Assembly: GCF_003334785.1 (NCBI RefSeq)
Contig: NZ_QOWV01000006.1
Direction: 5' to 3' (one strand)
Source of the DNA: Escherichia coli
Lineage (GTDB): Bacteria; Pseudomonadota; Gammaproteobacteria; Enterobacterales; Enterobacteriaceae
DNA: 64,000 nt
Below are positions 1 to 64,000 of the stretch, one piece after another; positions within the stretch are counted from its first letter, which is position 1; the number at the start of each line of letters is the position of its first letter. The position numbers and the translations under genes are program-made. The notes under the pieces were generated by a model. It was not told the origin of the DNA. It did no database searches and worked only from the letters and a program-made list of their open reading frames with translations.

Positions 1-294
1 CAGCACAATAGCGCCGAGCATAATTACGCGTTTAGTACCCAGTACCTTGTCACCTAACCAGCCGCCGATAGCGACCAGACCATAAACCAGGGCACTAAAG
101 GAAGAGAAAAGGGTGATTGAATCCGCTTCAGACATACCCAGTTGTTTAACCAGGTAAACAGCCATAATTCCTTGTAGGCCGTAATAACCAAAACGTTCCC
201 ATAACTCAATCGAGAAGATGAGATAGAACGCCTTCGGTTGTTTGAAAGCGTTCAAACTGACGCTTTCAGTTGGTTTTTGGTTTGCAGTGGACAC
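1..294 (-). CDS. dtpA: Dipeptide/tripeptide:H+ permease DtpA (TppB), N-terminal 98 codons only; 3' end lies beyond window start
   Basis: Hand reverse-complement translation from GTG at 292-294 gives [39 protein letters not shown]..., a POT/PTR2 family N-terminus matching E. coli DtpA; runs off the window so not in the ORF track. Confidence 0.85.
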
Positions 295-904
295 TTTTAC
301 CTCTTTTTTTACATCCCATATTAACGGGGGTGCTTTCTCGCGTTATGTATAAAAAACATACGCGCAATTGTTATAGTGGGAGGGGAAACGGCAGGTAATG
401 TTCACTATCTTGCACTTTCAGACAAGTCCTTTGTAATAATCTGTTACATATAACTGAGGCGGGGAATTCAACCATTCCGGGAAATGTTATCCAGCGTTAA
501 ATTTTTCAAAAAACGTAACGGCAGATTTTTTCACTGCACTGAGAGGGGGGTGATGGCTTAACGGCGATATGTTCTGCTATTTAGCGTTTTTACTAGTGAG
601 ATAGTCCAGTTTCTGAAAAATAGCCAGTGTAATGTTTTGTAGGTCAATATTTGTTGCGTGTGTAAATTTAAATGATTTTAACCTGATTCTTGCAATGTTT
701 TTACATTGCGACAGCATCGTGATCTTGATCACGAATGAATAGAAAATTTCGCTATTAAAAAAACAATTAACCTGCATTTTTGGTTATCCGCAAACGGATT
801 ACCTGATGATAACGCTAAGCAATGGCATCATTGACGTTAAAAAGATGTTTTAAAAGAGGATAAAGAAAGGTTATCAATGGGGTAATCGGTGTTACCCCTT
901 TTCT

Positions 905-1540
905 TCAGATGTCAACTTTCTCTTTGTATTCACAAAGATCTTCAATAATACAAGAGCCACAGCGGGGCTTGCGGGCAATGCAGGTATAACGCCCGTGCAG
1001 GATCAACCAATGGTGGCAGTCGACTTTAAACTCTGCTGGAACCACTTTCAGTAGCTTTTCTTCTACCTGTTCGACGTTTTTCCCCGGCGCAAATTGAGTA
1101 CGATTACAAACGCGGAAAATGTGCGTGTCGACAGCAATAGTCGGCCAGCCGAATGCAGTGTTTAATACGACGTTGGCTGTTTTACGACCTACGCCGGGCA
1201 GGGCTTCAAGCGCAGCACGATCTTCCGGAACCTCGCCATTATGCTGCTCCAGCAAGATACGGCAGGTTTTGATGATATTTTCTGCTTTGCTGTTATAAAG
1301 CCCAATCGTTTTGATATAGGTTTTCACCCCTTCAACGCCCAGTTCAAGCATCGCTGCAGGCGTATTCGCCACCGGGTAGAGTTTCGCCGTCGCCTTATTA
1401 ACACTGACATCGGTCGCCTGAGCGGAAAGCAGTACGGCAATCAGCAATTCAAAAGGCGAACTGAAATTAAGCTCGGTGGTGGGATGAGGATTGTTCTCAC
1501 GCAGGCGAGTGAGGATCTCCAGGCGTTTTGCTTTATTCAT
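905..1540 (-). CDS. nth: Endonuclease III (DNA glycosylase/AP lyase, 4Fe-4S)
   Basis: 211-aa ORF; HhH-GPD motif (LPGVGRKTANVV) and C-terminal Cys cluster CIARKPRCGSCIIEDLC; last gene of the rsx-nth operon. Confidence 0.96.
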   Translation of the reverse strand: MNKAKRLEILTRLRENNPHPTTELNFSSPFELLIAVLLSAQATDVSVNKATAKLYPVANTPAAMLELGVEGVKTYIKTIGLYNSKAENIIKTCRILLEQHNGEVPEDRAALEALPGVGRKTANVVLNTAFGWPTIAVDTHIFRVCNRTQFAPGKNVEQVEEKLLKVVPAEFKVDCHHWLILHGRYTCIARKPRCGSCIIEDLCEYKEKVDI

Positions 1541-2235
1541 CAGACATTCCCTGTTTCACCGTTTGGCAATGCACGTTCTGCAGCTGCTTCAGCACGGCGC
1601 TTTTTCATTCTTTCATCAATCAGGTATTTTCCTGCCAGCATCAGTCCCAGGCCAATAAATGCACCTGGTGGCAGCATCGCCAGCAGGAAAGGGGAGTCGG
1701 TGTGGAAAATCTCCACGCGTAATACTTTTGCCCAGCTACCTAACAGCGCATCTGCACCGTCAAACAATGTGCCATTGCCGATAATTTCGCGTAGTGAACC
1801 CAGCACGAACATGGCGCAGGTTGCGCCCATACCAATTGAAAAGCCGTCCAGTGCCGAAAGCGCCGGACCTTTTTTGGCGGCGAAGGCTTCAGCGCGGCCC
1901 ACAACGATACAGTTAGTGACAATCAGCGGAATAAAAATCCCTAATGATTGATACAGGCCAAAGGCGTAGGCGTTGATCAGCATCTGTACAGCGCTGACCA
2001 CCGAGGCGATGATCATCACGTAAATGGGAATGCGGATCTCGGCTGGCGTCCAGTGACGCAGCGTCGAAATGGTCAGGTTGGTCAGCGTCAGTACCAGCGT
2101 AGTCGCAAGTCCTAAACCCAGAGCGTTAGTGGCAGTGGACGTGACCGCCAACAGAGGACAAAGGCCGAGCAACTGGACCAGCGCAGAGTTGTTTTTCCAC
2201 AACCCCTGAACAATAACGTCTTTAATTTCGCTCAC
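1540..2235 (-). CDS. rsxE: Ion-translocating oxidoreductase complex subunit E (Rnf/Rsx)
   Basis: 231-aa polytopic membrane ORF; stop overlaps nth start; position in rsxABCDGE cluster. Confidence 0.94.
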
Positions 2236-2238
2236 GCT

Positions 2239-2859
2239 TTATTCTCCACAGGCAGGAAGTTGAGAAAGTTGTGCCGGTAACGTCTGAGCGTACAATCCGG
2301 CGCGTTTTACCGCATTAACCACCGCGCGGGGAGTAATCGTCGCGCCGGTGAACTGGTCGAAATCACCACCATCTTTCTTCACCGCCCAGTGCGCATCATC
2401 TGCACCACTGATTTTTTTACCCGCAAAATGGGTGATCCAGTCAGAAAGGCGCAGTTCGATTTTATCGCCAAGCCCTGGCGTTTCGTGGTGCTCTGTCACG
2501 CGCGTGCCAAGTACCGTGCCGTTAAAATCGGCTCCCACCAGCAGCTGAATCGCACCGGAATAGCCATCTGGCGCGGTTGCTTCCAGAACGGCGGCTACCG
2601 GTTTGTCATCCTGTTTGGCGATGTAAACCCGATGCTCACCTTTACCTAACTCTGGCGCAGTTACCAGATAGCAACTCTGTGCCAGCGCATTGTTATAGCG
2701 TTCGGCTGGCAGCACCTGATCAAATAACGCCTTTTGTTGCAGACTGGCCTGTTCAGCAATCGTCGTTTTGGTCATCTGGTTGATGGCCGCAGTTAACCCT
2801 GTTGAACCCGCTGCAAATAGCGCCAACGTAATGCCGTGTTTTCGGATAGTTTTCAGCAT
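2239..2859 (-). CDS. rsxG: Rnf/Rsx complex subunit G (FMN-binding)
   Basis: 206-aa ORF with N-terminal signal/anchor; operon context. Confidence 0.93.
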
Positions 2860-2862
2860 GGT

Positions 2863-3921
2863 TTACCCTTTGCGATGGCCGTAGACGCGCGGACGCGTGT
2901 AGTAATCGATCAGAGGAACCGTGATGTTCGCCAGCAGGACGGCAAAAGCCACGCCGTCAGGATAGCCGCCGAAACTGCGGATCAACCAGACTAATAAGCC
3001 CGCAAGCGCGCCGAAAATAAGACGACCACGATTGGTCGTAGAAGCGGTAACCGGGTCAGTCAAAATAAAGAATGCGCCGAGCATGGTCGCTCCAGACAGC
3101 AGATGAATTTGCGGTGCTGCCAGTGTTTCTGGTGAGAACAACCAGCCCAACATTGCGCATAACGCCAGCGTTACTAAGAAGCTGAGGGGAATATGCCAGC
3201 GAATCGCTTTCTGCCATAGCAACCATACGCCGCCAGCCAGCCAGGCGAGATTTACCCATTGCCAACCAGCGCCCGCCAGAATACCGCTGTAGATCGGATA
3301 TTGCATAATCTGTTCAACCGAATGACCGGCACGGACAGAGGTTTTAAATGTATCCAGCGGTGTCGCCTGACTAATGCCATCAATACCTAAGCGTAGTGTG
3401 TTCATATCACCACCACTGGCGGTATGACCGCTAAAAATAACCTGGATGGCGTCGATAAAACCAGGGATGTTGACCGCAATTTCATGTGGCGGTAACCAGC
3501 TGGTCATCTGCACGGGGAAGGAGATCAGTAAGACCACATAACCAATCATTGCCGGATTAAACGGGTTTTGTCCCAGACCGCCATACAACTGTTTAGCGAT
3601 GATCACCGCAAACACCGTACCCAGCACGACCATCCACCATGGCGCGAGGGGGGGAATACTTACCGCCAGCAATAAGCCTGTCAGCAATGCTGAGTTATCT
3701 TTCAACGTTGCGGCTACCGACTGCTTGCGTAGTTTGAGTACGAGAGCTTCGGCTAACAGAGCACTAACCGATGCCAACAGGATCTGAACGAGAGTACCCC
3801 AACCAAAAAACCACAGTTGCGCTGCGATTCCTGGCACGGCTGCGAGCAACACCAACAGCATAATGCGCGATGTCTGGCGCTGGTTATGGGTATAAGGGGA
3901 GCTAGCTATTCTGAATACCAT
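2863..3921 (-). CDS. rsxD: Rnf/Rsx complex subunit D (membrane)
   Basis: 352-aa membrane ORF (NqrB/RnfD-like); operon context. Confidence 0.94.
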
Positions 3922-6714
<2,793 letters not shown>

Positions 6715-6715
<1 letters not shown>

Positions 6716-7296
6716 TACAACTTCACCAAACCACTAAAGCCCATAAAGGCCAGAGACATAAGACCTGCGGTAATTAACGCAATGGCATTACCGCGAAAAG
6801 GTGCCGGGACATCAGCCACAGCAAGGCGTTCGCGGATGGCGGCGAAGAGCACCATCACCAGCGAGAAACCGACAGCGGCGGAAAAACCGTACAGCGCCGA
6901 CTGCAAGAAATTGTGCCCGAGATTGATATTCAGCAACGCCACGCCGAGCACTGCACAGTTGGTGGTGATAAGCGGCAAAAAAATCCCCAGCAGACGGTAA
7001 AGCACCGGGCTGGTTTTGCGCACCACCATCTCGGTGAACTGCACGACCACAGCAATCACCAGAATAAATGCCAGGGTGCGCAGGTAAATCAGATTAAGTG
7101 GGATCAAAATCCACGTATCGATAAGCCAGGCGCAAATAGACGCCAGCGTCATCACAAACGTTGTTGCCAGCCCCATGCCCATCGCGGTTTCCAGTTTTTT
7201 GGAAACCCCCATAAACGGACAGAGACCGAGAAACTTGACCAGTACAAAGTTATTGACCAGTACAGTTCCGACAAACAGTAACAGGTAGTCAGTCAT
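6715..7296 (-). CDS. rsxA: Rnf/Rsx complex subunit A (membrane)
   Basis: 193-aa hydrophobic ORF; first gene of the cluster; overlaps rsxB start by 1 nt. Confidence 0.95.
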
Positions 7297-7372
7297 TTTT
7301 CGGCCTGAAATAAAAAAGCCGCCTATTATCCGTTAATCCAGAGCAGGCGACAACAGGTTAACTGTAAGGTTA

Positions 7373-7813
7373 TTACGGATTCACAAACGTCGCTTTTACC
7401 CGCGACGAGCGTTTGAAATAGGGGACGATCAATGCGGTTGCCAACAAAGTAAACAGCAACTGGCGAACGGCTATGCCATCTTCCACGGGTGAAAAAGCGA
7501 ATGCTTTTACTGCCAGCAATACGGAAATAAGCAGCCAGATAATATAGTGTTTAGGAACACAACGCCGACGTTTAAAGAAAGCGATGGTCAACCACAGTGT
7601 GTAATACCACAAGGCGATAGCGGTAATAAAAGAAACGCCCCATAAGATTTGTGTCGTCAGTGCTTGTCCGCCGAGCGTTTGAAATGTTTGCGGAGAAGAT
7701 AACGCAGCGGTATACAGCAACAACGCCAGCGTCGTACTCAACAGAGCGACTAAAAGCCAGGCCAACGGGCCAAGCAACCAGCCTCCAATACGTTGTGGCG
7801 TTGTGGTGGTCAT
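7373..7813 (-). CDS. ydgK: Inner membrane protein YdgK
   Basis: ORF 7373..7837; internal Met MTTTTPQRIGGWLLGPL... gives the expected 146-aa protein. Confidence 0.85.
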   Translation of the reverse strand: MTTTTPQRIGGWLLGPLAWLLVALLSTTLALLLYTAALSSPQTFQTLGGQALTTQILWGVSFITAIALWYYTLWLTIAFFKRRRCVPKHYIIWLLISVLLAVKAFAFSPVEDGIAVRQLLFTLLATALIVPYFKRSSRVKATFVNP

Positions 7814-7898
7814 AGGTTCTCCAGAATAGCGACGCAAACAGGCAAATCTAATTTTAGGGGCGTTATTATAAGGCTTTTATAACCGATCGCTACTTTCT

Positions 7899-8114
7899 TT
7901 ATTGGACATAGTGCCAGACGGACTTCGGTACCTGGCCGAGGTCAAACAAACGCCCGCCAGAAACCAGCTCTGCGCGACGGTGATCGGCAGCACGATACAT
8001 ATTGATCAGTTCCTGATCGTCCGTCAGGGTGTAATTAAGATGGTCGTAGAGTTTTTCCAGACTTTCGAGTGAACTGATTTTGCGAAATTTTAATAAGTAG
8101 TCCTGAACAGTCAT
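7899..8114 (-). CDS. cnu: OriC-binding nucleoid-associated protein Cnu (YdgT, Hha paralogue)
   Basis: 71-aa [53 protein letters not shown]..., Hha/YmoA family. Confidence 0.93.
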
Positions 8115-8386
8115 AAAAGGTCCATAAAATAATTAATACCAAAGGGGTAGGTATTATTAGTGATGATAAAATTTCACCAAAAGTGAACGCTTGTGTTATT
8201 ACAATAATAAGAATGCGCTGATGGCAAATATTCAGGGATGAAAAACTGCTCTGAAAAGAGTAACGCGCTTTACTATCCCTGACAATCACCAACAACATCG
8301 AACAAGATAATAAATTCCTGGTTTAATATCCGACAAGTGAAAACATGCACCCGGACGGGCAGCATGTCGCTCCACAAGTGCAGAGC

Positions 8387-8512
8387 TTACTTGTGTTGTA
8401 CCGAAGCACTCTGTTCAGGTGGCTGATAGTTGTCAATGTGACTCGCCACGCCAAGAAGAATGACTGAAACGACAAGAACGATCCAACCTGTTAATTCAAT
8501 AAGACGATTCAT
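8387..8512 (-). CDS. blr: Small membrane protein Blr (beta-lactam resistance / divisome associated), 41 aa
   Basis: Internal Met of the 66-aa ORF gives MNRLIELTGWIVLVVSVILLGVASHIDNYQPPEQSASVQHK, a single-TM small protein. Confidence 0.8.
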   Translation of the reverse strand: MNRLIELTGWIVLVVSVILLGVASHIDNYQPPEQSASVQHK

Positions 8513-8754
8513 TACAGCCCACATCTCTCTTGATTGATCCATTAACTTCAGGGGGTAAATGTTACTTAGCAATAATAGCTCCAGCAAGATTTTTACTGAG
8601 GTTTTTGCGATATTTAGCTTTTGTCGTTGGAAAATTCGCTATTTTTTTGACTTAAGTTAAACAACATCCCTTATTGCTGGCAGGTTATTAAACTGTTGAG
8701 CGTGGGTAAAGGATAGTGTCAAATAGCCATCATACTTCAATGAGAGGCAATGAC

Positions 8755-9795
8755 ATGAGCGACAACATCCGTGTTGGGTTGATTGGGTATGGTTATGCGA
8801 GCAAAACCTTCCATGCGCCCCTGATTGCGGGCACGCCCGGGCTGGAACTGGCGGTAATCTCCAGCAGTGATGAAACAAAAGTAAAAGCCGACTGGCCAAC
8901 GGTTACGGTTGTCTCTGAGCCGAAGCATCTGTTTAACGATCCCAACATAGACCTGATTGTCATTCCTACACCCAACGATACCCATTTACCGTTAGCCAAA
9001 GCGGCGCTTGAGGCGGGTAAACATGTGGTCGTTGATAAACCCTTTACCGTGACACTGTCACAAGCGCGAGAGCTGGATGCGCTGGCAAAAAGCCTGGGGC
9101 GTGTGCTGTCTGTATTCCATAACCGTCGCTGGGATAGCGATTTCTTGACGCTAAAAGGTTTACTCGCGGAAGGCGTGCTGGGTGAAGTTGCTTACTTTGA
9201 GTCTCATTTTGACCGCTTCCGTCCGCAGGTGCGCGATCGTTGGCGTGAACAGGGCGGCCCAGGCAGCGGTATCTGGTACGATTTAGCACCACATCTTCTT
9301 GATCAGGCCATTACGCTTTTTGGTTTACCGGTCAGCATGACGGTAGATTTGGCACAGTTACGGCCCGGAGCGCAGTCGACCGATTATTTCCACGCCATCT
9401 TGTCCTATCCACAGCGGCGAGTCATTTTACACGGTACCATGCTGGCAGCCGCTGAGTCAGCACGGTATATCGTGCATGGATCCCGAGGCAGTTATGTGAA
9501 ATATGGCCTCGATCCACAGGAAGAACGTCTGAAAAATGGCGAGCGTCTACCGCAGGAAGACTGGGGCTACGATATGCGTGATGGCGTACTTACCCGCGTG
9601 GAAGGTGAGGAACGTGTCGAAGAAACGCTGTTGACGGTGCCTGGGAATTATCCGGCTTACTATGCGGCTATTCGTGATGCGTTAAATGGCGATGGTGAAA
9701 ATCCGGTTCCGGCAAGCCAGGCAATCCAGGTAATGGAGTTGATTGAGCTGGGCATCGAATCCGCCAAACATCGCGCGACTTTGTGCCTTGCATGA
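8755..9795 (+). CDS. ydgJ: Gfo/Idh/MocA-family NAD(P)-dependent oxidoreductase YdgJ
   Basis: ORF 8716..9795; start placed at MSDNIRVGLIGYGYASKTFHAPLI (Rossmann GxGxxG). Confidence 0.9.
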   Translation: MSDNIRVGLIGYGYASKTFHAPLIAGTPGLELAVISSSDETKVKADWPTVTVVSEPKHLFNDPNIDLIVIPTPNDTHLPLAKAALEAGKHVVVDKPFTVTLSQARELDALAKSLGRVLSVFHNRRWDSDFLTLKGLLAEGVLGEVAYFESHFDRFRPQVRDRWREQGGPGSGIWYDLAPHLLDQAITLFGLPVSMTVDLAQLRPGAQSTDYFHAILSYPQRRVILHGTMLAAAESARYIVHGSRGSYVKYGLDPQEERLKNGERLPQEDWGYDMRDGVLTRVEGEERVEETLLTVPGNYPAYYAAIRDALNGDGENPVPASQAIQVMELIELGIESAKHRATLCLA

Positions 9796-9830
9796 AAAAT
9801 GGATGGTGCATTTGCACCATCCATTTTGTT
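9796..9830. terminator. Bidirectional intrinsic terminator between convergent ydgJ and add
   Basis: Near-perfect palindrome ATGGATGGTGCA-TT-TGCACCATCCAT flanked by A-run and T-run. Confidence 0.75.
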
Positions 9831-10830
9831 ACTTCGCGGCGACTTTTTCTCGCAGTGCGCGTTTTTCCTCAGCGCTGAGGAAAGCCATTTCCAGACCATT
9901 AATCTGTGCCTGGCGGATTTGCTCGCGGGATAACCCAGCAGCTGGCGCGGCAACGGTATATTCGTGAATGATATCCACTCCCTGTACGCCGGGATCGTCA
10001 GTGTTAATGCTGGCACGAATGCCATGCTCAAGGAACGTTTTCAGCGGATGTGCAGCCAGCTCTGCTACGGTGCTGGTCTGAATATTGGAGGTCAGACAGG
10101 ATTCAATACCAATTTGTTGCTCGGCGAGAAAATCCATCAGCGCCCGATCTTCAATGGCTTTTACGCCATGTCCAATACGCTCCGCACCCAGTTCACGAAT
10201 CGCCTGCCAGATGCTTTCCGGCCCGGCAGCTTCGCCTGCATGGACGGTAATATGCCAGCCCGCATCACGCGCGCGGTTGAAGTGAGAAAGGAACAGACTT
10301 CCCGGGAAACCAAGTTCATCACCGGCTAAATCAAGTGCGGTAATCTGGTCACGGTGGGCTAAAAAGGCCTCCAGCTCTTGCTGACAGGCGGCTTCGCCGA
10401 AGGTCCGGCTCATAATGCCGATAAGCTTCGCCTGCACACCAAAGGTGCGGCAACCTTCACGTACGCCATCGATCACCGCTTCGACAACACCCGCTACAGG
10501 CAGCTGATGTGCCATTGCCATGTAGCCTGGTGAAAAACGCAGCTCGACATAGTGCAGGCCGTGACGGGCTGCATCTTCAATGTTTTCAAATGCCACGCGG
10601 CGACAGGCATCAAGAGAGGCGAGAACTTTAACGCCCCAGTCAAGTTTGGTCAGAAAGCTCACCAGATCGGGTTCGTTGGCAATGACCTGAACGTGGGGAA
10701 TCAGTGTTTCCAGGGATTGTGCAGGAAGCGAGATATTATACTGGCGGCCAAGTTCAAGAATGGTCTGGGGACGAATGTTGCCATCAAGGTGGCGATGGAT
10801 ATCAGTTAATGGCAGGGTGGTATCAATCAT
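9829..10830 (-). CDS. add: Adenosine deaminase
   Basis: 333-aa ORF; N-terminal [14 protein letters not shown] (metal-binding HxH) and C-terminal SINTDDP motif. Confidence 0.96.
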
Positions 10831-10933
10831 GGTCGCACTCTTTTTCTGGATATAAAAGTGCGCACCATTATAAAAACAAAGCAGGGTAAAAATCCACGAT
10901 TGCGCAACGATTTTTTACGTTGCGCAATTGGGG

Positions 10934-12106
10934 TTAACGAACAGCGCGGATGGCGTTAATTAATCCAGCCACACCTTTTTCCAGTTTCGAACGTGGGCAG
11001 CCGGCATTGAGACGGACAAAACCACGACCTTCTTCACCGTAGGTATACCCCGGCATGATCGCGACTTTTTCTTGTTCGATAAGTGCTTTTTGCAACGCGT
11101 TGTCGTCAATATTCAACGGACGTAAATCAAGCCATGCCAGATAAGTGGATTGTGGGATCTGCCAGTTGAGTTCAGGAAACGCGGCGTTCATTTTATCTGC
11201 GATATACGTCAGGTTATCTTTCAGATAGATGCGTAAGGCATCCAGCCACGGCGCGCCTTGCTGATAGGCGGCGATATGGGCAGTTAACGCCAGTACCGAA
11301 GGGGAAGAAAGCCCATCACGGCCTTTCAGTGCCGATAAATAGGCATCGCGGCTACTGCTATTTTCTATAATCCCGTAAGCACCGGTCAGGGCGGGAATAT
11401 TGAAACTTTTCGAGCCCGACGTTAGCAACGCCCAGTCTCCGCGAGCCACATTACTCCAGGGAATATGCGGCTGCTCGCCCCAAACCATATCCATATGGAT
11501 TTCATCGGAAATAACCCGCACACCATGACGCTCGCACAGGTCAGCCATGATCTCCAGCTCATCGCACGTCCACACTTTCCCGGTAGGATTCTGTGGGCTA
11601 CACAGGAGCATAATTTTACATTCTGGTTTCGCCAACACGGCTTCCAACTTGCCCATATCGCAAAACCAACCATCAGCCTGCTTCTCTAAAGCAACGGGCA
11701 TTACTGTGCGCTGGTTACCTTCAATGGCCTTGTAAAATGCGTCATAGGCGGGTGTGTGGATCACCACGCCTTCACCTGTTTCAGACCACTGACGAATCAG
11801 TTCTGAAACCATATAGATGACAGAAGGGCCATACACCACCGTCTGAGAATCGATGGCGGTGTAATGCTGGGTGGAAAACCAGTGGGCAATAGCCGCGAGA
11901 AACTCATCGTTTTTCCAGCGGCTGTAGCCAAATACGCCGTGCATCAGGCGCTGATTCAGCGCCTCGATAATGCAGGGGGCAGTGGCAAAATCCATGTCTG
12001 AAATCGTGAACGGTAACAGGTCAGCAGTGCCGAAACGGTCAGCGACATAATCCCACTGTGTACACCATGTGCCATGACGATCCACGACCTTTGAAAAATC
12101 GAACAT
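10934..12106 (-). CDS. malY: PLP-dependent cystathionine beta-lyase / MalT-modulating protein MalY
   Basis: 390-aa aminotransferase class I/II fold; downstream of malX in the same operon. Confidence 0.95.
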   Translation of the reverse strand: MFDFSKVVDRHGTWCTQWDYVADRFGTADLLPFTISDMDFATAPCIIEALNQRLMHGVFGYSRWKNDEFLAAIAHWFSTQHYTAIDSQTVVYGPSVIYMVSELIRQWSETGEGVVIHTPAYDAFYKAIEGNQRTVMPVALEKQADGWFCDMGKLEAVLAKPECKIMLLCSPQNPTGKVWTCDELEIMADLCERHGVRVISDEIHMDMVWGEQPHIPWSNVARGDWALLTSGSKSFNIPALTGAYGIIENSSSRDAYLSALKGRDGLSSPSVLALTAHIAAYQQGAPWLDALRIYLKDNLTYIADKMNAAFPELNWQIPQSTYLAWLDLRPLNIDDNALQKALIEQEKVAIMPGYTYGEEGRGFVRLNAGCPRSKLEKGVAGLINAIRAVR

Positions 12107-12115
12107 ATCTTATCC

Positions 12116-14911
<2,796 letters not shown>

Positions 14912-15022
14912 TCCTCTCTTTATCTGCTATACCTGGTAGTGTCCTTTCCTCAAGGTTAATGATAAAAAATGTGGCACACAGGCGGTGCCTTTTATTTTTA
15001 CTGAAGTTCACAGGAGGTTTAT

Positions 15023-15790
15023 GTGTTTAATTCTGACAACCTGAGACTCGACGGAAAATGCGCCATCATCACAGGTGCGGGTGCAGGTATTGGTAAAGAA
15101 ATCGCCATTACATTCGCGACAGCTGGCGCATCTGTGGTGGTCAGTGATATTAACGCCGACGCAGCTAACCATGTTGTAGACGAAATTCAACAACTGGGTG
15201 GTCAGGCATTTGCCTGCCGTTGTGATATTACTTCCGAACAGGAACTCTCTGCACTGGCAGACTTTGCTATCAGTAAGCTGGGTAAAGTTGATATTCTGGT
15301 TAACAACGCCGGTGGCGGTGGACCTAAACCGTTTGATATGCCAATGGCGGATTTTCGCCGTGCTTATGAACTGAATGTGTTTTCTTTTTTCCATCTGTCA
15401 CAACTTGTTGCGCCAGAAATGGAAAAAAATGGCGGTGGCGTTATTCTGACCATCACTTCTATGGCGGCAGAAAATAAAAATATAAACATGACTTCCTATG
15501 CATCATCTAAAGCTGCGGCCAGTCATCTGGTCAGAAATATGGCGTTTGACCTGGGTGAAAAAAATATTCGGGTAAATGGCATTGCGCCGGGGGCAATATT
15601 AACCGATGCCCTGAAATCCGTTATTACACCAGAAATTGAACAAAAAATGTTACAGCACACGCCGATCAGACGTCTGGGCCAACCGCAAGATATTGCTAAC
15701 GCAGCGCTGTTCCTTTGCTCGCCTGCTGCGAGCTGGGTAAGCGGACAAATTCTCACCGTCTCCGGTGGTGGGGTACAGGAGCTCAATTAA
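15023..15790 (+). CDS. hdhA: 7-alpha-hydroxysteroid dehydrogenase (SDR family)
   Basis: 255-aa ORF starting at GTG; TGAGAGIG Rossmann motif and YxxxK catalytic motif (YASSKAA). Confidence 0.94.
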   Translation: MFNSDNLRLDGKCAIITGAGAGIGKEIAITFATAGASVVVSDINADAANHVVDEIQQLGGQAFACRCDITSEQELSALADFAISKLGKVDILVNNAGGGGPKPFDMPMADFRRAYELNVFSFFHLSQLVAPEMEKNGGGVILTITSMAAENKNINMTSYASSKAAASHLVRNMAFDLGEKNIRVNGIAPGAILTDALKSVITPEIEQKMLQHTPIRRLGQPQDIANAALFLCSPAASWVSGQILTVSGGGVQELN

Positions 15791-16010
15791 TACACTAACG
15801 GACCGGTAAACAACCGTGCGTGTTGTTTACCGGGATAAACTCATCAACGTCTCTGCTAAATAACTGGCAGCCAAATCACGGCTATTGGTTAACCAATTTC
15901 AGAGTGAAAAGTATACGAATAGAGTGTGCCTTCGCACTATTCAACAGCAATGATAGGCGCTCACCTGACAACGCGGTAAACTAGTTATTCACGCTAACTA
16001 TAATGGTTTA

Positions 16011-16601
16011 ATGATGGATAACATGCAGACTGAAGCACAACCGACACGGACCCGGATCCTCAATGCTGCCAGAGAGATTTTTTCAGAAAATGGATTTCAC
16101 AGTGCCTCGATGAAAGCCATCTGTAAATCTTGCGCCATTAGTCCCGGGACGCTCTATCACCATTTCATCTCCAAAGAAGCCTTGATTCAGGCGATTATCT
16201 TACAGGACCAGGAGAGGGCGCTGGCCCGTTTCCGGGAACCGATTGAAGGGATTCATTTCGTTGACTATATGGTCGAGTCCATTGTCTCTCTCACCCATGA
16301 AGCCTTTGGACAACGGGCGCTGGTGGTTGAAATTATGGCGGAAGGGATGCGTAACCCACAGGTCGCCGCCATGCTTAAAAATAAGCATATGACGATCACG
16401 GAATTTGTTGCCCAGCGGATGCGTGATGCCCAGCAAAAAGGCGAGATAAGCCCAGACATCAACACGGCAATGACTTCACGTTTACTGCTGGATCTGACCT
16501 ACGGTGTACTGGCCGATATCGAAGCGGAAGACCTGGCGCGTGAAGCGTCGTTTGCTCAGGGATTACGCGCGATGATTGGCGGTATCTTAACCGCATCCTG
16601 A
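16011..16601 (+). CDS. uidR: TetR-family repressor of the uid (gus) operon
   Basis: 196-aa ORF with N-terminal TetR HTH; immediately upstream of uidA. Confidence 0.94.
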   Translation: MMDNMQTEAQPTRTRILNAAREIFSENGFHSASMKAICKSCAISPGTLYHHFISKEALIQAIILQDQERALARFREPIEGIHFVDYMVESIVSLTHEAFGQRALVVEIMAEGMRNPQVAAMLKNKHMTITEFVAQRMRDAQQKGEISPDINTAMTSRLLLDLTYGVLADIEAEDLAREASFAQGLRAMIGGILTAS

Positions 16602-16940
16602 TTCTCTCTCTTTTTCGGCGGGCTGGTGATAACTGTGCCCGCGTTTCATATCGTAATTTCTCTGTGCAAAAATTATCCTTCCCGGCTTCGGAGAATTCCC
16701 CCCAAAATATTCACTGTAGCCATATGTCATGAGAGTTTATCGTTCCCAATACGCTCGAACGAACGTTCGGTTGCTTATTTTATGGCTTCTGTCAACGCTG
16801 TTTTAAAGATTAATGCGATCTATATCACGCTGTGGGTATTGCAGTTTTTGGTTTTTTGATCGCGGTGTCAGTTCTTTTTATTTCCATTTCTCTTCCATGG
16901 GTTTCTCACAGATAACTGTGTGCAACACAGAATTGGTTAA

Positions 16941-20173
<3,233 letters not shown>

Positions 20174-20211
20174 TATTCAATAAAAATAATCAGAACATCA
20201 AAGGTGCAACT

Positions 20212-21477
20212 ATGAGAAAAATAGTGGCCATGGCCGTTATTTGCCTGACGGCTGCCTCTGGCCTTACCTCTGCTTATGCGGCGCAACTGGCTGACGATGA
20301 AGCGGGACTACGCATCAGACTGAAAAACGAATTGCGCAGGGCGGATAAGCCCAGTGCTGGCGCGGGAAGAGATATTTACGCATGGGTACAGGGAGGATTG
20401 CTCGATTTCAATAGTGGTTATTATTCCAATATTATTGGCGTTGAAGGCGGGGCGTATTATGTTTATAAATTAGGTGCTCGTGCTGATATGAGTACCCGGT
20501 GGTATCTTGATGGTGATAAAAGTTTTGGCTTTGCCCTGGGGGCAGTAAAAATAAAACCCAGTGAAAATAGCCTGCTTAAATTAGGTCGCTTCGGGACGGA
20601 TTATAGTTATGGTAGCTTACCTTATCGTATTCCGTTAATGGCTGGCAGTTCGCAACGTACATTACCGACAGTTTCTGAAGGAGCATTAGGTTATTGGGCT
20701 TTAACACCAAATATTGATCTGTGGGGAATGTGGCGTTCACGAGTATTTTTATGGACTGATTCAACAACCGGTATTCGTGATGAAGGGGTGTATAACAGCC
20801 AGACGGGAAAATACGATAAACATCGCGCACGTTCTTTTTTAGCCGCCAGTTGGCATGATGATACCAGTCGCTATTCTCTGGGGGCATCGGTACAGAAAGA
20901 TGTTTCCAATCAGATACAAAGTATTCTCGAGAAAAGCATACCGCTCGACCCGAATTATACGTTGAAAGGGGAGTTGCTCGGCTTTTACGCGCAGCTCGAA
21001 GGTTTAAGTCGTAATACCAGCCAGCCCAATGAAACGGCGTTGGTTAGTGGACAATTGACCTGGAATGCGCCGTGGGGAAGTGTATTTGGCAGTGGTGGTT
21101 ATTTGCGCCATGCAATGAATGGTGCCGTGGTGGATACCGACATTGGCTATCCCTTTTCATTAAGTCTTGATCGTAACCGTGAAGGAATGCAGTCCTGGCA
21201 ATTGGGCGTCAACTATCGTTTAACGCCGCAATTTACGCTGACATTTGCACCGATTGTGACTCGCGGCTATGAATCCAGTAAACGAGATGTGCGGATTGAA
21301 GGCACGGGTATCTTAGGTGGTATGAACTATCGGGTCAGCGAAGGGCCGTTACAAGGGATGAATTTCTTTCTTGCTGCCGATAAAGGGCGGGAAAAGCGCG
21401 ATGGCAGTACGCTGGGCGATCGCCTGAATTACTGGGATGTGAAAATGAGTATTCAGTATGACTTTATGCTGAAGTAA
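20212..21477 (+). CDS. uidC: Outer-membrane glucuronide porin-like protein UidC
   Basis: 421-aa ORF with signal peptide and C-terminal aromatic residue typical of beta-barrels. Confidence 0.92.
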   Translation: MRKIVAMAVICLTAASGLTSAYAAQLADDEAGLRIRLKNELRRADKPSAGAGRDIYAWVQGGLLDFNSGYYSNIIGVEGGAYYVYKLGARADMSTRWYLDGDKSFGFALGAVKIKPSENSLLKLGRFGTDYSYGSLPYRIPLMAGSSQRTLPTVSEGALGYWALTPNIDLWGMWRSRVFLWTDSTTGIRDEGVYNSQTGKYDKHRARSFLAASWHDDTSRYSLGASVQKDVSNQIQSILEKSIPLDPNYTLKGELLGFYAQLEGLSRNTSQPNETALVSGQLTWNAPWGSVFGSGGYLRHAMNGAVVDTDIGYPFSLSLDRNREGMQSWQLGVNYRLTPQFTLTFAPIVTRGYESSKRDVRIEGTGILGGMNYRVSEGPLQGMNFFLAADKGREKRDGSTLGDRLNYWDVKMSIQYDFMLK

Positions 21478-21484
21478 AAAATAA

Positions 21485-21511
21485 CGCCGGAGAGAAAAAT
21501 CTCCGGCGTTT
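21485..21511 (+). terminator. Intrinsic terminator of the uid operon
   Basis: Hairpin CGCCGGAG-N8-CTCCGGCG followed by TTT, 8 nt after the uidC stop. Confidence 0.75.
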
Positions 21512-21540
21512 CAGATTGTTGACAAAGTGCGCGTTTTTTA

Positions 21541-21640
21541 TGCCGGATGCGGCGTAAACGCCTTATCCAGCCTACAAAAACTCATAAATTCAAAGTGTTG
21601 CAGGAAAAGGTAGGCCTGATAAGCGTAGCGCATCAGGCAA
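21541..21640. repeat. REP/BIME-like palindromic units (two copies)
   Basis: GCCGGATGCGGCGTAAACGCCTTATCCAGCCTAC and AGGCCTGATAAGCGTAGCGCATCAGGC resemble enterobacterial REP sequences. Confidence 0.7.
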
Positions 21641-21665
21641 TCTCTGGTTTGTTTTCAGATGAAAA

Positions 21666-21694
21666 CGCCGGAGTGAAAATTCTCCGGCGTTTTG
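21666..21694. terminator. Bidirectional hairpin terminator just past the ydgA stop
   Basis: CGCCGGAG-N8-CTCCGGCG hairpin with flanking A-run and T-run; near-duplicate of the hairpin at 21485. Confidence 0.7.
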
Positions 21695-21702
21695 GCCGTG
21701 AA

Positions 21703-23211
21703 TTACTGCTGCGGAATTGCCGGTACAGCCGGAACGTTAAGAGCTGGCATCGCAAACATGCCAACAAAATCTTCTAACGACATTTTCTGCCCATTTAACG
21801 TTATCTGACCGTTAGCATATTGCAGGCTGGTGGTGATGGTATTGTCCTGCAAGGTGGTCAGACGGAACATCTGCCCCATTGCTGATGCACCTTCAACTTG
21901 CTGTTTCGCCAGTTTTTTCGCTTGATCTTCCTGATAACCTTCCAGCTTCGCTACCTGAGTCACAAACTCAGTTGCCATATCCACCGGAATGGTCAGTTTC
22001 GCATCCAGAGATTTAACCGAACGATCTACTTCCTGCGCCAGCGTTTGCGGCGCTTCTTTAGTCGTTGCCGGATCTTTCAGGAACAGCGACAGATTCAGGG
22101 CACTTTCACCCTGACTGTTTTTCCAGCTTAGCGGCGCGATAGTAATCACCGGATCGCCTTTCAGCATCAGCGGCAGGGCGCTAAAGAAGGCTTCCGTCAC
22201 TTTCTCCTGATAAAGTTCGGGGTTGTTGGCAATTTCTGGCTGTGCCAGCAGCGCCTGAGTTTGCGCGTTATATTGCTGGCTAAACTGATGCCAGGCTTCA
22301 CCATCAATCTGGCCGACTTTTAAAGTCAGCTTGCCGCTGCCCAGATCCTGATTCTGTACCTTCAGGCTGTTTAGCGAGTAATCCAGTTGGCTATTGATCG
22401 TTTTACCGTCATTGACCAGATCCGATTTACCGCTGATCTCCATGCCTTCCAGCAGTGCCAGTTCTTTGCCTTCCACTGAAATGGTCATTTTTTCCAGTGA
22501 CAGTTTTTGATTTCCTACACGCTCACCAAAACTTGCCAGCGTGCTGGAACCGTCGGTTTTCAGATTATTAAAGGTCAACTGCACTTTCTGGTTGTATTCG
22601 TTAACTGCGTCTATCCGACCACTTTGCGCCTCCCCGGAAAGGGAGATGGCTTTGCCGTCTCTGTCAGCATTTAACTGGAACTCGCCGCCGCTAAAGGCGA
22701 CTTTTTCATCCTTTTGCTCGTAATTCAGTGGCTTGAGCGAAATATCGGAACTGGAATCACCGCTGTAACCAATGCGCGAGTTAATCTCAAAAGGCGTTTC
22801 ACCTTTTGCCATATCAAACAGTGGTTTGCTTACTTCGTTATTAACCAGCGTGGTTTGAATTGATGCCATCGACGGGATCAGGTTCAGTTTTTTAAGCTGG
22901 GCAAGCGGGAAGGGACCATGATCAACCGATTCGTTGAAGATGACGCTCTGACCGCTTTTAATCCACGGATTTTCTTTCCCGGCAATGGGTTTCACCAACA
23001 GTTGCAACTGGCTGCTGAATACGCCGCGATGATAGTTTTGATAACTCACTTCCAGGTTGGATTCAGGAGCTGTCAGTTTGAGTTGCGCGTTCGCCTGCGC
23101 GACCATGTCTTCGAGATGGGTTTCAATCTTCTTGCCTGTATACCATGCGCCGCCTGTCCAGACTACGCCTAGCGCAACAATGACGCCTACCGCTACCAGC
23201 GATTTATTCAT
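21703..23211 (-). CDS. ydgA: DUF945-family envelope protein YdgA
   Basis: 502-aa ORF with N-terminal signal/anchor (MNKSLVAVGVIVALGVVWTGGAWY). Confidence 0.9.
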   Translation of the reverse strand: MNKSLVAVGVIVALGVVWTGGAWYTGKKIETHLEDMVAQANAQLKLTAPESNLEVSYQNYHRGVFSSQLQLLVKPIAGKENPWIKSGQSVIFNESVDHGPFPLAQLKKLNLIPSMASIQTTLVNNEVSKPLFDMAKGETPFEINSRIGYSGDSSSDISLKPLNYEQKDEKVAFSGGEFQLNADRDGKAISLSGEAQSGRIDAVNEYNQKVQLTFNNLKTDGSSTLASFGERVGNQKLSLEKMTISVEGKELALLEGMEISGKSDLVNDGKTINSQLDYSLNSLKVQNQDLGSGKLTLKVGQIDGEAWHQFSQQYNAQTQALLAQPEIANNPELYQEKVTEAFFSALPLMLKGDPVITIAPLSWKNSQGESALNLSLFLKDPATTKEAPQTLAQEVDRSVKSLDAKLTIPVDMATEFVTQVAKLEGYQEDQAKKLAKQQVEGASAMGQMFRLTTLQDNTITTSLQYANGQITLNGQKMSLEDFVGMFAMPALNVPAVPAIPQQ

Positions 23212-23311
23212 AATGATTATCCATAAAATGAAATCAGGCGGACTGGCCGCCTGAAGGTGTTATAAGCCTTTAATAAGCTTAGCAAGAGATGTTAATTTTT
23301 TCAGTAAGCTC

Positions 23312-24487
23312 TTACAGCTTGTTGTAAACACGCGCTAAACGGCCGTGGCCTTTGACAGTCACCGGTGATTCGTTGGCGGCAATAAACGCTGATTCACCCG
23401 GTTTAAGCTGTAACTGCTGAGAACCTTTCCACAACGTTGCATCGCCTTCGACGCAGAACAAAATGGCGGCACTCTGCTGGCTAATGGTGGTTTCTTTATC
23501 ACTAAGGTCATGCAGCGAGAAGGCAAAATCATCCACTGGAATCGGGAAGTCCAGTTCTGCACCTTGTTTCACCGGCTGGGTCAACAACTGGTTAGCCGGT
23601 TTGGCTTCGAATTTCACATTGGCAACCAGTTCCGGAATATCAATGTATTTAGGCGTCAGACCCGCACGCAGCACGTTATCGGAGTTTGCCATCACTTCCA
23701 GCGCCACGCCTTGCAGGTAAGCGTGCGGTGTTTCAGCGAACAGGAACATCGCTTCGCCAGGGTTCAATTTCACCACATTCAGCAATAGCGGGGAGAACAG
23801 ACCGCTGTCTTCCGGGTAAAATTCAGAAATTAAACGAATCGTTTGCCACGGTTCACCCTGCTGGCTATCGAGGGCCGATTTTAAAATCGCCAGCGCGCGG
23901 GATTTTTCTTCACCCTGCATATTCAACAGGCTGGCGAACAGTTCGCTTAAACGTTCGGCATCAGGCTGTTGTAAAAAGTGAGCAATCGCCGGATGTGCAC
24001 CTGCGACCGGCTGGAGTAGGGAGACAATCTCGGAAAATTCACGAAACGCGTTCATCGCAAGGAAAGGCGTCAGCGCAAAAACCAGCTCCGGCTTGTGGTT
24101 AGGATCTTTATAGTTACGCTCGGCGGCATCCATCGGGATACCTGCGGCATTTTCTTTGGCAAAACCGATTTCAGAATTGTGTTTGTTTGGATGAACCTGA
24201 ATGGAGAGTGGCTGTGCTGCGCATAATACTTTGAACAGGAAAGGCAGTTCGCCAAAGCGTTTGGCAACGGCCTCTCCGAGCAGAGTCGATTTATCACTCT
24301 CAATCACATCACGCAGTGAAACGATATCTCCGGCGGCATTCTGCACTCGTGAACTGCTTTTCGGATGTGCGCCCATCCACAGCTCGGCCATCGGCTGGCT
24401 GGACGGATTTTCCATACCATAAAGTTCAGTCAACGCCGTTTTGCTGCCCCAGGCATAGTTTTGCACTGAGTTAATGAGTTTTTGCAT
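23312..24487 (-). CDS. manA: Mannose-6-phosphate isomerase (class I)
   Basis: ORF 23312..24565; start placed at MQKLINSVQNYAWGSKTALTELYG (391 aa). Confidence 0.95.
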   Translation of the reverse strand: MQKLINSVQNYAWGSKTALTELYGMENPSSQPMAELWMGAHPKSSSRVQNAAGDIVSLRDVIESDKSTLLGEAVAKRFGELPFLFKVLCAAQPLSIQVHPNKHNSEIGFAKENAAGIPMDAAERNYKDPNHKPELVFALTPFLAMNAFREFSEIVSLLQPVAGAHPAIAHFLQQPDAERLSELFASLLNMQGEEKSRALAILKSALDSQQGEPWQTIRLISEFYPEDSGLFSPLLLNVVKLNPGEAMFLFAETPHAYLQGVALEVMANSDNVLRAGLTPKYIDIPELVANVKFEAKPANQLLTQPVKQGAELDFPIPVDDFAFSLHDLSDKETTISQQSAAILFCVEGDATLWKGSQQLQLKPGESAFIAANESPVTVKGHGRLARVYNKL

Positions 24488-24685
24488 GATCAATCCCTGT
24501 TTTAATGTGGAAATTAATCCCACTATTAAAGCAAGAATCCTACGGGAAGTAACCTGGAGCCGCAAAAAGTCGTACTAGTCTCAGTTTTTGTTAAAAAAGT
24601 GTGTAGGATATTGTTACTCGCTTTTAACAGGGCAACGGAACACCCGCCCAGAGCATAACCAAACCAGGCAGTAAGTGAGAGAACA

Positions 24686-26332
24686 ATGTCAAACAAACCC
24701 TTTCATTATCAGGCTCCTTTTCCACTCAAAAAAGATGATACTGAGTATTACCTGCTAACCAGCGAACACGTTAGCGTATCTGAATTTGAAGGGCAGGAGA
24801 TTTTGAAAGTCGCACTCGAAGCGTTAACTCTGTTGGCGCGCCAGGCGTTTCATGATGCGTCGTTCATGCTGCGTCCGGCGCACCAACAACAGGTGGCCGA
24901 CATTCTGCGTGACCCGGAGGCCAGCGAAAATGATAAATATGTGGCGCTGCAATTCCTGCGTAACTCCGACATCGCGGCGAAAGGCGTTCTGCCAACCTGT
25001 CAGGATACCGGCACCGCGATTATTGTTGGTAAAAAAGGGCAGCGTGTATGGACCGGTGGTGGTGATGAAGCGGCGCTGGCGCGCGGTGTCTATAACACTT
25101 ATATCGAAGATAATCTGCGCTACTCGCAAAACGCGCCGCTGGATATGTATAAAGAAGTGAATACCGGCACCAATCTGCCAGCGCAGATCGATCTTTATGC
25201 CGTTGATGGCGACGAATACAAATTCCTCTGTATCGCCAAAGGTGGTGGTTCGGCAAACAAGACGTATCTCTATCAGGAAACCAAAGCGTTACTGACGCCG
25301 GGGAAACTGAAAAATTACCTGGTTGAGAAGATGCGCACGCTGGGTACGGCGGCCTGTCCTCCGTATCATATTGCGTTCGTTATTGGTGGAACTTCTGCAG
25401 AAACGAACCTTAAAACGGTGAAACTGGCTTCCGCGAAATACTATGATGAACTGCCAACGGAAGGGAATGAGCACGGTCAGGCGTTCCGCGATGTGGAACT
25501 GGAAAAAGAATTGCTGATCGAAGCGCAAAATCTTGGTCTGGGTGCGCAGTTTGGTGGTAAATACTTCGCTCACGACATCCGCGTGATTCGCCTGCCACGT
25601 CACGGCGCATCCTGCCCGGTCGGTATGGGCGTCTCCTGCTCTGCTGACCGTAATATCAAAGCGAAGATCAACCGTCAGGGGATCTGGATCGAAAAACTGG
25701 AACATAATCCAGGCAAATATATCCCGGAAGAGCTGCGCAAAGCGGGAGAAGGCGAAGCGGTGCGCGTTGACCTTAACCGTCCGATGAAAGAGATCCTCGC
25801 ACAGTTGTCGCAGTATCCCGTTTCTACACGCTTATCGCTTAACGGCACGATTATCGTCGGTCGTGATATTGCTCACGCCAAACTGAAAGAGCGGATGGAT
25901 AACGGTGAAGGGCTGCCGCAGTACATCAAAGATCATCCGATTTACTACGCGGGTCCGGCCAAAACGCCGGAAGGTTATGCCTCCGGTTCTCTTGGCCCAA
26001 CGACCGCCGGACGGATGGATTCTTATGTCGATCAACTGCAAGCGCAGGGCGGAAGTATGATCATGCTGGCGAAAGGCAACCGCAGCCAGCAGGTGACGGA
26101 TGCCTGTAAAAAACACGGCGGCTTCTACCTTGGCAGTATCGGTGGTCCGGCCGCTGTATTGGCGCAGGGAAGTATTAAGAGCCTGGAATGTGTTGAATAT
26201 CCGGAACTGGGAATGGAAGCCATCTGGAAAATTGAAGTGGAAGATTTCCCGGCGTTTATCCTTGTGGATGATAAAGGAAATGACTTCTTCCAGCAGATAC
26301 AACTCACACAATGCACCCGCTGTGTGAAATAA
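24686..26332 (+). CDS. fumA: Class I fumarate hydratase (Fe-S, aerobic)
   Basis: 548-aa ORF; fumarase class I fold with Cys ligands. Confidence 0.96.
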
Positions 26333-26335
26333 ACA

Positions 26336-26361
26336 GAGCCGCCCTTCGGGGCGGTTTTTTT
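26336..26361 (+). terminator. Intrinsic terminator after fumA
   Basis: GC-rich hairpin GCCGCCC-TTCG-GGGCGG followed by TTTTTTT. Confidence 0.85.
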
Positions 26362-26474
26362 ACATGGCACGAAAGACCAAACATTTGTTATCAAATGGTA
26401 AATAATAAGTGAGCTAAAAGTTGCTTAACGAAAGCAAAACAGAAAGAAAAAATTAATCAGGTGAGGAGCAGGTC

Positions 26475-28837
<2,363 letters not shown>

Positions 28838-28879
28838 TTATAGCACAGTCGTGGTGACTTGACCATCGTGCGCGTAGTG

Positions 28880-30181
28880 TCAGGCAGAGGTAAATTGCGG
28901 GATGTTATGCCATAACGGCCAGCTAAACGAGAAGCGGGCACCACCCAGTTCGCTGGTGTCACAATTAACCGTACCGCCCATTGCCAGTGCTATAGAGTGG
29001 ACAATTGCCAGCCCCAGCCCGCAGCCGCCGGTTGAGCGATCCCGGCTGGGATCGAGGCGAACAAAAGGTTCAAAGATATGTTCGCGGTTTTCTGGGGCAA
29101 TCCCTGGGCCATCATCCTCAACAATTAATGTCGCTCTATTCCCCGACAGTAGCAGGCTGGTTTCAACCGTTGAATGGCAGTACCGCAGGGCGTTATTGAG
29201 CAAATTATCCAGCACGCGCTCCATTAAGCGCATATCCAACGCCGCATAATGGCCTTGCACGAGCGTTTTTATCCGTACCGTTTTATCGGGCGTTACTGCC
29301 TGAATATCTGCCAGATGCGTTGACAGCCACAACGGCAGGTCTGGTTCGCTAAGATGAAGCTCGTTTTGTGGGCGATCGAGTCGGGCATAAGTCAGCAGCT
29401 CTTCAATTAAAGCTTCAAGTTGACTGATATCACGATTCAACGCCTGGGATTCGGCGGCGCTCAGGTTATCGCTCATCTCCAGTCGATAACGCAGGCGCAC
29501 TAACGGTGTTCGCAGTTCGTGAGCGATACCGTCAATAAGCTGTTTTTTGCTGGCAATTAAGGCGTTGATATTGTCCGCCATCTGGTTAAATGCGACGCCA
29601 AGTCGTTCAAAGCTCGAACCCTCATCAAAGTGGATACGTTCATTGAGATGCCCATCGCCAAATCGTTGCGCCGCTGCTTCCAGTTTTAACATATCCTGCC
29701 AGTGCGGACGCATCCAGATAAACACCGGAAAGGCGAGGGAAATAGCAATAAAAGCGATCAGGGCGATATCCAGCAATCGCATCTGATGGAGATAATAAAG
29801 ATAAGGAACAGGACCAACTGCCAGCACGTAGTGGCTGCGCGGGATACGCTGCAAAAACGTGTACTGATCGTCCAGGGCGACAATTTCGCCGCCACGCAGT
29901 CGGTGCATGGAAATATCATCAAGATGGTATTTACTCAGTGGCTCGACACGCAGATCGAAAGAGAGATTTAAATCCATCTCTTTCAGAGTTTTACCCCAGT
30001 CGTGTGGGGGGATCTCACGCAATTCGCTGCGCATCAGATACAGCGAACTGTTCATCAAATCATCCAGCGACTGTTTGCCCGCGCGTTCGGCGGTAAATTT
30101 GTACACCAGCCCAACCAGCAGAGACATCACAAGGAAGCAGACAAACAATAACAGGTAAAACTGGATAAACAGTTTTTTCAT
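28880..30181 (-). CDS. rstB: Two-component sensor histidine kinase RstB
   Basis: 433-aa ORF: N-terminal TM, HAMP, H-box (AHELRTPL), C-terminal ATPase domain. Confidence 0.95.
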   Translation of the reverse strand: MKKLFIQFYLLLFVCFLVMSLLVGLVYKFTAERAGKQSLDDLMNSSLYLMRSELREIPPHDWGKTLKEMDLNLSFDLRVEPLSKYHLDDISMHRLRGGEIVALDDQYTFLQRIPRSHYVLAVGPVPYLYYLHQMRLLDIALIAFIAISLAFPVFIWMRPHWQDMLKLEAAAQRFGDGHLNERIHFDEGSSFERLGVAFNQMADNINALIASKKQLIDGIAHELRTPLVRLRYRLEMSDNLSAAESQALNRDISQLEALIEELLTYARLDRPQNELHLSEPDLPLWLSTHLADIQAVTPDKTVRIKTLVQGHYAALDMRLMERVLDNLLNNALRYCHSTVETSLLLSGNRATLIVEDDGPGIAPENREHIFEPFVRLDPSRDRSTGGCGLGLAIVHSIALAMGGTVNCDTSELGGARFSFSWPLWHNIPQFTSA

Positions 30182-30184
30182 CGC

Positions 30185-30904
30185 TTATTCCCATGCATGA
30201 GGCGCAAAAAGATAGCCTTTGTTACGCACAGTTTTAATGCGATAAGGTTCTGCGGCGTTATCGAGCAGTTTTTTTCTTAACCGCGAAATAGCCACGTCCA
30301 CGCTACGATCCAGTCCGTCATAACTGACGCCGCGTAAATTTTTCAGCAATGCATCGCGGTCCATGATTTGCCCGGCATGGGTAGCTAATTCCCACAATAA
30401 TTCGAAATCAGCTGTCGAGAGCGAGATTTCAGTGTTAGCCAGGGTGACTACGCGGTTGATGGGATCGATGGTCAACGTGCCGAAATGCAGGGCTTTGTAG
30501 GGAGTCAGAGACGTTTCCTGAAGACCTTTGGTCAGTGTGGCTTGCTCATTCTGACGCAAATGCAAACGTAAACGCGCTAGCAAAACAGCAGGGGGCGTCG
30601 TTTTGAGAATATAGTCGCAGGCACCCATTTCCAGTGCCAGGATGTGGTTCATATCGCTATCGAGAGAGGTTAGAAGAACAATCGGTCCAGACCACTTTGC
30701 GCGTAAATCACGACAAATGGTCATGCCGTCCTTGCCTGGTAGCATGATGTCGAGTAACACCAAATCCGGATTTTCTCGCAAAATGGTTTCTTCGGCCTGG
30801 TCGCCGCGCGGCTCTACGGTAACCTGCATATCATGTTTTGCCAGGTACGCGGCAATCAGTGAACCGACTTCCGCATCATCTTCCACAAATACGATAGTGT
30901 TCAT
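30185..30904 (-). CDS. rstA: OmpR-family response regulator RstA
   Basis: ORF 30185..30964; start placed at MNTIVFVEDDAEVG (239 aa); receiver plus winged-helix domains. Confidence 0.94.
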   Translation of the reverse strand: MNTIVFVEDDAEVGSLIAAYLAKHDMQVTVEPRGDQAEETILRENPDLVLLDIMLPGKDGMTICRDLRAKWSGPIVLLTSLDSDMNHILALEMGACDYILKTTPPAVLLARLRLHLRQNEQATLTKGLQETSLTPYKALHFGTLTIDPINRVVTLANTEISLSTADFELLWELATHAGQIMDRDALLKNLRGVSYDGLDRSVDVAISRLRKKLLDNAAEPYRIKTVRNKGYLFAPHAWE

Positions 30905-31032
30905 AACATTCACGGTAGATATAAAAACGTCACAATACACCGCGCTGTTTTTACTTACTATCAATCGTTTCTAAACAAGTTTTCATCAGGTATTCTACTG
31001 ATGACTTGTTATGGAAGTGTTAAGGTAAAAAG

Positions 31033-31368
31033 ATGGGGCTGGTAATCAAAGCCGCGCTCGGTGCGCTGGTAGTGCTGTTGATTGGTGTTTTAGCAAAAAC
31101 GAAAAATTATTATATCGCCGGGCTGATTCCACTTTTCCCGACCTTTGCGCTTATCGCGCATTATATTGTTGCCAGCGAACGCGGCATTGAAGCCTTACGC
31201 GCAACCATCATTTTTAGTATGTGGTCGATTATTCCCTATTTTGTTTACCTGGTGTCGCTGTGGTATTTCACCGGAATGATGCGCTTGCCCGCCGCTTTTG
31301 TTGGTTCTGTTGCGTGTTGGGGGATAAGCGCATGGGTGTTGATTATATGCTGGATAAAGCTGCATTAA
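31033..31368 (+). CDS. ydgC: GlpM-family inner membrane protein YdgC
   Basis: 111-aa hydrophobic ORF; 4-nt convergent overlap with the folM stop. Confidence 0.88.
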   Translation: MGLVIKAALGALVVLLIGVLAKTKNYYIAGLIPLFPTFALIAHYIVASERGIEALRATIIFSMWSIIPYFVYLVSLWYFTGMMRLPAAFVGSVACWGISAWVLIICWIKLH

Positions 31369-32087
31369 CGCAGATGACGACCGCCATCAAGTGGGAAACT
31401 GCGTCCGGTGACAAAGCAACTGGTAAGTAAGTAATCGACCAGGTCGATCACTTCTTTCTCGCCAGGCGCGGTTTTCATCAGTGATTTATTCAGCGCCTGT
31501 TGTCGATATTCGGCATCATCATGTTCATTAAACAGGATCAGCGATGGCGCAATAGAATTCACTTTCACTTCCGGTGCCAGCTTGCGGGCAAACGAGCGGG
31601 TCATATTATCCAGTGCCGCTTTGCTTGCAGCATACGCAATATGTTTGTCGCTACCGCGCTCCACCACATAATCGGTAAAGTGAATGATATCGCTGGCGGC
31701 GTGTCCGTGCCCACGCAGTAATCTTTCCAGCGCATGGTTGAGCAGGTATGGGGTATTAACGTGGATCTGCATCATGCAAGCCAGTACGTCGGCCAGTGGC
31801 GCACCCGGTTTTTCCGCCATCCACGCACTGGCGTTATGCAAAATAGCACGCAGACCATGGGTGCTTTTTAGTACTTCATCGGCAAACGCCATCACACCGT
31901 CGTTGGTCGAAAAATCAGCCTGAATACACTGCGCACCTGCATTAATCAGTCCATCAATGGCTGGATAGTGTGTCCGATAGCTGACAATCACCGGTTGCTT
32001 TTGATTAATGAAATGCCATGCGAGGGCGAGGCCGATGCGACGACCTCCGCCAGTAATTAATATTGGCAAGGGCTGGGTTTTACCCAT
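31365..32087 (-). CDS. folM: Dihydromonapterin/dihydrofolate reductase FolM (SDR family)
   Basis: 240-aa ORF with TGGGRRIG Rossmann motif and YxxxK (YAASKAA). Confidence 0.93.
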   Translation of the reverse strand: MGKTQPLPILITGGGRRIGLALAWHFINQKQPVIVSYRTHYPAIDGLINAGAQCIQADFSTNDGVMAFADEVLKSTHGLRAILHNASAWMAEKPGAPLADVLACMMQIHVNTPYLLNHALERLLRGHGHAASDIIHFTDYVVERGSDKHIAYAASKAALDNMTRSFARKLAPEVKVNSIAPSLILFNEHDDAEYRQQALNKSLMKTAPGEKEVIDLVDYLLTSCFVTGRSFPLDGGRHLR

Positions 32088-32123
32088 CGTTATCTCCTTT
32101 GCTATCCAACGATGGGATGAACG

Positions 32124-33506
32124 TTATCCCACCAGCATCCAGGTCGCCGGAACTGAGGCAATTAACAGCATGCCAATCAGCACCATTTCCTGACGGTTCA
32201 GTACATTATCATGGGTATGCGTTTTGCGCGCGTACAGGAAAACCAGCAGCCCCGGTGCATACAGAACAACGGATAACAGCAAGTGCATTGGACCAGAGGC
32301 GTACAATAACCATAAGCCATAAATGCAGGCACCGACACCTACCGCTTTATGCAGTGGACGGGTTGCGATTTTCAGCAAGAACGCGCCGACCAGGAAATAG
32401 GGCACCAGAATCATTTCTGAGGCGATGGTCAGCAACGTGTTGTAATCGGAACCGGTCAGCCAGATGAGTACCAGACAAATTTGCACGCAGATGTTGGTCA
32501 ACCACAGTGAGGCGGATGGCGCAGCTTGTGCGTTCTGGCGCGCAAAAATGCGCGGGAATGCTTTATGAGTGGCGGCCAGGAACGGTACTTCTGCTGCCAT
32601 GATGGTCCAGCTTAAGTACGCGCCGCAAACGGAAACGATCAAACCGGCAGCGATGATGATTTCGCCCCATGGTCCCATCATTTCCACCATCAGACCGGCC
32701 ATTGACGGGTTACGAATTTCAGCCAGTTCAGGACGTGCCACCACACCCAGCGAAAGCAGCGTTACCAGCAAGTAAACGCCCAGAGCGGAGAGAACCGCCA
32801 GCAGTGTCGCTTTGCCAACATCACGTTTATTACGCGCACGCGCAGAAACAACCACGGCACCTTCCACACCAATGAAAACCCACAGGGTGATCAGCATGGT
32901 GTTTTTCACCTGTTCCCAAACGGGTACGCCAAGTGCAAGTCCGGTGAAGTCGAGCTTGAAGGTATCCAGTTTGAACATCATCATCGCCAGCACAACAAAC
33001 AGACCCAGCGGCAACAATTTTGCCAGTGTCGCCACCAGGTTAATGCTGGCAGCGGTTTGCACCCCGCGCAGGATCAAAAAGTGAACAATCCACAATAAAG
33101 CCGATGCACCGACTATCGATTGCCAGGTATTACCATCGCCAAACAGGCGCAATTCCGGCGTGTCCGTAAAAAAGCTTAACGCGGAAAAAACGATCACCAG
33201 ATAGGAGACGTTGGCGATGACTGCGCACAGCCAGTATCCCCATGCGGAACAAAAGCCGATTAGCTCGCCAAACCCTTCGCGGGCATAGGTAAAGATACCG
33301 CCGTCAAGTTCGGGACGAATGCGCGTGAGGATCAGCATGGCAAAGGCCAGCAATAAAATGCCAGCGCCAGTAATACCCCAGCCGATGAGCAGTGCTGCCG
33401 GGCTGGCAACTGCCGCCATATTTTGCGGCAGACTGAAAACACCCGCGCCCAGCATTGAGCTTAATACCAGCGCGGTGAGTGCGCTCAGTCCCAGTTTCTT
33501 TTCCAT
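32124..33506 (-). CDS. ydgI: APC-family basic amino acid antiporter (arginine:ornithine antiporter-like) YdgI
   Basis: 460-aa 12-13 TM ORF, APC superfamily. Confidence 0.88.
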   Translation of the reverse strand: MEKKLGLSALTALVLSSMLGAGVFSLPQNMAAVASPAALLIGWGITGAGILLLAFAMLILTRIRPELDGGIFTYAREGFGELIGFCSAWGYWLCAVIANVSYLVIVFSALSFFTDTPELRLFGDGNTWQSIVGASALLWIVHFLILRGVQTAASINLVATLAKLLPLGLFVVLAMMMFKLDTFKLDFTGLALGVPVWEQVKNTMLITLWVFIGVEGAVVVSARARNKRDVGKATLLAVLSALGVYLLVTLLSLGVVARPELAEIRNPSMAGLMVEMMGPWGEIIIAAGLIVSVCGAYLSWTIMAAEVPFLAATHKAFPRIFARQNAQAAPSASLWLTNICVQICLVLIWLTGSDYNTLLTIASEMILVPYFLVGAFLLKIATRPLHKAVGVGACIYGLWLLYASGPMHLLLSVVLYAPGLLVFLYARKTHTHDNVLNRQEMVLIGMLLIASVPATWMLVG

Positions 33507-33691
33507 CGATATCCAGTGATTAAAACGTGATAAGAAGAATAAATATTAGGGCAAAACGCATAAAAATGGAGTTTGCCACTGAAGCGCGGGATTTTACGAA
33601 GAGATGTGTCTGCATGCAATGGTCGCGGGGAAATTTGTGACTAAAAATGCGAAAGGCGGCATCAAGCCGCCTTATAGGAGTAACTGAATAG

Positions 33692-64000: not shown

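Follow-up and report, generated by a model that had tools for sequence, protein, structure and literature searches.

A stem-loop just downstream of nth in Escherichia coli very probably forms the 3' end of the nth message

Immediately downstream of nth in Escherichia coli, a short GC-rich hairpin is found next to a run of thymidines that lies on the strand opposite to the gene. The question raised by this locus is which strand the hairpin serves: it could close the nth message, it could also halt transcription arriving from the other side, or it could end an unannotated RNA. The window analysed here is a stretch of 64,000 nucleotides from E. coli contig NZ_QOWV01000006.1, and the positions given below are those of the window, in which both nth and dtpA are encoded on the minus strand (Table 1). 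Positions 1-1600 match K-12 MG1655 (NC_000913.3) with 100% identity in reverse-complement orientation, and coordinates are converted as K-12 = 1713063 minus the window position. In the K-12 RefSeq annotation, nth (1711523-1712158) and dtpA (1712769-1714271) are both genes of the K-12 plus strand, and no feature is annotated between them. The nth gene is the final gene of the rsx-nth cluster and stands upstream of dtpA in a tandem arrangement, with no gene on the plus strand of the window converging on the hairpin. The segment is present at an identity of at least 95% in 5424 of the 5426 complete E. coli genomes. The long non-coding spacer between the two genes, which an earlier note made from the sequence had put at about 610 bp, measures exactly 610 bp (295-904; K-12 1712159-1712768) and has a GC content of 36.9%, as compared with 49.9% for the whole window.

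Table 1. Features of the nth-dtpA region, in window coordinates
Feature	Position	Strand	Description
nth (endonuclease III) CDS	1540..905	minus	from the ORF list; stop codon TGA at 905-907
nth 3'-end stem-loop (very probable assignment)	879..898	minus	GGGGUAA-CACCGA-UUACCCC; 7 bp, 4 G-C pairs, 6-nt loop
A-rich spacer AGAAAA between nth stop and stem	899..904	minus	its complement, with part of the stop codon, gives the plus-strand TTTTCTTC
Mapped nth 3' terminus	864..877, dominant 873	minus	RNA end ...UUACCCCAUUGAU-3', 6 nt past the stem (published map)
Pyrimidine-rich, G-poor stretch, possible Rho loading region	825..878	minus	suggested by nucleotide composition
dtpA promoter block	367..452	minus	conservation 0.65-0.94 across 42 species; most conserved block of the spacer
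Predicted dtpA 5' UTR	295..364	minus	stem-loops at 364-339 and 333-311, then the invariant, A-rich UGUAAAAAAAGAGGUA ahead of the GTG
dtpA (dipeptide/tripeptide permease), 5' part	1..294	minus	GTG start at 292-294; from translation and RefSeq
CRP-type palindrome CGTGATCTTGATCACG	718-733		perfect 16-bp palindrome; belongs to the dtpA regulatory DNA, not to the hairpin

The letters of the hairpin and of its flank are all in place as the earlier note had described them. On the plus strand, GGGGTAA (879-885), the loop TCGGTG (886-891) and TTACCCC (892-898) are followed by TTTTCTTC at 899-906, while the same stretch read along nth is UGA-AGAAAA-GGGGUAA-CACCGA-UUACCCC-AUUGAUAACCUUUCUUU, with the stem beginning 6 nt past the stop codon. 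The hairpin had been said to overlap the nth stop, which holds for the T run, by 2 nt, and does not hold for the stem, which ends 6 nt away from it. Folding of the nth strand gives -9 to -10.5 kcal/mol. The plus strand, in which 8 pairs including one G-U enclose a 4-nt loop and are followed by UUUUCUUC, with 6 U in 8 nt, reaches -11.3 kcal/mol. The U tract available on the nth strand, AUUGAUAA, is poor, with 3 U in 8 nt and a longest U run of 3. A terminator consensus scan called the plus strand at the hairpin and did not call the nth strand.

Several of the features that define an intrinsic terminator are nonetheless found on the nth strand, namely a stem of at least 5 bp with a loop of 3-8 nt, a position just 3' of the last gene of the unit and, according to the published map discussed below, an RNA 3' end no more than about 10 nt past the stem; the feature lacking is the U-rich tract of about 5 or more U in 8 nt. 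On the plus strand, a stem-loop and a U tract are combined in the common E. coli allele only; upstream of them there is no gene and no promoter above chance, and the 'LB RNAtag-seq' sheet of the published map lists no 3' end on this strand. The pattern of letters is by itself weak evidence. Six terminator-like sites were found in 1.7 kb against 2.0 +/- 1.3 expected by chance from shuffled sequences, and the fold z-scores of the hairpin are about -2.1 on the plus strand and about -2.4 on the minus strand. The hairpin is deemed real because its position is conserved among relatives and because an RNA 3' end has been mapped next to it.

This 3' end appears in the work of Bar et al. 2023 (PMC10687069), where the sheet 'LB RNAtag-seq' of Supplementary Data 3 lists for nth a terminus of the class 'Primary' at 1712186-1712199 on the K-12 plus strand, with 1712190 as the dominant position and the same hairpin displayed. 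Its signal is 0.72 (rank 1191), with adjusted p-values of 1.7e-18, 2.6e-32 and 2.2e-22 in the three LB libraries, and the terminus is listed again in Supplementary Data 2 for re-analysed published datasets, at 1712185-1712195, with the same dominant position and a signal of 0.57. The offsets of the sequence column of the 'LB RNAtag-seq' sheet were verified with its row for the thrL attenuator and are consistent. The suggestion that the hairpin is the nth terminator is thus supported by a primary nth 3' end that maps to the gene's strand, 6 nt beyond the stem. To describe the plus strand, with its T run, as the wrong strand for nth was misleading, as the stem-loop functions on the nth strand despite the poor U tract.

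The same sheet interleaves the rows of both strands by coordinate, so the opposite strand can be read from it as well. The rows adjoining nth are an rsxE-internal terminus (+, 1711443), a dtpA-internal one (+, 1714063), the dtpA primary terminus (+, 1714323) and one of pdxY (-, 1714982), and the sheet holds no opposite-strand 3' terminus between K-12 1711457 and 1714980, an interval that includes the whole spacer. In this map, therefore, no end falls near 905 on the plus strand of the window and the nth transcript ends at the hairpin, the two observations on which the earlier note had been prepared to give up its plus-strand reading. A point against the nth assignment is that no nth or dtpA 3' end and no entry at 1712xxx turned up in the portion covered of the stringent Term-seq tables by Adams et al. 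2021 (PMC7815308). The matches in the TERMITe supplements (PMC12207403) are in Streptomyces rows only. A full-text literature search for the hairpin sequence or for 'nth-dtpA' returned no match.

The second line of evidence comes from the comparison of 80 enterobacterial nth loci, in 45 of which nth is followed by dtpA. Of the 45 syntenic species, 38 have a hairpin at least as stable as -9 kcal/mol that starts no more than 20 nt from the nth stop, with a median of -13.2 kcal/mol; among 135 control windows drawn from these spacers the share was 15%, with a median of -5.5. Conservation in the spacer is lowest over roughly 120 nt next to the nth stop (785-904), with an identity to E. coli of 0.24-0.45, and the identity of the hairpin region across relatives is only 0.24-0.29. 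The nth 3' structure is thus held in position while its sequence turns over. The stem is unchanged in five E. coli lineages, and in E. albertii its outermost pair is altered on both sides by a compensatory change from G-C to U-A. The flanks of the relatives' hairpins carry a mean of 3.5 T of 8 downstream versus 1.8 A of 8 upstream; at least 5 T are found downstream in 9 species, and at least 5 A upstream in the two E. coli loci only. This composition, richer in T downstream than in A upstream, indicates that the hairpin of the relatives is oriented for the nth strand.

The nth-dtpA distance in the 45 syntenic loci ranges from 522 to 718 bp and is mostly 570-640 bp, and this length of about 570-640 bp is kept from Escherichia to Serratia even though much of the sequence is not conserved. 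Four further loci, from Kosakonia, a soil MAG, Enterobacter sp. EA-1 and Phytobacter, have a distance of 1.06-1.18 kb as compared with about 0.6 kb. The extra DNA that follows the nth stop in these four appears GC-rich and coding-like, and is perhaps a small inserted gene.

Within E. coli, the plus-strand T run is allelic. A 50-nt query with the K-12 allele has an exact match in 4008 of the 5426 complete genomes, and the TGATCTTT allele has one in 946. B2-type strains such as DS566-1 and GN04133 read CCCC-TGATCTTT-AG at this place, with a TAA stop and an identical stem. Beyond E. coli, the position of the T run is occupied by TTTGCGTT in E. albertii, and the A-rich flank is absent from this species and from all other genera examined. 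The loss of the T run in a sixth of E. coli genomes, with the stem untouched, is unlike what would be expected of a terminator needed on the plus strand. The T run is nothing more than the other strand of the A-rich stretch that separates stop codon and stem in the common allele of E. coli, and has no demonstrated role. The nth stop codon is itself polymorphic in the species, TGA in K-12-type strains and TAA in B2-type strains (positions 850-858 in the compared loci L082 and L083), and this change is linked to that of the spacer from AGAAAA to AGATCA (window 899-907).

Taken with the mapped terminus, the conservation of position leads us to assign the hairpin at 879-898 with high confidence to the 3' end of the nth mRNA, on the minus strand. 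RNA polymerase leaving nth would reach the stem within 6 nt of the stop codon, and the 7-bp GC-rich hairpin, together with the weak tail AUUGAU, would release or stabilise the RNA at 873 (K-12 1712190). The stem-loop thus probably serves the rsx-nth message in two ways, terminating it intrinsically, if leakily, and protecting its 3' end. Incomplete termination is to be expected from a tail with only 3 U in 8 nt, and leakiness is also suggested by the comparison with the intrinsic terminator of the neighbouring gene. The dtpA terminator (GCCGCUAAC-UUUUC-GUUAGCGGC followed by U9, K-12 1714323) resembles the nth structure in being a GC-rich stem-loop shortly after the stop of the last gene of a unit, with an RNA 3' end a few nt past the stem. 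It differs in its U run, 9 as against 3 in nth, and in its signal in the tables of Bar et al. (PMC10687069), 0.99 as against 0.57-0.72 for nth, on a scale that approaches 0 when read-through is complete. The stem lies so close to the stop codon, at 6 nt, that a terminating ribosome would cover it, and the efficiency of termination may depend on how tightly translation follows transcription.

Polymerases that read through the stem would enter an untranslated, C-rich and G-poor stretch where Rho could act. The C/G ratio on the nth strand is 3.75 in window positions 884..825, and the read-through RNA is G-poor for about 60 nt, a composition that possibly favours Rho loading. It is established for RNA decay in E. 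coli that 3' exonucleases trim transcripts back to stem-loops, and such trimming of read-through transcripts would produce the same mapped end. Dar and Sorek in 2018 and Wang et al. in 2019 reportedly described Rho-dependent 3' ends that are trimmed back to a protective stem-loop. The nth end is like these systems in its stable stem without a proper U tract and its 3' end a few nt further on, as well as in the C-rich, G-poor untranslated RNA downstream, with the role of Rho being putative here. A mapped 3' end alone cannot separate termination from processing, and the nth end would be shared between direct intrinsic termination and Rho-dependent termination followed by trimming.

The alternative that keeps most of its ground, unlikely as it is, holds that the hairpin is bidirectional and also halts antisense transcription, spurious or regulated, heading into nth from the AT-rich dtpA regulatory DNA. 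Bidirectional intrinsic terminators between convergent genes were reportedly found by Ju et al. in 2019 by SEnd-seq. The nth hairpin is similar to these in being near-symmetric, with an A-rich 5' flank whose complement turns the other strand into a hairpin with a U tract; the plus strand, with a fold of -11.3 kcal/mol and a tail in which 6 of 8 nt are U, fits the textbook pattern, and the AT-rich spacer contains weak plus-strand promoter-like hexamer pairs, for example at 678-707. However, nth and dtpA are in tandem, with no convergent gene, and the 3' ends on both strands that characterise such terminators come down to one strand in the 'LB RNAtag-seq' sheet, where the interval from K-12 1711457 to 1714980 is free of opposite-strand termini. 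The T run is moreover replaced by TGATCTTT in the 946 genomes mentioned above, next to the same stem, and the A-rich flank is not conserved in E. albertii or in the other genera examined. The promoter candidates of the plus strand are no better than the background rate of the window: the best one from a hexamer-weight scan, that at 678-707, scores 8.5, and about 0.7 such candidates per kb per strand are found window-wide. With no opposite-strand terminus in that sheet, no convergent gene and a T run that is not conserved even within E. coli, the qualifier 'bidirectional' that the earlier note had attached to the nth terminator finds no support.

A narrower form of antisense transcription is improbable, though not absurd. 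In strains with the TTTTCTTC allele, the hairpin would also be a plus-strand terminator, ending an unannotated antisense RNA of about 140-220 nt that starts at about 700-770, in conserved A/T-rich sequence by the CRP site. If this were true, such a terminator would shield nth from antisense transcription, or would give a lineage-specific small RNA.

We give very little credence to a plus-strand small or antisense RNA gene proper, which would start in 680-770, end at about 905 with the hairpin as its terminator and have a length of about 140-220 nt. Such a gene would profit from the terminator-like site that does exist on the plus strand, and the CRP palindrome (718-733) together with a conserved A/T-rich stretch (740-774) could in principle drive divergent transcription. 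Nevertheless, its would-be body would be 785-904, where conservation in the spacer is lowest, and its candidate -10 elements (TAAAAA/TATTAA) are poor. The sheet of Bar et al. (PMC10687069) lists no 3' terminus on the plus strand, the K-12 RefSeq annotation has nothing there and the T run of its terminator is polymorphic. A scan of window 1-2000 against Rfam, with E values up to 10, returned noise only (the best match scored 19 bits, the gathering score being 229), and a consensus promoter scan found none on the plus strand of 1-1700, which suggests that transcription does not start on this strand. The portions covered of the Cappable-seq (PMC4782308) and SMRT-Cappable-seq (PMC6131387) supplements list no coordinate at 17101xx-17107xx (U00096.2 numbering), so the suggested lack of a plus-strand start is read from the sequence. 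A literature search for dtpA with antisense gave nothing relevant. No convincing promoter and no conserved sequence or structure, such as would mark a small-RNA gene, were thus found. The proposal that an antisense or small RNA ends at the hairpin is not supported, there being no promoter above chance, no Rfam family and poor conservation of 785-904.

Translation of the two-codon ATG-GGG-TAA (877-885) from an upstream AAGAGG...AAAGG serving as ribosome-binding site is barely conceivable, even if its letters and those of the Shine-Dalgarno-like AAGAGGATAAAGAAAGG (854-870) are where the earlier note had placed them and AAAGG ends 6 nt before the ATG, since the frame sits inside the stem, which explains its persistence in E. 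coli, is lost in E. albertii (ATG-GGT-AAA-CGA...) and has no plus-strand transcript known to carry it. None of the five spacer ORFs tested is intact in relatives. Those ORFs, of 66, 42, 36, 34 and 25 aa, were rejected as genes because they contain stops in close relatives or have no match beyond them.

The rest of the AT-rich spacer is dtpA regulatory DNA. The promoter block contains tandem GTAAC/GAAAC repeats at 448-399, which are OmpR-like and probably represent OmpR sites, and a -10-like TATAAC at 375-370, from which transcription of dtpA is predicted to start near 363 (K-12 about 1712700). Activation of dtpA/tppB by OmpR has been described (PMC5175337), and in long-term stationary-phase evolution an A-to-T mutation adjacent to the dtpA -10 element recurs and raises the dtpA mRNA about 23-fold (PMC7858067). 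With transcription starting near 363, the 5' UTR would be about 69 nt long and would open with the stem-loop at 364-339. Pair counts support both predicted stems, with 74.8% paired as compared with 35-51% in slid controls, as does a covariation score of 0.238 versus 0.06-0.11, with compensatory changes across genera. RNAalifold found no consensus structure in the alignment of this UTR, the two hairpins being given by single-sequence folds and pair counts, and no Rfam family was found for it.

Further upstream, about 360 bp from the predicted dtpA start, the CRP-type palindrome has two mismatches to TGTGA-N6-TCACA, no more than chance would give in the window, and it is conserved as TGTGA-N6-TCAC across genera, in most Enterobacteriaceae. 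Shimada et al. 2011 (PMC3105977) list tppB (= dtpA) among the genomic-SELEX targets of CRP. Another block of the spacer, AAATTTAACGCTGGATAACATTT (504-482), has an identity of about 0.9 across 42 species. A stretch of 21 nt at 844-864 shows 76% complementarity to 295-315, where the dtpA ribosome-binding region lies, and would place an anti-SD-like CCUCUUUU on the read-through RNA; this long-range pairing is probably due to chance, and 844-864 is not conserved across genera.

The hairpin is ordinary, and its site is already known from a published 3'-end catalogue. What is more interesting in the spacer is the control region of dtpA, with its probable OmpR sites, its conserved distal CRP-type site, its predicted structured 5' UTR and its conserved length, features that are mostly known or expected too. 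For the biology of E. coli K-12, the nth hairpin marks the 3' boundary of the rsx-nth transcript, and its value lies mainly in annotation. It also carries a lesson, in that a hairpin whose U tract is poor in the direction of its gene and good in the other may nevertheless end that gene's transcript, and that to assign the strand by the T run alone misleads.

Follow-up and report, generated by a model that had tools for sequence, protein, structure and literature searches.

Twin terminator-type hairpins around a BIME-1 element between uidC and ydgA of Escherichia coli: a probable hairpin-sized target duplication

The uidC-ydgA spacer and its BIME-1 element

The convergent genes uidC and ydgA lie in a 64-kb stretch of Escherichia coli DNA, the whole of which is referred to below as the window. 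Their stop codons are separated by an intergenic span of 225 bp, and the open reading frames together with the REP patterns place one BIME-1 unit in this span, extragenic and at the 3' ends of both genes (Table 1). The gene names are those of RefSeq records which are 100% identical across the region. In the K-12 record NC_000913.3 no repeat feature is annotated in the uidC-ydgA spacer. A promoter scan of positions 21000-22200 found no sigma-70-like site, and the notion of a small transcription unit within the block was therefore abandoned.

Table 1. Features of the uidC-ydgA region in window coordinates
Feature	Position	Strand	Basis or remark
uidC CDS (glucuronide porin)	20212..21477	+	ORF; stop codon 5 nt ahead of the left hairpin copy
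Left hairpin copy (L)	21483..21511		AACGCCGGAGA-GAAAAA-TCTCCGGCGTT plus T; followed by TTATTTTTTACTT when read on the minus strand
BIME-1 left outer motif CAGATTGTTGACAAAGTGCGCGTTTTTTA	21512..21540	+	Fits the family consensus CAGATTGCTGACAAAGTGCGCTTTGTTCA from 49 full-length copies
Y-type REP (palindromic unit) TGCCGGATGCGGCGTAAACGCCTTATCCAGCCTAC	21541..21575	+	2 mismatches to the Y consensus
L linker with IHF-like core ATTCAAAGTGTTG (21588-21600)	21576..21609	+	Sequence; family consensus AATTCAATATATTGCAG
Z1-type REP GTAGGCCTGATAAGCGTAGCGCATCAGGCA	21610..21639	+	Exact pattern match; inverted relative to the Y REP; inverted-repeat pairs I3 and I8
BIME-1 right outer motif, degenerate: ATCTCTGGTTTGTTTTCAGATGAA versus consensus ATTTTGCGTTTGTCATCAGTCTCA	21640..21663	+	Fails a 4-error match to the right-end consensus
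Right hairpin copy (R), loop TGAAAATT	21664..21692		Stem reaches 21662-21693; followed by TTTTCATCTG when read on the minus strand
Diverged block beside the R copy (about 120 nt; last ~110 nt of ydgA)	21693..21812	-	K-12 versus empty-allele strains
ydgA CDS (DUF945 protein)	21703..23211	-	ORF; convergent with uidC

It had been predicted that one and the same stem, CGCCGGAG-N8-CTCCGGCG, stands on either side of two REP-like palindromes. The stem does occur exactly at 21485-21508 and 21666-21689, with the two REPs in inverted orientation between (Table 1), and no third site was found in the 64-kb window when up to two mismatches were allowed. Shuffled sequence gave a mean of 0.01 matches to the motif and none of 100 shuffles reached two, so that a chance similarity of the twins was rejected. 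The repeat extends beyond the stem originally described to 29 nt (AACGCCGGAGAGAAAAATCTCCGGCGTTT on the left, AACGCCGGAGTGAAAATTCTCCGGCGTTT on the right), the two copies being identical at 27 of 29 positions and lying 181 nt apart from start to start. The sole two mismatches are within the loop, which reads AGAAAAAT in the left copy and TGAAAATT in the right. Since the stem is palindromic, it is the asymmetry of the loop which decides the orientation of the copies, and by this measure they are direct; an inverted (fold-back) duplication was rejected on the same ground.

On both strands each copy is predicted to fold into a stem of 11-12 bp, at about -20 to -23 kcal/mol (z -5 to -6). When the DNA from 21478 to 21700 is folded as one (-49.5 kcal/mol, z -6.8), the REP doublet pairs internally and both terminator hairpins fold apart from it. 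In the terminator scan only the L copy, on the minus strand, combined a hairpin with a qualifying T-run; the other T-runs are TTT for L and TTTT for R on the plus strand, and TTTT followed by C for R on the minus strand. Judged from sequence, bidirectional terminator action of the hairpins is plausible. Between the R copy and the ydgA stop codon there are 10 nt. An Rfam scan of 20500-22700 at permissive E-values assigned no RNA family to the hairpins; besides naRNA4, a REP-derived model whose 37 bits on the Y REP fall short of its gathering score (59.5), the matches were at chance level.

The REP pair between the twins (21512-21663) is an ordinary BIME-1 (RIP/RIB). BIME-1 elements consist of a y and a z1 REP in single copy, joined by a long conserved L linker in which an IHF site is often found (Ton-Hoang 2012, PMC3333891). 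At uidC-ydgA the arms of the two REPs are complementary, the Z1 REP matching its pattern exactly and the Y REP deviating at two positions. The linker is 34 nt long, and its core ATTCAAAGTGTTG, a predicted IHF site, fits eight of the nine specified positions of WATCAANNNNTTR and aligns with AATTCAATATATTGCAG. The name Y for the first REP is presumably that of the Gilson/Bachellier nomenclature. The left outer motif is near consensus and the right is recognisable yet degenerate; the unit measures 152 bp against about 153 bp in the consensus (about 145-153 bp in the class). That consensus, drawn from 49 full-length copies among the matches listed, ends in TCAGATTGCTGACAAA and TTTGTCATCAGTCTCA, which are complementary at 13 of 16 positions. 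The left motif, beginning CAGATTGTTGACAAAGTGCGCG, opens the uidC-ydgA element and recurs right after a hairpin at tsx-yajD and yfiE-srmB. In the manner of a REPIN, the inverted doublet folds as one long hairpin. The consensus ends may be read as terminal inverted repeats of the MITE kind, the right end being degenerate here, or equally well as extended arms of the REP doublet palindrome. The length of the target duplication is not fixed as in a MITE: it follows that of the hairpin, with 29 nt at uidC-ydgA and 8-23 nt at other loci.

The original description of the whole as a composite BIME-type element stands for its middle, which is of BIME type, namely BIME-1. It does not extend to the hairpins, which lie outside the element: they are locus-specific, and the family consensus stops where they start. 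The uidC-ydgA copy shares with BIME-1 its inverted REPs, IHF-like linker core, outer motifs, single copy number and extragenic position at 3' ends, and departs from it in the degenerate right motif and in the flanking hairpins, of which the family definition makes no part. REP consensus patterns revealed no other BIME in the 64-kb window, so the generality of the arrangement was assessed on loci from other genomes.

Filled and empty alleles at uidC-ydgA

The comparison across strains by which the suggested insertion was to be judged showed the block to be polymorphic rather than invariant. It is present in 1,751 of 5,426 complete E. coli genomes and the rest are shorter by exactly 181 bp, filled and empty alleles both being common. 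The locus is essentially bi-allelic, with about 32% of genomes filled and about 68% empty (a query from the empty allele was covered in 3,666 of the 5,426). In the empty allele, as seen in O103 RM8385, Ecol_448 and GPT24-01, the spacer is reduced to 44 bp with a single hairpin; the 181 bp by which it is shorter correspond to the 152-bp element and one 29-bp hairpin. In sequence the L copy is identical to the one hairpin that the common empty alleles contain. The filled allele, which was seen in K-12 and BL21-type strains, is nearly monomorphic, and the L and R loop types are fixed across about 1,750 filled genomes. The empty allele was found in the examined O103, O111, O145, O157, APEC O18 and divergent strains. 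The effect at this locus is modest, the two alleles forming a common and apparently neutral polymorphism.

Precise loss of the element has left a trace in the loops. A query was built to represent the K-12 allele after loss of the element with the R copy kept, and 13 genomes cover it fully. Six of the 13 combine a K-12-type right flank with an empty site, and the four sequences fetched from among these six each encode a YdgA protein identical to that of MG1655. Their loops are of R type in PS2Canimalfeces12 and EA7 and of L type in H9Ecoli and 1919D62. As the R-type loop is, apart from these genomes, confined to filled alleles, the four must have arisen by two or more independent precise deletions between the twins, the crossovers lying in different arms. 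Thus the return from hairpin-element-hairpin to a single hairpin has occurred repeatedly in nature.

The ancestry of the two alleles is less simple. E. fergusonii, which lacks both the BIME and uidC, has one homologous hairpin after ydgA (loop TGAAATT); E. albertii also has one (loop AGAAAATT), preceded by a match to the BIME-1 right end at 21 of 28 positions. The K-12 R loop resembles the loops of these two species, and the empty alleles share theirs with the L copy. A further candidate outgroup, L132, whose YdgA is 86% identical, was dropped because its empty spacer is of E. coli type and identical to that of O103. Adjoining the R copy, K-12 and O103 differ at 19 sites in 120 nt, followed by no more than one site per 40 nt for several hundred nt; on the uidC side there are no differences in 400 nt. 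Filled and empty alleles differ by 12-15% across the 120-nt block, and in the last 51 codons of ydgA 13 of 18 differences fall in synonymous codon pairs. K-12 matches E. albertii at some sites of the block and the empty alleles match E. fergusonii at others; the distance to E. albertii is 11.7% for K-12 and 14-17.5% for the empty alleles. The position of the diverged block next to R points to filled and empty alleles as old or introgressed haplotypes, with recombination ending at the hairpin. Taken with the outgroup-like R loop and the E. albertii remnant, it suggests that an old excision or an introgression may lie behind the common empty allele, which would then not represent the pre-insertion state.

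For this locus only, it is therefore a serious, if somewhat doubtful, possibility that the insertion of BIME-1 into the ydgA terminator predates the divergence of E. coli from E. albertii, the empty allele being a derived excision or an introgression. The sequence abutting the E. albertii hairpin, the outgroup-like R loop beside L-like empty alleles, the closer approach of K-12 to E. albertii in the 120-nt block and the documented recent excisions would all be expected from such an early entry. It sits less well with the near monomorphism of a filled allele seen in K-12 and BL21-type strains whilst the other examined lineages are empty, nor does it account for the agreement of the empty block with E. 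fergusonii at some synonymous sites; repeated insertion into one hairpin is, moreover, plausible, since gudD-barA holds BIME-1 in opposite orientations in two lineages. The derivation of the hairpin-element-hairpin arrangement from a single hairpin stands regardless of ancestry within E. coli, E. fergusonii having the single-hairpin state.

Hairpin twins at other loci

In genomes without the uidC block the next-best matches lie at tsx-yajD and yfiE-srmB, and at both BIME-1 comes directly after a hairpin. The yfiE-srmB block, with the twins AATGTCGGGATTAAACCCGGCATT and AATACCAGGCTTAAACCTGGCATT, was found in 2,525 genomes. In O157:H7 and another strain the site is empty: the sequence is shortened by 176 bp and contains a single hairpin, AATGCCGGGCTTAAACCCGGCATT, which matches one or other of the twins at each position at which these differ; it thus looks like their common ancestor and not like a simple chimera. 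The R copy includes a compensatory change, a G-C pair having become A-T. A search with a C-terminal fragment of SrmB gave two usable outgroup contigs, from Salmonella enterica and another enterobacterium (L139), the other matches being mostly fragments. Both have a single homologous hairpin at the orthologous site, which indicates that the filled state at yfiE-srmB is derived and that insertion was accompanied by duplication.

A wider sample came from a scan for the Z1 REP core in one genome per species, which gave at least 120 stretches, mainly from E. albertii, two records titled E. coli, Pseudocitrobacter and Citrobacter. Both conserved ends are present in 49 copies among the matches listed, drawn from five genomes (E. 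albertii, two titled E. coli and two Pseudocitrobacter). Because tandem BIME arrays inflated the tail of the null in an initial comparison of flanks, the test was made for repeats abutting these full-length copies. A direct repeat of 16-23 nt, at least 90% identical and 0-3 nt from both ends, flanks 17 of the 49 copies among the matches listed; only 0.1% of mismatched flank pairs do as well, all of them orthologues in sister genomes. Each of the 17 repeats has its own sequence and folds as a GC-rich hairpin (about -9 to -18 kcal/mol), and in every one direct identity equals or exceeds reverse-complement identity, clearly so where the loop is asymmetric. The boundaries are regular: the repeat runs from the A closing the stem through its partner T, and the element proper starts with CAGATTG and ends with CAGTCTC. 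Convergent ORFs, whose stop codons mostly lie 22-43 nt away from the element, flank 13 of the 17 twin loci among the matches listed.

The association with hairpins reaches beyond the clean twins. Among the matches listed, a hairpin abuts the element at an offset of 0-4 nt, nearly always 0, at 54 of 98 ends, compared with one of 98 windows displaced by 45 nt. By copy, hairpins stand at both ends in 16 of the 49, at the left only in 11, at the right only in 11 and at neither in 11. About six further copies among the matches listed have decayed twins, and one locus has an 8-nt repeat which is not a hairpin. With clean twins at only about one third of full-length copies, duplication would appear to be either non-obligatory or subject to decay. 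E. albertii is without the right copy which E. coli E69 retains at what is apparently the same locus (L025, L128); one-sided copies may be decayed twins or may reflect a second mode of insertion.

Exchange between twins has also produced amplification. A tandem array in E. albertii contains 4.1 copies of a 177-nt unit made up of a 24-nt hairpin and BIME-1, and is the reciprocal product of such exchange. At gudD-barA a divergent Escherichia genome has BIME-1 between perfect twins (23/23), and in ordinary E. coli the element lies at the homologous hairpin in the opposite orientation, the second copy having decayed. This difference reflects either independent insertion into one hairpin or inversion via the palindromic twins. 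As it is the orientation of the element which differs there, presence not being polymorphic, gudD-barA was dropped as a third presence/absence locus. Across the loci, then, a hairpin serves as the target and is duplicated whole, in direct orientation and flush with defined ends, and both loss and amplification proceed through the twins.

Origin of the twins and relation to known elements

The twins at uidC-ydgA are probably the resident terminator hairpin of the two genes, duplicated around the 152-bp BIME-1 as a hairpin-sized target duplication which exchange can reverse. Under this reading convergent uidC and ydgA would once have had one GC-rich, terminator-type hairpin in common. Insertion of BIME-1 would be directed to hairpin-forming palindromes and the duplication would be made in the course of it, each strand being cut at the outer base of the palindrome, the element joined and the gaps filled in. 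A stagger equal to the hairpin would give direct copies whose length tracks that of the hairpin. A fold-back or hairpin-capped intermediate is disfavoured, as it would give inverted loops and these are not seen. The REP-associated Y1 (HUH) transposase would be a natural candidate for the enzyme, since it acts on hairpins. Each gene would retain a hairpin 5-10 nt past its stop codon, so that insertion would be tolerable, and the twins with their palindromic interior would serve as substrates for slippage or unequal exchange, leading to deletion or amplification of the element. No copy with a de novo BIME-1 insertion was observed, and cleavage and fill-in are steps that we infer. Transposition of the IS200/IS605 Y1 type, the accepted model of REP mobility, yields no target duplication (Nunvar 2010), which counts against a staggered cut.

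Two other accounts would dispense with duplication of the target at insertion. It is extremely unlikely that hairpin, REP pair and hairpin move as one composite mobile unit. Hairpins do abut the conserved element ends at many loci, and the megablast matches at yfiE-srmB and tsx-yajD reach slightly into the neighbouring hairpin, but the hairpin sequence differs between loci and is identical only within a locus, and flank pairs taken across loci are at null level, orthologues excepted. Empty alleles and outgroups, moreover, retain one copy of the same hairpin, and the uidC-ydgA hairpin occurs at one place per genome and is thus not a component of a dispersed repeat. BIME-1 might instead have landed between the members of a pre-existing tandem pair of terminators, with empty alleles arising by later deletion and nothing being duplicated. 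Although deletion between copies does happen, and the filled state may be the ancestral one within E. coli at uidC-ydgA, this too is very unlikely: no examined genome has two hairpins without the element, one hairpin is present at the orthologous sites of E. fergusonii, Salmonella and the enterobacterium L139, and the exact abutment at some 15 independent loci would demand a precise landing between twins each time.

A less remote alternative, albeit one that we consider unlikely, accepts that the hairpin was duplicated and ascribes this to replication or repair, either by a template switch where a fork has stalled at the hairpin or by resolution of a cruciform by a host junction nuclease, with capture of an excised BIME-1 and gap filling. 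Long palindromic structures stall replication, and the interior of the element is a long palindrome (-49.5 kcal/mol, z -6.8). The repeats, at 8-29 nt, follow the length of the hairpin, unlike the fixed duplication of a classical transposase, and Y1 transposases are not known to duplicate their targets. The ends of the element are nevertheless sharp and conserved, the first and last bases being the same at every junction, which argues for recognition of the ends rather than random switching, and no microhomology was seen between the right end of the element and the sequence ahead of the hairpin by which a return switch might be guided.

Returning to duplication of a resident hairpin at insertion, it is attractive to consider a more general proposal, which we put forward tentatively and as one that may well prove wrong. 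BIME-1 would be a non-autonomous transposon with a structural target, any terminator-type hairpin, extruded and cut at the outer base on each strand so as to leave a duplication of hairpin length. Such a geometry of integration would be one not previously described for REP/RAYT elements. It would account for the location of REPs at the 3' ends of genes, especially between convergent genes, for the tolerance of BIME-1 (both genes keeping a terminator) and for its ready loss and amplification.

REP and BIME sequences are the most abundant repeats of E. coli. Excisions of a whole BIME-1 are reportedly among the earlier observations of Bachellier. The presence or absence of BIME-1 among isolates is already on record (PMC1187871, citing Bachellier 1997). 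The full-text REP/BIME literature examined contained no mention of duplicated hairpins or direct repeats flanking BIME-1; Bachellier 1997 was outside this coverage, and an earlier description is possible. The terms "direct repeat" and "duplication" led to nothing relevant in Ton-Hoang 2012 or Nunvar 2010. Mobility of REPs by means of RAYTs is the current hypothesis, its mechanism being stated as unknown. tnpA-REP has been reported in E. coli K-12, and TnpA-REP acts on single strands, binding hairpins and cutting to their 5' or 3' side (PMC3333891); excision of REPINs has been seen in populations, and the inverted REP doublet has been proposed as the mobile unit (PMC3116915). The present element has in common with this system the inverted doublet, and its candidate enzyme is one which cuts next to hairpins. 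Published models, however, follow IS200/IS605 chemistry, with no larger target duplication and no target named, whereas here a terminator-like hairpin is duplicated whole.

A number of parallels can also be drawn with other mobile sequences. Like MITEs such as Correia and ERIC/IRU, BIME-1 is about 150 bp long and non-coding, with direct target repeats at its ends (definition in PMC3184786), and its consensus ends (13/16) may be read as imperfect terminal inverted repeats. MITE duplications are short, fixed and set by the parent transposase, in contrast to the 16-29 nt found here, which equal the local hairpin and vary between loci. We know of no parent insertion sequence with BIME-1 ends. In the Tn10/Tn5 paradigm, precise excision takes place by slippage between target duplications and is stimulated by inverted repeats. 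The losses described above resemble precise transposon excision (Tn10/Tn5, DIRex) in having direct repeats around a palindromic interior, one copy retained and varying crossover points; they differ from the Tn10/Tn5 case in that the repeats are hairpins of 20-29 nt, hence inverted repeats of one another too. Bacterial class C group II introns home to intrinsic terminators. REPs have been reported within small palindromes in other phyla (Di Nocera 2013, PMC3733652). Both recall BIME-1 in having as target a structured palindrome at gene ends and not a sequence motif, but they insert after or within the palindrome without duplicating the whole hairpin, and the chemistry of retrohoming is unrelated.

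The element at uidC-ydgA is thus of a known kind, BIME-1, and what is added is a recurrent, hairpin-sized target duplication which bears on how these repeats move. An insertion scar in which a whole terminator hairpin is duplicated flush with sharp element ends, and which recurs from locus to locus, constrains the mechanism of REP movement. A BIME-1 between twin terminators is a hotspot for precise deletion and amplification, and possibly for inversion. Such twins alter the 3'-UTRs of two genes together, and give rise to indels of 150-180 bp which split alignments at hundreds of intergenic sites.

Sequence beside the twin hairpins of the uidC–ydgA spacer

K-12 and strains carrying the empty allele, in which a single hairpin stands in place of the hairpin–BIME-1–hairpin arrangement, differ at 19 sites (12–15%) in the 3' end of ydgA. 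The diverged block is approximately 120 nt long, has sharp borders and adjoins the right hairpin; across the remainder of ydgA the difference is 0–1%, and on the uidC side there are no differences in 400 nt. The changes within the block are mostly synonymous, and some also occur in E. albertii or E. fergusonii. Together with the sharp borders, these features suggest an old or introgressed haplotype for which the hairpin marks one recombination endpoint.

In an E. albertii contig (L130), GAAATTCTGCTAATTGTCATCAGCCTTA directly adjoins the ydgA hairpin, downstream of the gene. It matches the consensus for the right end of BIME-1 at 21 of 28 positions. Neither a REP nor uidC is found beside it in this contig, which stops 210 nt beyond. 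The spacer of the MG1655 reference contains a complete BIME-1, and no repeat features are annotated there. Annotated uidC pseudogenes from two other strains are included in the table.

Coordinates of features in the window and in the comparison sequences
Feature	Sequence	Position
Diverged ydgA 3' end	window	21693-21812
uidC, frameshifted pseudogene (annotation)	L002, strain Ecol_448	334-1598
uidC, N-terminally truncated pseudogene (annotation)	L134, strain EA7	1-162
ydgA–uidC spacer, MG1655	NC_000913.3	1691361-1691585
ydgA–uidC spacer, MG1655	L141	162-386
GAAATTCTGCTAATTGTCATCAGCCTTA	L130, E. albertii	4040-4070
Tandem array	L044, E. albertii NBRC 107761	1220-1945
IS621 transposase gene	L009, E. 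coli 1368KP	2140-3120
yfiE 3' end, filled allele	L005	366-605
gudD–barA BIME-1 and hairpin	L142, E. coli CP53	125-330
gudD–barA BIME-1 and hairpin	L103, Escherichia SCPM-O-B-8794	

BIME-1 at hairpins in other spacers

At yfiE–srmB, the 240 nt of the yfiE 3' end adjoining the BIME-1 indel differ by approximately 10% between a filled allele and two empty alleles (L007 and L008). Since the two empty alleles also differ from one another there, this region is generally hypervariable. In E. coli 1368KP an IS621 (IS110-family) transposase gene sits within the BIME-1 of this spacer, consistent with the known targeting of REPs by some IS elements.

At gudD–barA, two lineages share the same terminator hairpin and carry BIME-1 in opposite orientations. 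The twins match perfectly (23/23) in one lineage, and in the other the second copy has decayed. The opposite orientations reflect either independent insertion at the same hairpin or inversion via the palindromic twins.

Flanking repeats and amplification

Exact Z1 REP matches also occur in metagenome-bin contigs labelled Oscillospiraceae, Bacteroides and Bacteroidales (L012, L046 and L074), in L012 in a BIME-1 context; these are probably mis-binned enterobacterial contigs. In Pseudocitrobacter (L109, L054), an 8-nt direct repeat, ATGCTATC, which does not form a hairpin, lies flush with both ends of one full-length BIME-1. Flanking duplication therefore does not absolutely require a hairpin. 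In E. albertii NBRC 107761, a 177-nt unit consisting of a 24-nt hairpin, AACCGACACCTTTTGGCGTCGGCT, and one BIME-1 is present in 4.1 tandem copies with 95% matching. This array is the amplification product expected of unequal exchange between twin hairpins.
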